DNA of 64,000 nucleotides from an uncultured Candidatus Saccharibacteria bacterium (GCA_964356915.1 CAYHJF010000001.1:77743-141742); one strand, 5' to 3'; positions 1-64,000 are shown, counted from the stretch's first letter. A program made the numbers and translations. The notes: generated from the letters alone by a model not told the origin.

Positions 1-111
1 GCGCATTGGCACGACCATCTTTTGCAGGAGCGCGCGTATATACTTTTAAAAACGCGCCAAACTCAAGCACTTTCTCTACGCGCGCTTGCGGATGTACCTC
101 TACAGAAATTT

Positions 112-402
112 TCATTGAGTACGTCGACGGAACAACCAATGTCGCCGTTGAACATAGACCAATTCCCACCAATACTCTCCGAGCCGAAAACCTGCCCATA
201 CACCAGCAATGAACACGATAAAACTAATGCCCCGATACACGAAGAAAAGCGTTGACCACGTAAGACCAAAACTATACGCCTCAAAATCCCGTGCAAGTAA
301 TTGTAGATACCAAAGTTCGAGCAACGCCTGCAACACAAAAGCGATCAACCCCCCAAGGAAAATTGAGAGAAAGATATAGATACGATGTTTGAGTACTCCC
401 AT
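112..402 (-). CDS. hypothetical small membrane protein
   Basis: 96-aa ORF with 2-3 hydrophobic helices; no recognisable motif. Confidence 0.3.
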   Translation of the reverse strand: MGVLKHRIYIFLSIFLGGLIAFVLQALLELWYLQLLARDFEAYSFGLTWSTLFFVYRGISFIVFIAGVWAGFRLGEYWWELVYVQRRHWLFRRRTQ

Positions 403-410
403 ATACTCTA

Positions 411-677
411 TTATATTTCTTTCTCGAATTCTGGGAAATAGCCCTTGATATCACCTATATCAAACTCCTTAAGAATAGACTCTTTTGGTTCACGAGTAAG
501 TAAAAACCGAAATGCATCCTGAATAAATTGTTCGGGAGTGCGTCCCTGAGCAAACTGCACGTAATACGCCTCTTGGATAGTAACCGTAAAGTCACGAGCT
601 GAGACAAACTCATCAACCGTTACTTCGTAGCGTCTCTCTCCTACCTCTTGGACTTCAATCTGCGCGGTACGTCCCAT
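411..677 (-). CDS. hypothetical protein
   Basis: 88-aa ORF ending just upstream of the next minus-strand gene; no motif. Confidence 0.3.
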   Translation of the reverse strand: MGRTAQIEVQEVGERRYEVTVDEFVSARDFTVTIQEAYYVQFAQGRTPEQFIQDAFRFLLTREPKESILKEFDIGDIKGYFPEFEKEI

Positions 678-679
678 AC

Positions 680-1396
680 TTATCGGAATCGAACGGGCAC
701 GGCAAAAGATTTTGCATACTCAGGTAGACCGCTGGGATTATCATTCTCAAAAAGTACGTACCCTGTATTTGCGGTTGGCGCTCCAAATGAAAGCTTACCT
801 TCAAACTCCACAAAATCCTCTGTCATCCATTCGCCCTTTGCCTGTAACGGTCCTTTGGCAATCAATTTATTATTTTCATCAAAGATACTTACGGGCATAT
901 TTGCTTCAAAAAACCACGTGCCCCGTGCCTTACCCTTGAGCACGAGTGGAGTTGAGATAATTGAATTTGCAACAGGACTTTCGATAACAACTTCTGGTAC
1001 TTGTTGGCGTTCATAGGTAATCGGTATATGTCGGGACTCAACGGACGTACCATCCGCTCCGTATACTCGAGCCCATACCTCACCCTCGAGGCGTAACTCT
1101 CCTAATAAAAAACGCTCTTCATTATTTGGCAACTCTTTTCGAAAAATCGTATCGGCGTCAGCGTCAGCTCCTTGGTATAATATTTCTTCTTTAACAACAT
1201 TTTTTGTATGAAGAACGACTGATGAATCGGAACCGTGAACAACGGTTTTACCATCCATACGACTCGGGACGATCGAGATCTCTTCTACTATTGGCTCTTG
1301 CTTCTGATATACCTGTTTTCGTTCAGGTAAAAATTTGAGCGCGAGCGCAATAATGGCCAGTAAAATCCAAAACCCAAAAAATAATTTTCCTTTCAT
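680..1396 (-). CDS. membrane-anchored protein with C-terminal Gmad2-like Ig domain
   Basis: N-terminal TM (FFGFWILLAIIALAL); C-terminal region (GTWFFEA...GEWMTEDFVEFEGKLSF) resembles Gmad2 Ig-like domains. Confidence 0.45.
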   Translation of the reverse strand: MKGKLFFGFWILLAIIALALKFLPERKQVYQKQEPIVEEISIVPSRMDGKTVVHGSDSSVVLHTKNVVKEEILYQGADADADTIFRKELPNNEERFLLGELRLEGEVWARVYGADGTSVESRHIPITYERQQVPEVVIESPVANSIISTPLVLKGKARGTWFFEANMPVSIFDENNKLIAKGPLQAKGEWMTEDFVEFEGKLSFGAPTANTGYVLFENDNPSGLPEYAKSFAVPVRFR

Positions 1397-4254
1397 AGTA
1401 CGATATTTACAAGCTTATTACCCACAATAATAATATTCTTCGGTTCTTGCCCATTTATATATTTCTTAATCTGCTCGCTTGAAAGCGCGCGCTCTTTCAT
1501 CTCCTGTTCGGTAATAGTTGCGGCAACTTCAATAATCTCACGCATCTTACCATTAACCTGAATCACGAGTTTGACAGAAACATCATGCGTTAGCGCCTCA
1601 TCGTAAGTTGGCCACATACTCTTATGAATTGAGTCTTTCTCGCCGAGCATCTCAAAAAGCTCGTCAGCGACGTGAGGAGCGAGCGGGGCGAGAAGCTTTA
1701 GAAAATCTTTAAGATCTTTTTTACCAACAATCCGACCACCCTCTTCAAACGTGTTGAGACAAATCATAAGTGCAGAAATCGCCGTATTAAATTGAAGCGA
1801 CTCCATATCTTCACTCACTTTCTTAATTGCCTTTGCAATCGCACGCTCCGCTATCTCATCGGATTCACCATCGATAACGCATTCCTTAAAATCCCATACT
1901 CGGCTCAAAAATCGTACCATGCCCCGAATGCCTGTATCTTGAAAATCTCCTCCCTCCGTCAGCGGTGCCATAAAAGCCAAATACATGCGCAGTGCATCTG
2001 CTCCGTACACACGCAAATAATCGTCGGGGTTTATCACATTGCCACGAGACTTTGACATCTTCGCTCCATCTTTCGTAATAAGTCCATGTGCGCGAAATTG
2101 CTTGATTGGTTCACCGCCAGACTCTTTTGCAAAATCAACAAACCCAAGATCGTGCAGCGCCATCGAAACAAAACGAACGTACAGAAGATGAAGTACTGAA
2201 TGTTCCGCACCACCAATATACGAGTGAACGGGCGCCCATGTGCGAGCACGAGACTCTGATACAAATTCTTTTTTATTACTTGGATCGAGATAACGTAAGT
2301 AATACCACGCAGAATCTAAAAACGTATCTGAAACATCTGTTTCTCGGCGCGCCTTACCTCCACACTTCGGGCACGTCGTTTCATAAAACTCCGGAAAGTT
2401 CGCGAGCGGTGCTTTATCTGTTCCCGTCGGACGAAATTCTTTTACATCAGGTAACAACACAGGCAAATTTTCCTCCTTCTCTGAAATCCATTCTTTACAC
2501 GAGTCACACCAAATCATCGGGATTGGTGGTCCCCAATAACGCTGTCGAGAAATAAGCCAATCACGAAGACGATAATTTGTCTGTTGCTTCCCCTTAACTT
2601 TTTCTGTAATTTTCCATTTTGCTTCTCTCGAACTCATCCCATCAAACTCTCCTGAATTTGTCAGTATGCCATCTCCGGAATATATTTCTCCTAAAACCAA
2701 ACGTCGAAATCCAAGAAGATGATTTTCATCCTCCATTTTTTGCAAAACCTCATCTTTTGTCAGCCACTCGATAGTAAAATTTCCTTTTTCATCATGTTGG
2801 AGATTTTCTTCAACTCGCTCATCTCCTTTCAGCCGAAAATAAAGACTAGTCACCTCAATATTGCGCGCGACATTCTTTGAAAACGCAAAGTAGTGGTGAT
2901 GCATGAGCTCTGACTTTGCCACAAACTCTAGTTGCGTATACCCCGTTTCTTCTTGAATCTCACGGAGTGCTGTTGCTACCTCATCTTCACCCTCTTCACG
3001 CCCCCCACCAATAAACAGCGTCCCGCCAAGTTTTGACCCCCAGTTCAATGTTAAAAATTTCTTATGCTTTGGATCCTCAACAATAGCGACAATACTCCTG
3101 CGATGCTGTTCGTCCGGCATTATCTTCCCTGTCTCTGGCTCAATGACCAACGCAATAGGAAGTTCAAACTTCTTTGCAAATTCAAAATCACGCTCATCGT
3201 GTGCTGGCACTGCCATGATCGCGCCTGTACCATATCCGCCAAGTACATAATCCGCGACCCAAACCGGAATCTGCTTATCAGTCGCAGGATTGATCGCATA
3301 GATACCACTAAAAACCCCTGTTTTTTCTTTTCCGAGAGCCAAACGCTCCTCTTCTTTTCCACCAAGGCTCTTCGTGATGTATGCCCTTACTTCGTCGGGT
3401 GCCTGCCACCCAATATCAAGCCAAAATTTTGCAGTCTCTGGCGAGATAACAAGAAAAGTTGTGCCAAAAAGTGTATCGGGGCGTGTCGTAAATACATCTA
3501 CCGAATGTTTGCCGTCTTCTTGTCCCGGGATACCGGTGAGTGGAAATGTGATAAGAGCACCCTCTGATTTACCGATCCAATTACGCTGAGCAGTTGTAAT
3601 TCGCCCATCCCAATCAATATGATCGAGACCATCTAAAAGTCGTCCGGCGTATTTCGTAATTTTGAAAAACCACTGCTCTAATTCTTTTTGAATAACCTCT
3701 GTTCCACATCGCTCACATTTTCCAGCGATCACCTGTTCATTTGCGAGTACGGTCAAACACTTCGGGCACCAATTGACCGATGCTTTTTTTCGATACGCAA
3801 GCCCCGCCTTAAAAAGCTGAATAAACAGCCACTGTGTCCAGCGATAATATTCGGGGTCATACGTCTCGAGTTTTTCGTCCCATGCAAATGCATTGCCAAT
3901 CTCATGCAACTGACGATAAAAATTTTCCTCAGTGCGTAGAGCAAGTTTTTTTGGATGCTCCCCAATCTTAATGGCGTAATTTTCTGAATTGATACCAAAT
4001 CCATCAAGTCCCATTGGCTGAAACACATCATGTCCCTGCATTCGCTTAAAGCGTCCGTATATATCAACTCCCGTAAATGTGCGCACACCTCCAATATGCA
4101 ACCCCTCCGCGGATGGATAGGGGAACATCATGAGATTATAAAAAGGCTTCTTGGGATTATCTAGATCCGGCTCGTACAAACGGTCTTGCAACCACCGCTC
4201 GCGCCACTTTTTCTCAATCTTTTTAAAATCGTACGCCTTCATGAATTCTTTCAT
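1393..4254 (-). CDS. leuS: leucyl-tRNA synthetase, with an inserted Nudix domain
   Basis: HIGG-type class I motif, TTRPDTLFG editing motif, GTGAIMAVPAHDERDFEFA, NSGEFDGM, RLRDWLISRQRYWG and KMSKS all present; 953 aa; extra ~150 aa carries a Nudix box. Confidence 0.93.
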   Translation of the reverse strand: MKEFMKAYDFKKIEKKWRERWLQDRLYEPDLDNPKKPFYNLMMFPYPSAEGLHIGGVRTFTGVDIYGRFKRMQGHDVFQPMGLDGFGINSENYAIKIGEHPKKLALRTEENFYRQLHEIGNAFAWDEKLETYDPEYYRWTQWLFIQLFKAGLAYRKKASVNWCPKCLTVLANEQVIAGKCERCGTEVIQKELEQWFFKITKYAGRLLDGLDHIDWDGRITTAQRNWIGKSEGALITFPLTGIPGQEDGKHSVDVFTTRPDTLFGTTFLVISPETAKFWLDIGWQAPDEVRAYITKSLGGKEEERLALGKEKTGVFSGIYAINPATDKQIPVWVADYVLGGYGTGAIMAVPAHDERDFEFAKKFELPIALVIEPETGKIMPDEQHRRSIVAIVEDPKHKKFLTLNWGSKLGGTLFIGGGREEGEDEVATALREIQEETGYTQLEFVAKSELMHHHYFAFSKNVARNIEVTSLYFRLKGDERVEENLQHDEKGNFTIEWLTKDEVLQKMEDENHLLGFRRLVLGEIYSGDGILTNSGEFDGMSSREAKWKITEKVKGKQQTNYRLRDWLISRQRYWGPPIPMIWCDSCKEWISEKEENLPVLLPDVKEFRPTGTDKAPLANFPEFYETTCPKCGGKARRETDVSDTFLDSAWYYLRYLDPSNKKEFVSESRARTWAPVHSYIGGAEHSVLHLLYVRFVSMALHDLGFVDFAKESGGEPIKQFRAHGLITKDGAKMSKSRGNVINPDDYLRVYGADALRMYLAFMAPLTEGGDFQDTGIRGMVRFLSRVWDFKECVIDGESDEIAERAIAKAIKKVSEDMESLQFNTAISALMICLNTFEEGGRIVGKKDLKDFLKLLAPLAPHVADELFEMLGEKDSIHKSMWPTYDEALTHDVSVKLVIQVNGKMREIIEVAATITEQEMKERALSSEQIKKYINGQEPKNIIIVGNKLVNIVL

Positions 4255-4310
4255 GCTATGGGAAAAAACACTTCAAATCAAATGAAAAACCCCGTCAAAG
4301 ACGGGGGTGA

Positions 4311-5156
4311 CTAATCTAAAAGCATCATAGCGACAAGAGTATGAACGCGCCGAGCAAATGTAGGAACATCTTCATGCTCCAAAATATCGATCGGATGACC
4401 AAATTCAAGCGTGAGACGTGCGCCAGATTTGAGGCGCAAAAGAGAACCTTTGGGGAGCGCTTTATGCGCGCCGGAAAGTGCGAGTGGCACGATCGGGAGC
4501 TTTGCCTCTTTGGCAATCGCAAAAGGTCCCTTCTTGAATTCGCCAAGTCGCCCATCGTGCGAGCGTGTTCCTTCAGCAAAGAAAATGAGATTGACCGTCG
4601 GATCTGCTTGTACTGTGGCACGGATTGCCGCCATTGATTGTGCATGATCTGCCCGATCAATGATTGCCTGCGCACTCACCCGTGCAAGCGCTCCGACAAT
4701 CGGGTACGAAAGTACCTCTCTTTTTGCAACAAACCGCGCAAATGGAATTGTAGCGACAAGAAGCAAAACATCGAGCACGCTCTGATGATTTACCACGATC
4801 ACATGAGACCGCGACCAATCAACGCGATCATATCCGATGACCCGAACATCGATCCCTGCGCGTTCCAAGATCCATGGCGCCCAAAATCGTCGTACAAGAC
4901 GCCAATTGTATCGACTGCGCGTACGATCGCGCCACGCGCGGTCTCCCGCATAGACGCGCTGACACTCTGGATATTCGCGATGCCCTGTGCAAACAGGCGT
5001 ATGTCGCCTTAGTACTCGTATCGCACGTCTACCAATAACGATAGTCCGCCAAAACGCCGCGAGAACGATATAGGTATTACGAATAGCATTGTATGGGTGT
5101 CGAAGATATTGACCGACCGTCCATACAGGATACTTTGCATACGTCAGTGCGTTCAC
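4311..5156 (-). CDS. 1-acyl-sn-glycerol-3-phosphate acyltransferase-like (LPLAT family)
   Basis: FAEGTRS motif, N-terminal TM and a PlsC-like HxxxxD region; true start may be internal. Confidence 0.55.
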   Translation of the reverse strand: MNALTYAKYPVWTVGQYLRHPYNAIRNTYIVLAAFWRTIVIGRRAIRVLRRHTPVCTGHREYPECQRVYAGDRAWRDRTRSRYNWRLVRRFWAPWILERAGIDVRVIGYDRVDWSRSHVIVVNHQSVLDVLLLVATIPFARFVAKREVLSYPIVGALARVSAQAIIDRADHAQSMAAIRATVQADPTVNLIFFAEGTRSHDGRLGEFKKGPFAIAKEAKLPIVPLALSGAHKALPKGSLLRLKSGARLTLEFGHPIDILEHEDVPTFARRVHTLVAMMLLD

Positions 5157-5211
5157 ACGCGACTCCCTTCATAAGAAGAACGATTACCCTGTTCTTAGCA
5201 CGTCGCGCAAA

Positions 5212-6051
5212 TTACGCAAGCCGAAAAAGTTTTGTAGCATTCTCTGTCGTCGCGCGCGCTACCTCTTCATATGAAATACCGCGGAGCTCCGCTACTTTTT
5301 TTGCTATCTCTCGCACATACAATGGCTCGTTGCGCTTACCTCGATACGGCACCGGTGAGACATAAGGTGCATCCGTCTCAACCATAATCCGATCGAGTGG
5401 AGATTTGGTCAGGGCATCATCATAGTCACGCGCAAAGGTAATGACTCCTGTAAACGACAAATGAAATCCTAAATCTAAAAACATCTTGGCGTCTTCCCAT
5501 GAACCCGCAAAAAAATGAATCGTCCCACCCGCCTCATCGGCTTTTTCCTCGCGCAAAATTGGCGCGAGATCATGATACGCGTTTCGACAATGAATAATCA
5601 TCGGTTTTTTTACTTCGCGCGCAAGCTGAATCTGACGACGTAATGTCTCGTGCTGCTTATCTCGCTTGTCGTCCGTCTCGCCTGTCCGAAAATAATCGAG
5701 TCCACACTCTCCGATCGCTACCGTCTTTGAATCAAGCGCGAGTGTTTTGTAATAATCAAAATCAAATTCTTCTGTGCGCGTATCAAATCCCGGTACATTG
5801 TCTTCGCCGATTTCCTTGGCATCAACATGAAGCTCGGTCAGATGAATCGGGTGAAGCCCGACTGCCGCCCATACTCCGTCATCATATTTACGCGCATATT
5901 CAAGGGCACGTCGTGACGTACTTGCCTGCGACCCAACGAGAATCATCCCCACACCTCCCTCATGAGCTCGCGCAATGACCTCTGGGCCGTCCTCTTTAAA
6001 CGCATTGAAATTTACATGCGCGTGGATATCGATAAGTTCCCAATCTCTCAT
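5212..6051 (-). CDS. TatD family metal-dependent DNase/hydrolase
   Basis: IDIHAHVNF N-terminus, ETDAPY motif, ~279 aa. Confidence 0.85.
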   Translation of the reverse strand: MRDWELIDIHAHVNFNAFKEDGPEVIARAHEGGVGMILVGSQASTSRRALEYARKYDDGVWAAVGLHPIHLTELHVDAKEIGEDNVPGFDTRTEEFDFDYYKTLALDSKTVAIGECGLDYFRTGETDDKRDKQHETLRRQIQLAREVKKPMIIHCRNAYHDLAPILREEKADEAGGTIHFFAGSWEDAKMFLDLGFHLSFTGVITFARDYDDALTKSPLDRIMVETDAPYVSPVPYRGKRNEPLYVREIAKKVAELRGISYEEVARATTENATKLFRLA

Positions 6052-7607
6052 GACTGTACGGTATCAAAAGATGGGAAGAGTGCTACACCACCCTGTATAG
6101 TGACTTTTTCGTCATGCATGACGAATATATCTTTTATCTTTTGTGCGGTACTCGGCATAAACGGCTCGAGAAGAGGAACGGATGCAAGGATATGTGAGGC
6201 AAGATTCCACAGTACTGCGAGCGCCTTTTGTTCGTCAATCTTGATAAGTTTATATGGTTCGTAATCTTGAATATACCCATCGAGTAACGCAAAGAAGCTA
6301 AACAATATTTTTATGGCTTCTGTCAGCTCAGTTACTTCCATAGCGTGGCTATATCGCTCTTCTATTTCTTTATGAAAATATCGATGCAACGTCTCACTGT
6401 CGAGCTCAACGGTCTTCTCGGAAACCTCTTGGCGAAGCTGTCGCTTCAACGGAATTGTCGCGAGAATATCAGCGGGAGGCTTGGCGATACCATCTGGCGC
6501 GTATTTTTGGATCATCGTAAAGACACGCGAGACAAGATTGCCAAGTCCGTGGGCAAGATTTCCTTGATACACGTCTTGAAATCGCTCGAGCGTAAAATCC
6601 CCATCCCCACCAAATGGAATCTCGCGCATAAGAAAATACCGAAACGCATCTACACCGTATGTATCAATGATAGAAAGCGGGTTGATCACATTTCCGATTG
6701 TCTTTGACATCTTTTGCCCGCCAGAAATAATCATCCCGTGTACATAGAGCGCTTTGGGCAATGGAAGATTTGCAGCCATGAGCATCCCCGGCCAAATAAC
6801 CGCATGAAAACGTAGAATATCTTTGCCAACCACATGGAGATTGGCAGGCCACATCGTACTCATGCGCGACTCATCGGATGAACCATATCCTAAAGCCGAG
6901 AGATAGTTGGAAAGCGCGTCCGCCCACACATACATCGTATGCTCTGGATCTCGGGGCACTGGTATCCCCCAACCAATATCTTTTGAAGGGCGAGAAAAAC
7001 TAATATCTTCAACACCGTCAGCTAAAAACGCGAGAACTTCATTCTTGCGAACTTCTGGCAAAACTTGAAAGGCTCCCGACTCAATTGCACTTTTGATGCG
7101 TGAAGCATATTTTGAGAGTCGAAAAAAATAATTCTCCTCTTCTATGACTTCTGGCGCTTGATTGTGATCAGTACACTTTCCATCTACAAGATCTTTTTCT
7201 GTTACAAATGCTTCGTGCCCAATACAGTAAAGGCCTTTGTATGAAGATTTATACAAATCCCCTGACTCCATAAGCTTTTCCCACATCTTTTGCGCGCCCG
7301 GCCAATGATGTTCCTTATCCGCCGTGTAAATAAATCCATCATTGGATGCGTCAAGTCTCTGAAGTAGGTTTTTGAATTCCTCTCTTCGTTCTTCGACAAA
7401 TTTTTCGACGGGCACTCCCGCCTTTTCTGCTGAACGCAAAATCTTTGCCCCATGCTCATCCGTACCTGAAAGAAAAAACGTATCATCTCCCTTGAGGCGA
7501 TGATATCGCGCGCACACATCCGCAATCACATCAGCATACGCATGTCCTAGGTGTGGAGATGCGTTGGCATAATAAATAGGAGTTGTAATGTAAAATGTAC
7601 GGCTCAT
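6048..7607 (-). CDS. metG: methionyl-tRNA synthetase (short form)
   Basis: PIYYANASPHLGHAY (HIGH-type motif), KMSKT motif, 519 aa. Confidence 0.92.
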   Translation of the reverse strand: MSRTFYITTPIYYANASPHLGHAYADVIADVCARYHRLKGDDTFFLSGTDEHGAKILRSAEKAGVPVEKFVEERREEFKNLLQRLDASNDGFIYTADKEHHWPGAQKMWEKLMESGDLYKSSYKGLYCIGHEAFVTEKDLVDGKCTDHNQAPEVIEEENYFFRLSKYASRIKSAIESGAFQVLPEVRKNEVLAFLADGVEDISFSRPSKDIGWGIPVPRDPEHTMYVWADALSNYLSALGYGSSDESRMSTMWPANLHVVGKDILRFHAVIWPGMLMAANLPLPKALYVHGMIISGGQKMSKTIGNVINPLSIIDTYGVDAFRYFLMREIPFGGDGDFTLERFQDVYQGNLAHGLGNLVSRVFTMIQKYAPDGIAKPPADILATIPLKRQLRQEVSEKTVELDSETLHRYFHKEIEERYSHAMEVTELTEAIKILFSFFALLDGYIQDYEPYKLIKIDEQKALAVLWNLASHILASVPLLEPFMPSTAQKIKDIFVMHDEKVTIQGGVALFPSFDTVQS

Positions 7608-7616
7608 ATCGTATTT

Positions 7617-8660
7617 CTATTCTTCTTTTTTGCGCGCTTCCACATCACCCAAAAACTCGATAAGAATAACAGCGAGAGGTACTGCGATAATGATACCGAG
7701 AACCCCCGCGAGCTTGCCGCCAATCATAAGAGCGATAATCGCAAGCAATGGTGGTACACCCACGGTCTTACGGACAACTTGCGGGTAGATAAGGTGGTTT
7801 TCCATTTGTTGCACGATGAAATAAATACCCGCAACCAAAAGTCCTAAGAGCGGCTGTTGGATTGAGGCTACAACGATTGCAGGAATAGCCGCCATGATAG
7901 GACCAAAGTATGGAATCACCTCGAACACCGCGGAAAGGACTGCGAGCAAAAACGCATATCGTACCTGCAAAATCGTAAGTGCGATAAATACAAGCACGCC
8001 GATAATAACTCCGAGTAACATCTGGCCCTGAAGCCATCTACCAATTTTGCGCTGAGAGCGCGTCCACAAGCTTAATACATACGTTTCGTGCTCTTTGGGT
8101 GTCACGATGCGCAGAACATTTGCGATACCATCTTCCTGTACTGCGAGATAAAACGAGATAACAAATATAAATACAAAGGCGAAAACACTTGAAACAATCC
8201 CCGCAGTCGCGCTAAAGACGCCTCCAACCGCACCGCCAACCATCGAATTGACGCGGAGCGCCAAATCATGAAAGGTAGGCGCGATCAAATCAAACGGCAA
8301 CGCAGGAAACTTATCCTGAAGCTGTTCGAATGCCTTTTCAACTAACGTCGGAAGTTGCGCGAAGAAACTGCGAAAATCATTGGCGAGCGGTGGAATCAAA
8401 AAATAAAATATCGAGAGAATACCAAAAATCCCTCCAAGATAAATCAGCAAAACTCCAAGCACGCGCGGGATTTTCCATCGAGTAAGTCCTCGCACGAGCG
8501 GCTCTACTGAAGAAGCAATGACAACGGAGACTAAAATGATAAGCACGATATCTCGAATCGCATAAAGAAACCCGAGCCCTACAACCATGAGTAACAAGCG
8601 CGCAAGTGATCCTGTCGTAATCTGTATTGTTTGTTGCGTCTTACCTGTCATATTATCCAA
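7617..8660 (-). CDS. AI-2E family (PerM/YhhT-like) transporter
   Basis: 347 aa, ~8 TM segments, typical AI-2E topology and size. Confidence 0.7.
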   Translation of the reverse strand: MDNMTGKTQQTIQITTGSLARLLLMVVGLGFLYAIRDIVLIILVSVVIASSVEPLVRGLTRWKIPRVLGVLLIYLGGIFGILSIFYFLIPPLANDFRSFFAQLPTLVEKAFEQLQDKFPALPFDLIAPTFHDLALRVNSMVGGAVGGVFSATAGIVSSVFAFVFIFVISFYLAVQEDGIANVLRIVTPKEHETYVLSLWTRSQRKIGRWLQGQMLLGVIIGVLVFIALTILQVRYAFLLAVLSAVFEVIPYFGPIMAAIPAIVVASIQQPLLGLLVAGIYFIVQQMENHLIYPQVVRKTVGVPPLLAIIALMIGGKLAGVLGIIIAVPLAVILIEFLGDVEARKKEE

Positions 8661-9951
8661 GCTCTGTCATAAGTTTTATAAAGACATCTTTTGATTGGTG
8701 CGGACCGATAACCGTAAGATAACTATTGGATGTTCGGAAAAGTTTTTTTGCAATTCTATTGATATCCTCTTTGGATACCTTGTCGATCTTACGTTCGAGT
8801 TCTTCAGGAGTTGCGAGTTTATTGAGCAAGATCTCTTGCTCACCCAAAAATCCCGCGACCTCATCGGTCGATTCAAGCGCGATGGCGAGCCTACCTTTTG
8901 CATTATCTTTCGCGCGTGTTAATTCTTCGTTGGTCACACCTCCCTTGCGAATGCGCGCGAGATTTTCAACGATTCGCTGAACAACTTCTTGCGCCTTTGC
9001 GTGTGGAGTACCGGCATACGCGGCAAAATATCCAACTTTGCGATACGCCTCGTGCACTGCGCGCACTGCGTAGGCAAGACCTCTCCGCTCTCGGATGTCC
9101 ATGAAAAGACGTGAACTCATGTAGCCACCAAGAATAGTCGCAAGCACACCCGCAGCCATTTTATCTTTGTGCGACATATGAAAACCAGTCGTCCCAAGGA
9201 GTACGTGACTCTGCGCGGTATCTTTTTCAAAGATACGAACACGTGGACCAGCAGAAACGCGCGGAGGCTCGGGAGCTTTTTCAAATTTACCTGTGCGCAG
9301 ACCTGCGAAGGCTTTTTCAATTTTTGCAAATGTTGCGCTCTCTGAAACCTTCCCTGCGACAACAACGACGGTATTTGAAGCAACATACTGCGATTTCCAG
9401 TACTGCAAGAATGCTGAACGTTTCATCGAGTGAATATTTTTAGCAGTACCGATAACATCCCATCCGTATGGATGATCACCATATAAGTTTTCCTCAAAGA
9501 CAGACCAAATATATCGCATCGGATCATCCCAAATCATACTCATCTCTTCAAGAATCACTCCACGCTCTCGGTCAATCTCTTCTTCTTTCAAAAGTGCATC
9601 TTGTAAGATTTCCGAGACCCAATTGATACCAAATTGGGCATGCTTTGCATCAGCTTTAATCCAATATCCGGTTACCTCGCGAGAGGTAAACGCGTTGTGA
9701 ATAGCTCCGATTGCATCGAGCTGCCGATCAAGCTCACCTGGCTTTGGATATTTTTTTGTTCCTTTGAAAAACATGTGTTCCAAAAAATGAGAAAGACCAT
9801 TGATGTTTTTCTTTTCATAATTTGAACCCGTACCAATCAAAACAAGTACAGTGACGGTGTCAGTCCCTTCCATGGGAGCCACAATGGCACGGAGGCCGTT
9901 TGAGAATGTTTTTTTAGAAAATTTCATAGGAAAAGTGCTTTCAGCATACAC
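8653..9951 (-). CDS. M16 family zinc peptidase (pitrilysin/insulinase-like)
   Basis: HFLEHMFFKGT inverted zinc-binding HxxEH motif; 432 aa. Confidence 0.8.
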   Translation of the reverse strand: MYAESTFPMKFSKKTFSNGLRAIVAPMEGTDTVTVLVLIGTGSNYEKKNINGLSHFLEHMFFKGTKKYPKPGELDRQLDAIGAIHNAFTSREVTGYWIKADAKHAQFGINWVSEILQDALLKEEEIDRERGVILEEMSMIWDDPMRYIWSVFEENLYGDHPYGWDVIGTAKNIHSMKRSAFLQYWKSQYVASNTVVVVAGKVSESATFAKIEKAFAGLRTGKFEKAPEPPRVSAGPRVRIFEKDTAQSHVLLGTTGFHMSHKDKMAAGVLATILGGYMSSRLFMDIRERRGLAYAVRAVHEAYRKVGYFAAYAGTPHAKAQEVVQRIVENLARIRKGGVTNEELTRAKDNAKGRLAIALESTDEVAGFLGEQEILLNKLATPEELERKIDKVSKEDINRIAKKLFRTSNSYLTVIGPHQSKDVFIKLMTELG

Positions 9952-9986
9952 TGAAATTAAAGAAAATCAAAGGTGGATGAACGTGA

Positions 9987-11285
9987 TTAACGGAGCTTTT
10001 TTGAGAAAAAATCCGAGAGCTCCAAAGACCCAACACGCTCCTGCTCACCCGAGTCACGATCGCGCACAGTTACGGTATCATCTTCAAGCGTCTGGTAGTC
10101 AACGGTCACACACCACGGAGTACCGATTTCATCTTGCCTTCTATACCGTTTGCCCACATTACCAATATCGTCCCACACCACTGACCCAATAGTCTTTTTG
10201 AGCTCGCCATATATCTCACGCGCCTTAGCAACGAGGTGCTCTTTATTTGAAGCGAGTGGAAAAACTGCAACCTTAATTGGAGCAAGCGTAGGCTTGAGAC
10301 GCAGTACAACTCTTTTGGACCCACCTAATTCGTCTTCGTCATACGCGGAGAGTAAGACCGCAAGCACTGTGCGGTCAACACCAAGCGATGGCTCAATAAC
10401 ATGCGGGATAAATGTTTCGTTCGCCTCTTCGTCGCGATATGAGAGATCTTTTGAACTATATTCTGAATGCTTTGTGAGGTCGTAATTTGTACGATATGCG
10501 AGTCCATACAGCTCCTTTTTGCCAAACGGATATTCAAACTCAAAATCAATCGTACGCTTTGAATAGTGCGCGCGATCTCCTGCCGCTACCTCAAGCTCGC
10601 TTACTGACTCTTTTGTAAGACCAATTGAGTCACACCACCTGAGCATCTCGCTACGAAAATGTTCAAAATGCACCTCCCACTCTCCCTCGCGAACAAAATA
10701 TTCGATCTCCATTTGCTCGAACTCGCGAGAACGAAATACAAAATCGCGTGGCGTAATTTCATTTCGAAATGCCTTGCCGATCTGCGCGATACCAAAAGGA
10801 AGTTTTGGGTGAAACGAATCAATCACATTTTTGAAATTCACAAAAATCCCCTGCGCGGTCTCGGGACGAAGATAGGAAGTATTCGAAGAATCCTCAACTG
10901 CGCCCACCTGCGTCTTAAACATCATATTAAATTGGCGAGGCTCTGTAAGTGCGCCTTCGCATTCGGGACACGTCGTCCCTTCTATCTGATCAGCACGAAA
11001 TCGTCTTTTACACTTTGTGCACTCAACCATTGGATCTGCAAACCCAGCGACATGTCCTGACGCTTCCCACACTCGCGCATTCATCAAGATTGCCGCATCG
11101 AGCCCAAACATATCTTCACGCTCCAAAACAAATTGTTTCCACCAAAGAGACTTGATGTTATTTTTGAGCGCCACGCCAAGCGGACCATAGTCCCACGTAC
11201 CCGCAAGTCCTCCGTAAACTTCAGACCCCGGAAAGATAAACCCTCGGCGCTTTGCAAGCGAAATGATTTGTTCAAGCGATGTCAT
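9987..11285 (-). CDS. glyS: glycyl-tRNA synthetase (eukaryote/archaeal-type alpha2)
   Basis: N-terminus RRGFIFPGSEVYGGLAGTWDYGPLG typical of dimeric GlyRS; class II motifs. Confidence 0.9.
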   Translation of the reverse strand: MTSLEQIISLAKRRGFIFPGSEVYGGLAGTWDYGPLGVALKNNIKSLWWKQFVLEREDMFGLDAAILMNARVWEASGHVAGFADPMVECTKCKRRFRADQIEGTTCPECEGALTEPRQFNMMFKTQVGAVEDSSNTSYLRPETAQGIFVNFKNVIDSFHPKLPFGIAQIGKAFRNEITPRDFVFRSREFEQMEIEYFVREGEWEVHFEHFRSEMLRWCDSIGLTKESVSELEVAAGDRAHYSKRTIDFEFEYPFGKKELYGLAYRTNYDLTKHSEYSSKDLSYRDEEANETFIPHVIEPSLGVDRTVLAVLLSAYDEDELGGSKRVVLRLKPTLAPIKVAVFPLASNKEHLVAKAREIYGELKKTIGSVVWDDIGNVGKRYRRQDEIGTPWCVTVDYQTLEDDTVTVRDRDSGEQERVGSLELSDFFSKKLR

Positions 11286-11318
11286 AGTAGTGACCCTATC
11301 ATACGAAAACCTCTCACG

Positions 11319-13253
11319 CTACTCGCGCACGGCAGCACCATTCACAACCGCTTCAGGATCGTTCCCAATGTCCGTATTGATCTGATTTGTCGGTTGTAAG
11401 AAAAGTCGACCGGTAAATGAGTCTTCAGCACGAAACGATGCTGCGGAAATAAGTTGTGGCGTAGAATCAACTTGCGGGAGTGATGGCTTGATACCTATTT
11501 GAAACGTTACCTCGCGTGGCTGATTTACATATCCAGTGCCTGCGGGAATTGTGCCGGGCAACCATACAAGTTCACCGGTCGTCTGCTTATACTGAAGTCG
11601 CTCCTGACTTGGAACAACAACATTTTTCCACGATACGTATGAAGGCAACGTCGCCTTCACCTCAACATTCTTTAAATCGCTATATGCATTCGCAATGGAC
11701 CATACAACTGTATAGGTGGTCTCAAGACCAACACGAGGAGGCAATGGTCCTGTATTTTGAATGCTTTGCCCAAAATAATATCCGTTTTGTACAAATCGTG
11801 CGCGCGTAGCAACTTTGTACGCCTTTTCAAATACACCGGACAAATCAACTCCTTGATATCCTGATGGTACTTCGGTCGTATGAATACGAGACTTGAGTGT
11901 AATAACAAAATCCTTATCACTCGGTGAAGTAATAGGAATATCTTTTAATAAGAGTATGCCGAAATCAAATTCACCACTTGCGCCCGGTTCAACAACAGAA
12001 AGTGCCGGTACACGCCCCGGGACCCATCGAAGTGCGTTGCGAGACTGATCATATTCGCCAAGAGTACTGGAAAGCCTCCTCAAATCGAGTGCCTTTCCAT
12101 CGAGCACAACTTCAACTTCCACATTATGAACGGCTACCGGCAAATTGTTGCGCCATCGCACCGTCCCTCGGAGTTCATCTCCCGCCGTAACCACGCCTGG
12201 CTCTTGTTCCCCCTGACTCAATCCAACCGCGACAGACAAGAGCGATGAATTAACGGCATATGTTTCTGACACTGTATTAAACGCAATCCATGAATCTTGC
12301 GCTCGATCATATAAACCAACGCGCGCATGAAATGTTTCTGGATTTTCGCTTGGTTTAATCTTTCCTCGGAGCGTAACGATGAACTCTCCGCTTGCGGGCA
12401 AATCTCCAATCTTCCACACATTATTACCTTGTTCTGGCGCAGGGGATGCGTCTGCATATTCAAACGAATCCGGATACTCAACCATCACATACATACCTCG
12501 AAAAACATTTTCTGCGCTTGATGTTACATGTAATTTGATTTCAGCCTGCTGCCCACCCTGTAATCCTTGTGGGATATCAAACTGAATTCCTAGCGATGTC
12601 GCATAAATTTTTGATTCATAGGTAACATCTTTTGAAAACCGCGCCGAGGAATCTTGGGGTCGATACTCGAGAGAAACGCGACCTCCTACAATACTATCCT
12701 TGGGCCCAAATACAATTCCTTGAAATATTTCTTCACTCACCGCCTCCGGTCCGAGCGTCTGCAACTCGCGCTTTTCTCGCTTGAGGCCAGTTTTAGAAAA
12801 TTCTCCTACAACCGGTTGAGTGCCGTTTGGAAATTCAAAGACGAGCACGGCATTTTCCAGCGGCGTTTTATTGCCATTTTTATATGTCACACGCCACGCA
12901 ACTTTTCTACCCGCAACGATCTCTTCTCCTCCTTCAACGGAAATAGAAATATTTTGTAACGTATCATGCCCTGGTTTAAATAAATTAAAACCACCCGCCG
13001 TCCAAAATAAATATCCAAAAATACCAAGTAACATTACAACTCCGCCGCCGATCCCCCAACGTATGATTGATCGGCTTATTCGCTTTTCGCGCATATCCTC
13101 TGGAGGTTGAGCTTCTTGATACTCATGTTCTTGTTCGTGCGACCACGCACCTGAAACATCTGCTCGATGTTTATCAAGTTGTGGTTCTTCATACCTCCGA
13201 TCAAAGCGTTCGTTCTTTCGAAAGAGACGCTTCTGTAAATCATCAATTCCCAT
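11319..13253 (-). CDS. large membrane-anchored surface protein with repeated beta-sandwich (DUF11/CARDB-like) domains
   Basis: 644 aa; cytoplasmic N-terminus, single TM (GIGGGVVMLLGIFGYLFW), then repeated ~100-aa beta-rich units. Confidence 0.5.
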   Translation of the reverse strand: MGIDDLQKRLFRKNERFDRRYEEPQLDKHRADVSGAWSHEQEHEYQEAQPPEDMREKRISRSIIRWGIGGGVVMLLGIFGYLFWTAGGFNLFKPGHDTLQNISISVEGGEEIVAGRKVAWRVTYKNGNKTPLENAVLVFEFPNGTQPVVGEFSKTGLKREKRELQTLGPEAVSEEIFQGIVFGPKDSIVGGRVSLEYRPQDSSARFSKDVTYESKIYATSLGIQFDIPQGLQGGQQAEIKLHVTSSAENVFRGMYVMVEYPDSFEYADASPAPEQGNNVWKIGDLPASGEFIVTLRGKIKPSENPETFHARVGLYDRAQDSWIAFNTVSETYAVNSSLLSVAVGLSQGEQEPGVVTAGDELRGTVRWRNNLPVAVHNVEVEVVLDGKALDLRRLSSTLGEYDQSRNALRWVPGRVPALSVVEPGASGEFDFGILLLKDIPITSPSDKDFVITLKSRIHTTEVPSGYQGVDLSGVFEKAYKVATRARFVQNGYYFGQSIQNTGPLPPRVGLETTYTVVWSIANAYSDLKNVEVKATLPSYVSWKNVVVPSQERLQYKQTTGELVWLPGTIPAGTGYVNQPREVTFQIGIKPSLPQVDSTPQLISAASFRAEDSFTGRLFLQPTNQINTDIGNDPEAVVNGAAVRE

Positions 13254-13290
13254 AGAGTACTTTCAATTATATACAACCTTTGCCTTAAGG

Positions 13291-13866
13291 TCATGCCCGA
13301 ATATGATTTGCAGCCAAAATCCGCTCGATTGCCGCCTCAAAATGAGCAACTTCTACTGGATCAGCTAAGAAAACCGCGTCACCCGCACCAACGATGAACT
13401 GAACTGCCCGTTTACCAAAAAACTGCGTAAGCATCGTACGATCTGGGCAAAGCCCTAACGCCAAAAGAGTTCGTATCTTGAGCGCGGCAAGACGCTCATA
13501 TGAATTAAGTTGCTGTAATAACTCGACTGTTCGCCACAAATCAAGACTCTCCTCGCGCTCCGTAACAAGCTTCAAAAGAAACGCGCAAAATTGAGCCGCA
13601 TAAAATGACTCTGGACGAGACGAATCAACTCCCTGCATAACCTCTATATCAATCAATCTCCACACATCTCTTCCAACGGTCACCGTAATACGAACGGGAG
13701 CCCACAATATCACATGCCCCCGTAATTTCGATTTCTCATGACGAATACCTTTTGCAATAACATCAACTCGCCCCCATGTCTTTGTGTAAAATATAACCAT
13801 CCGATCCGCCTCTCCGATCGGATATGATCGGAGTATGTAAGCTTCAGACGTATAATACGTACTCAT
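13291..13866 (-). CDS. recO: DNA repair protein RecO (short form)
   Basis: N-terminus YILRSYPIGEADRMVIFYTKTWGRVDVIAKG matches the RecO N-terminal OB-fold domain. Confidence 0.7.
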   Translation of the reverse strand: MSTYYTSEAYILRSYPIGEADRMVIFYTKTWGRVDVIAKGIRHEKSKLRGHVILWAPVRITVTVGRDVWRLIDIEVMQGVDSSRPESFYAAQFCAFLLKLVTEREESLDLWRTVELLQQLNSYERLAALKIRTLLALGLCPDRTMLTQFFGKRAVQFIVGAGDAVFLADPVEVAHFEAAIERILAANHIRA

Positions 13867-16800
13867 GCCTCAAGCTTGGCAATTGCAATGCGCGTCTTTA
13901 TACCATCGATGAGTTGTTCTTCGTCAAGAAGAGGATTTTTTAACGAAGCGGGGAGGATAAACTCCGCAACACGCGCGCCCCTTTTTACAACCTCCGTAAA
14001 TTCTCCGAGAATTTCTGTATCCATGTCAACCGTAATCATATCCGTTGGGTGTAGCTCCGCGCGCTTACGCATATCCTGAAGAATACGGGTAATCTCTCGT
14101 GCAAGACCCTCAGCCTTAAGCTCTGGCGTTATCTCTAGATTAAGAAGCGCTAGTTCATTTTGCGCCTTATTGATATTTATAGCTTTTACATTGAGCTCAT
14201 CTTTAAGAATTGAAAGAAGTGCTTTATCGGTTACGGTAGTTTTTTTAACAATCAACGCGCCCAACGGCTGACGGACTTTGATGCCAGCGCGCGCGCGAAG
14301 CTCAAGCCCAAGCGCGGCAAGACGTCTCACTTCCTGCATTTGTGTAGTCAGTGTTTTTGATACAATTTTTTTCTTAGGCCACGTCTCAAGATGCACGCTC
14401 ACTGATGAACCACCAAGAGCCTGATATATAATCTCACTGGTAAACGGAACAAACGGAGCACACATCCTTGCAGTCTCCAGCAATACCGCTCTCAACGTTG
14501 CAATGCCATCTCCATCTTTCATGCGTTCACGCGAACGACGAATATACCATCGAGAAATATCTTCGCCTACAAACGCTTCGAGTTCACGCGCGGCCCCAAC
14601 AATATCATATCCATCCATACACTTTGTCACCTTATCGCGCACTTCACTCACGCGTGCCACAATCCATCGATCAAGTACATTTGCTGTCACGCGCTTCTTT
14701 TTTATCACTTCTGTATGCGCGTACATCTCATAAAACCGTAACCCGTTGAGCAAGAAATCGATAAAATTACGTTTTGTCTTTTCAACATCATTGATATCGA
14801 ATAACTTTGAATCCTCGGGCTGATTTATCGTATAGAAATACCATCGCACCGCATCAGCACCATATTTTTCAAAAAGCATATTCGGCTCAACAACATTTCC
14901 CTTTGACTTGGACATCTTCTTTCCTTTTGTATCGAGTACATGACCAAGCGACAACACATGTTTATACGGCGCTCCCTTCCCTAACAACACCGATACTGCA
15001 AGAAGCACATAAAACCATCCGCGCGTCTGATCAACAGCTTCCGCGATATAATCTGCTGGAAACGCGATTTTCTTATCGATGCGTTCTTTATGTTCAAAAG
15101 GATAGTGTGACTGCGCGAATGGCATCGCCCCCGAATCAAACCACACGTCTGCCACATCCGGCACGCGCTTCATGGACGATCCGCACCCCGTGCATCGTAC
15201 AGCGACAGCATCAATATACGGACGATGTACATCAAGCTCCCCTTTATCGTTGCGAGGCAGCGCTACTGCAAGAACCTTGTTAATGTCTCCGTTTTTTGGA
15301 TATTTACCACTCGGTTTTTTGTGGTCTTCGAGTACCGCCTTCATCACTCCCTCCAAAAACCACAACGTATCAGCGTGACTTACGATGATAATACGTTTGT
15401 GTTTGTGAAGTGTTTCGACACGCTGGAAAAACCGATAGGCCCGTTTTTTAAGATCATCCCACGACTCTCCATCACCCGGAAATGGAGTCGTAAAACGATC
15501 CACTCGCTCTTCCCATGCATCAATCTCTGACTCCGGCTTCATATTAAAGTCTCCAATATGAACCTCTCGCAAGTCCTCATCATATAAAACCGGTACGCCA
15601 AGCTCACGCGCAAGAATTTCTGTCGTCTCTTTTGTACGCAAGAGATCCGACGACAAAATAAGATCGATCTTTGCCTTTTTCAATTTCTTCGCCGCCAATT
15701 TTATCTCCTTTACTCCACGTGGCGTCAATCCAAGTTGATCTCCTTTTACTGTATTGGAGCCGATCTGGAGCTGATTATTTTTTGCAAAACCATGTCGTAC
15801 AAAATAATACACGTTGTCACTCGTAACGCCATGCTCTCCTAGTTCCTTCATCGAGCCAAACACATCGACACGGTCACACCCCTCACACTTCCACACAGGA
15901 ATCGGCGCGCCCCAATACCGTTCGCGTGAAAACGCCCAATCTCGCGCATCCTTAATCCATTGGCCAAACCGCCCATCTTTTAAATGTGCTGGATGCCATT
16001 CAACTGTTTTATTTGCCTCAACAAGCTCGCGGCGCAATTTACTGACACGCACCCACCATGACCGGCGCGCCACGTACAGAAGCGGCGTATCGCAACGCCA
16101 ACAAAATGGGTAGTCGTGCTCGTATACTTCTTTTTTCCAAAGAAGATTTTTTTGTTCGAGATCTTTAATGATTAACGGGTCAGCATCTTTTACAAAAATT
16201 CCCTGCCACTGTGGCACCACATTCGTAAAACGCCCCTCGTCATCGATTGTCGTAAGAATAGGCAAATCAAATTCTCGTCCAACTTTCATATCGTCCTCAC
16301 CAAATGCCGGCGCAATATGCACGATGCCCGTACCATCATCTTCGGAGATGAATTTTGCGGACACTACTTTATATGGTACGTTTTCAGCGCGAAATGGTGG
16401 ATCATATTCAAGTCCCACAAGATTTGCTCCTTTTTCCGCCCACTGCTGCTCTCTTTCTGGAAAAAGCTTGTCCGCAAGCTTTTTAAGCATAATAAACTTC
16501 TCACCCTTATCATCAACAGTGACGTACTCAAGATCAGGATGTACCGCCGCCGCGACGTTGGCAGGCAAAGTCCATGGCGTTGTCGTCCATACAAGCAGTG
16601 AACCTCGTCGAGTTTTTAAGGGAAATCTTACGTATACTGAATCGTCTTTTGTTTTTTTGTACCCTTGAGCAAGCTCATGACTTGAAAGTGCGGTGCCACA
16701 TCGCACGCACCACGGCAAAATTTTATAATCTTCATAAAAAAGCTTTTTATTCCAAAACTCCTTGATAACCCACCAGAGCGATTCAATATATGTATTATTG

Positions 16801-17264
16801 AGCGTGACATACGCGTTCTTAAAATCGAGCCAGTAGCCCATGCGATCGGTCATCTTCTCCCACTCGCCTTTGTAAAAAAATACGTCCTCGCGAGCTGTCT
16901 CAACAAATTTCTGAATACCAATTTTTTCTTCAATATCTCGCTTGCGCGTAATACCAAGTTTTTTTTCGGCAGCCATCTCTGTCGGCAACCCATGCGTATC
17001 CCATCCAGCGCGACGCTCAACCAAAAAACCTTGCATCGTCTTGTACCGAATCATGACATCCTTAAAAGCCCGCGCCTCTACGTGGTGAAGCCCCGGGAGA
17101 CCATTTGCATATGGAGGTCCCTCAAAAAAAACGAAGCGCTTGGATCCCTTGCGCTGCTTAAGGCTTTTCTCGAATATATTCTTCTCAGCCCAGAATCCAA
17201 GGACCTCGAGCTCATTTCGCATTTTTCTATTATTAACGAAAATGTTACTTATTTCAATGCTCAA
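13863..17264 (-). CDS. ileS: isoleucyl-tRNA synthetase, with an inserted histidine-phosphatase-like domain
   Basis: TTTPWTLPANVAAAVHP editing motif, WCVRCGTALS, KMSKSKGN; 1133 aa; TTG start; extra ~200 aa domain with RHG motif. Confidence 0.93.
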   Translation of the reverse strand: MSIEISNIFVNNRKMRNELEVLGFWAEKNIFEKSLKQRKGSKRFVFFEGPPYANGLPGLHHVEARAFKDVMIRYKTMQGFLVERRAGWDTHGLPTEMAAEKKLGITRKRDIEEKIGIQKFVETAREDVFFYKGEWEKMTDRMGYWLDFKNAYVTLNNTYIESLWWVIKEFWNKKLFYEDYKILPWCVRCGTALSSHELAQGYKKTKDDSVYVRFPLKTRRGSLLVWTTTPWTLPANVAAAVHPDLEYVTVDDKGEKFIMLKKLADKLFPEREQQWAEKGANLVGLEYDPPFRAENVPYKVVSAKFISEDDGTGIVHIAPAFGEDDMKVGREFDLPILTTIDDEGRFTNVVPQWQGIFVKDADPLIIKDLEQKNLLWKKEVYEHDYPFCWRCDTPLLYVARRSWWVRVSKLRRELVEANKTVEWHPAHLKDGRFGQWIKDARDWAFSRERYWGAPIPVWKCEGCDRVDVFGSMKELGEHGVTSDNVYYFVRHGFAKNNQLQIGSNTVKGDQLGLTPRGVKEIKLAAKKLKKAKIDLILSSDLLRTKETTEILARELGVPVLYDEDLREVHIGDFNMKPESEIDAWEERVDRFTTPFPGDGESWDDLKKRAYRFFQRVETLHKHKRIIIVSHADTLWFLEGVMKAVLEDHKKPSGKYPKNGDINKVLAVALPRNDKGELDVHRPYIDAVAVRCTGCGSSMKRVPDVADVWFDSGAMPFAQSHYPFEHKERIDKKIAFPADYIAEAVDQTRGWFYVLLAVSVLLGKGAPYKHVLSLGHVLDTKGKKMSKSKGNVVEPNMLFEKYGADAVRWYFYTINQPEDSKLFDINDVEKTKRNFIDFLLNGLRFYEMYAHTEVIKKKRVTANVLDRWIVARVSEVRDKVTKCMDGYDIVGAARELEAFVGEDISRWYIRRSRERMKDGDGIATLRAVLLETARMCAPFVPFTSEIIYQALGGSSVSVHLETWPKKKIVSKTLTTQMQEVRRLAALGLELRARAGIKVRQPLGALIVKKTTVTDKALLSILKDELNVKAININKAQNELALLNLEITPELKAEGLAREITRILQDMRKRAELHPTDMITVDMDTEILGEFTEVVKRGARVAEFILPASLKNPLLDEEQLIDGIKTRIAIAKLEA

Positions 17265-17321
17265 GACGATTGACTCTCATCTTATTCTTGTTACGCTGAC
17301 GCAAGAATTGGAGGACAAGAA

Positions 17322-17609
17322 ATGCTACTTGAAATCTGGCATCATAAAGATCGAGCATCTGAATGGGCTGAAGTATCCGCTGTAAGAATGACGGGACCTT
17401 CAACTGCGCAAATTTTTCTCTCTGACCCAAATCAAGTATGGTTTTTACTCGCCTCTCCAACGCGTGTCCATGAAAATGAAAATCGCTGGGTATATCACGC
17501 AACCATATCCATACAAACTAATGAGAAACTCGAGGGAGTACTCACAGCTATCCGTCATGATCTTGGTTTTAAGGAAATTTTTCTCCCATTTAAACTCCAT
17601 CTCACATAA
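17322..17609 (+). CDS. hypothetical protein
   Basis: 95-aa ORF on the plus strand between two minus-strand genes, followed by an intrinsic terminator hairpin at 17615-17645. Confidence 0.35.
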   Translation: MLLEIWHHKDRASEWAEVSAVRMTGPSTAQIFLSDPNQVWFLLASPTRVHENENRWVYHATISIQTNEKLEGVLTAIRHDLGFKEIFLPFKLHLT

Positions 17610-17611
17610 CA

Positions 17612-17648
17612 AAAAACACCGAGCTTTTATACTCGGTATTTTTATACT
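17612..17648. terminator. bidirectional intrinsic terminator
   Basis: caccgagc-loop-gctcggt hairpin flanked by T-runs on both strands. Confidence 0.5.
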
Positions 17649-17667
17649 ATCTCTCTAAACTTTATAT

Positions 17668-18405
17668 TTACTGTTCGATCATAACAGTCATCGTATCGCC
17701 CTGTTGGATCTTTCGCGCTACATCAATCCCACTCACTACTTTGCCGAATACTGTGTGTTTACCATTGAGATGGGGCTGAGGCGCGTCAGTAATAATAAAG
17801 AATTGACTGCCGTTTGTATTAGGACCCGCGTTCGCCATCGAGATCGCGCCTACATCATTTTTGAGAGACTGTAAGGAATAATCATACTGATATCCCTGTG
17901 CCTCATACCCCTTAATAACTTGCTCGGGTACACCAAGTGCTTTCGGATTTATTTCATCCGCAAATTTATACCCAGGACCACCTGTACCATTTCCTGAAGG
18001 ATCTCCTCCTTGGATCATGAATCCTTGGATGACGCGATGAAATGTAAGTCCATTGTAAAATCCTTTCTTCGCAAGCGTCACAAAGTTATCAACGGTCTTA
18101 GGAGCAACGCTCGGATATAATTCGATTTTAATTTCTCCTTTTGGAGTTTGCATCGCTACCTTGATAACTTGCGCGGCGACGACTGATGGGTTTTGTTCCA
18201 TAGATGGTTTTTGATTTAAATTTTGCTCAACCTGATTATTAATACCTTGTGCCGTGTCTTGGAAGGAATCCTTTGCCTCGCTCGGCTTTTTACCGTTAAA
18301 AATAAAGAGAACCGCTCCCGTGATAACAATAGCGGTCATAAATCCGCCAAGAATAATAGTTTGTTTTGATGCATCCATACCAAAATAGTATAGAGAGGTG
18401 CCCAT
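17668..18405 (-). CDS. TM-anchored cyclophilin-type peptidyl-prolyl cis-trans isomerase
   Basis: [14 protein letters not shown] and FFIT...[10 protein letters not shown] motifs; N-terminal TM. Confidence 0.85.
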
Positions 18406-18440
18406 GCAAACGCAAGAAAAACTCGCGCAATGCTATTAAT

Positions 18441-18743
18441 TTAAAAAAGTGATTGATAACTATTGAAAATATACGCAAACACACCTGCATAGCTCAAATC
18501 GAGTAAAAGTCCCGCATATATCCATCGTGATTTTAATAAAAATGATATAACGGTCACCACCCCAAGCGCGCTAAACGGGATAATGACAAAAAATACGTAG
18601 AATGCTCCTATAGCACCGTTCCATTCCGCACACGGAGTCAAGCCAAAGCAAAGAAGAAAACCAAAAAAACAAGAAACTCCGACGACAACAATAGCCACTA
18701 GCCACGCAAGAGTCTCTATAAAAAATTTTGTCATATCTTTCAT
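18441..18743 (-). CDS. hypothetical membrane protein
   Basis: 100 aa with 3 predicted TM helices. Confidence 0.35.
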   Translation of the reverse strand: MKDMTKFFIETLAWLVAIVVVGVSCFFGFLLCFGLTPCAEWNGAIGAFYVFFVIIPFSALGVVTVISFLLKSRWIYAGLLLDLSYAGVFAYIFNSYQSLF

Positions 18744-18748
18744 ATTCT

Positions 18749-20362
18749 CTACATTCGCTCTGGGGCAGAAACTCCCAAAAGCTTGAGTGTGCGCTCGATA
18801 GTCTGTTTTGCTAGTAAGGCAAGTCCAAGGCGTGCATATTCAACTTCGCGCCCACCGCCAATAACCTTTGTCGTCTCATAAAAACTCGTAAAAGTGCGCG
18901 CGAGCTCGTATACGTACCTCGTCAACCTCTGTACTTCAAAATCGACTGCCGTATCGTCGAGTACCCCCTGAAACTGAAGTATGTGTTTCAAAAGTGTGGC
19001 CTCTCGCTCACTTTCACATAATTCCCACTTCGCTTTTTTAAGATCAATTCTCTTCTTTGACTTACGCAAAATCCCCGCCGCGCGCGCATACGCATACTGC
19101 ACATAATAAACTGGATTGTCTTTGGAATGTTTTTTGGCAAGCGTCATATCGAATTGCATACCAGATCGTGGAGCATACTGAAGCATAAAAAATCGAAACG
19201 CGTCTTTACCTACTTCTTTTAATACTTCTTCCGCGGTCACAAAGTTTCCTTTCCGCTTCGACATAGTTACTACTTCACCATTCTTTATAAGATTCACCTG
19301 CCCATACATCGCTACATGAAAATGATCGAGCGGAAAGCCAAATGTATGCGCGATCGATTTAAGCTTTGGAATATGTCCCTCGTGCCCTTCGCCAAATACA
19401 TCGAGTACAAAATCATTTTTAGCGAATTTTTCTTTGTGATACGCGATATCATTTGCAAAATATAAGAGCGTGCCATCGGCCTTCGCCACCACCGTCTCTC
19501 TATCTTTCAAAAACTCATCATGCGGGGCATACCATACTGCCCCCTCCTTCTCGATTAACATTTTCTTGCGACGAAGTTCATCAAGTACTTTTTTTGTTTT
19601 GTTTTTTGCGAGCACGCTCTCCTTGATAATTTTATCAAACTTGATTCCGAGCTTTTTGAGCGTAGCAAAGTTTTCAACCCAAAACTTCTTGAGTGCCAAC
19701 TCGGCAAGAACACTCTTTCCATTTTTCTTCTTTAATAAAGTCTTTTTGTACTTACGAAACGCCGCGCGGGCAATTTCCTTTATATACTCACCTTCGTAAC
19801 CTTCCTCGGGCAACTGAGATGGAATTTTGCAGGCGACCAAATACCAATGCCACAAAGAATTTTCGAGTTTCGTGATCTGGGCACCCGCATCATTATGAAA
19901 ATACTCACGCGTCACCTTCCATCCTGTCGCTTCTATAATATTTGAAATTGTGTCCCCGAGCGGACCACCGCGCGCGTTCCCAACATGAATCGGACCTGTA
20001 GGGTTTGCCGAAACGAACTCAACAGAGACTGTTCCACGCTTCTTTTTTTTCTCTGGCTTAAGCGTTTCTTGAATCATTTGTCCAACGAATGCCGATGACA
20101 AGAAAAAGTTAAGAAACCCTGGCTGGGCAACTTGAATCGAATAAAAAGTATCTTGATGCTTTTCAAAAATCTTTTCAGCAAGCCCTTCAGCTACAGCAAT
20201 GGGACTTTTTCCTTCTTTTTTCGCTAAAATAAAAGCAACATTTGACGCATAGTCTCCGCGTCCGGCAATCTCCGGTACAGAAACTGTAAAATGTGCGTCA
20301 GCTCCAACTTCTTTGCGAATAATCTCTTCAATTATTTTTCGTATATTTCGTTCGGCCTGCAT
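18749..20362 (-). CDS. argS: arginyl-tRNA synthetase
   Basis: SANPTGPIHVGNARGG (HIGH-type motif), 537 aa, DALR-like C-terminus. Confidence 0.9.
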   Translation of the reverse strand: MQAERNIRKIIEEIIRKEVGADAHFTVSVPEIAGRGDYASNVAFILAKKEGKSPIAVAEGLAEKIFEKHQDTFYSIQVAQPGFLNFFLSSAFVGQMIQETLKPEKKKKRGTVSVEFVSANPTGPIHVGNARGGPLGDTISNIIEATGWKVTREYFHNDAGAQITKLENSLWHWYLVACKIPSQLPEEGYEGEYIKEIARAAFRKYKKTLLKKKNGKSVLAELALKKFWVENFATLKKLGIKFDKIIKESVLAKNKTKKVLDELRRKKMLIEKEGAVWYAPHDEFLKDRETVVAKADGTLLYFANDIAYHKEKFAKNDFVLDVFGEGHEGHIPKLKSIAHTFGFPLDHFHVAMYGQVNLIKNGEVVTMSKRKGNFVTAEEVLKEVGKDAFRFFMLQYAPRSGMQFDMTLAKKHSKDNPVYYVQYAYARAAGILRKSKKRIDLKKAKWELCESEREATLLKHILQFQGVLDDTAVDFEVQRLTRYVYELARTFTSFYETTKVIGGGREVEYARLGLALLAKQTIERTLKLLGVSAPERM

Positions 20363-20417
20363 ATACGCTACTCTAACGTAAAATCAAGTCCTGTACTATA
20401 GTAATAATACTATCGCT

Positions 20418-20858
20418 ATGCCCACACTGAATAAAAAAGTTCATTTTAACTATGAAGTTCTCGAAACCTTCGAAGCGGGTCTCGAGCTTCTTGGCTTTGA
20501 GGTTAAGTCCGTCACTAAAGGAAATGCGCATTTAGAAGGCGCTCGCGTTCTTATTCGCGGAGATGAGGCATTTGTCGTTGGGCTTTCTATCCCCCCATAC
20601 CAACAAAACAATACTCCAAAAGACTACGAACCGGATCGTACACGGAAATTACTCCTCCATAAAAAAGAAATCACATACTTAACAGGCAAAGCAAGCGAGC
20701 GGGGCTTGACATTAGTGCCAATTAAGTTGTATAATAAGGGCCGACGAATTAAGCTCTCTTTTGGTATCGCTCGCGGCAAAAAACTTTACGACAAACGCGA
20801 AACAATCAAAAAACGCGAGGTTGATCGCAAGATCGAACGAGAACTTAAAAACTCCTAA
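20418..20858 (+). CDS. smpB: SsrA-binding protein SmpB
   Basis: N-terminus KKVHFNYEVLETFEAGLELLGFEVKSV and C-terminal basic tail; 146 aa. Confidence 0.9.
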   Translation: MPTLNKKVHFNYEVLETFEAGLELLGFEVKSVTKGNAHLEGARVLIRGDEAFVVGLSIPPYQQNNTPKDYEPDRTRKLLLHKKEITYLTGKASERGLTLVPIKLYNKGRRIKLSFGIARGKKLYDKRETIKKREVDRKIERELKNS

Positions 20859-20914
20859 CTAGATTTTATACGTGGCTTTCGCAGAAATTCTCTCGATGTA
20901 TCGAGAGAATTTCT

Positions 20915-21269
20915 GGGGACGCTAGGCCTCGACGAGGAATCGTTTTCATTGAAAATCAGGCAAGAGCACGCTCGCTCATCTCTTTCAAAACTGTGTGAGC
21001 ATAATAAGTGCAAACTTATTTAACCGCCAACCGGCGATGGCATTTGCCTAGTCGCGGCGTTCTCTCACTTCGCTAGACGAAGTGAGCATCGGTCCGCAAT
21101 AGTCAGGTGAGCGGAATACCGGTGTTATAATCCCAGACTAGCGTGATGTGATGCTCGGTAGCATCGCGCGAAACTAATCGAGCAACTTCTTAAGATTCGT
21201 CTTGAGTACGCCTGTATAAATTTTTAGTGAGTCCATCTTCGCATGTGGGTTCGATTCCCACCGTCTCCA
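20915..21269 (+). ncRNA. ssrA: tmRNA (SsrA), ~355 nt
   Basis: Lies directly downstream of smpB. The 5' GGGGACG pairs with 3' CGUCUCC to form the acceptor stem. UCGACGAGG near the 5' end is tmRNA-like. The T-arm is GGGUUCGAUUCCCAC. An internal tag ORF begins GCA AAC (21010-21051) and reads ANLFNRQPAMAFA*. Confidence 0.7.
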
Positions 21270-21288
21270 CTGACAACACGACCCGCTT

Positions 21289-21318
21289 TTATGGCGGGTT
21301 TTGTGTTGGCAGTTGTCG
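21289..21318 (+). terminator. intrinsic terminator after tmRNA
   Basis: acccgc-ttttatg-gcgggt hairpin followed by TTTTGTGTT. Confidence 0.55.
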
Positions 21319-21387
21319 AATGAGTTGGGAATCGAACGCATGCCGGGGGCATGCGCGGCTCCGCACTAAGCGAAGCGCAGAAGGAGG

Positions 21388-21404
21388 ATTCCCACCGTCT
21401 CCAC
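21388..21404 (+). repeat. direct repeat of the tmRNA 3' terminal 17 nt (candidate att core)
   Basis: ATTCCCACCGTCTCCAC at 21254-21270 is repeated exactly at 21388-21404; an inverted T-arm fragment (gggaatcgaac) lies between the copies. Confidence 0.6.
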
Positions 21405-21583
21405 AACAAAACAGAATCGCCCTTGTGGCGATTTTTGTATTCTTGCAAAAATATTTAAATAAAGAACCACCCAAGTAGTGACCCCCGCCCCACAGGACGC
21501 CTCGCGACCTTGTGGGGCGATTCTGTTTTTGTATAAAAAACCGCCCTCTCACAAGAGAACGCGGCATGTAACTATTAAATTTT

Positions 21584-22315
21584 CTAAAACGAATACGTGA
21601 GACTTCCGCCAAATGTATACCACGTCTTTCGCTCATCGTGGACGGTAAGCGGAAAAATAACCTGTAACGTCGGTAAATCAATAAAGACCGATGGAACGAT
21701 CTCCCAATGCAACCAAAAATCGTAATGTCCAAGAAACCCCGAATCAAGGCCTCGATGAGTGCCTGAATCATAGAGCCAACCAAATTTATTGAGTAAAGAA
21801 CATGCGGGAAAGAACTCCCATTGATGCTCTACGCCAAACAAGGCATGAACTCCATTGAGTTCTTCTCCGCCCTGCTCAATCGGAATATGCCCCTCTACAT
21901 TTAGGAAGGGTACAAGACGCTGCGTTCTTGTAAGCGCGAATTCTCTTTTCACTTCTCCATACGGGCGCGCGGCGTCTTCGCCGCCAAAACTATCTTGATC
22001 GGAAAGGTCGAGATATCCGGCACCTACATTAACCCGAAACTCATGCCATTCTTTTCCCCAGCCGATTGAATAGTCGAGCGCAAAACGAGAATGACGCAAT
22101 GACGGCTCCGTACCATTAAGCCCGAGCGACCACCATACATTTGCATAAAACCCCCTTGGAAAATCTAGATGCAAGTTCGATTGCATAACGGGATCGTTAT
22201 ATACAACGATCCCTTCTGCAAGAACATACTTGCTCTTTGCTGACACAGAAAATGTATGAGCTTGGACAGAATGTGTAGCACATACAAGCAACCCTGCGGT
22301 CAACGCCCACTTCAC
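21584..22315 (-). CDS. outer-membrane beta-barrel-like protein (MipA/OmpV-like)
   Basis: Signal peptide (cleavage VQA|HT); aromatic-rich alternating pattern; C-terminal ...SLTYSF with terminal Phe, as in OMP beta-barrel signatures. Confidence 0.5.
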   Translation of the reverse strand: MKWALTAGLLVCATHSVQAHTFSVSAKSKYVLAEGIVVYNDPVMQSNLHLDFPRGFYANVWWSLGLNGTEPSLRHSRFALDYSIGWGKEWHEFRVNVGAGYLDLSDQDSFGGEDAARPYGEVKREFALTRTQRLVPFLNVEGHIPIEQGGEELNGVHALFGVEHQWEFFPACSLLNKFGWLYDSGTHRGLDSGFLGHYDFWLHWEIVPSVFIDLPTLQVIFPLTVHDERKTWYTFGGSLTYSF

Positions 22316-22412
22316 TCCATGTACCTCGCAATCGTTTTTTGAAGAACCATGTCGAACAACATACTACTTAAAAAAATAAACTGTGTCAAAAATACAGAAT
22401 CAAATATCGTAA

Positions 22413-23144
22413 CTACAAAATAAGATTTGCCTTCTTAAATTCTTCACGCACAAACGAATACCAGTTTTCATATCCTTTGTCACTCGGGTGAAATATATCA
22501 GCCGCATAATATACATACGGCTCTTCTTTGTATGGATCACGAGTACGCTGATGCCCACCATAGATATCAACGTAATGCGCGCTCGCATCTTGAGTCGCGG
22601 ATATGAAAATATTTCGAACGCGGCGCGTGCGATATGAAAAAAACCATCGCGTACCAAGCGGCAATAACTTCGATGTTCCCACATCTCCACTTGTGACAAG
22701 AAAAACATTTTTACTTATACCTGATGTAAGCTTCAATACATTTTGAATATCTAAAGAAAGTTGATCAAGATTTGTAAATCGTACAATATCATTCCCCCCG
22801 ATATGAATGACTACGAGATCATAAGATTCGTTTTTTATTTTTTCTAGCACTGTCACGAGCTGGTGCGTTTTCATTCCATTCACTCCCTTGTTTACAATTG
22901 AAGCTTGAGGAAAATCAGTGGCTAACCTCCCTGCCATTGAAAACATACCTTCTGAAGCGCCCGTGCCAACTGCCGTACTATCTCCAATTACTAAAATTCG
23001 AAATGTCGCTTCTGAATTTACGCGCGCATACGGCACCGCACGATGTGCAAGCTCTGTTCCAATGAGAATAAGTCTGCGTGTATTCAACGCCTGCACAAAA
23101 ATAAAAACTACGAGCACCGCCAAAAGAAAAAACATATATTTCAT
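22413..23144 (-). CDS. SGNH/GDSL family hydrolase (lipase/esterase), secreted or membrane-anchored
   Basis: Block I VIGDSTAVG, block III HIGGNDI, block V DIFHP; N-terminal signal/TM. Confidence 0.7.
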   Translation of the reverse strand: MKYMFFLLAVLVVFIFVQALNTRRLILIGTELAHRAVPYARVNSEATFRILVIGDSTAVGTGASEGMFSMAGRLATDFPQASIVNKGVNGMKTHQLVTVLEKIKNESYDLVVIHIGGNDIVRFTNLDQLSLDIQNVLKLTSGISKNVFLVTSGDVGTSKLLPLGTRWFFSYRTRRVRNIFISATQDASAHYVDIYGGHQRTRDPYKEEPYVYYAADIFHPSDKGYENWYSFVREEFKKANLIL

Positions 23145-23177
23145 AAACCTAAAAAAATAAAGTAAGCGCCCAACCTA

Positions 23178-23861
23178 CTACTGTACAGACAGCGTCGCTA
23201 CTATGCCTGACGCACCCTTAATCACCGCGCCATCAACATCACGCATCTCACTTACACTACATACAAACTCCCCTTTAGTATCAAGTGAGGCATCAAATTC
23301 AACAACGATTTCATTTGCCAATACTGTCCCAAATCGAGGCCCTGAAGTACCCGTCTTAATTTCAAAATCTTTTTTAAACCCGCTCGGACCTGCTATACCC
23401 CCAACGATCGTTGCCGACCCCTCCAAATGTTCGGCAGTAATTTTACAGTACAGATAACTTTTCGAACTTCCCTGATTTTTAACACCAATCGAACCCGTAA
23501 GAAGAATATCGTTTTGAGTAAAACGATCCATCTGATCCTTAATCTTATCGTAATATGTAACGGGATTGATCTTGAATTTGAAATAATGATTAAGCCCAAA
23601 GAGCACGAGTGGGGCGGCGACCACTGCCACTCCGGTATATTTTAAAATATTACTCGCACCAGAACCTGATGATGAGCCTGACTCACTTTTTACTTTATCG
23701 ATCTCCTGCTTAAGATTTTCTCCTCTCTCCTTTAAATCGCGTACGGTATCAATCTTACTTTTCACCTGTTCCGCTTTTTGAATCCGAAGAAAATTCCTCA
23801 CAAAAAAACCTCCTCGGTCTTTTTTTTCTTCCTCTTGTGATTTTTCGTTTTGCTCATCCAT
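23178..23861 (-). CDS. hypothetical bitopic membrane protein (charged coiled-coil N-terminus, TM, C-terminal globular domain)
   Basis: 227 aa; K/E-rich N-terminus, Ser/Gly linker, TM VAVVAAPLVLFGL. Confidence 0.4.
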   Translation of the reverse strand: MDEQNEKSQEEEKKDRGGFFVRNFLRIQKAEQVKSKIDTVRDLKERGENLKQEIDKVKSESGSSSGSGASNILKYTGVAVVAAPLVLFGLNHYFKFKINPVTYYDKIKDQMDRFTQNDILLTGSIGVKNQGSSKSYLYCKITAEHLEGSATIVGGIAGPSGFKKDFEIKTGTSGPRFGTVLANEIVVEFDASLDTKGEFVCSVSEMRDVDGAVIKGASGIVATLSVQ

Positions 23862-23882
23862 TAGAGTTTTAAAAATTCGATA

Positions 23883-24335
23883 CTAAAAAACTTTTTTACC
23901 TGACTCATTCCAACGCTTGAACAAATACCCCGCAACCGCAAGATACATAATCGCAGTAACAATAAATATCATCTTACTCCCCAGAATCGACATGCCAATA
24001 TTATTACCTGTAAGCCCTGTCAGTCCAAGATTGATTCCTGAAACAACGCTGATCAAAAACGCGATCAAATCGGGCTGATCTTTTTTACCAAATAAAACCT
24101 TATTTCCCGTAACCCATCGATAGAGAAGATATCCGGATACTGCGCCAGAGATAAGCCACGAAAGTGTTAACACCAAGCGCACAAGGCCAAAAAACATTGG
24201 CACTGGTAAAATCGCAAGAAGGACTGGCCTCCCACCAATCAATAGTGCAACCGCTGCGATTACAAGTCGCGCCTCTGACCACAAAAAACTATATCGCTCG
24301 AGCTGATCTGGATGAGAATATTCTTTAATATTCAT
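23883..24335 (-). CDS. hypothetical 4-TM membrane protein
   Basis: 150 aa, four hydrophobic helices. Confidence 0.4.
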   Translation of the reverse strand: MNIKEYSHPDQLERYSFLWSEARLVIAAVALLIGGRPVLLAILPVPMFFGLVRLVLTLSWLISGAVSGYLLYRWVTGNKVLFGKKDQPDLIAFLISVVSGINLGLTGLTGNNIGMSILGSKMIFIVTAIMYLAVAGYLFKRWNESGKKVF

Positions 24336-24437
24336 AAAAAATGACTGCTAGCTAATATATATTTAGAATACCACGGAGAAGAAAACTCAAGTAGTAAAGC
24401 ATGGAATTTTCTTTCATTCATCAGTATACTGAGCCTA

Positions 24438-25532
24438 ATGTTGGACTACGGAAACACGCGTGTCGGAATATTCTTTACAGGCCTCTTTTTTCTTTTTCTG
24501 GGAGGCATTGTTATCTATCGCCCCCAACTCATGGCAACGCCAACACCGCCGAAATCATATATCCCAGCTCCTCCAATCATAGAAACCGCGCCAATCTCAA
24601 AAACTGAGACGCCAAAAACAGAGACACCTCACCCACCTAAATCTCCTGCAACGCACGCTACAGAAACTACATCAACAACAACGGTAGCCACTACATCACC
24701 AACAACAAGCACGTCTACTCCTCTTGTTACAACAGAACTTCCTCAAGTCACTCTGAAGACTCAACCTGAAACCGTAATAACTGGTGGACTTCAATTTTCA
24801 TCACAAGTCTGGCAAGGAGTTATTCGCATCACAGGAAGCGTTGTTTTTTCACCATGGACAACTCTAACTATCAAACCTGGAACAAAAATTATCTTTGAGA
24901 AAAAACCTGATATCGCGGGCACGGACTGGACCGATAATGCAGATGCGTACACCAAAGATCACAACGACCCGACAGGACGAAGCGGATATCGTCTATCGCA
25001 TTACAGCATCACGGGCACGATCACCGCGATCGGCACAAAAGAAGAACCAATCATCTTTACGTCTGCCGAAGAAAAACCTGACTATGCGGATTGGGACCAA
25101 CTCATACTCTTAGAAGGTAGTATTTTAGATCATGTCGAGATCTCGTATGCACACAATGGCATTCTCACATATGGTGACAACGTCACGATAAAGAATAGTA
25201 AAATTCAAAGTTCGCTTTGGAGCTGTATCGATCTTTTCTCAACAGGAAACATTATTGAAAATAATGAAATTTTTCACTGTTGGCACCAGGCAATCGGCAT
25301 TAAAAAACAAGGACAAAATACTATCAAAGATAATCTCATTCATGATGTCTGGCTCGGGATTAATTGTGAAAATGGCGCAAACCCAACCATCACCGGCAAC
25401 GCATTTCGCGCAGCCCCTCAAAATAATACTTGCCAAGTTGGAGGAGATAATACAATCCTTGAAGCACCTCCTGACTCGCTTGGTGGCACATATGGTGGGG
25501 TACTAATATATCCGACACAAAAACAAAACTAA
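24438..25532 (+). CDS. secreted protein with Thr/Pro-rich linker and right-handed parallel beta-helix repeats
   Basis: N-terminal TM/signal; PTPPKSYIPAPP...TTSTTTVATTSPTTSTSTP linker; repeated N-x-I/V-x-N units (NVTIKNSKIQ, NIIENNEIFH, NTIKDNLIHD, NPTITGNAF) typical of PbH1 repeats. Confidence 0.6.
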   Translation: MLDYGNTRVGIFFTGLFFLFLGGIVIYRPQLMATPTPPKSYIPAPPIIETAPISKTETPKTETPHPPKSPATHATETTSTTTVATTSPTTSTSTPLVTTELPQVTLKTQPETVITGGLQFSSQVWQGVIRITGSVVFSPWTTLTIKPGTKIIFEKKPDIAGTDWTDNADAYTKDHNDPTGRSGYRLSHYSITGTITAIGTKEEPIIFTSAEEKPDYADWDQLILLEGSILDHVEISYAHNGILTYGDNVTIKNSKIQSSLWSCIDLFSTGNIIENNEIFHCWHQAIGIKKQGQNTIKDNLIHDVWLGINCENGANPTITGNAFRAAPQNNTCQVGGDNTILEAPPDSLGGTYGGVLIYPTQKQN

Positions 25533-25542
25533 ATAAAAAAGC

Positions 25543-25566
25543 TCTCTCAGAAGAGCTTTTTTATTA
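25543..25566 (+). terminator. intrinsic terminator
   Basis: aaaaagctctctcagaagagctttttt: perfect hairpin plus T-run. Confidence 0.7.
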
Positions 25567-25580
25567 CTACAAACAAGCTA

Positions 25581-25608
25581 TTGACAAAAGTGTGTTTTAG
25601 TGTATAGT
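25581..25608 (+). promoter_or_regulatory. near-consensus sigma70-type promoter
   Basis: TTGACA (25581-25586), 16-nt spacer, TATAGT (25603-25608); GAGGAG SD at 25635-25640, 9 nt before the ATG at 25650. Confidence 0.6.
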
Positions 25609-25649
25609 GGTCGCAACGTTCATTCCCAGAAGAAGAGGAGACTTTACCC

Positions 25650-25913
25650 ATGTCACGTCGCAACAGACACCGCCCCTGCGCTCACGGATGCGGGCACTTG
25701 GTCGCCTCAGGCGACCGCCACGCCACGGGCCACTGCCCGCCCAAGCGTGGTCGCCGTTCGCGCGACAAGCATCACTGGATGGGTGACGGCAGCATCGTCG
25801 GCATGAAGGAGATCGGCGTCGGCGCGGATGTCGGCACGCGTGGCGTTCCGGTCACCGGTGTCGGTGGCGGAAAGGCCAAAAGCCACCGCGTCGCCAAAGC
25901 CAAGACCGCCTGA
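25650..25913 (+). CDS. small basic Cys/His-rich protein encoded in GC-rich foreign DNA
   Basis: 87-aa ORF (MSRRNRHRPCAHGCGHL...HCPP...), ~65% GC versus ~45% host; bounded by a consensus promoter plus SD upstream and hairpins downstream. Confidence 0.4.
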   Translation: MSRRNRHRPCAHGCGHLVASGDRHATGHCPPKRGRRSRDKHHWMGDGSIVGMKEIGVGADVGTRGVPVTGVGGGKAKSHRVAKAKTA

Positions 25914-25994
25914 GACCAACCGCCTCGGGACGGCTTCGCATCGTGCGGAGCCGTCCCACCCCCCACTCTTCATCTTTATAGATATCTTTGTTTG

Positions 25995-26027
25995 AAAACC
26001 TCGTCCCAGACGAGGTCGTTTTTTTAA
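25995..26027 (+). terminator. intrinsic terminator
   Basis: cctcgtc-ccaga-cgaggtcg hairpin followed by TTTTTTT; a second hairpin (gcccct/aggggc) at 26040-26058. Confidence 0.6.
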
Positions 26028-26055
26028 TTATTAAAATAAAAAGCCCCTTTAGGGG

Positions 26056-26653
26056 CTACTTACGAATACGTGTGAGAAATTCGAGCGATTCTAAACGCAT
26101 CCGTTGTTGATATGAAACTGGTAAACCAAGGGCGTGATGCGAGAGTGCTGCAACGGAATATGCTAAAAATTGATGCGGGACGTTACCTTCAACAATCCTA
26201 CGCATATGAGTCTCGCTATCAAGGCCACGATGAAACGTCGTTGAGTATGAGTCTGCAATAATACATCCTATGAACTCAACCCTATCAAAGGGCGTTAGAC
26301 GCTCTGCGCCTCCAAAGCGATCTACAGCATCAAACGCGAGAGCAATGCCTTCGGCAAAACGCTCTCTCTTCGCCTGTCATAAGATCACGCAGTCGCTCAT
26401 CGACCTCTTCATTAAATATGCCAGCCCGTGCAGGATGAATGAGATACCACTCATTTGGCACAAAAGATTCAGCAATCTCAACGGGCCCCGAGAATCGCAA
26501 AAATGCATTTAATGCATACACGATACCTTCAAGATATTGTTGCTGCTCGTTTTGCACTCGAAACTCACGCATCCGAGCATCAACAACAGCATTAAAGCCC
26601 CTTACGCTTTCTGAGAGATTCGCTTCTGATATTTCAGGTGTGGCGAGTAGCAC
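26056..26653 (-). pseudogene. frameshifted gene of unknown function (two frames joinable at a CT-repeat)
   Basis: A 107-aa ORF ends at TGA 26330. A second reading frame, offset by one nucleotide from the first, is open from 26376 down to the stop at 26056 and encodes a protein-like sequence (...AKRERFAEGIALAFDAVDRFGG...LTRIRK*). The frames overlap at gctctctctt (26361-26370). Confidence 0.45.
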
Positions 26654-26790
26654 GTAACCTCCATCAAAGAACGTTTACTATAAAATATACTAACTTATGT
26701 TAAAAGTCAATGATTTATATGCGCCCAACTATCTCCCCCTCCGTGCATCATTCTTTCTAACCTTACTCACTATTCAGCCCCCAAAATGTA

Positions 26791-26819
26791 TTGACTTTTA
26801 GTAAAAATAGTGTTATAAT
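26791..26819 (+). promoter_or_regulatory. consensus sigma70-type promoter
   Basis: TTGACT (26791-26796), 17-nt spacer, TATAAT (26814-26819); AGGAGG SD at 26857-26862, 6 nt before the ATG at 26869. Confidence 0.65.
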
Positions 26820-26868
26820 GAATCCAGAAACGTGGCTACAAAAACGCCACCAAAATAGGAGGACCTTG

Positions 26869-27495
26869 ATGAAGACTTGGATGCTGCTGATGGCGCTCGT
26901 GCTCGTACCCTGCTGGACAAACGCCGACGAAGGCGGCCGCGCCGAACCTACATGGATGGAAGAAGTGCGTGGTGCAACGCCGATGCCGAAGATCTGCAAG
27001 CTCATGCAGGACAGCGACATCGAAGGCGTCGAGCCTCATGTCGCCAAGAAGGTTGCGGAAGGTCTCCTCACAGAGATCCTGCGGGCCGACAAGATCGTCG
27101 ATCGCATCTGCGACATGAGCGGTGGCGAGCAGATCGACTTCGCTGACGGCGAGATCGTCATCGCCGAAATCGGAGAGTGGCTGACTCTCGCCAACCTCCA
27201 GCCGAGCGACATCGGTGTATCAACCGCGGAATTGCGCGAACTGCTCAAGACGAACATCGCTCGCAACATCGCGCGATACCGCGAGCTCCACGCCAAAAGC
27301 GAGTGCACGAACGCCGACTGCTCCACTTTCTACACGGGGATGGCCCAAGGAGCGCTCGATCGCCTGCACTTCACCAAGGAAGACGTCGGACTCACTCAAG
27401 ATGACGTAGTCATCTTCGAGCTGACGACTACCACAACGACAACCGCCATGACGGCCAGCAGCACGACTTCGACTACGCTCGTCTCGTCCAACTGA
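26869..27495 (+). CDS. secreted protein with poly-Thr C-terminal tail, encoded in GC-rich foreign DNA
   Basis: 208 aa from the ATG after the SD; signal peptide MKTWMLLMALVLVPCWTNA|DEGG; C-terminus ELTTTTTTTAMTASSTTSTTLVSSN; ~60% GC; the track ORF 26791.. extends upstream in-frame, but the SD supports 26869. Confidence 0.5.
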   Translation: MKTWMLLMALVLVPCWTNADEGGRAEPTWMEEVRGATPMPKICKLMQDSDIEGVEPHVAKKVAEGLLTEILRADKIVDRICDMSGGEQIDFADGEIVIAEIGEWLTLANLQPSDIGVSTAELRELLKTNIARNIARYRELHAKSECTNADCSTFYTGMAQGALDRLHFTKEDVGLTQDDVVIFELTTTTTTTAMTASSTTSTTLVSSN

Positions 27496-27526
27496 CCACG
27501 ACGACACAACAAGGTTTGAGCAAACC

Positions 27527-27560
27527 TGATCAGCTCCCCTGCAACATTCCGTTGCAGGGA
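27527..27560 (+). terminator. intrinsic terminator
   Basis: cccctgcaac-attcc-gttgcaggg hairpin followed by TTTTTTAT. Confidence 0.65.
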
Positions 27561-27659
27561 TCTTTTTTATAAATATATTCGAAAAAAATAAAAACCGGAG
27601 AATATCCTCCGGCGATCTACGTGATTTCTTATACTGAAATTACGAAGTTACTTTGCAAC

Positions 27660-28220
27660 TCATGCACTGACATCGACAAATCTTCCTCTCGTAGCATCAA
27701 GCGCACGCTCATACAGATGATCTGCAATACCTCCAAGGGCACGTTCAGTTCGTCGATATGAGCCCGTCGGAGCGATTCCTCCATGAGAGATATTGGAATG
27801 TATTTCAAGAATCCTTCGATCTATAGCCCATCCAACAAATGGCAGTCGATCTACGTCAGCACCATAAAGAGAAACGCCCCGATTAGGCAACAACTCTCTC
27901 AAACTTCTAACAGATTGTTCTGAAGTGATAATTTCAATCGATACCCCTCTCGCTACTGCCTGCTCAAAAGCTCTCTTAAGCCTATCTACTTGGTAAAGCA
28001 CGTGATAGCACCCATAGGAACTACATACGATAACGATCGTTCGACGTGATTGCAAAATATCGGCAGAAAGCGCTGAAAGCGCGGCTTGGGGTGTTTCTCG
28101 ATACCCAAAAACCAAACGACTCTCCCATAACACTCGTACGATACCGACACATATACCTAATACACCTATGACCATAAGGAAAATGAGGGTCATTGGAACC
28201 TCCGTGATCAGATATACCAC
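27660..28220 (-). CDS. hypothetical membrane-anchored protein (possibly DUF218/SanA-like)
   Basis: 186 aa; N-terminal TM; weak resemblance to YdcF/SanA-type fold. Confidence 0.35.
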   Translation of the reverse strand: MVYLITEVPMTLIFLMVIGVLGICVGIVRVLWESRLVFGYRETPQAALSALSADILQSRRTIVIVCSSYGCYHVLYQVDRLKRAFEQAVARGVSIEIITSEQSVRSLRELLPNRGVSLYGADVDRLPFVGWAIDRRILEIHSNISHGGIAPTGSYRRTERALGGIADHLYERALDATRGRFVDVSA

Positions 28221-28275
28221 GCAACTTTGAGGCTAGGCAAGCAATCTTGACTAAACACCCATTTCTCTCTACACT

Positions 28276-28887
28276 ATGGAAACATTGATACAAAAGCCTC
28301 GCATTAACCATCAAATACGAGTCCCGGAAGTTCGGGTCATTGGAGAGGACGGCTCAAACCTCGGGGTTCAGCCAACCGCCAACGCCCTTGAACTCGCACT
28401 GGCTTCAGGCCTTGATCTTATTGAGATCTCGCCAACCGCACAGCCACCGGTAGTTCGTATCATGGATCGCGGCAAATATCAGTATCAACTCGATAAAGAA
28501 GCTCGGCAGGCACGTAAAAAATCGAAAGAAATTGAAATCCGCGGCATTCGAGTACGCCTTGGAACAGGCCTCAACGACCTGATTCTAAAAGCAAAAAAGG
28601 CTGAAGAGTTCCTATCGGATGGAGACCGAGTACAGATCCAGATGACGCTTCGTGGCCGAGAGAAAGGGATCAATAAGGATTTCGTTCACGAACGTCTTAA
28701 AAAATTATTGGAAGCGATAACCGTACCGTTCAAAGTAGCCGAAGCACCTAAAAAAGGACCGCGAGGACTTCTTATCACAATCGAACCAGACCACAATGGC
28801 AAAAACAAACAAATCAGTACTGAAAAGAATCAAGGTGACCAAAACGGGCAAAATCATGAAGCGAAGCCCGCACCAGAATCACTTTAG
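28276..28887 (+). CDS. infC: translation initiation factor IF-3 with C-terminal extension
   Basis: INHQIRVPEVRVIGEDGSNLGV and IMDRGKYQYQ motifs; 203 aa; low-complexity tail overlaps the rpmI start. Confidence 0.85.
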   Translation: METLIQKPRINHQIRVPEVRVIGEDGSNLGVQPTANALELALASGLDLIEISPTAQPPVVRIMDRGKYQYQLDKEARQARKKSKEIEIRGIRVRLGTGLNDLILKAKKAEEFLSDGDRVQIQMTLRGREKGINKDFVHERLKKLLEAITVPFKVAEAPKKGPRGLLITIEPDHNGKNKQISTEKNQGDQNGQNHEAKPAPESL

Positions 28888-28984
28888 TGCAAAACAGCGT
28901 CGCTCAAAGCAAATCGCCCGTAAAGGGTGGAAGGAATTTCAAATGGGCCAGGCTATTAAAAATCGTTATCTCCCGAACACCTAA
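28796..28984 (+). CDS. rpmI: ribosomal protein L35
   Basis: MAKTNKSVLKRIKVTKTGKIMKR...; 62 aa; canonical infC-rpmI-rplT order. Confidence 0.85.
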   Translation: MAKTNKSVLKRIKVTKTGKIMKRSPHQNHFSAKQRRSKQIARKGWKEFQMGQAIKNRYLPNT

Positions 28985-28986
28985 CC

Positions 28987-29334
28987 ATGACACGCGTTAA
29001 ACGAGGTACTATCGCGACAAAACGTCGTCGCAACGTCCTCAAACAAACTAAAGGATTCCGCTGGCAACGTAGCAAGAAAGAGCGCGCAGCAAAGGAAGCG
29101 CTCCTCCATGCATATACTCACTCATTCCAAGACCGCCGCAAAAAGAAAAGGGTATTTCGAAAGCAATGGAATGTCACGATTAATGCCGCATCTCGCCAAA
29201 ACGGAGTTTCATACAGCAAGTTGATCGCAGCACTCAAAAAGATGCATATCGATCTCGACAGAAAGATTCTCTCAATTCTTGCTAAGAAACATCCTGAGGT
29301 ATTTGAAAAGATACTCAAAGAAGCCGTCAAATAA
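28987..29334 (+). CDS. rplT: ribosomal protein L20
   Basis: MTRVKRGTIATKRRRNVLKQTKGF...; 115 aa. Confidence 0.9.
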   Translation: MTRVKRGTIATKRRRNVLKQTKGFRWQRSKKERAAKEALLHAYTHSFQDRRKKKRVFRKQWNVTINAASRQNGVSYSKLIAALKKMHIDLDRKILSILAKKHPEVFEKILKEAVK

Positions 29335-29344
29335 AAAAACAAAA

Positions 29345-29380
29345 ACCTCTCACTCTGAGAGGTTTTTGTTTTTTTATTTA
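29345..29380 (+). terminator. intrinsic terminator
   Basis: cctctcactctgagagg hairpin followed by a T-run. Confidence 0.65.
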
Positions 29381-29388
29381 TTCTACAC

Positions 29389-30129
29389 TTATGCGGGCAT
29401 GTACGTCCCGAGAATATACATTACGTAGACTCCGAGAAAAACGAGAGCAACCTGAACGATCGCCGAAGACTTATGTCGGTGGTGTAGCTCCGGAATCAAA
29501 TCCGAGGCTGCAAGATATAAGAAATTTCCAGCTACAACAGCAAGTAGATATCCAAGCACACCATCAAACGACGCCAACTTCATCCCAAGTAATGCCCCCA
29601 TAAGAGTAGTGACTGAAACTCCAACGTTCGCGATAAGTGCTTTTTTCTTACTGAAACCTCCGTGCAACAAAATAACGTAATCGCTCACCTCTTGAGGTAT
29701 TTCATGCGCGAGGATTGCAAGGGTAGCTAATGTACCAAGTTCGATACTCGCCTGGAAAGAAAGTGCGATAGCGACTCCATCAATAAAATTATGAATCGCA
29801 TCTCCAAAAATTACGAGGTACGGAGCAGCATCAACATGATCATCAGTTTCCTCATGCTCATGCGCGTGATACCAAAAGATTAATTTCTCAAGTACAAAGA
29901 ATAAAAGAAATCCGCCAAGCACCCACGAAAGCGAACTACGCGTATCAATTAATTCAAGCGACTCAGGTAGTACATCAAAAAATACTACCCCCAACAACGC
30001 ACCGACCGCAAAGCTAATAAACCAATGAACAAAACGTCGCACAAATCGCTCATTCATAATAACCGCGAGGCTCGCGGAAAAAGACACTAATGATTCAAGC
30101 GCGCTCGCGATGAGTATCGGAATTATCAT
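29389..30129 (-). CDS. ZIP family metal (zinc) transporter
   Basis: HEIPQEVSDYVILL signature and His-rich loop HAHEHEETDDH; 246 aa; ~8 TM. Confidence 0.8.
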   Translation of the reverse strand: MIIPILIASALESLVSFSASLAVIMNERFVRRFVHWFISFAVGALLGVVFFDVLPESLELIDTRSSLSWVLGGFLLFFVLEKLIFWYHAHEHEETDDHVDAAPYLVIFGDAIHNFIDGVAIALSFQASIELGTLATLAILAHEIPQEVSDYVILLHGGFSKKKALIANVGVSVTTLMGALLGMKLASFDGVLGYLLAVVAGNFLYLAASDLIPELHHRHKSSAIVQVALVFLGVYVMYILGTYMPA

Positions 30130-30640
30130 TATTTTTTTGTTTTAATTGTTTTCCATCCGACTTTTGTCGACGCGTAACGCTTGCGTGAGCACGCTCAAGC
30201 ACGGTACGCATATTTTTATGTTTCAACATCGTACGCGCTTTTTCATACGAAGCCCAGTGAAAATTTTTATGTTCCTCTGAAATTTGTACGCGTCCGTCAA
30301 AAACTTGTCCAAGATAGAACACTGCGTACTTCAAGCGTTTCTCCTGATTATCTGATTTTGGCGGCCACGCATATCGAAATTTTATATGCTCCTTATATCC
30401 CGGGAGAAAACGCATCCGCGTGTATCCCGTCTCTTCTTTTATTTCACGGCGAACTGTATCCATAACTTGTTCTCCCTCTTCAATGTGCCCTCGAGGAAAC
30501 GCCCAGTGGCCCTGCGGATACTGCAATAATAAATAGAGTATTTTGCCCTGCTTGCGTCGAAAAAGTACTGCACCAGCAGTCTGCTCAATCTTTATATCTT
30601 TATCCCGTTTTGGGTTTTTCTGTACTTTCTCTTCCAGCAT
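30095..30640 (-). CDS. Nudix hydrolase
   Basis: Nudix box GHWAFPRGHIEEGEQVMDTVRREIKEETGY; start trimmed to MLEEKVQ...; the 271-aa track ORF has an implausible Arg/Cys-rich N-terminal extension. Confidence 0.75.
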   Translation of the reverse strand: MLEEKVQKNPKRDKDIKIEQTAGAVLFRRKQGKILYLLLQYPQGHWAFPRGHIEEGEQVMDTVRREIKEETGYTRMRFLPGYKEHIKFRYAWPPKSDNQEKRLKYAVFYLGQVFDGRVQISEEHKNFHWASYEKARTMLKHKNMRTVLERAHASVTRRQKSDGKQLKQKNNDNSDTHRERA

Positions 30641-30994
30641 AAGTCTATTGTACACCACAGTATGCCATACGAATCCCCATCTTGTCTCGACTCCTATTGA
30701 ATAAACGGAGTTATTAACAGATATCGTAATAGGCTGTATTGAACATAACGCTCTTGATGATACTCTGGATTCAGGACCCCACAAGAAGCAAAGGTGTAAG
30801 AAGTGTGAGAGTGACCAAAAAGCTCTCGCGCAACGCGCAGCCCGACGTCTATACGTCATCCCACAAACACACCCCCTACACCCTCGCTTCCTCAGCACCT
30901 TCCCAAACAATCAAAAAAACTTCACCCATCACTCGCTGATGGGTCGTTTTGTATTTAGATTAAAAAAATAAAAAAATGAGTGTAGCAAAACTAT

Positions 30995-31627
30995 TTACTC
31001 GTCTCCCAAAAAAACTGACTCGCTCTTTGTATTCTCTTTTTGAATAAATGGATAGAGCATCATTAATACAACAACGCTTGCCATATTTAAGAGCGCACCA
31101 ATCAAGAATAAAATTTTAAACCCATATGCATCAGCAATGATGCCTCCGTATGCACTCCCCACAGCGGTTGAAAGCGTAAGACCAACAACACTAAGTAAAC
31201 TCCACTCAAACGCATCGCGTCCCTGATCAAGATGATGAGAAAATACAGAATAGTATGCGGCCATTAAAAGTGCTCCGCCAACTCCAGACATAATTTGTAA
31301 AAGATAAAGCTCCATAGTCGTACTCACAAATGGCAACGCGATAGGATATAGAGTTCCTAAAATACTACCTCCGAGCATCGCATAAAAATCATCCTTCTCT
31401 CCTTTTTCTAAATCAAGATAGCGCGCGATGGGAATTTGGACTACTGATTTTGCGACTGCCTCTACCGCAATTGCAAACCCTACTGTCGCAAGCGTTGCAC
31501 CCATAATAAATTTACCGATAAATATAGCAAAAAGTGGACCGAACAAAGAAAAGCTCACGTTCGCAATAAATAAAATAACTAAGAGAAGCTTAATTACTTT
31601 ATTGACATGAATGGAAAGATGAAACAT
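30995..31627 (-). CDS. 6-TM membrane protein (half-size MFS-like)
   Basis: 210 aa with six hydrophobic helices resembling the C-terminal half of an MFS transporter; possibly truncated. Confidence 0.4.
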   Translation of the reverse strand: MFHLSIHVNKVIKLLLVILFIANVSFSLFGPLFAIFIGKFIMGATLATVGFAIAVEAVAKSVVQIPIARYLDLEKGEKDDFYAMLGGSILGTLYPIALPFVSTTMELYLLQIMSGVGGALLMAAYYSVFSHHLDQGRDAFEWSLLSVVGLTLSTAVGSAYGGIIADAYGFKILFLIGALLNMASVVVLMMLYPFIQKENTKSESVFLGDE

Positions 31628-31636
31628 AAAAAAATT

Positions 31637-32257
31637 TTAGAATAAATGATCCTGCATATCCTCTGACTTTTGCGCGTGAACTGAATTATGAGCCACTAAA
31701 GAAGAAGCCATCCTCTCTAGTTCTACGGGTAACCGCTTAAAACTCTCCTCGAGTTGCCGCAACGTTTCCGTAGAGCGCAGTGCGGCAGCTGGATGGAAGA
31801 CGGGATACACATGCCGGCCCTCAACATGAAACATGCGTCCCTGGTCTCGCGATATTTTCCCCTCTGGCAAAAAATAGTTCATCGCAAAACGCCCGAGTGG
31901 CACAATAATTTTAGGATTCACGATATTAATCTGTCGCGTAAGATATGGTTTGTACGCGGCTATCTCCTCTGGTAGAGGATCGCGATTTTCGGGAGGTCGA
32001 CGTTTTACGATATTAGTAATATATACGCTACCTCGTTCCCAACCGATACTACCAAGCAACTTATCGAGTAACTGTCCGGAGCGCCCAACAAACGGTCGTC
32101 CTTGCTGATCCTCGCGAAGCCCGGGCGCCTCTCCAATACACATAACTTTTGCCTCAACATCCCCCTCGCCAAATACAAGATTCGCCCCCTGAAGTGGCAA
32201 CATCTTATCACCTACTACTTCTAATTCGAGGACTCGTAACTCATCGCTCTTTGTCAT
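31637..32257 (-). CDS. uracil-DNA glycosylase, family 4
   Basis: GEAPGLREDQQGRPFVGRSGQLL motif; 206 aa. Confidence 0.8.
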   Translation of the reverse strand: MTKSDELRVLELEVVGDKMLPLQGANLVFGEGDVEAKVMCIGEAPGLREDQQGRPFVGRSGQLLDKLLGSIGWERGSVYITNIVKRRPPENRDPLPEEIAAYKPYLTRQINIVNPKIIVPLGRFAMNYFLPEGKISRDQGRMFHVEGRHVYPVFHPAAALRSTETLRQLEESFKRLPVELERMASSLVAHNSVHAQKSEDMQDHLF

Positions 32258-32284
32258 ACATCAAGTCTCGCTGATTTTTTACGA

Positions 32285-33382
32285 TCAAGCAATGAAACCG
32301 ATAACACCGAAAATCTCTAAAAGGGCGCCGACTAAAAGTAATGTACTAAGCCCAAGAACTACTGCAAGACGGGTTGATAAAACTCGACGAGCAAGAAGTG
32401 CTATCGAGATACCTTCTATTCCTATTCCAAGAGCACCCACAATACTAATAATCTCTACAAAATCATTAATCCCTACAAAAAATAGTGCCGGAGGTACCAT
32501 CGCGACCAATAACCATGCAGTTATTGGTCTTGAGCCAAAGTCATACTCAAACGTAAAACGAAGCTCAAGCCCGAGTGTCAGATAAGACGTTACAATAGCA
32601 AGAAAACCAATCAATGAACCAATAACAAGCAGTCGACCGTACAAAATAGAAAGAGCATCTTGCGGAACTGCCTCACCCCCAATACCAAGTATTGCGGCAA
32701 TAAAAAGAGCATACAAAAATCCAACGATAATGGTCGTCACGAGCGTGATACTACGAAATCGCCTTTGCTCCCGACGACCGATCATGTCGATAACTTCAGG
32801 AACGACTGAAGCACCTGAAAACGCGAACAGGAAGATTCCATAGGGCAAAAACCAATCTCCACTGCCTTGCCATACCGTAGCCGGCAATACCTCAAACTGA
32901 GGGAGCAACATCCCACTCAAAAGTAGAATGAAAAATATCAGAAAAACAGTCAACCAAAAATTCACACCTCCTGCACGCCGTAAGTTAAGGGCCGTCAGTA
33001 AGCCAGCACCGATAAAAAAAATCCCACTTAAAAATACAAGATTTTGATTTGGGAAAAAATGTCTAAGAAAAAGCCCTCCTAAAACACCGTACGCGAGCAA
33101 ATATCCAAAATAACTAAATAACCGAGCGGTAAACGTAACTGCATAGCCTGTAAACCCAAAATACTCTTGCATATACCCTGGAAGACGGTGCTCATCTCGA
33201 GCACCGTGGGCAAGAATGATTTTCCCGTAAAGAAGGTGCACGACCGTCACGATGATCGCCGCAAGAACAAAGTGAAAAAGTGACCATGGGATACCAGCTT
33301 GCGCAACCGCATAGGGCATAGCAAACATACCAGCACCCACAATCATACCGATAAAAAGTCCGAGAGCTTCAAACGTCCGCAT
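32285..33382 (-). CDS. polytopic membrane transporter (amino acid permease-like)
   Basis: 365 aa, 10-11 TM helices; APC-like topology; no decisive motif. Confidence 0.45.
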   Translation of the reverse strand: MRTFEALGLFIGMIVGAGMFAMPYAVAQAGIPWSLFHFVLAAIIVTVVHLLYGKIILAHGARDEHRLPGYMQEYFGFTGYAVTFTARLFSYFGYLLAYGVLGGLFLRHFFPNQNLVFLSGIFFIGAGLLTALNLRRAGGVNFWLTVFLIFFILLLSGMLLPQFEVLPATVWQGSGDWFLPYGIFLFAFSGASVVPEVIDMIGRREQRRFRSITLVTTIIVGFLYALFIAAILGIGGEAVPQDALSILYGRLLVIGSLIGFLAIVTSYLTLGLELRFTFEYDFGSRPITAWLLVAMVPPALFFVGINDFVEIISIVGALGIGIEGISIALLARRVLSTRLAVVLGLSTLLLVGALLEIFGVIGFIA

Positions 33383-33385
33383 ATT

Positions 33386-33967
33386 TCAAACGCCCTGCTC
33401 TTTCACTTTATTTACCACTTCCGTAAGACGCTTGAGAAGAACCAACGGATCTTTCTCAATAACAATATTGGCATTGTCCTTCGCTCTATTAGAGACTTTG
33501 ATAATCTCATCAAGCAAATCTGTCGTTCCGCCACTTTCGGCAAGAATACCGATTGGCTTTCCATCTTCAAACGCAATCGTAAACTCATTTAATGTTCCTA
33601 TTCGCCCACATCCAATGATCACGGCGTCCGACGATCGAGTCAAAAGAAGATTGCGACCGGAGTATCCGAATCCTGTGTAGACAACCATATCCATATAATC
33701 AATCGGTAACTTGTATTGTTCGACGTGCTCTTTTTCTGACGCCGCAGGAGAAATGCCAATTGTAAAACCATTTCCTTCCTTTGCTCCAATAGCAGCCCAA
33801 TATGGAAAACCTGTCGTTGCACCATTTACTAAAATACCTCCCATATCGGCGATACCCTTCCCAATCGCCTTACCTACATCAAGCGCATCAATCGAACAGT
33901 GCCCTGTTTCCGCTGCACCTGAAATACAAAATTTAAGTCGCCGATGGATATGCTGTTTTTCTATCAT
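33386..33967 (-). CDS. LOG/TIGR00725 family Rossmann-fold protein
   Basis: 193 aa; GxGxxG-like ...VVYTGFGYSGRN... and ...IIGCGRIGTLNEF... typical of LOG-family proteins. Confidence 0.55.
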   Translation of the reverse strand: MIEKQHIHRRLKFCISGAAETGHCSIDALDVGKAIGKGIADMGGILVNGATTGFPYWAAIGAKEGNGFTIGISPAASEKEHVEQYKLPIDYMDMVVYTGFGYSGRNLLLTRSSDAVIIGCGRIGTLNEFTIAFEDGKPIGILAESGGTTDLLDEIIKVSNRAKDNANIVIEKDPLVLLKRLTEVVNKVKEQGV

Positions 33968-33979
33968 GCCTATATTCTA

Positions 33980-35332
33980 TCAGAATGAGACTGAGTCACC
34001 AAAATGAGGAGCACCCGCATTTACTCCAAGATAATCGCGTGCCCGCTGAACGAGAAACAAGCTCGCTGCCGCATCCCCTTGTACAACAAATACTTGCTTG
34101 AGCGTATCGCGATTCGACTCAATAAACGCGAGCAAGTCATTTGAATCAGCGTGTGCTGAGTACCCACGAATTGAACGAACGTCGCACCGCACAGGAACCT
34201 CTTCGCCAAAAATCCGCACTGACGATGCTTTCTCGATGATTTGGCGTGCGATAGAACCCGCAGCCGCATATCCGATGAATAAGATTGTATTCTCTTTCTG
34301 AGGAAGATAACGACGAGCATGGTGCAAAATACGCCCGCCAGTCATCATGCCAGCACCCGCAAGAATAATTTTTGGGCCCTTTACTGTATTAATATTTTTT
34401 GACTCATCACTCGTCAACGTTCGCTGAAGAAGCGGGAAATTAAAAATATCGTCTCCCTCACGAATCAATTTCTTGGTGTCGTCGCTAAAATATGACGTAT
34501 ATTTTCGATATACTGCTGTCGCTTTGATAGAAAGTGGACTATCAAGGAATACTGGCACGGATGTTACCCGCCCATGCTCAATCAACTCATTTAAATCAAC
34601 TAGAATCTCCTGCGTACGTTCGAGCGCAAACGCTGGGATCATCAACGTGCCGCCCCTCTTTATTGTATCTTCGATCGCGCGCTCAAATTTTTCTTTTCGT
34701 TCACCACGATCTTCATGAACCCGATTTCCATATGCCGATTCAATTGTTAAATAATCAACATTTGCTACATGATCCGTTGGCGGCAATAACGGCATCGGCA
34801 CATTACCTAAATCTCCCGTAAACAAAAATGTCTTTCCCTGAACTTTAATCTCCACCATCGCTGAACCAAGAATATGTGCTGCATTAAAAAATTTAACCTC
34901 AAAATCACCAACATGAAATGTCTCGTAGTACGGAACTGTATCCCACATCTCGAGAGCATGCTTGAGATCTTCCATGTCATAGAACGCACCACTCTCTCCT
35001 TCGCGCGTTGCCTCTTTTTCCAAAACACCAAGGCTGTCCTCGAGCATGAGTGCGGCAAAATCTTTAGTCGGGGGAGTTGAATATATTTTTCCCGTAAAAC
35101 CGGCACGCGCAAGTTTTGGGACACGACCCACGTGATCAATATGTGCGTGAGTTACAAAGAGCGCATCGATGGTTTTTGGATCATACGCAAATTCTTCTTT
35201 GTTTTTGGCGGCGCAAAAACGTGGACATTGAAACATTCCGCAGTCAACAAGAATTCGTGTATGCTCGGTTTCGAGTAAATAATTAGCGCCTGTTACCTCT
35301 TGAGTACCCCCATGAAATGAAAGCTTAAGCAT
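33980..35332 (-). CDS. MBL-fold beta-CASP ribonuclease (RNase J/CPSF-like)
   Basis: HAHIDHVG motif II, beta-CASP region; start trimmed to MLKLSFHGG... Confidence 0.75.
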   Translation of the reverse strand: MLKLSFHGGTQEVTGANYLLETEHTRILVDCGMFQCPRFCAAKNKEEFAYDPKTIDALFVTHAHIDHVGRVPKLARAGFTGKIYSTPPTKDFAALMLEDSLGVLEKEATREGESGAFYDMEDLKHALEMWDTVPYYETFHVGDFEVKFFNAAHILGSAMVEIKVQGKTFLFTGDLGNVPMPLLPPTDHVANVDYLTIESAYGNRVHEDRGERKEKFERAIEDTIKRGGTLMIPAFALERTQEILVDLNELIEHGRVTSVPVFLDSPLSIKATAVYRKYTSYFSDDTKKLIREGDDIFNFPLLQRTLTSDESKNINTVKGPKIILAGAGMMTGGRILHHARRYLPQKENTILFIGYAAAGSIARQIIEKASSVRIFGEEVPVRCDVRSIRGYSAHADSNDLLAFIESNRDTLKQVFVVQGDAAASLFLVQRARDYLGVNAGAPHFGDSVSF

Positions 35333-35705
35333 GTACCCTATTATATCGAGAAAGAACCGCCCACAACAGGACTGCCCCCATGATATCCATGGAAAGATCA
35401 AAGATAGTATCGAGTTGCCAAATCGGGTCTGTAAGTCGCACTTCGCCAACCCCAAAAAATGGTGCACTGATAAAGAATTCCAGCGCCTCCCATAGTCCGC
35501 CAACAACAAGAACTATTGTAATGAGCGCACTAAACCCCGAACGAGGAATGAATGAGTGTACGACAATCGCAATCCAAGCACCACCAAGCGCATGCATCAC
35601 AAAATCAGTCCACCAGACATTCTCATAGGTGTGATTTAATATCAAACAACGATGCGTGAGCATGAGGGCTGCAAGCATGACTACAATCAAAAGAAAATTT
35701 CTCAC
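35325..35705 (-). CDS. hypothetical 4-TM membrane protein
   Basis: 126 aa, hydrophobic. Confidence 0.35.
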   Translation of the reverse strand: MRNFLLIVVMLAALMLTHRCLILNHTYENVWWTDFVMHALGGAWIAIVVHSFIPRSGFSALITIVLVVGGLWEALEFFISAPFFGVGEVRLTDPIWQLDTIFDLSMDIMGAVLLWAVLSRYNRVHA

Positions 35706-35711
35706 AGTACC

Positions 35712-36308
35712 TTAAAACATTGAATCCTCTTCCGAACGATGAAAGCTATGGATTTCCTCTGAGGTAAACCAATGCTTAATCTCGTAGGCCGCTTCTTCTG
35801 GATTACCGGATGCGTGAATAAGATTATGTACGGCGCGCTTTTGAACATTGGCGAGCACGGGAGAGTCTACTGAAAAATCACCACGGATTGTACCCATCTC
35901 AGCAAAAGCCGGAATCGTTGAACCAATGATTTTACGAACCATCTTGATAGCATGCAATCCCTCTATAACAATTTTTACAATCGGACCTGAAATCATAAAA
36001 TCAACAAGCCACTCGCGTACACGCCCTCCAATCTCTAATTCATCCTCTGTTCCGTAATCATCCATGAGCGTTGAAGGAATATTAAATTCCTGATAGCTGC
36101 GAGACGTGTTCTTGCCAAGTCCTTGAATCCATCCTGTATCTTTAGGGTAATGATCATTCATCTGCTCCTTTGTAGGATGAATCATTTGAAGCGCGATAAC
36201 CTTGAGCCCGCGCTGCTCAATGCGACGAATAATCTCACCGATTAACGCGCGTTTTACACCGTCGGGTTTAATAAGAATGAGCGTCCGTTCTTGTTGTGGC
36301 TTTGCCAT
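35712..36308 (-). CDS. ndk: nucleoside diphosphate kinase with ~45-aa internal insertion
   Basis: TLILIKPDGVKR..., NLIHASGNPEEAAYEIKHWF (active-site His); 198 aa versus ~140 typical. Confidence 0.85.
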   Translation of the reverse strand: MAKPQQERTLILIKPDGVKRALIGEIIRRIEQRGLKVIALQMIHPTKEQMNDHYPKDTGWIQGLGKNTSRSYQEFNIPSTLMDDYGTEDELEIGGRVREWLVDFMISGPIVKIVIEGLHAIKMVRKIIGSTIPAFAEMGTIRGDFSVDSPVLANVQKRAVHNLIHASGNPEEAAYEIKHWFTSEEIHSFHRSEEDSMF

Positions 36309-36344
36309 AATATAGTAGCTAGCCTATCACAATATAGAAAATAT

Positions 36345-37214
36345 TCAATCGCGAGTAATGCGCAAATCCCGTCCATCCGTTTCAAAAATTACCATTCCAT
36401 CTTGATCGGTACGAAACAATTTTGCGCCGATATGCTTAATGCGCTCGAGAGTTTTTAGGACAGGATGCCCATACCTATTATTCGCTCCGACCGACACGAC
36501 AGCAATTTCAGGATGAACTCTTTCAAGAAATAAATTTGTTGATGCATTCGCAGATCCATGATGCGCAACTTTTAAAACATCGCTCGCAAGCTCTGTTTTT
36601 GATAACGCTAAACGAATCTCGTCGCCCTTCTCGAGATCTCCAGCAAGAAAAAACTCTCTGGCACCATATTTCAACCGCCCGACAATCATTGACTCATTTG
36701 CTTTCTTTGACCTTGGAGCAAAATCTTCTGGCCACGGCCCTAAAATATCAAACTCGACTCCATCACCCAATACGATTCGGTCGCCGAGCAATATCGTGTC
36801 TTCAACAATGCCATGCTCTTTTATAAGTCCTACCCAATCGGCATACACCGTCGTACTCGCAGTCATACCGTTGGTAAAAATTCTCTCCACGTCATAATGC
36901 TTGAGAACCTCAACAAGACCTCCGAGGTGATCGGCATCTGTATGCGTCGCGATTACTACATCGATCGACTTATCGTAAGCGGGCATAATCTTACCCAATT
37001 CTGACAATACGCGTCCATTATATCCGCCGTCAATCAGCATTTGTTTACCCGATGGCGTTTCAATAAAAATCGCATCTCCCTGCCCTACATCCAACATAGC
37101 AACACGAAGCAAACCACCATGAAAAGAAAAAATCACGTACCATATAAATGTTGTGGCAAGTAATAAAATACCTACTATAAATTTTTGTAATCTAGAAAAC
37201 ATGAATCGATGCAA
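36345..37214 (-). CDS. ComEC/Rec2 C-terminal metallo-beta-lactamase domain protein
   Basis: VAMLDVGQGDAIFIETP... and HTDADHLGG motifs. Confidence 0.75.
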   Translation of the reverse strand: MHRFMFSRLQKFIVGILLLATTFIWYVIFSFHGGLLRVAMLDVGQGDAIFIETPSGKQMLIDGGYNGRVLSELGKIMPAYDKSIDVVIATHTDADHLGGLVEVLKHYDVERIFTNGMTASTTVYADWVGLIKEHGIVEDTILLGDRIVLGDGVEFDILGPWPEDFAPRSKKANESMIVGRLKYGAREFFLAGDLEKGDEIRLALSKTELASDVLKVAHHGSANASTNLFLERVHPEIAVVSVGANNRYGHPVLKTLERIKHIGAKLFRTDQDGMVIFETDGRDLRITRD

Positions 37215-38205
37215 AGAATTGTATCACCTGTAATTGATATGCTGCCACGAGATATACTGGCCATGCAATAAATGAGGCACTATAGGGCATAATGTATCCA
37301 GCGATACCTGCAAAAAAACCAAAGCCCATAAGAACCGGAATGGTTGGTAATACGAATACATTTGCAGGAATTGAAAATGGTGAAACTAAGCCAAAATAAT
37401 ATGTAATAAGCGGTAATGTTGCGATCTGCGCGGCAAGCGTTGAAGATAGTGCCTCACGAATGGCACGCGGTAAATATGCAAACTTTTTATCAAAAAATGG
37501 GACAAAGGTAATAAGCCCCCACGTGGCAGCAACCGACAACTGAAAGCCAATATCATTAAATAAAATCTCTGGAACAAAAAATATCATCATACTTGCAGCA
37601 AGCCATAATGCATTTTTTGTATCATAATTTTCTCCGTACGCGCGAGCAATAGAAACAAGTGATCCCATAATCGCAGCTCGTACCACGGAACTTGCGGCTC
37701 CTGTTGCAAGTACAAACATCCACACGGCCGCGAGCGCCACTGGCACATACTGCACAAAACGTCCTACATACTCAACAATAATAGTCACGTTATAACCAGA
37801 AAGAGCAGTGATATGCGATGTCCCTGTACGTCGAAAAGCATCTCTGATTTCGCGCGGAATATTTGAACGCACACCCACCATCACCCCTGCAACATACGAT
37901 CCGTATGGCTCCGGTAATGCTCGATTAAGCCCCGTAACAAAAGCGTCCCTTATCGGCACTAATAGTAAAACGAACGGTTCAAGAAAGCGAAATTCAATTA
38001 TCTCTCCGCTCCCACGAAGAACTCCGAGTAAGAAAAAAAATGCCGCGAATACGACAACGCGAAAATTACTTGTAGCAACAAATGAAAGCGCGATAAGAAG
38101 TGCTAACGTCAGCGCTCCCGTGCGAAATAAAAGCACCGACACAGGTAACAGAAACCCGAGGATAATACCAACAGCGAAAATAGCACAATACACGCGAACT
38201 CTCAT
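37192..38205 (-). CDS. ComEC/Rec2 competence-domain membrane protein
   Basis: 337 aa polytopic membrane protein immediately upstream of and overlapping (23 nt) the ComEC MBL ORF. Confidence 0.65.
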   Translation of the reverse strand: MRVRVYCAIFAVGIILGFLLPVSVLLFRTGALTLALLIALSFVATSNFRVVVFAAFFFLLGVLRGSGEIIEFRFLEPFVLLLVPIRDAFVTGLNRALPEPYGSYVAGVMVGVRSNIPREIRDAFRRTGTSHITALSGYNVTIIVEYVGRFVQYVPVALAAVWMFVLATGAASSVVRAAIMGSLVSIARAYGENYDTKNALWLAASMMIFFVPEILFNDIGFQLSVAATWGLITFVPFFDKKFAYLPRAIREALSSTLAAQIATLPLITYYFGLVSPFSIPANVFVLPTIPVLMGFGFFAGIAGYIMPYSASFIAWPVYLVAAYQLQVIQFFASIHVF

Positions 38206-38247
38206 ATATCTATTCGTACCAAAAAAATCAGAAAAATAAAAAAGCGG

Positions 38248-38625
38248 CTAAGACCCTAGACGTGCCTGCCGCTTTGCTACATATATATCTCGCCGTACTC
38301 CAACGAGTTGATAGGTACTTTTTCGAATCGACTCGTCCAAATCATATCCTCGTATGATAATTACAATGATATGTGTTCGTGGGTGGAGCTCTTCGAACCT
38401 TCGCTTCCCGCCCTGCGAACTCTTGATTTGAATGAATATCTTACCAACGTCAGTATAGATAATCGCATCAATACCTTTTCGATCAAGCTCGCGCGAAGCC
38501 CGTTCAACGCCCCTAAACCACTCTGGAGCATCTCGAGGGTGCTCTCGAAATACGGCAAGAAAGCGATTTTCACGCTGTCCGCCACGCTCACGCCCCATAC
38601 TACCAAACGCCTGAGCAACACCCAT
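38248..38625 (-). CDS. hypothetical protein
   Basis: 125-aa ORF, basic, no motif. Confidence 0.3.
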   Translation of the reverse strand: MGVAQAFGSMGRERGGQRENRFLAVFREHPRDAPEWFRGVERASRELDRKGIDAIIYTDVGKIFIQIKSSQGGKRRFEELHPRTHIIVIIIRGYDLDESIRKSTYQLVGVRRDIYVAKRQARLGS

Positions 38626-38718
38626 AGAACACCTCTACGTGCACTCTAAAGAAAGCTCCCTGCACCGTCAACATCGTCATGATATACTATCAATGTCATT
38701 ATTAATAAAAAGAAAAAT

Positions 38719-38910
38719 ATGTTCAACAACAATATTTACAATCTGCTCATGCAAATCACTGAAGAGCATAAAAGTCTCTGGCGTATCAAGAATGAATATA
38801 TGAAAGATGCGAGCAAGGCGAGTGACTGCAAGGTATTTTGGGTAAAGTTAGCGAAAGATAAAGAGACACATATCAAGGAACTTGAGAAATTGATCCGTAA
38901 ACACATGTAA
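38719..38910 (+). CDS. hypothetical small protein
   Basis: 63-aa ORF followed by a strong bidirectional terminator at 38915-38950. Confidence 0.3.
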   Translation: MFNNNIYNLLMQITEEHKSLWRIKNEYMKDASKASDCKVFWVKLAKDKETHIKELEKLIRKHM

Positions 38911-38912
38911 AT

Positions 38913-38950
38913 AAAAATCCCCCTGCCGGAAGCTGGGGGATTTTTATTTA
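38913..38950. terminator. bidirectional intrinsic terminator
   Basis: aaaaatccccctgccggaagctgggggatttttattt. Confidence 0.7.
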
Positions 38951-38955
38951 CATCA

Positions 38956-39402
38956 TTAGAGTAAACTTGATTGTTTCGGATTATCAAGCGCTTCGTTGAC
39001 CATGCGATCGGCAACTTTATTTTGTTCACGCGGAACGTGTTTGAAGATAACGCTCGCGAAATCCATCTTGAGATTCCCTACATCGATAAAAAACTTAAAA
39101 AGCTTTTCGCTCTCCATTTTATATTCACCAGAAAGCTGCTTTACCGCGAGCTGAGAATCCATCCTCATCTCGACATGCATCATGGCACATGCACCTTTGC
39201 CATAGAGTTGTTTGAGTTTCTTAAGCGCGTACACGATCGCGGCATATTCCGCTTCGTTGTTTGTCCGAACACCAAGTGCTTCACCATACGTCTTGACGAC
39301 CACTCCTTTTTCGTCACAAATCGCAACGCCAAGCGCGGCAGGCCCCGGGTTCCCTCGAGAACCCCCATCAGTATAGGTGACTACTTTTTGACTCTTTTCC
39401 AT
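38956..39402 (-). CDS. rnhA: ribonuclease HI
   Basis: VTYTDGGSRGNPGPAALGV... motif; 148 aa. Confidence 0.85.
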   Translation of the reverse strand: MEKSQKVVTYTDGGSRGNPGPAALGVAICDEKGVVVKTYGEALGVRTNNEAEYAAIVYALKKLKQLYGKGACAMMHVEMRMDSQLAVKQLSGEYKMESEKLFKFFIDVGNLKMDFASVIFKHVPREQNKVADRMVNEALDNPKQSSLL

Positions 39403-40235
39403 GGAAATTTTTTATCAGCTGAAAACGCAAACGCTGCCGCGCGCTTATGACCTCCTCCTCCATATTTTTCAGCAATCTTCGATACATCCACCTTTCCATT
39501 TGAACGTAAACTAACAATGATCTTACCACTTCGCTCAGACCACATAATGGCCATGGGTGGCACCCTCTCGATAAGTGCGGCTCCGATTTCGGAGACTAAA
39601 TGAGGAAAATTTGAAGCGAGTACTCGATGCCCCTGAAATGTGACTACCTCTGCAATACCAACGGCCTTTCTGATGATTGTCTCCTGATAACGAAAAATCG
39701 CTGCTCCCTCATCGATAATTTTTCTGCAAGTTTTTGCATTCTCAAGATCGCGCGCAAATTTATTCCATATTGTAAAATCAAAGTCACGCACAGAAAGTGC
39801 CGAGGAAATCTCTCGCGTATGCGACAGCTTCCATTTCCAAATATCAACATCCTCTACGTGTTGCAACAATTTTGGAACTTTCTTTTTTGGAAAAAAATAA
39901 TTCCATGCGATCACCGCACCTGAATGATTGAGTTGATAGCGATGTTCGTGCGCCATCTTGGTCTCCTTTTCAGCGCTAATATGATGATCAAGCGCTACAA
40001 CGAGCTTCGCTTCTTCAACAATCTTTTTCATGATCGGTGGAGGAAAGCTAAAATCAAGAATAAAAACAAACGCGTCTTTAATAATTGACGGTGGTACTGC
40101 ATTGTCTCGTGCCATAGCAATATAAGTCGCCTTTGCACCAAACTTTTTATACGCCGCCCATGCTGCACCAAATCCATCGGGGCAACCCTTGTGATATAAA
40201 ATAACTATATTATTTTTCTTTTCTTTCTTTTTCAT
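39381..40235 (-). CDS. DHH-family phosphoesterase (NrnA-like)
   Basis: DHH motif (VALDHHISAEK) and DHHA1 GGGH motif (GGGHKRAAAF). Confidence 0.75.
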   Translation of the reverse strand: MKKKEKKNNIVILYHKGCPDGFGAAWAAYKKFGAKATYIAMARDNAVPPSIIKDAFVFILDFSFPPPIMKKIVEEAKLVVALDHHISAEKETKMAHEHRYQLNHSGAVIAWNYFFPKKKVPKLLQHVEDVDIWKWKLSHTREISSALSVRDFDFTIWNKFARDLENAKTCRKIIDEGAAIFRYQETIIRKAVGIAEVVTFQGHRVLASNFPHLVSEIGAALIERVPPMAIMWSERSGKIIVSLRSNGKVDVSKIAEKYGGGGHKRAAAFAFSADKKFPWKRVKK

Positions 40236-41026
40236 GATAGATACTTCGCATTTCTCAACCAGTAATTATTTTCCCACTCCCACAATGTCTTTGCGGCATT
40301 GAATGCCTTAATATCATAGTAAAAATAGGGGAACTCGCGAAGTTCTATATCTCCAATAACAGGACCCCACGTATGCTCATTTTCTTTGCAATAATTTTCT
40401 GGCTTACCCGTACCGCTCCGAATCTTAACTCGTCCGCCTTTATCACGCCGCTTCGCAATACACTCTGTGCACTGTTGGTACTGATCGATGCGCAAAATCC
40501 AGCGCGTCTCAATGGGGCGTGGAAGTCCTAGCGCATCACGTACGCGTGGTTCTGTAAGCGCTTGCACATATGCTGCGGTCTGAAGATTGTATTCAGGATA
40601 AAACCCGATCGAAGTCTTGATATCAAGCACGCCAAATTTTCCATCAATTTCAGCAAGTGCGTCTACCGTACCCGCATACCGATGAATACCTGACCATACC
40701 TGCTTTTCAATATATTCAGGATGGAAATGAATGCCTCGCATCTCGTAATACTCACGAAATGCCTCTGCCGCTGGCCTCACCTCTTCGGGCACCTCTACAT
40801 CATTACCAACTGCGAGAGACTGCACTACTTCATGCACGAGTGAACCATGTTCTGCAGATTTATTTTTTACTGCTTCAGCCGCCTCAAAACTCCCCATTTC
40901 GATAAAGAAACCTTGGAGTCCTGGTTTTGATTTTACTTCAAGAATACGCGTTACTCGTGGATACCACACTCCATCGATAATATATCCGTTTTGATCTTGA
41001 AAGTCTTTCGCGTCAGCGTAGCGCAT
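40232..41026 (-). CDS. PD-(D/E)xK nuclease family protein (Cas4/RecB-like fold)
   Basis: GTVDAL...VLDIKTS (D...D-x-K) followed by QTAAY (QxxxY); C-terminal C-x2-C...C cluster. Confidence 0.5.
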   Translation of the reverse strand: MRYADAKDFQDQNGYIIDGVWYPRVTRILEVKSKPGLQGFFIEMGSFEAAEAVKNKSAEHGSLVHEVVQSLAVGNDVEVPEEVRPAAEAFREYYEMRGIHFHPEYIEKQVWSGIHRYAGTVDALAEIDGKFGVLDIKTSIGFYPEYNLQTAAYVQALTEPRVRDALGLPRPIETRWILRIDQYQQCTECIAKRRDKGGRVKIRSGTGKPENYCKENEHTWGPVIGDIELREFPYFYYDIKAFNAAKTLWEWENNYWLRNAKYLS

Positions 41027-41665
41027 TTATTTTGTAAACTTGAATGTCTCTAAAATCTCTTCGAGTTTGGGTAAGTGTTCATAATTTGAACTCGAGTATT
41101 GTATTTTTAATCCTTTCTCGGGGATAGATATGATGCGATACGTCCCTGCTTCGTCTCCTTGCTCTTGTCTAGTTGCCCTAGAACCATGAAAGGTAAATAT
41201 TTTTGGCTCAGAAGGGGGGCCACCGTAACCACAACTTTCACAATGAGGTCCTGACATTTCCTGATTAATACGGAGTAACTCTTCCCTTATAAATTCTTCC
41301 ACCGTACTTTTTTTAATCTTCCCAATATAAACTAAATCATTATCTTTATTGATTGCAGCGATTTCATAACCATCACGAAAAGAAAATGCTACTGGATACC
41401 TAAACTCAAACCCATACTCCTCATTTCGATACGTTTTCCAATTCGATGTATCTATACCACTTTCGATCGTTGAACTTGCCATCTTTGGCTTTACGGGTAC
41501 ATTTACTTGCTGAATATCAGACTCTATTTGATGGAGTTCTTCTTCAAGTAAGAACTGCTGAGCTACATACCAAACACTTCCTACAATGATAAATAACACG
41601 AGACCGCCCCAGAGTAGGAGACGGTGAGGATGAATTTCGGGCTGGGATTCAAGTGAGCCGAGCAT
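41027..41665 (-). CDS. hypothetical TM-anchored extracytoplasmic protein
   Basis: 212 aa; N-terminal TM LLLWGGLVLFIIVGSVWYV. Confidence 0.4.
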   Translation of the reverse strand: MLGSLESQPEIHPHRLLLWGGLVLFIIVGSVWYVAQQFLLEEELHQIESDIQQVNVPVKPKMASSTIESGIDTSNWKTYRNEEYGFEFRYPVAFSFRDGYEIAAINKDNDLVYIGKIKKSTVEEFIREELLRINQEMSGPHCESCGYGGPPSEPKIFTFHGSRATRQEQGDEAGTYRIISIPEKGLKIQYSSSNYEHLPKLEEILETFKFTK

Positions 41666-41689
41666 TGCTCTAGTGTAGCATGCTCTGTG

Positions 41690-42826
41690 CTATTTTTTGA
41701 GTACTTCTATCCCTGGGAGTGAGCCGTCTGCAAGAAAATCAAGCATCGCCCCTCCTCCAGTTGAAACATGATAAAACTTTTTATGTAATTTCATATGATC
41801 AAGAACTGAGAGCGTATCGCCACCTCCCAAAATTACTTTTGTCTTTAATCTAGAGAGCCCCTTGAGCAAGTCTTCCGTACTTTTTGAATACCCTTTTTCT
41901 AGATACCCAAGTGGCCCATTCCAAACAATCAGACGTGTCAATCGAGCAAGATCGATGAGCCCTTTTACAGTCTCGGGACCAATATCATAAATACTCTCTT
42001 TCGGTCGAATCTTTGTGATATCTTTTCCCTTTGCACCCTTATTAACCCGAGCGTCAAGCGGAAAAAATATTTTCTTTGAAGTAAAAAAATCTTCTTTAAT
42101 TTTTGATACCGCTTCTTCATCGTGAACCGACTTACCGATTTCTAATCCATGAGCTCTTAGAAATGTATTCGCAAGCGCTCCTCCGATAAAAATCGCATCT
42201 GCTTTCGGCATAAATACTTTCATGAGCGCAAATTTTGTCTCGAATTTTACTCCGCCGACAATCAGTAAAAATGGATGCGCGGGGCTAAGTGCCTCTGACA
42301 AACGCCTAACTTCGCGCTCACAAAGAGGCCCCATATAACTTGGAAGGTATTTTGTAATACCAACAATAGATGCATGCTCACGATGAGAAACGCTAAAGGC
42401 TTCGTTTACGTAAAAATCACCGAAAGAAGCGAGAGTCCTAGCAAATACCGGATTATTATCAGTCTCTCCTTTAGCAAAACGAATATTTTCGAGTAAAACA
42501 ATTTTTGCACCAGAACTCAATCCTACATCAACCGCACTCTTTGAATATTCTTTTACAAAAGAAATCTTTGAGTGAATTAATCGTTCGAGCTGTCCCACGA
42601 TCGGCCCAAATGAAAGCTGCTTTTTTGTTACGCTATCTTCAATATGCGCCAACAGTATAATGCGCGCGCCACGTTTTAAAAGCATAGATAACGTTGGCAA
42701 TGTCTCATGAATCCGAAAACTATCCTGCAACTTACCCCCTTTTATTGGTTCGTTAAAATCAACGCGAACAACAGCGGTTTTACCTTTGAGATTTTTTGGT
42801 ATTACTAAGAAAGATTTTTTGCGCAT
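41690..42826 (-). CDS. pgk: phosphoglycerate kinase
   Basis: N-terminus VRVDFNEP, hinge and C-terminal GGGA(M)LDFL motifs; 378 aa. Confidence 0.9.
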   Translation of the reverse strand: MRKKSFLVIPKNLKGKTAVVRVDFNEPIKGGKLQDSFRIHETLPTLSMLLKRGARIILLAHIEDSVTKKQLSFGPIVGQLERLIHSKISFVKEYSKSAVDVGLSSGAKIVLLENIRFAKGETDNNPVFARTLASFGDFYVNEAFSVSHREHASIVGITKYLPSYMGPLCEREVRRLSEALSPAHPFLLIVGGVKFETKFALMKVFMPKADAIFIGGALANTFLRAHGLEIGKSVHDEEAVSKIKEDFFTSKKIFFPLDARVNKGAKGKDITKIRPKESIYDIGPETVKGLIDLARLTRLIVWNGPLGYLEKGYSKSTEDLLKGLSRLKTKVILGGGDTLSVLDHMKLHKKFYHVSTGGGAMLDFLADGSLPGIEVLKK

Positions 42827-43563
42827 GCGATGATATCAAAAAAGTATTTTACTTCGCGCGACTGACGCCCAACTAAAAGACCTGCAATCTCACGCTCCTC
42901 AAGAAATTGACGTGCGTTTTTACCATCCACCGATCCTCCGTAGAGCACGCGCACTTTACGCGCAGTTTTTATGTCGTACCGATCAGCGATAATCTTTTTA
43001 ATAAAAAGTGCCATTTCATTAGCATCTTTGGGTTGGGCTGGTTTTTTCGCACCAATCGCCCAGACAGGCTCATAAGCAATGGTTACCAAACCCACTTGAT
43101 CTCGTTTAACTTTATCGAGAGCCCTCTCAACCTGCTCACGCACTACATTGAAAAATAAACCGTCATGATCACGATGTTTTTCTCCCACGCAGACAATCGG
43201 ATGCAACTTTAATGCAATTGTCGCACGAAGCTTCTTGTTTACTGTTTCATTTGTCTCACCAAAATATTCTCGTCGCTCTGAATGACCAAGAATGACATGA
43301 GAAACTCCGAAACTCTTAAGCATCCCTCCCGAGACCGCACCTGTAAATGCTCCTTCTCCTTCAAAATACATATCCTGCGCACCAAGAAATGCTTTCTTGA
43401 AAGCTCGAAACGTGCTCAGAAATGGAAATGGTGGCGCTATAACAACTTCCGTATTTTTTGGTAACGTATTTTTTTTAAATGAACCCACGAAAGACTCTAC
43501 TTCTCGCAGCGTACGAGGGTACATCTTCCAATTACCAACAATGAGAATTTTCTTAACTGCCAT
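42805..43563 (-). CDS. tpiA: triosephosphate isomerase
   Basis: IAYEPVWAIG and GNWKM motifs. Confidence 0.9.
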   Translation of the reverse strand: MAVKKILIVGNWKMYPRTLREVESFVGSFKKNTLPKNTEVVIAPPFPFLSTFRAFKKAFLGAQDMYFEGEGAFTGAVSGGMLKSFGVSHVILGHSERREYFGETNETVNKKLRATIALKLHPIVCVGEKHRDHDGLFFNVVREQVERALDKVKRDQVGLVTIAYEPVWAIGAKKPAQPKDANEMALFIKKIIADRYDIKTARKVRVLYGGSVDGKNARQFLEEREIAGLLVGRQSREVKYFFDIIACAKNLS

Positions 43564-43566
43564 AGG

Positions 43567-44655
43567 TTACATCTTTCTTAAATATGCCGCGGCTTCTTCG
43601 GGAGCAATCGCGACTACCTCGACCCCTGTACCAAGCTCGACGCCCGCAAAATGCGAAGTTTTTGGATAAATTTCCAAATGCCAGTGATAAAAATCATAGT
43701 CACCATTTTTGCTAATTGGAGCGGTATGAACAAAAAAATTGTATGCCGGTTTTTTTAGTGCTTTCTTTAATTTCTTAAGTGCGGTGGTCAAAGCATCGGC
43801 CAAAGAAAGGCGTTCGGCTGGGGTAATATTTTCAAAACGTGCGTCGTGGCGTAATGGAGTGATTCGTATCTCAAATGCGAGTCGAGATGCGTACGGAGCG
43901 ATAACCAAAAAATCTTTGTTTTTATATATAACTCTGTCTTTTTGTTGGAGCTCCCATTTATTCATCTCACAGTGGACGCATTTTTTATGCTCATGATGAT
44001 AGAGCTTCGCTCCTGAAATGGATCGTTGAACGTTGGGCGGTACAATCGGTAACGCAATAATTTGTGAGTGAGGATGCCATACTGACGCTCCCGCACGTGA
44101 ACCATGATTATGAAAAATAAAAATATATTCGAGACATGCTTCGTTACGATGATATAAAACACGATCTTGATATGCCTGAATCACGCGCTCTGCTTCACGC
44201 GCCGTCATATCCCACAAAAATTTTGAATGCGCGCGTGGAATAACAATCTCATGAAATCCTACGCCTGCCATGTGTTTATAAAGGCCGTATGGAAATGGAG
44301 ATGGACATGTCCGCCCGACATGCTTCATGACAGCTGGAAATTTATTGGGGATTACCTGAAGCATCCAATCTTTTTTCGAGATAGCGCGATCTTCTTTGCC
44401 ACGTTTTGAGTACCATGTGAGTGGATCTACTTGATTGCTCACTTGCGGATCTTCAAAAGGGCAGTTTTTGAGCGCGGTTGGCTTATCATCAACAGATTTT
44501 GCGAATTGCTGAGGACGACGTCTACGGCCAGGTGCAATAAGTACCCATTCATTACTAACAACATTTTGACGTAATTCCGGTTGATCGCTCATGATTGGCG
44601 TGAACGCGTATACACTCCCGTGATAAGCCACCACCGCACCTTCACCGTCTCCCAC
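43567..44655 (-). CDS. galT: galactose-1-phosphate uridylyltransferase-like (HIT superfamily)
   Basis: CxxC plus H...H zinc site and HPHSQI active-site motif; 362 aa. Confidence 0.7.
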   Translation of the reverse strand: MGDGEGAVVAYHGSVYAFTPIMSDQPELRQNVVSNEWVLIAPGRRRRPQQFAKSVDDKPTALKNCPFEDPQVSNQVDPLTWYSKRGKEDRAISKKDWMLQVIPNKFPAVMKHVGRTCPSPFPYGLYKHMAGVGFHEIVIPRAHSKFLWDMTAREAERVIQAYQDRVLYHRNEACLEYIFIFHNHGSRAGASVWHPHSQIIALPIVPPNVQRSISGAKLYHHEHKKCVHCEMNKWELQQKDRVIYKNKDFLVIAPYASRLAFEIRITPLRHDARFENITPAERLSLADALTTALKKLKKALKKPAYNFFVHTAPISKNGDYDFYHWHLEIYPKTSHFAGVELGTGVEVVAIAPEEAAAYLRKM

Positions 44656-45335
44656 AACACTTGGATGTATCCTGAAAGTTTCACATGGCTCGCCGCATCA
44701 TTCACCCAATAGGCAGGTATAATACCGAGCCGAAAGCGAAAGTGTCGCGCGAGTGCAAGCATCTCAATATCAAAACCCCAACGATTAATACGGGATACCT
44801 TAAATATCCTTTGAGCTACTGCCGCAGTACACGCCTTAAATCCACATTGAGTATCCCAAATACCTCGTACCGCAACGATCTGAATAAACAGATTGCCCAT
44901 ATTACCCAAAAATCTCTTATGCCATACTTGCGGGATTGCCTGCTTAGCACCCTTTGCATCTTTTTCATCGCGAGAGCATATGACAACATCGTACCCTGCA
45001 TCAAAAAGTACGGACATTTTATCGTAGTGGCTAATATCAGTTGAGTTGTCAGCATCAGTAAAAAGACGTATATCTCCCGTCGCCTTCAGCATACCTTCAC
45101 GGACTGTATAGCCCTTGCCACGATTTTCTTTGCGATCAATAAAATAAAAACCCGTTTTACCCTTTAACCACTCATTTACCACATTTGAGGTACCATCTTT
45201 TGACCCATCGCTCACCAATAATACTTCCCACGTGAAATGCTGTTTTTGTAAATATGCCGAAACGGCTTCGAGTGTTTTTTTAATTCGCTTTTCTTCGTTG
45301 TAACACGGAATGATAACGGAAAGTTTCGGATTCAT
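44589..45335 (-). CDS. family 2 glycosyltransferase (Dpm1/GtrB-like)
   Basis: LSVIIPCYNEE..., DGSKDGT and DAD motifs; start trimmed to MNPKLSV... Confidence 0.75.
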   Translation of the reverse strand: MNPKLSVIIPCYNEEKRIKKTLEAVSAYLQKQHFTWEVLLVSDGSKDGTSNVVNEWLKGKTGFYFIDRKENRGKGYTVREGMLKATGDIRLFTDADNSTDISHYDKMSVLFDAGYDVVICSRDEKDAKGAKQAIPQVWHKRFLGNMGNLFIQIVAVRGIWDTQCGFKACTAAVAQRIFKVSRINRWGFDIEMLALARHFRFRLGIIPAYWVNDAASHVKLSGYIQVLWETVKVRWWLITGVYTRSRQS

Positions 45336-45339
45336 ATCG

Positions 45340-45744
45340 TTATCGTAGCATATTCTTTTTACGATCCAAAAAACTCTGAAGGACGATGGCTGCGGCGGAA
45401 GCATCGATCTTATTTGAGCCTCCGCTGCGCCATGCTTCTTTTGAAGATAACAGCTCTGGCTCATACTCAAATTCAATACCTGCACCCTTAAGTTGCTCTC
45501 CGAACTCACGCACATGCTTTGTCATATCTGTCTCTTGCCCGCCAAAACCAAGCGGTAGCCCAAGAACCACAAGCTCAACTGATTCTCGCGCGCAAATAGC
45601 CGTAATCATCTCAAGAGTATCTTCATCTTGTGCTATTACTGAATTCGGAAACGCGAGCGTCTTTCCTTCATCAGAGAGGGCAAGCCCAACTCGTTTCGTA
45701 CCAAAATCAATTCCTAATAGTCGAGATTTATTCTTAAAGTCCAT
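45340..45744 (-). CDS. ruvX: Holliday junction resolvase-like RuvX/YqgF
   Basis: LLGIDFGTKRVGLALSD N-terminal motif; 134 aa. Confidence 0.85.
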   Translation of the reverse strand: MDFKNKSRLLGIDFGTKRVGLALSDEGKTLAFPNSVIAQDEDTLEMITAICARESVELVVLGLPLGFGGQETDMTKHVREFGEQLKGAGIEFEYEPELLSSKEAWRSGGSNKIDASAAAIVLQSFLDRKKNMLR

Positions 45745-45748
45745 CCCC

Positions 45749-46504
45749 TTACGTCATTATCTGAGGCCCTTGAGCTGTAAGTAAGATAGTATGTTCAAAA
45801 TGAGCCGCTGATTTACCATCTGCCGTAAGCCACACCCAGCCAGTTTTATCTGTTTTTAATTTTCGAGACCCGAGTACTACCATAGGCTCAAGTGCGAGCA
45901 CCATACCCTCCACAAGACGCCCACCCACTCCTCGCGTACCCCAGTTTGGCACTTCGGGATCTTCATGTACCGCATCTCCTACGCCATGGCCAACAAGCTC
46001 ACGAACCACCGCATATCCCTTACCCTCAACAAAAGATTGTATAGCCGCACCAATATCTCCTATACACCCACCCACACGCGCTTCTTGAATACCAATATCG
46101 AGGGCTTGGCGCGTTACTTTAATCAGGTCAGCACTTTCCTCTGAGACACTCCCAACAGGCACTGTAATCGCCGTATCAGTAAAAATACCTTGATACTGCA
46201 TGCCGATATCAAGTCCTACGATATCACCTTCCTCGAGTACTCGTTCCCCTGGAATACCGTGTACGATCTCGTCATTCACAGAAACGCACAATGATGCTGG
46301 ATATGCCATGGCCGTACCGCGCGTGCGATACTTTTTAAACGATGGCACCCCTCCCAACTCTCGAATAAGTCTCTCTGCAACTTGATCAAGTTCAATTGTC
46401 TTAAGCCCTGGACGCACCATGTCCGCGACTCGATAAAGAATATCATGGAGTTTTTTACCCCCTTCACGTAACGAAGTCTCCTGATCTGCATGTGAGATAA
46501 TCAT
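45749..46504 (-). CDS. map: methionine aminopeptidase type I
   Basis: Metal-ligand motifs (DIVGLDIG, HGVGDAVHE); 251 aa. Confidence 0.9.
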   Translation of the reverse strand: MIISHADQETSLREGGKKLHDILYRVADMVRPGLKTIELDQVAERLIRELGGVPSFKKYRTRGTAMAYPASLCVSVNDEIVHGIPGERVLEEGDIVGLDIGMQYQGIFTDTAITVPVGSVSEESADLIKVTRQALDIGIQEARVGGCIGDIGAAIQSFVEGKGYAVVRELVGHGVGDAVHEDPEVPNWGTRGVGGRLVEGMVLALEPMVVLGSRKLKTDKTGWVWLTADGKSAAHFEHTILLTAQGPQIMT

Positions 46505-47211
46505 TCGAGTACTTTTTTTAACGTACTATCAATATCTGTAGCAATAACTTCTGGAGAACGCTCACCACTCACTTCAAAAATAGGAAGCCCGAGTGCAACA
46601 AAAAATGCGAGAATACTTTCAGCTGAATGCTTGTAAACATAAAGACGCTCTTCCATCGCCTTTTCATTATCAAGTGTTCTCACTTTTAATTCGCCGCCGC
46701 AAATCGTGCAGTACGCAAGTGCCTTTGTTTCTTCCGACCATGGAAATGGTGTTCCACAACTTTTGCATACCCTTCGATGTGTATTACGAAATATAGACGT
46801 CTCGTCAGACACGGCCAAGTGCACTACATATACGTGACCTTGCCCATACATCTGAAGTAAGATTGGCATCATAAACTCTGCTTCCTCACGAGTACGTGGC
46901 GAACCTGAAAAAATAATTCCCTTGCCTGTTGCGGCAATTCGCTCAATACCATCTTTTACAACGCTCTTGACCCACTCTGACGAACAAAGTTCTCCTGCCT
47001 CAAATTTGAGACGCTCAATTTGGATGACTGGATCTTCCTTATTTTTATCGGCATAAAGAACCTCCTCAAGAACGCGTCCTGTATTGAAGTGCCAGAAACC
47101 ATCGAAGCGTTTAACAACTTCGTTGGCCTGTGTACCCTTACCCGATCCAGGAGGGCCAATAAAAATAATCGCGGAGGATTGTGTCATATCGTCATGGTAG
47201 TATAGGGACAC
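46501..47211 (-). CDS. adk: adenylate kinase with Zn-binding lid
   Basis: GPPGSGKGTQ P-loop; CKSCG...CTICGG lid. Confidence 0.9.
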   Translation of the reverse strand: MSLYYHDDMTQSSAIIFIGPPGSGKGTQANEVVKRFDGFWHFNTGRVLEEVLYADKNKEDPVIQIERLKFEAGELCSSEWVKSVVKDGIERIAATGKGIIFSGSPRTREEAEFMMPILLQMYGQGHVYVVHLAVSDETSIFRNTHRRVCKSCGTPFPWSEETKALAYCTICGGELKVRTLDNEKAMEERLYVYKHSAESILAFFVALGLPIFEVSGERSPEVIATDIDSTLKKVLE

Positions 47212-47251
47212 TAAAACTCAAAGCCCTCGCTTCATGCGAGGGCTTTTTAGT

Positions 47252-48529
47252 CTAATCGTATTCGCGGAGCGTCATCTGCGCCCGTATCTGTTTCACCGTC
47301 TCAATAATTACCGAAACAACGATGAGAAGTGCAGTACCCCCAATTGAGAGTGTCCCACCACCAACTATATTTTGAATGATAAGTGGAAGAATCGCGATCG
47401 CCCCAAGAAAGAATGCTCCGAAAAAAGTAATACGCGTAATAAGTTTTGAAAGATATTCTGACGTAGACGGTCCTGGACGAATCCCCGGAATAAACCCTCC
47501 CTGCTTCTGCAGGTTTGATGAAATCGCCTCGGGATCAAACGTCACTGCCGTATAAAAATATGTAAAGAGAAATACAAAACTAAAATAGAGTGACCCGTAA
47601 AGCCATTGATGATTAATAAATCCTGCGAGCGCACTGCCAATCCGCGCGATCGTTGCATTTGCGGAATTCGCCATGAAACTACCGATCATTGTTGGCATAA
47701 GAAGAATTGAGATAGCAAAGATGATTGGGATTACTCCTGCCTGATTAACTCGAAGAGGGAGATAGGTAGAAACACCTCCGTACATTTTCATACCACGCAC
47801 GCGGCGTGCGTAAGAAATCGGAATCGGTCGCTCAGCTTCCGTAATAATTACGACTCCCGCAATCACAATAGGAGCAATCACTAAGAATGCGAGCGTACTT
47901 TGAAGAACGGCTGGATCAAATCCGGCGCCTGGGCGTAATTGCTGCCAAAGCTGGATAGCAGAGCGTGGAATACCTGAGATAATACCTGCAAAAATAATGA
48001 GAGAAACTCCATTTCCAATACCATACTCTGAAATCAACTCTCCCATCCACATAAGAAATACTGACCCTGCGGCAGTAATAACAAGAGTTTGAAAAAGTTC
48101 AAATCCTCCAAGCTGAGGAATAATGCCCTGTTGGGTGAGTAGTGCCAAAATTCCATATCCCTGCATAAATGCGAGGGGGACAGTAAGCCACCGTGAATAT
48201 TGATTAAACTTACGTCGCCCTGCTTCTCCTGACTCTTGATAGATTTCTTTGAGAGACGGAAAGATCATCGTCAAAAGCTGCATAATGATAGAGGCTGTAA
48301 TGAATGGTCCAACACCAAGCATCACAATTGAAACATTTTCCAGCGCACCTCCTGAAAAAATATTGAGCAACCCAAAAATATTATCACCCAAAAAACGCCC
48401 AAGAGTACTTGGGTCAACTGCCGGAATCGGGATTGCAGCAAAGAGACGGAAAAGAGCGAGAAATCCTAACGACCAGATAATTTTTGCTCGAATGTCCTTA
48501 TCCTTAAAAACAGCGAGAAATGCGTTCAT
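47252..48529 (-). CDS. secY: preprotein translocase subunit SecY
   Basis: 425 aa, 10 TM, SecY signature regions; position after rplO. Confidence 0.92.
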   Translation of the reverse strand: MNAFLAVFKDKDIRAKIIWSLGFLALFRLFAAIPIPAVDPSTLGRFLGDNIFGLLNIFSGGALENVSIVMLGVGPFITASIIMQLLTMIFPSLKEIYQESGEAGRRKFNQYSRWLTVPLAFMQGYGILALLTQQGIIPQLGGFELFQTLVITAAGSVFLMWMGELISEYGIGNGVSLIIFAGIISGIPRSAIQLWQQLRPGAGFDPAVLQSTLAFLVIAPIVIAGVVIITEAERPIPISYARRVRGMKMYGGVSTYLPLRVNQAGVIPIIFAISILLMPTMIGSFMANSANATIARIGSALAGFINHQWLYGSLYFSFVFLFTYFYTAVTFDPEAISSNLQKQGGFIPGIRPGPSTSEYLSKLITRITFFGAFFLGAIAILPLIIQNIVGGGTLSIGGTALLIVVSVIIETVKQIRAQMTLREYD

Positions 48530-48918
48530 GATTTAACGAGCTCACAATCTTTGACGTTGAAACTTTTCAAAAGATCGCCCGGAGCTAAAATCTTTACACG
48601 TGGGGTCTTACCCGCAATACGATGAATAACTCCTCGCGCGACAAGTAACTTAGGAGTGATCGTTTCACCGGCTTTAAATTTGCGCACAATAATAGATGCT
48701 TTCACAGCTACGATTGTTTTTGGAGCAAATGTTTGATTATATCCCTTTTTCTTTGGGATTTTCTTAATCAAGTCGCGCATCTCAGGATAAATGCGTCGTC
48801 CTGCTCGCGCCTTCTGACCCTTGGTACCGCGCCCTGAAAACGTACCACGTTTACCACCACGGCCTCGGCGGATCTTGGTCTTTCTTGCACTATTTGATTT
48901 AAGAGTGTGGAGTTGCAT
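48526..48918 (-). CDS. rplO: ribosomal protein L15
   Basis: KIRRGRGGKRGTFSGRG motif. Confidence 0.88.
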   Translation of the reverse strand: MQLHTLKSNSARKTKIRRGRGGKRGTFSGRGTKGQKARAGRRIYPEMRDLIKKIPKKKGYNQTFAPKTIVAVKASIIVRKFKAGETITPKLLVARGVIHRIAGKTPRVKILAPGDLLKSFNVKDCELVKS

Positions 48919-49402
48919 GAACTTTAAATTTCTTAAGGGCCTCTATCGTAACCCGAGCATTATTAAGTTTATTTGTTGAGCGAGATAAAATTTTCGCGCT
49001 CGCATTTTCAATACCCGCGAACGCAAGAATCGAACGTACTGCACCTCCCGCTACCAAACCTCGACCTTCGCGAGCTGGCTTCAAAATTAAATGGGAGGAA
49101 CCAAAACGCGCCTCGACTTCGTAAGGCACAGATTTTGTTTTCGTAATCGGTACGTGAATATATGCTTTTTTCGCTGCTCGAAGTGCTTTCTCGATAGCCA
49201 AGGCTGTATCAGCACCTTTTGCAACACCAACGCCCACCTTGCCCGCTCTGTCTCCAGCAACAACGGTCGCGCGGAAACTGAACCGACGACCGCCAGCAAC
49301 AACACGCGCGACACGGCGTAAATCAACCATCCGATGTTCTACATCAGATGGTTCGCGACGCTTGCGCGGTTCACGGCCTCTATATTGTGATCGTTCTGCC
49401 AT
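48899..49402 (-). CDS. rpsE: ribosomal protein S5
   Basis: VVAGGRRFSFRATVVAGD and KGADTALAI motifs; overlaps the rplO start (no L30 gene between). Confidence 0.9.
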   Translation of the reverse strand: MAERSQYRGREPRKRREPSDVEHRMVDLRRVARVVAGGRRFSFRATVVAGDRAGKVGVGVAKGADTALAIEKALRAAKKAYIHVPITKTKSVPYEVEARFGSSHLILKPAREGRGLVAGGAVRSILAFAGIENASAKILSRSTNKLNNARVTIEALKKFKVHATPHS

Positions 49403-49405
49403 AAT

Positions 49406-49750
49406 TTAAAATATTAGTCCTCCTTGGCGCGCGCCCTCTGCGACCGCAGCAATTCTTCCGTGAAATCGAAAGCCGCCGCGATCAAATACGACTGCTGTGA
49501 CTCCCTTTTCTTTTGCTTTCTTCGCGATCTCAAGACCTATCGCGGTCGCACGCTCTGTTTTCGTGCCCTTCTGTACCTTCACATCGGAGGCACTCACAAT
49601 CGTAACCCCCTTTGCATCATCAATCAATTGTACTCGCAAGTATCGCACAGATCGAGAAACAGAAAGACGCGGGCGTGATGCGTCTCCCCAGATCTTTGCT
49701 CGCACGCGACGATGGCGTGCGATATGCTTTGTTTGTTTCGTGCGCTTCAT
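49406..49750 (-). CDS. rplR: ribosomal protein L18
   Basis: RHRRVRAKIWG...PRLSVSRS motif. Confidence 0.88.
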   Translation of the reverse strand: MKRTKQTKHIARHRRVRAKIWGDASRPRLSVSRSVRYLRVQLIDDAKGVTIVSASDVKVQKGTKTERATAIGLEIAKKAKEKGVTAVVFDRGGFRFHGRIAAVAEGARQGGLIF

Positions 49751-49753
49751 ATG

Positions 49754-50296
49754 TTATGCGGATCCTGTTGCCTTCTTACCAGCCTTGCGACGAATAACCT
49801 CACCTTGGTATCGGATACCCTTACCTTTGTACGGTTCGGGCTTCTTGAGAGCGCGAATCTTTGCAGCCGTACGCCCTACCAAGTCTTTCGAAATACCTGA
49901 AATAGTCACGGTATTTTTTTCAACAACAAAAGTAATACCCTCTGGTGCTGAAAAAAATACCGGATGTGAAAATCCAAGAGCAAATTGTAAATCTTTGCCC
50001 TTCAACTCAACTCGATATCCAACTCCCTCGAGCTCAAGCTTTTTCTCATATCCACTCACCACGCCGATAACCATGTTTGCGACCAACGCACGAAATGTAC
50101 CCCACAATTTCTTTGCCTGTCTACTTGTACGATTAAGAACAATCGTAACTTCACTGCCAGCGACATCAATGCGTACATCTGGATGAATCGCTAAAGAAAG
50201 TGATCCTTTAGGACCCTTTACTTCGATCTTTCCAGAGGTAACTTCTATAGTTACTCCGGTCGGAAGTGTAATAGGTTGTGCACCAACGCGACTCAT
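49754..50296 (-). CDS. rplF: ribosomal protein L6
   Basis: MSRVGAQPITLPTGV... two-domain L6. Confidence 0.9.
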   Translation of the reverse strand: MSRVGAQPITLPTGVTIEVTSGKIEVKGPKGSLSLAIHPDVRIDVAGSEVTIVLNRTSRQAKKLWGTFRALVANMVIGVVSGYEKKLELEGVGYRVELKGKDLQFALGFSHPVFFSAPEGITFVVEKNTVTISGISKDLVGRTAAKIRALKKPEPYKGKGIRYQGEVIRRKAGKKATGSA

Positions 50297-50305
50297 ATTA
50301 TATAT

Positions 50306-50701
50306 TTACCAGATTTCAAATAATACCTCTCCGCCAATACGACCTCTTCGCGCCTCCATACTCGTCATTAAACCCTTAGACGTAGAAATAATCTGAAGTC
50401 CGTGACGATGTCGAAATGGCTGCATCTCCGTTGACTTGCGATACACGCGACGCGCCTGCTTTGAAACGCGACGAGTACCTTCAATGCGTCCTCGCTTATC
50501 GTCAGCATATACGAGCTCGACTTCAATCATCTTGCGAGCACGCTTACCACGACGATCTGATTTGCCAATATATCCTTCGCGCTCCAAAAGCTTTGCAACT
50601 TCCCACGTAAGCGCCGAATAAGGAACCATTGTTGTTCCTCTACCGACAGCTTGCGCATTACGAATGCGGACTAAAAAGTCAGATAATAAATCTCTTACCA
50701 T
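50306..50701 (-). CDS. rpsH: ribosomal protein S8
   Basis: [10 protein letters not shown]-terminal motif. Confidence 0.9.
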
Positions 50702-50880
50702 GATGATTTACGTACTCCTGGGATCATGCCGTCGTTAGCAAGTTCACGAAAACAGATACGACACAATTGAAACTCTCGCATGTACCCACGCTTTCGACCA
50801 CAACGAAAACATCGGCGCACTATCCGCGACGAGAATTTTGGTTTTCTTTCTGCTCGTACCCGTACCGATGTCTTAGCCAT
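50695..50880 (-). CDS. rpsZ: ribosomal protein S14 type Z (zinc-binding)
   Basis: 61 aa; CxxC...CRIC motif. Confidence 0.88.
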
Positions 50881-50905
50881 AAGTTTCGTGATTTTACGTT
50901 ATTTT

Positions 50906-51457
50906 TCAATCTTTTGCAAGCGGAAATCCGAGCGTTGTAAAAAGGATTTTTGCTCGTTCCCGAGAACCGGCGGTCGTTACTATACTCACCTGTAAACTAA
51001 AAATTCGACGCACATCCTCTCCAATCATTTCAGGAAAAATAATGTGCTCTCGAATCCCAATATGCATGTTCCCATGTTCATCGAGACCCTCTTCCTTCAA
51101 CCCACGGAAGTCGCGTGTACGTGGAATTGCTGACAAAACAAGACGATCAAGAAAGTCCCACATACGCTTCCCTCGCAACGTAACACGAAATCCGACTGTC
51201 ATACCTTTCCGCGACTTAAATGATGCGATCGCGATACGCGCGGGACGACCCTGAACTGCTTGCCCCGTAATCTGTACGAGAGCCTTACGAACATCTTCCC
51301 GCTCTTTTTCATCACGCGCACGTCCAACACCGACGTTAACAACGACTTTTTCAAGACGTGGCACGGCCATAACACTACGGCCCTTAAACGCCGGGATCGT
51401 TTCTTTTGTATATCGCTCTTTGAGGCTTACATTGGTCATGATAGATCTCCTCCACAT
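50906..51457 (-). CDS. rplE: ribosomal protein L5
   Basis: L5 fold motifs; the start is possibly internal ([10 protein letters not shown]). Confidence 0.9.
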   Translation of the reverse strand: MWRRSIMTNVSLKERYTKETIPAFKGRSVMAVPRLEKVVVNVGVGRARDEKEREDVRKALVQITGQAVQGRPARIAIASFKSRKGMTVGFRVTLRGKRMWDFLDRLVLSAIPRTRDFRGLKEEGLDEHGNMHIGIREHIIFPEMIGEDVRRIFSLQVSIVTTAGSRERAKILFTTLGFPLAKD

Positions 51458-51753
51458 TTCTTACAGATACGACTCTTGCTAGACCCCTCCATACGATACG
51501 CAACTCGAGTACCTTTACTACATCGAGGACATACAACAAGGAGACGAGATGCTGGAACAGGATGAGCAAGATTTACACGCTGACCCTTTTCCCCTGCACG
51601 ACGAGGTCGTGTATGGCGCACATGCATATTAATACCCTCAACGAGTACGCGGTCTTCTTCGGGATATACACGAACAACCTTACCCTTCTTACCGCGATCC
51701 TTACCTACTTGAATAAGTACTGTATCGCCTTTTTTAATCTTTGACCTGATCAT
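51436..51753 (-). CDS. rplX: ribosomal protein L24 (KOW) with C-terminal Zn-ribbon extension
   Basis: [25 protein letters not shown] motif; C-terminal CPRC...CKKC. Confidence 0.88.
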
Positions 51754-52115
51754 AGTACCTCCTCCGCAAGTGAAATAATCTTTGTATAACCGCGATCACG
51801 TAACTCTCGAGCAACAGGCCCAAAAATACGCGCACCTTTCGGCTCTTTCTTTTCAACTACAACGGCAGCATTGTCATCAAAGCGTATATATGAGCCGTCT
51901 TTTCGGCGGAAAGGATTGCGCTGACGTACAATCACTGCACGCACAATCTCTTTCTTCTTGAGCATTTTGCGTGGTTCAGCGGTCTGTACTGATGCAACAA
52001 CAAGATCCCCAATTTGAGCATACCGGCGTTTCGATCCTCCAAGCACCTTGAACACACGGATGATTTTGGCACCTGTGTTGTCAGCAACATTCAATAATGT
52101 TCGTGGTTGAATCAT
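51750..52115 (-). CDS. rplN: ribosomal protein L14
   Basis: [17 protein letters not shown]... Confidence 0.92.
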
Positions 52116-52124
52116 ATACTTATA

Positions 52125-52361
52125 TTATTCGACTACTGCCCAGCGTTTTTCACGCGACATCGGGCGAATAGCACGGATCGTAACCTTCTGTCCCTCTTGA
52201 ATACTTGGATTTTCACAATGAGCTTTATATCGTTTCGTGGTGCGAATAAACTTACGATATTTCGGATGCTGCTTTAAACTTACAACCTCAACAATCACCG
52301 TCTTTTGCATTTTGGTGGACATAACCTTACCGGTCATTGTTTGAATATGTTTTTCGCTCAT
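52125..52361 (-). CDS. rpsQ: ribosomal protein S17
   Basis: GKVMSTKMQKTVIVEV... OB-fold motif. Confidence 0.88.
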   Translation of the reverse strand: MSEKHIQTMTGKVMSTKMQKTVIVEVVSLKQHPKYRKFIRTTKRYKAHCENPSIQEGQKVTIRAIRPMSREKRWAVVE

Positions 52362-52546
52362 GATTGTTTCTCCTGAAGCAGAGTCAAAATTCGTGCGCGA
52401 CCACGACGAAGTTCACGCGATTCTTTTACATTCTTTGATCGTGCGCGAAAGTGTTCGAACTGGATTTTGGAAATTTTCTCGCTCATCTCTTTAAGCAAGA
52501 CTTCCAATTCATTCGCTGATTTTATCCTTAATTCTTTCGTTTTCAT
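52358..52546 (-). CDS. rpmC: ribosomal protein L29
   Basis: 62 aa; ELR...EL...L helical protein at the conserved position. Confidence 0.8.
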
Positions 52547-52956
52547 ACTCTCTCCACGATTTTTGTTCTAATCGGCATCTTCCCTCCCGCGCGTCGCAAC
52601 GCTTCACGCGCCGTATCACGAGGAATACCATCGATTTCAAATAGAATACGTCCTGGACGAACAGGAAACACGTAGTGATCAACACTACCCTTTCCGCCAC
52701 CCATCGTTACTTCTGGAGGACGCCTTGTAATTGGCTTGTCAGGGAAAATACGGATCCAAATCTTACCACCTCTTTGTACATATCGAGTCATCGCCTTACG
52801 CGCTGCTTCAATCTGACGAGAATTAATCCACGCAGCTCCATCAGCCTTCAAGCCATATGAACCGTACGCCAACGTAGTGCCACGCACCTCAACTTGGCGC
52901 TTGCGCGATCGTCCCTTCTGCCACTTCCGATATTTTACTTTTTTTGGTACCAACAT
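52543..52956 (-). CDS. rplP: ribosomal protein L16
   Basis: [16 protein letters not shown]... motif. Confidence 0.92.
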
Positions 52957-52959
52957 ACG

Positions 52960-53610
52960 CTACTCTCCTTTCTTATCTTTATCAAATACTTCGCCCTTGT
53001 AGACCCAGACTTTGATGCCAATTGTACCGTAAGGAAGGGTTGCCGTATCGCGCGCAAAATCAACATCCGCACGAAGCGTCTGTAGAGGAATACGCCCTCG
53101 CTTTAACCATTCCCGACGACCCATCTCAGCTCCATCAAGGCGTCCCTTCAAATATATACGTACTCCTTCCACGCCCTGTGTCGTTATGGTCTTTTCGATT
53201 GTCTGTTTCAAAATACGGCGGAAAGGAAGACGCTTCTCAAGATCCTGAACAACCTGACGCGCAACAACGCGCGCGTCTGACTGCGGGTTACGGATTTCTT
53301 CAATTGATAATTTCAAATCCTTAAACCCGAATTTCTTTTGTAACTCGCGCTTGAGACGCTCTACTCCCTCACCTCCTCGCCCGATGATTAACCCTGGTCG
53401 CGGAGTCTTAATGATTACGTTGATCGCATTACGCGAACGCTCGATCTCAACTCCAGCGGCAAGCTGGGAGCGAAGACGCTTCATAATCCACTCCCGCATC
53501 ATTACATCTTCTTTAAGCGTTTTAGAAAAACCTTTCGCCTGAAACCAGCGCGATTTCCAATCGCGAAGCGTACCGATGCGGAATGAATATGGATGAACGC
53601 TGTGTGTCAT
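52960..53610 (-). CDS. rpsC: ribosomal protein S3
   Basis: KH domain plus C-terminal domain; HPYSFRIG N-terminus. Confidence 0.92.
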   Translation of the reverse strand: MTHSVHPYSFRIGTLRDWKSRWFQAKGFSKTLKEDVMMREWIMKRLRSQLAAGVEIERSRNAINVIIKTPRPGLIIGRGGEGVERLKRELQKKFGFKDLKLSIEEIRNPQSDARVVARQVVQDLEKRLPFRRILKQTIEKTITTQGVEGVRIYLKGRLDGAEMGRREWLKRGRIPLQTLRADVDFARDTATLPYGTIGIKVWVYKGEVFDKDKKGE

Positions 53611-53612
53611 AA

Positions 53613-53954
53613 TTATTTTTTAGCTTCCAACGTCAAAGTAATGTGACTTGTCTTTTTACGAATGCGTGACGCGCGACCATGTGCACGCGGCAAAGAACGC
53701 TTATACACCGGTCCCTCGTCAACGCGAATATCTTTAATCGTAAGTGTCTCTGAAGCTGGAACTTTTGCATTATGACGCACGTTTGCAACAGCACTCTTCA
53801 AAAGTTTCTCTATCGGATGAGCGCCACGTTTGACGATAATATGAAGCGCTTCAAACGCATCTTCAACTTCTCGTCCCTTGATTGCATCCGTCACCAAACG
53901 CACCTTGCGAGGCGCGATGCGAAGTCTGCGTAATTGTGAGGTAAAGAGTGCCAT
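53613..53954 (-). CDS. rplV: ribosomal protein L22
   Basis: IAPRKVRLV...I.G motif. Confidence 0.88.
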   Translation of the reverse strand: MALFTSQLRRLRIAPRKVRLVTDAIKGREVEDAFEALHIIVKRGAHPIEKLLKSAVANVRHNAKVPASETLTIKDIRVDEGPVYKRSLPRAHGRASRIRKKTSHITLTLEAKK

Positions 53955-53963
53955 AAATCTATA

Positions 53964-54287
53964 TTATTTTTTTGCTGCTTGCGCCGTCTCAGTAGCCTTT
54001 ACCTTTGCAGCTGCTTCAATTTCTTTTTGCATCTTACCACCATGACGCATAAATTTACGGGTTGGAGAGAACTCACCCAAACGGTGTCCGACCATTTCTT
54101 CCGTCACGCTGACAGAAATAAAATCACGACCATTATGTACGCCGAATGTATGGCCCACCATCTCAGGAGAAATCTGGGATGCGCGTGACCACGTCTTAAT
54201 AACCGTCTTTGAATTCGGGGTTGATGCTTTTACCTTCTTGAGAAGCTTCGGATCGATAAACGGTCCTTTTTTTAGTGATCGTGCCAT
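53964..54287 (-). CDS. rpsS: ribosomal protein S19
   Basis: [15 protein letters not shown] motif. Confidence 0.9.
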
Positions 54288-54296
54288 ATATATTCT

Positions 54297-55124
54297 TTAT
54301 TTTTTGCGACGTGAAATAATCAACATACGCGAGTATTTCTTCTTATTGCGAGTCTTCACGCCTCGTGTCCCTTTGCCCCAGAGGTTCTTAGGACGACGCG
54401 TACCACGCATCTGTCGACCTTCACCACCTCCATATGGATGATCAACGGGATTCATCGCAGAACCGCGTACCGTTGGGCGAATGCCCATATGTCGCGATCG
54501 ACCTGCTTTCCCAACATTTACAAACATATGCTCTTCATTTGAAAGACTCCCGATTGTTGCCCAACCACTTGCGGGCACCTTACGAACTTCTTTTGAAGGC
54601 ATTTTAATCGTCGTGTAGTCACCTTCATGACCAAGGATTTCGGCATTTGTACCCGCGGAACGAACTAACCGGCCGCCTCCATTTGGCTTCACTTCGATAT
54701 TATAAACGGGCGTTCCTGGAAGAAGCTTACCAATCGCCATCGCATTTCCCGCCTTTGGCTCAGCATCGATTGAATACAAAATTTCATCCCCGACTTTCAT
54801 ACTTTTACCAGCAAGGATATACCGCTTCTCGCCATCACGATATTGAGCAAGTGCGATAAACGTAGTGCGGTTTGGATCATACTCAATTGCAGCAATACGC
54901 GCAGGAACTTCTTTTTTATCGTACCCGAAAGAAACCAATCGATAGAGTCGCTTAGCACCAGCACCCTTATGACGAACGGTAATGCGTCCTACATTATTAC
55001 GCCCAACAGCGCGCTGAAAACCATGCGTAAGCGCTTTCTCCGGTTTTTTTTGCGTAAGCAATTTGCGGTACTCGATGACCGTCATGCCACGCACACCTGG
55101 TGATGTAGGACGAAGTATTTTCAT
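54297..55124 (-). CDS. rplB: ribosomal protein L2
   Basis: HKGAGAKRLYR and GGGEG motifs; 275 aa. Confidence 0.93.
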   Translation of the reverse strand: MKILRPTSPGVRGMTVIEYRKLLTQKKPEKALTHGFQRAVGRNNVGRITVRHKGAGAKRLYRLVSFGYDKKEVPARIAAIEYDPNRTTFIALAQYRDGEKRYILAGKSMKVGDEILYSIDAEPKAGNAMAIGKLLPGTPVYNIEVKPNGGGRLVRSAGTNAEILGHEGDYTTIKMPSKEVRKVPASGWATIGSLSNEEHMFVNVGKAGRSRHMGIRPTVRGSAMNPVDHPYGGGEGRQMRGTRRPKNLWGKGTRGVKTRNKKKYSRMLIISRRKK

Positions 55125-55126
55125 AA

Positions 55127-55552
55127 TTAAAAAATGTCGATAGCCTCGCCTTGACGCAAAGCTACCACGGCCTTCTTATAACCTTTCTTAACTCCCTCCG
55201 TCAACCCACGACGACGAGGTTTTTCATGTACTTTAACAACTTGAACATGCTCAACATGCACGCTGTACGTCTTTTCAACAGCACTTTTGATTTCTCGTTT
55301 TGTTGACTTTGGATGTACGCGAAACGTGTACTGACCATCTTCTGAAAGCATGCGGGCTCGTTCAGTAACATGAGGAGCGATAAGCGCAAATCGCCCAACG
55401 GAAATATTTAAAACAGCTGGAGCGACAACGTTCTTTTTTGTCTGAGTCTGAATCTCTTCTTTCTCTGGGCGACTATCGGAAATACGCGTCTTTTTGCGAG
55501 CCTCATTCTTCTCAACCTTTTCTTTCTTCTTTAAAAAATCAAATAATGTCAT
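55127..55552 (-). CDS. rplW: ribosomal protein L23 with Lys/Glu-rich N-terminal extension
   Basis: C-terminal L23 core (FRVHPKSTKREIK...VNV); 141 aa. Confidence 0.8.
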   Translation of the reverse strand: MTLFDFLKKKEKVEKNEARKKTRISDSRPEKEEIQTQTKKNVVAPAVLNISVGRFALIAPHVTERARMLSEDGQYTFRVHPKSTKREIKSAVEKTYSVHVEHVQVVKVHEKPRRRGLTEGVKKGYKKAVVALRQGEAIDIF

Positions 55553-55561
55553 ATATTTTCC

Positions 55562-56206
55562 TTACGCGGTAATTTTTTCAACGGCATCTTTAGTAATCAG
55601 AACGTACTTTGGAAGAAGTGCTGTTTCAGCATTAATATTGCGCGCCTGATCTACATCAATAAACGGGATGTTACGGATTGAACGTATAGTCGCAGACTCT
55701 GATGTACCCAAGAGAATAAGCGCGCGACCTCCGCGAATACCAAACTTCTCTGCACCAACTCCTGCGCTAAATACCTTAAGCGCTGATGCGGCAGTTTTTG
55801 TCTTTCCTTCAGGGAAAGTAATTTTATCAACAAACAAAATCTCGCCATCTTTCAATTTCTTTGAAAGAACTGTCGCGAGTGCCTTTCGACGAACCATCTT
55901 ATTAAGCTTGCGCTCATAAACTTTTTCCGTGCGAGGACCGTGCGTCGTGCCACCTCCAATCCATATTGGAGATCGAGTGGAACCGTGTCGCGCTCTACCG
56001 GTACCCTTTTGGCGCCATGGCTTCTTACCTCCACCGCGCACCTCTCCTCTCCCTTTCGTGTGAGCAGTACCGGCGCGTCGTGAAGATTGCAAGATAGTTA
56101 TAACCTCATGAACGAGCGTCGCGTTCCAACGAACACCAAAAATCTTATCAGAGACTTCAACTTCTCCTGTCTTTTTACCTTCGATATTGTAGAGCGGCGC
56201 TTTCAT
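55562..56206 (-). CDS. rplD: ribosomal protein L4
   Basis: L4 family; position between rplC and rplW. Confidence 0.88.
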   Translation of the reverse strand: MKAPLYNIEGKKTGEVEVSDKIFGVRWNATLVHEVITILQSSRRAGTAHTKGRGEVRGGGKKPWRQKGTGRARHGSTRSPIWIGGGTTHGPRTEKVYERKLNKMVRRKALATVLSKKLKDGEILFVDKITFPEGKTKTAASALKVFSAGVGAEKFGIRGGRALILLGTSESATIRSIRNIPFIDVDQARNINAETALLPKYVLITKDAVEKITA

Positions 56207-56214
56207 ACAAAAAA

Positions 56215-56760
56215 TTATGCGGTTATCTCCAAAAGCGTTCCTCGAGCGCCTGGTACAGCACCGCGAAGATAAAGCTGATTCTTTTCGATATCAATCTTGG
56301 CGACCTTCAAATTTCGAACGGTAATACGCTCTTGGCCCATGCGTCCACCCATGCGCGTTCCCTTAAGTACACGCTGAGGCCATACAGCTCCGATAGAGCC
56401 CGGTTCACGATGAGCATGCTTAGTACCGTGAGTCTTAGGAGCACCCTTGAAACCATGGCGCTTTACTACACCCTGGAAACCACGCCCCTTTGTAAGGCCG
56501 GAGACCTTAACAAAATCACCCAACGCAAAGACCGAAACGTCGATAGAAGCTCCATTTTCAAATGAACCCTCTGTAAGCTTGAACTCCTTTTTTACTCTTC
56601 CAGATTGTACCTGTATAGCCTTATACCCGTCTTTTTCATCAGTTTTGAGTTGAGTTACGGTCATCGGAGCCGACTGAACAATAGTCACAGGGACAACTGT
56701 GCCATCATCTTCAAATATTTGGGTCATGGTGACCTTTTTACCAAGTATGAATTTTTTCAT
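56215..56760 (-). CDS. rplC: ribosomal protein L3 (short, 181 aa)
   Basis: GRGFQGVVKRHGF and W...K...G motifs. Confidence 0.85.
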   Translation of the reverse strand: MKKFILGKKVTMTQIFEDDGTVVPVTIVQSAPMTVTQLKTDEKDGYKAIQVQSGRVKKEFKLTEGSFENGASIDVSVFALGDFVKVSGLTKGRGFQGVVKRHGFKGAPKTHGTKHAHREPGSIGAVWPQRVLKGTRMGGRMGQERITVRNLKVAKIDIEKNQLYLRGAVPGARGTLLEITA

Positions 56761-56940
56761 GGGTCAACTTGAGCTTTTAGCTTTTTGGGCTAACAAAATG
56801 CCCCGCTAGGGCGGAGCACTTTCTCCACCAACCTTTTCTAGAGTTGTTATCTAGAAAACATGGAGTATTTATAGCAGATCAGCATTCGCTTGTCTAGAGG
56901 CCAGAAAGGGTGGTTCCTAGTAACTGAAGTGCCAAGTACA

Positions 56941-56978
56941 TAAATAAAAATCCCCGAGAAAGTCTCTTCGGGGAAGTA
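56941..56978 (-). terminator. intrinsic terminator (minus strand) inside the rpsJ-rplC gap
   Basis: On the minus strand: ccccgaagagactttctcgggga followed by TTTTATTTAT. Confidence 0.5.
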
Positions 56979-57224
56979 ACATATAACTTACGGGAGTGCG
57001 GCAATAAATTCTCTCAGGAGTGCCGCTACAATGCGATCCAGATCCGGATCGTCTGTAGTCATCATGGAAAGTGCGCGTAACCGATCTTTCGCAGGATCGA
57101 ATACGTGCCCAATAACCCCCCCCTCCGACAGGCATATCGCATGATTTCTGAAAAAGTTGTAGCTTCTATAGAAAATCGATTCATGCGAACCTCCTCACGT
57201 AGACATACCATGCAAGCCCCCAAA

Positions 57225-57256
57225 ATCAAAATCCCCCGCGAGCGCGGGGGATTTTG
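57225..57256. terminator. bidirectional hairpin/terminator immediately downstream of rpsJ
   Basis: aaaatcccccgcgagcgcgggggatttt: perfect 9-bp GC stem with T/A runs on both sides. Confidence 0.55.
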
Positions 57257-57263
57257 TAGCAAT

Positions 57264-57593
57264 CTACATTTTTACTTCGACATCGACACCAGCAGGAAGG
57301 TTGAGATTTGTAAGCGCATCTACGATCTTTGATGTCGGCTCTATGATATCAACGATGCGTTTATGAACTCTAATTTCAAACTGTTCGCGAGCGTTTTTAT
57401 GAACGAAGGTTGAGCGATTAACCGTATACTTACGGATTTCCGTTGGAAGCGGCACCGGACCTACGATATTGCCACCGTATCGGCGAGCGGTATCGACAAT
57501 TTGGCGAACCGAAGAATCGATTACCTTATTGTCGTAGGCACGGATGCGAATCCGTAACTTACTTCCTTCTTGTTTATCTTTTGCAGTAGCCAT
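57264..57593 (-). CDS. rpsJ: ribosomal protein S10
   Basis: KLRIRIRAYD...VVDTARR...GPVPLPT motif. Confidence 0.9.
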   Translation of the reverse strand: MATAKDKQEGSKLRIRIRAYDNKVIDSSVRQIVDTARRYGGNIVGPVPLPTEIRKYTVNRSTFVHKNAREQFEIRVHKRIVDIIEPTSKIVDALTNLNLPAGVDVEVKM

Positions 57594-57612
57594 GCGCTCA
57601 ATCTGTAGTTAT

Positions 57613-58824
57613 TTATTTATCGATTTTTGTAACAACACCTGCGCCGACAGTCTTGCCACCTTCGCGGATAGCAAAGCGCTGTTTCTCTTCAAGGGCAACA
57701 GGATTGATTAATTTAACCTTAAACTTCATGGTATCGCCTGGCATAACCATTTCAGTACCCTCAGGCAAGGTTACATCACCCGTTACATCCGTTGTGCGGA
57801 TATAGAATTGAGGCTTATAACCATTGAAAAATGGTGTGTGACGACCACCTTCATCCTTGTTCAAGATATAGACCTCCGCTTCAAACTCTGTATGGGGGGT
57901 GACAGAGCCACCCTTTGCAAGCACCTGACCACGCTCAACATCCTCTTTCTTAAGCCCACGGAGAAGAAGTCCTGCATTATCTCCAGCCATACCTTCATCG
58001 AGCTGTTTATTAAACATTTCGATACCTGTAACGGTTGTCTTTGCGGTTGGCTTGATACCAATAATTTCGATATCTTCACCTACCTTGATCTTGCCGCGTT
58101 CAATACGACCTGTAACTACAGTACCGCGTCCTTCAATTGAGAAAACGTCCTCGACAGGCATAAGAAATGGTCTGTCAGTTTCACGAACTGGATCAGGAAC
58201 GTATGTATCAAGAGCTTCGGTCAACTTTAAGATTGCCTGAACTGCTGGATCGTCCTTTGAAGTTGCTTCGAGCGCCTTGAGCGCTGAACCCTTAATAATA
58301 GGGCACTCATCGCCTGGGAAATTGTACTTCGTAAGTAATTCGCGAATTTCCGTCTCCACGAGCTCTACGAGCTCTGGATCATCAACCGCATCAACCTTGT
58401 TGATGAATACGATTATTTTTGGAACACCAACTTGATACGCAAGAAGGATATGTTCACGAGTCTGAGGCATCGGACCGTCTGTTGCAGCAACAACAAGAAT
58501 CGCGCCGTCCATTTGAGCCGCACCCGTAATCATGTTTTTGATATAATCTGCGTGTCCTGGAGCATCGATATGTGCGTAATGACGTGTCGCAGTCTCATAT
58601 TCTGAGTGGTGAAGAGCGATTGTAATACCACGTGCGCGCTCTTCGGGCGCGTTATCAATCTGATCCACCTTTTCGAGGCGAACCTTATTACCCGCCAAGT
58701 TAAGCGAGTGGAGAATCGCAGCCGTAAGAGTCGTCTTACCGTGGTCAACGTGACCAATGGTACCGACATTTACGTGCGTCTTTGAACGTTCAAATTTTTC
58801 CGCTGCCATAAAAAATAAAGTCAA
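57613..58824 (-). CDS. tuf: elongation factor Tu
   Basis: [18 protein letters not shown] and NKVD GTPase motifs; 403 aa. Confidence 0.95.
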
Positions 58825-59107
58825 AAACTAGAGCCAATAATACGAGCCTTAGAGCCCATTGCCATGAAAAGTCATGGCAAATAACGTACTGACCATAGTA
58901 AGGAAGGAGTGCCCTGCTGTCAATAGCTTTTGGAGCTACAAAGGAAGATCTTCAAGAGGGAGATTTTCGAGATCAATATCGTCTTCAGTCGCCTCCTTAG
59001 AGAAGGGAGCTTCGTTTTCTTTTTCAGTTTCTTTTTCGTTTGTTTCCATATTGGACACCGAAATCCTATCACAAAATGTCCGAAATATAAAAAGGCCCAT
59101 TGGGCCT

Positions 59108-59560
59108 TTAATCTCTGAGCATTTTGCTCATTGGTTGAATTTGAACCAAATCTTGGGTCCGAAGCGAACCATCTTTCCTATACGCTTGCTCTTCAAAAAA
59201 TCGTATGAGAGGAACGGGAACATCGGCCTTACTCTGAAGCTTTGCCCCATCAAAAGCATATCGATCAAATCTACTAACCAGCGCGGTGCCAATGCTCCGG
59301 CGTCGGTAGCTAGGATGAACGCATAGATGTTGGAGCAAGACAATACTATGCCCCAGCATACAAAGCCTTATTGTACCGACTGCTTCGTCAGTCCTCCCCT
59401 CTAAAAATGCTAAAAAATGCACAACTCCTCGGGCAAAATCATAGCCATCTTGACCATGCCCCGAGTATCCTACGAGCCGCCGCAGCACTAAAGCTTGTCG
59501 AACATGCTGTGTGAATTGAGCATCTTCAAGATCTGCTACGACAAGATTAATAGCGATCAT
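59108..59560 (-). CDS. GNAT family N-acetyltransferase
   Basis: Motif A LQHLCVHPSYRRRSIGTALV; start trimmed to MIAINL... Confidence 0.6.
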   Translation of the reverse strand: MIAINLVVADLEDAQFTQHVRQALVLRRLVGYSGHGQDGYDFARGVVHFLAFLEGRTDEAVGTIRLCMLGHSIVLLQHLCVHPSYRRRSIGTALVSRFDRYAFDGAKLQSKADVPVPLIRFFEEQAYRKDGSLRTQDLVQIQPMSKMLRD

Positions 59561-59865
59561 GTGTGCGCCTCGGAAACTCGGCGGCGCGTAAAGCGACGAA
59601 CTGGATACCGAGTACCACACTTAACACATTTAAGCTGATCACGCGGATTTTGCATTGGCTTCAGTGAGCCATCACACCTCTTACGAGAAGAAACCCGTCG
59701 ATCATAGAAAAGCAAATCGCCCTCAAGATCATTTACCGTATTCGCGGCGATACGTGGCCTTCGACGGATACCTCTAACATGACGGAATCCTCTCCCCACC
59801 GATCCTCCCGTGTAATGAAATCCAGAGCAAAAATTAGCACGTAAATATTTTTTTGTAAACGGCAC
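59557..59865 (-). CDS. hypothetical Arg-rich small protein with C-terminal CxxC
   Basis: 102-aa ORF between the GNAT gene and the terminator at 59869-59900; very basic; contains CVKCG; weak. Confidence 0.2.
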   Translation of the reverse strand: MPFTKKYLRANFCSGFHYTGGSVGRGFRHVRGIRRRPRIAANTVNDLEGDLLFYDRRVSSRKRCDGSLKPMQNPRDQLKCVKCGTRYPVRRFTRRRVSEAHT

Positions 59866-59901
59866 GCATAATAAAAAGCGGCGTGTAGCCGCTCTATTGT
59901 T

Positions 59902-60741
59902 TTATACACCGTGTGCCCATAGATATACTTGAGCTTTGCGAATAAGACCGCTAAGTCGCGCTTGATCGCTCTGCAAGATCGCGAATACAACCTCATCAAG
60001 CGACTGCCATGCTCTTGACCGTACGAGTTGGCCACTTGGATTTAAAAATTGAATGGCTGTCACTAACTCAGGATCATTGATGGCAAACCGCTCTGATGCT
60101 TGCAAGATATTAGTAAAAAGTGGAGTTGCAAATTCTCGACAACGCCCAAGATTGGCATCCAACTTCTCAAGCGTTAAAAGAAAAATAAGACTCGTGAGAT
60201 GTGGGAGCACTTGAACCAAAGACATCATCATGTCGTGCTCTTCTGTAGTAGTCTCGACGATCTCTACCTGAAGAGCTCCGAGAACTCTATCGACAAAATC
60301 GGTCCACTGGTCAAGCCGCGCCCGTACAACCGCGATACGCTCACCGCTCAACGTCAGTTGGCTTGGCGGCCGACACAGAGGATGTAATCCTACAACCTCT
60401 GCTTGTGACTCAAGCATATGAGTAACAACATCATGTTTGAGTGATGCAACATCAATCCATAGTTGGTTGGGTCGTGACAGTGGTACGAGTGCTTGGATCA
60501 CACTCGCAATCGACTGCAACGGCAACACAAAAACCACAACATCAGCGATACGCACGAGTTCTTCATTTGTCATCTCAGTATCAAGGTCTGATCCTAAAAT
60601 ACTCGTGCAAAGATTGCCCTGAGAAAATCGCTGACTCGCGAAAAATGAGCGCAACCACTGACCGTAATGACCTCTGCAACCAACAATACCTACCGTTATG
60701 CGTTGCATCCACTCCTCCGGCTCGGAATGTAGCACGGGCAA
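59902..60741 (-). CDS. prephenate/arogenate dehydrogenase-like (TyrA family)
   Basis: N-terminal Rossmann ITVGIVGCRGHYG, VVGLHPLCRP (compare GGHPMAG), EEHD...SLVQVLPHL (compare EEHD...AVSHLPH). Confidence 0.6.
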   Translation of the reverse strand: MPVLHSEPEEWMQRITVGIVGCRGHYGQWLRSFFASQRFSQGNLCTSILGSDLDTEMTNEELVRIADVVVFVLPLQSIASVIQALVPLSRPNQLWIDVASLKHDVVTHMLESQAEVVGLHPLCRPPSQLTLSGERIAVVRARLDQWTDFVDRVLGALQVEIVETTTEEHDMMMSLVQVLPHLTSLIFLLTLEKLDANLGRCREFATPLFTNILQASERFAINDPELVTAIQFLNPSGQLVRSRAWQSLDEVVFAILQSDQARLSGLIRKAQVYLWAHGV

Positions 60742-60747
60742 AATAAA

Positions 60748-60778
60748 AAAGCGAGACGCGCGTCTCGCTTTTTTATTT
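60748..60778. terminator. bidirectional intrinsic terminator
   Basis: aaaaaagcgagacgcgcgtctcgctttttt. Confidence 0.7.
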
Positions 60779-60786
60779 TGAATAAT

Positions 60787-62898
60787 TTATTTTTTACCAG
60801 CCACAATTTCAGCGGCAACATTCTTTGGAACTTCTTCGTATGCAAAGAATTCCATTGAATACGATCCTCGTCCTTCTGTCTTTGACCTAAGGTTTGTCAC
60901 GTATCCAAACATTTCGGAGAGCGGTACTTTCGCATCAATCACTTTCAAGTTAAAACGGTCCTCCATGTGTTCAATACGACCACGCTTTGAGTTAAGATCT
61001 CCCGTAATCTCACCCATGAAATCAGCAGGGACAATAACCTCAACTTTCATGATCGGTTCAAGAAGTACCGGATCCGCACGTCGCGCAGCCTCTTGAAACG
61101 CCATCGAGCCTGCGATCTTAAATGCTGCTTCCGATGAGTCAACATCATGGTATGAACCATCAAAAATCGCAACAAAGACATCAACAATTGGAAACCCCGC
61201 AATAACACCTCTATCAAGTGCCTCTCGAACACCTTTTTGTACGGCGGGAATAAACTCTTGAGGTACTAAACCTCCCTTAATTTCATTTTTAAATTCAAAG
61301 CCTGCGCCAGCCTCGCGAGGCTCAACACGGAGCCATACGTGCCCATACTGACCACGACCTCCTGACTGTTTAATATATTTTCCTTCTGCCTGCGCTGCTT
61401 TCTTAATTGTTTCTTTATACGCAACTTGTGGCTTCCCAACATTCGCCTCTACTTTAAATTCGCGCTTCATGCGATCAACAATAATTTCAAGATGCAACTC
61501 TCCCATACCCGAAATAATTGTCTCGAGCGTTTCTTGATTTGTAGAAATACGAAACGTTGGATCTTCTTCAGAAAGACGACGAAGTGCAATACCCATTCTT
61601 TCTTGATCTACTTTTGTTTTTGGTTCAATTTTGAGATCTACAACGGGTTCGGGGAATGTAATTTGTTCGAGAATAATTTTGTGATCAGGGTCACAGAGCG
61701 TATCACCGGTCGTCGTGCCTTTGAGACCGACAATTGCGGCAATCTCTCCGGCGTGCACCTCTTTTACTTCTTCGCGATGATTTGCGTGCATACGAAGAAT
61801 ACGGCCAACTCGTTCCTGCTGATCTTTGGTCGTATTATATATATATGATCCTGCGGTTAGCATACCCGAATATACACGAAAATATGTTAGCTGGCCGACA
61901 AAAGGATCGGTCTGGAGTTTAAATGCGAGCGCTGAAAAAGGAGCCTCATCATTTGTCTCACGTGTCGCTTCCGTATTGGTCTTCGGATCAATACCTACAA
62001 CTGGGGGAAGATCCTGTGGACTTGGTAAGTAGTCAATAACCGCATCAAGTACCAACTGAACTCCTTTATTCTTAAGAGCCGAACCACAAAATACTGGAAT
62101 GAGACGGTATGCAATACATGCTTTACGTAGTGCTTTTTTCAGCTCATCCACAGATATCTCTTTTCCTTCAAGATATCGCTCGGTCAACGAATCATCAGTC
62201 TCAACAATTCTTTCAATCAAATCATGGTGCGCCCTCTCTGCCTCAGCCTTCATATCTTCTGGGATGTCTCCTTCGATAATCTTTTCTCCATGCTCACCCT
62301 CTGATCGATATGCTTTCATCTTGAGTACATCAACGATACCGGCAAAGTCTCCCTCTAACCCGATTGGGAGTTGCATGGCAATCGCATTTGGAGAAAGGCG
62401 CTCAAGAATTGATTTGTAACTGCGATCAAAAGACGCGCCCATACGATCAAGTTTGTTGATAAAACAAATACGCGGCACTTCGTATTTATCCGCTTGTCGC
62501 CATACCGTCTCTGACTGCGGCTCCACGCCCGCGACTCCATCGAAAACAACAACTCCTCCATCAAGTACACGCAGCGAACGTTCTACTTCTACGGTAAAGT
62601 CTACGTGCCCCGGAGTATCAATGATATTAATACGATACTCGTTATCTTTATTTTGTTTTTCCTTTGGAAGATATGATGGCCTCCAAAAACATGTGGTTGC
62701 AGCTGATGTAATCGTAATACCGCGCTCACGTTCTTGCTCCATCCAGTCCATCGTCGCCTCACCTTCATGAACTTCGCCAATCTTATGCGAAACACCTGTA
62801 TAAAATAATACCCGTTCGGAGACGGTTGTTTTTCCAGCATCAATGTGCGCAATAATACCGATATCGCGCACGCGTTCCAAAGGATAATCTCGTGCCAT
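60787..62898 (-). CDS. fusA: elongation factor G
   Basis: [19 protein letters not shown] GTPase motifs; 703 aa. Confidence 0.95.
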
Positions 62899-62916
62899 AT
62901 ATAGTTTAGAAATTAA

Positions 62917-63387
62917 TTACCAAGAAAAATGTGCGAACGCTTTGTTTGCTTCTGCCATACGATGTGTATCAAGTTTCTTCTTGATTGCACTTCCTTCGTT
63001 CTTTGACGCGAGCATCAACTCTTCAGCAAGTTTTTGAGCCATCGGCTTTCCCTTCTTTGAGCGTGCTGCGTCTAAAAGCCATCTCATTGCGAGCGCAACG
63101 CGACGATTACCGCTCACTTCTCGTGGCACCTGATAGTTTGCACCTCCTACACGACGAGACTTTACCTCAACGAGCGGACCGATATTGATGATTGCTTCGT
63201 TCAGTAATTTTACTGGCTCAGCAACTTTGTGAGTAGTTTTTATAAATTCGATTGCATCGTAAACAACGCTGCGAGCAACGGACTTCTTGCCGCTCAACAT
63301 AACATTATTAATCAAGCGCTCAACCATAAAATCCCCAAACATTGGGTCAGCATTTAATGGTCGTTTTGTTGCTCGTTTACGTCGCAT
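62917..63387 (-). CDS. rpsG: ribosomal protein S7
   Basis: 156 aa; S7 family (KSVARSVVYDA...). Confidence 0.92.
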   Translation of the reverse strand: MRRKRATKRPLNADPMFGDFMVERLINNVMLSGKKSVARSVVYDAIEFIKTTHKVAEPVKLLNEAIINIGPLVEVKSRRVGGANYQVPREVSGNRRVALAMRWLLDAARSKKGKPMAQKLAEELMLASKNEGSAIKKKLDTHRMAEANKAFAHFSW

Positions 63388-63399
63388 ACTATATTAAAA

Positions 63400-63816
63400 T
63401 TATTTTGCTTTTGGGCGCTTTGCACCATACTTCGAACGACCCTGTCTGCGACTCTCGACGCCAGAGGCATCAAGTACGCCACGAACAATATGATAACGAA
63501 CACCTGGCAAGTCTTTAACACGACCACCGCGGATCATAACCACCGAATGCTCCTGAAGATTGTGACCGATACCAGGAATATATGCAGTAACTTCAGTTCC
63601 ATTAGTCAACCGAACGCGAGCTACTTTACGAATAGCGGAGTTTGGTTTTTTTGGAGTCTGGGTAGTTACCTTTACGCATACACCTCGCTTGAAAGGGGAA
63701 GCGTAATAAATCGGGCGGTTATGAATTGAATTAAAACCAACTTGAAGAGCCGGGGCTTTTGATTTCCTCGGGGCTGCTTTTCTTCCTTTTCGTACTAATT
63801 GCTGAATCGTTGGCAT
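63400..63816 (-). CDS. rpsL: ribosomal protein S12
   Basis: [13 protein letters not shown]...PKKPNSA...; start trimmed from the track ORF to the canonical MPTIQQL. Confidence 0.92.
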
Positions 63817-64000
63817 AAAAACAAGTATATCCGAGAATACCAAAGGAAAGGTTGCTGGTCAAGAGGTTCAAGGCTGCAGCACGTCACCTCATATCAAAAA
63901 CAAATAAAAATACCTCTCGCGATTCACGAAAGGCATGATTAGAAAATTAACGCGCCGCCGTTACTGGCAGGCGCAGGGGACGCCCGCGGTGGACGCCTTG

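Follow-up and report, generated by a model that had tools for sequence, protein, structure and literature searches.

The window, that is, the whole stretch of 64,000 nucleotides (64 kb) that was analysed, derives from a member of the Patescibacteria (CPR), as judged from its infC gene, whose nearest relatives are 67-70% identical and are found in Patescibacteria MAGs. Two GC-rich units, referred to as cassette 1 and cassette 2, lie downstream of smpB and the tmRNA gene, and the infC-rpmI-rplT cluster begins at 28276. Cassette 2 is located within the variable interval that extends from the tmRNA gene to infC. The features of this interval are as follows.

20915-21404, plus strand: the tmRNA gene (20915-21272) together with a duplication of its 3' end
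25581-26022, plus strand: cassette 1, with a promoter (TTGACA-16-TATAGT) at 25581-25608
25650-25913, plus strand: cassette 1 ORF encoding an 87-aa basic, Cys/His-containing protein, 68% GC
25927-25957, plus strand: GC-rich hairpin of cassette 1
25998-26016, plus strand: terminator of cassette 1
26059-26653, minus strand: gene of host-like GC content between the cassettes, with a frameshift near 26363-26376
26791-27568, plus strand: cassette 2, a complete one-gene unit in which promoter, SD, ORF and terminator are all present
26791-26819, plus strand: putative sigma-70-type promoter of cassette 2 (TTGACT at 26791-26796, a 17-nt spacer, TATAAT at 26814-26819)
26826-26868, plus strand: predicted 5' UTR of ~43 nt, its start placed from the position of the -10 box
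26869-27495, plus strand: cassette 2 ORF, 208 aa, by direct reading of the sequence
27537-27568, plus strand: intrinsic terminator of cassette 2 (9-bp GC-rich stem, 5-nt loop, T6)

The match of TTGACT-17-TATAAT to the consensus suggests that this element functions as a promoter. A TG at 26811-26812 provides an extended -10 element, and the promoter ends 50 nt upstream of the ATG at 26869. When both strands of the window were scanned for promoter-consensus sites matching in at least 11 of 12 positions, four were obtained: one intragenic site, the tmRNA promoter (12/12) and the promoters of cassettes 1 and 2. The number expected by chance, estimated by first-order Markov simulation, was 1.44 +/- 1.27. 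By its agreement with the consensus, the cassette 2 promoter is most likely among the strongest of the region. The 5' UTR includes a small hairpin formed by GTGGC (26832-26836) and GCCAC (26846-26850), and the SD sequence AGGAGG (26857-26862) is spaced 6 nt from the start codon. The terminator stem-loop, CCCTGCAAC-ATTCC-GTTGCAGGG, occupies 27537-27559, has 6 GC pairs in its stem and is followed by the T6 run. The promoter boxes, the SD, the 208-aa ORF and the terminator were all found where the original prediction had placed them.

The exact cassette 2 protein has been deposited under the accession MEK7642881.1, where it is described as hypothetical and assigned to a "Patescibacteria group bacterium". 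The deposited model is 225 aa long and starts at an ATG at 26818, which is inside the -10 box and has no SD. The 208-aa start is preferred because AGGAGG lies upstream of it and the signal peptide begins at its first residue.

The cassette 2 ORF has a GC content of 59% compared with 44% in its surroundings, and the values at the three codon positions (GC1/GC2/GC3) are 0.57/0.445/0.77. Across 61 host ORFs, among them genes for ribosomal proteins and translation factors, GC3 averages 0.391 +/- 0.038 and does not exceed 0.477, which places cassette 2 about 10 standard deviations outside the host distribution. The comparison of codon usage with the host (GC3 of 0.77 vs. 0.39 +/- 0.04) thus bears out the earlier description of the unit as compositionally alien. 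Cassettes 1 and 2 are the only GC spikes in the 64-kb window. The GC-rich block of cassette 2 is trimmed nearly to the ORF, rising within ~10 nt of the ATG and falling ~40 nt past the stop codon, and the promoter, the 5' UTR and the terminator are AT-rich and host-like. In both cassettes C3 exceeds G3, a bias of the same sign as the strand skew of the host. A search for direct or inverted repeats flanking cassette 2 found none.

In AT-rich genomes a GC spike often marks an RNA gene. The possibility was considered that cassette 2 is a structured non-coding RNA, or else an artefact in the form of an assembly chimera or a contaminant. Compared with shuffled controls, folding is stronger for the full transcript (z = -4.35) and for the second half of the coding sequence (27183-27495, z = -3.7), which contains a palindrome at 27259-27286. 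However, the first half of the coding sequence has a folding z of +0.6, there is no Rfam match even at E <= 1, and the sequence has a strong three-base periodicity with GC3 well above GC1 and GC1 above GC2. Two further points against an RNA gene are the completeness of the signal peptide and the alignment of a remote homologous protein over 185 residues. Cassette 2 and both of its borders are 100% identical to the window in five independent assemblies, three of them replicates of the Hainich groundwater well H41 (0.1 um fraction) and two of them Logan runs. This identity excludes a chimera for cassette 2. The original prediction had named an assembly contaminant as a way in which it could be wrong, and this is contradicted by the finding of 0 differences across cassette 2, including both junctions. 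Moreover, searches of phage DNA (50,697 records) and plasmid DNA gave no match, and scans of viral contigs found none. An artefact or a non-coding RNA is consequently regarded as very improbable.

The first 19 residues of the 208-aa protein constitute, by inspection, a signal peptide (MKTWMLLMALVLVPCWTNA|DEGG) made up of M-K, then TWMLLMALVLVPCW, then T-N-A|D. It shows what was required of a Sec signal, namely a basic residue in the n-region, an h-region of 10-15 hydrophobic residues and small residues at -3 and -1. The LVPC sequence departs from the canonical lipobox. Once mature, the protein is 189 aa long, contains 4 Cys and is acidic, with a pI of 4.5; its C-terminal 24 residues are Thr/Ser-rich and the protein ends in TTTTTTTAMTASSTTSTTLVSSN. 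AlphaFold2, run without an alignment, modelled the protein as all-helical apart from a single small hairpin, with a pLDDT of 58 in the full-length model and of 66 (pTM 0.59) in that of the mature domain, and a fold search with both models, full length and mature, matched no known fold. The credible Sec signal peptide, the acidic helical core and the Thr-rich tail of the earlier description were thus all recovered. Internal three-fold repeats were not significant (p = 0.2-0.5).

A host beta-helix (NosD-like) surface protein encoded at 24438-25532 is anchored in the membrane at its N-terminus and contains a Thr/Pro-rich linker that resembles the Thr tail of the cassette 2 protein in composition. 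Derivation of the tail from this neighbouring gene was rejected, as nucleotide similarity is absent.

The cassette 2 protein is a near-orphan, with one remote relative among ~15 billion proteins. When 5.8 billion proteins were searched by a word index, the 208-aa query matched only itself. With phmmer, a search of 1.84 billion representatives detected a 255-aa hypothetical secreted protein (P0003) with an E value of 4.8e-5 and 28% identity over 185 residues. The blocks common to the two proteins include LANLQPSDIGVSTAELRELL / IANIEPKDISKTPTELRDLL and FTKEDVGLTQDD / FTTEELGLTSEE. P0003 is encoded on an 836-bp contig (ERZ27245685:k141_637078) of 58.5% GC and has a bacterial SD and an N-terminal signal peptide; its flanks, just 31 and 37 nt long, are GC-neutral. 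Compared with the cassette 2 protein, P0003 has a longer N-terminal region, no Thr-rich tail and only one of the four cysteines of the mature domain. It is itself an orphan, with only a self match in the word-indexed search of 5.8 billion proteins. The SD, the signal peptide, the GC content and the flanks of P0003 would fit a family that is native to mid- or high-GC bacteria.

The same phmmer search of 1.84 billion representatives also detected a five-fold Pex14_N repeat protein (P0002, E 1.2e-6), in a match confined to residues ~15-55 of the cassette 2 protein. Residues ~30-75 are similar to one of the three-helix repeat units of P0002 and have P..CK.M.D...EG in common with it, and the local score was 44 vs. 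21 +/- 4 for shuffled sequences (p = 0.0005). The Pex14_N profile (PF04695) did not match the 208-aa protein at E <= 1. The similarity is limited to one short segment and may be convergent. No family in Pfam, PHROGs, PADLOC or NCBIfam matched the 208-aa protein above threshold. The YaaA / DUF328 profile (PF03883) scored 16.1 bits compared with a gathering cutoff of 29.6, and this sub-threshold match was rejected because it is absent from P0003. A PDB profile match to the designed repeat protein 4ozs was likewise rejected; its score adds up four weak domain matches for which P0003 is responsible, and nothing was obtained with the single sequence. The sequence and fold searches agree with the earlier statement that the 208-aa protein has no recognisable homolog, apart from the remote relationship to P0003.

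The original prediction had placed the cassettes in a tmRNA-adjacent accessory region, and this region is real. The distance from the end of the tmRNA gene to the start of infC is 7.0 kb here, compared with 1.2 kb and 3.4 kb in contigs L005 and L002, the two relatives with a tmRNA gene upstream of infC. The genes of the interval have no counterpart in L002, L003 or L005, which are the three closest relatives, except for a divergent member of the cassette 1 family in L003. No relative of cassette 2 was found in L002, L003, L005 or L058, which are distant relatives with IF3 ~67-70% identical. Nor were integrase, transposase or prophage genes found near cassette 2, and a PHROG search with the island proteins gave only one holin match (E = 0.077) and no structural genes.

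The 3' end of the tmRNA gene is duplicated. Its last 18 nt, GATTCCCACCGTCTCCAC, are present at 21253-21270 and again, 134 nt downstream, at 21387-21404, so that 2 copies were found where 0.01 were expected. Between the copies lies a GC-rich remnant of 116 nt, which contains an inverted T-arm-like piece at 21326-21340. The arrangement is typical of integration into ssrA, the tmRNA gene, and looks like a scar left by a lost integrative element, and the duplication around a GC-rich remnant suggests that foreign DNA has arrived at this site before. The search for a third att copy at the border of the island was negative. The host genome encodes the competence protein ComEC, and genomic islands and horizontal transfer have been documented in aquifer Patescibacteria (PMC12455944). 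In a separate observation, 21345-21376 in the remnant was found to have a 32-nt imperfect inverted match (25/32) to 25933-25964 in the hairpin that follows the cassette 1 ORF.

Between the cassettes, the frameshift that had been noted in the gene of host-like GC content is real, as it is the same in all replicate assemblies. The broken gene, which has a promoter-like site and a terminator of its own, is split into a 107-aa piece and ~105 aa read in a different frame. The reconstructed protein of ~199 aa had no family match.

The cassette 1 product has a pI of 11.4 and no signal peptide, and it had no match in Pfam, NCBIfam or the PDB. Its family was found in four Patescibacteria lineages, represented by the window, L055, L056/L057/L058 and L003. 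A protein (P0004) on the Logan contig L055 (631-1085) is 61% identical to the 87-aa protein; its context is different, although the design, TTGACA-17-TATAAT followed by a GC-rich ORF and a hairpin terminator, is alike. The third member, on the metagenome contigs L056-58 (in L058 at 12100-12570, minus strand), was recovered with a degenerate DNA motif for the invariant HAxGxCPPKRGR block. The fourth and more divergent member, of 72 aa, lies in the GC spike of L003 (3638-4300) and was matched by the profile with an E value of 5.5e-18. The L003 unit (3638-4290) contains two ORFs under one TTGACA-17-TAATAT promoter. The first encodes a three-helix membrane protein of ~95 aa (GC3 0.67) and has no canonical start codon after the SD; the second is the cassette 1 homolog.

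The proteins of the family are 72-88 aa long and basic and have an N-terminal Cys/His cluster, with C-x3-C-x-H...C-P-P-K present in three of the four, and every member has a near-consensus promoter, an SD and a hairpin terminator. The number of synonymous codon changes was 15-19 in frame compared with 2-10 in the shifted frames, an excess which indicates that cassette 1 encodes a real protein under purifying selection. In all three lineages for which the context is known, the gene is upstream of infC and on the infC strand, at a distance of 2.4 kb in the window, 6.7 kb in L058 and 5.7 kb in L003. In L003 the 10 kb that precede infC contain no tmRNA, and none was found in the fetched stretch of L058. 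Since this synteny persists at IF3 identities of 64-72%, cassette 1 is old and inherited and is not a recent import. The description of the two cassettes as alien expression units therefore fails for cassette 1.

The unexpected result is that this neighbouring cassette belongs to a conserved family that stays GC-rich. The GC3 values of the four members are 0.77, 0.92, 0.87 and 0.67 compared with 0.34-0.46 in flanking genes, and the synonymous substitutions in the family remain G/C. The GC-richness of cassette 1 is therefore maintained in an inherited gene. The CDS-only folding z is ~0, which gives no evidence of a specific RNA structure.

Gene callers were observed to overlook the cassette 1 ORF or to call the antisense strand. 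Furthermore, all of the differences among the five replicate assemblies fall within 25943-25990. Two contigs begin at 25943 and 25945, in the loop of a 13-bp hairpin. A scaffold is interrupted by an N-gap at 25944, and a further contig carries four substitutions at 25965-25990, beside a poly-C run. These differences could be due to coverage drop-out at the hairpin or to real microheterogeneity.

The original prediction had suggested that the cassettes form a paired system, in which cassette 2 supplies a secreted effector or toxin and cassette 1 a small partner, immunity protein or regulator. The units are 750 bp apart, have a design and a compositional anomaly in common, and encode oppositely charged proteins, the mature 208-aa protein having a pI of 4.5 and the 87-aa protein one of 11.4. 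However, when co-occurrence was tested across the cassette 1 loci, the homologs in L055, L056-58 and L003 were found without any relative of cassette 2 in the 1.5-20 kb fetched around them. The cassettes are separate transcription units with their own terminators and with an opposite-strand pseudogene between them, and PADLOC, Pfam and NCBIfam show no toxin or immunity signal. In addition, the 208-aa protein is predicted to be exported, whereas the 87-aa protein lacks a signal peptide, so the products would occupy different compartments. The prediction had itself listed, as evidence that would count against it, ORFs that never co-occur and that each have an inherited homolog; the first half of this was observed. 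The absent co-occurrence appears largely to refute the pairing, which is now quite improbable.

The best reading of cassette 2, given about an even chance of being correct, is that a moron-like accessory gene, complete in itself and encoding a secreted or surface protein, was acquired horizontally. Acquisition is favoured by the GC1/GC2/GC3 values, which fit an unameliorated gene from a genome of ~60% GC, and by the absence of a counterpart from L002, L003, L005 and L058. It is also favoured by the integration scar at the tmRNA gene, by the presence of ComEC in the genome and by the context of P0003, which is not AT-rich. No donor or close homolog of cassette 2 was found in the searches, so the transfer is proposed from its composition and phyletic absence. 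Several observations weaken this reading. An import would be expected to bring donor flank, and the GC-rich block is trimmed to the ORF. Cassette 1, which has the same design and is 750 bp away, is inherited yet GC-rich, so that GC-richness is an unreliable clock of arrival. The excess of C3 over G3 matches the strand skew of the host, which is weak evidence of long residence, and there are no genes of prophages, integrases or transposases nearby. With respect to the origin of the two cassettes, therefore, the earlier proposal of horizontal acquisition is retained as the best reading of cassette 2 and is abandoned for cassette 1.

Alternatively, cassette 2 could be a native gene whose coding sequence, synonymous sites included, is kept GC-rich by selection or biased repair. 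The cassette 1 family provides the parallel, with a GC3 of 0.67-0.92 despite its IF3 divergence and with synonymous changes that remain G/C, and in L003 the GC-rich unit extends to a second ORF, that of the small membrane protein. Cassette 2 has a similar layout, in which an AT-rich consensus promoter, a consensus SD and an AT-rich terminator surround an ORF that alone is GC-rich, and the C3 bias is common to both cassettes of the window. However, no cassette 2 relative was found in any related locus, translation genes do not have such a GC3 bias, and P0003 is not in an AT-rich context over its 31 and 37 nt of flank. Moreover, there is no known mechanism, and the CDS-only folding z is ~0. A native gene locked in this state is possible, although on the unlikely side.

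Slightly more tentative, and doubtful at present, is the broader proposal that cassette 1, cassette 2 and the two-ORF unit of L003 represent an undescribed class of Patescibacteria genes. Its members would be small, autonomous and very strongly promoted units that are kept GC-rich at synonymous sites, with a GC3 of 0.67-0.92 in genomes of 42-48% GC and across divergences at which synonymous sites should saturate. If such a class exists, it implies a selective force or a repair bias that acts on particular transcripts. One candidate force is protection of the mRNA against AU-specific RNases; the most speculative is optimisation of codons or signals for expression inside a GC-rich partner cell.

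Returning to acquisition as the preferred reading, cassette 2 can be compared with known mobile or accessory units. The phage moron concept is reportedly that of Juhala and Hendrix. In the review by Cumby, Davidson and Maxwell (2012, PMC3594210), morons are defined by a promoter and a terminator of their own and by a GC content that sets them apart from adjacent genes; the envelope is a frequent site of action of moron products. Cassette 2 is similar in having its own promoter, as judged by the consensus match, upstream of a single gene, its own factor-independent terminator and a composition unlike that of its neighbours (z ~10), and in being absent from the same position in related genomes. 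It differs in that it lies in a chromosomal interval of a CPR bacterium and not between phage or prophage genes, and cassette 1, with the same design, is vertically conserved, which is not expected of morons. Like ssrA-linked islands, cassette 2 lies downstream of ssrA in a variable interval with an 18-nt repeat of the 3' end. In this case, however, the repeat encloses only 116 nt and not the 7-kb interval, there is no integrase, and the cassette 1 family tracks infC rather than the tmRNA gene in L003 and L058. An integron cassette, by comparison, is a promoterless ORF with attC, whereas cassette 2 has its own promoter; its 3' hairpin is a plain terminator without a GTTRRRY core pair by eye, and there is no integrase nearby.

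A sequence of events can be proposed for the expression of cassette 2, each step of which we infer from the sequence. The near-consensus, extended -10 sigma-70 promoter would direct strong, probably constitutive, monocistronic transcription from ~26826, and the hairpin and T6 run would end the transcript. The consensus SD would allow efficient initiation at 26869 of a coding sequence that may retain the codon usage of a donor of ~60% GC. The 19-residue signal peptide would then direct Sec export, with cleavage by signal peptidase I after Ala19. The released 189-residue protein is predicted to be acidic and mostly helical and could form as many as two disulfides; its extended Thr/Ser-rich tail may carry glycans. 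Its site of action would be the cell surface or the medium, and contact with the partner or host cell or its envelope is the most plausible setting.

If cassette 2 was acquired, it would be one more strain-specific accessory gene in a CPR genome and a cleanly delimited moron-like unit outside a phage, encoding a protein whose family has two members among ~15 billion sequences. As a secreted protein of a contact-dependent organism, it is a candidate surface or host-interaction factor. Cassette 1 shows that 'foreign' calls based on composition can mislead here, because it has the same design and is inherited yet GC-rich. If the maintenance of GC-richness were general, it would suggest that synonymous sites of ultra-small bacteria are under a constraint that has gone unrecognised, and it would affect the scoring of horizontal transfer in these organisms.

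Two minor observations concern other loci. In L007, a more distant contig labelled as Saccharibacteria, there is a 360-nt spike at 5121-5480 with 70% GC on a 53% background, in which no convincing ORF and no Rfam match at the gathering threshold were found. Directly beside cassette 2, between it and infC, 27660-28220 on the minus strand encodes a 186-aa membrane-anchored protein with weak matches to PLD-like, NucT and DrmC nucleases (E 8e-4 to 0.06), and an ORF similar to it in size and position is present in L005.
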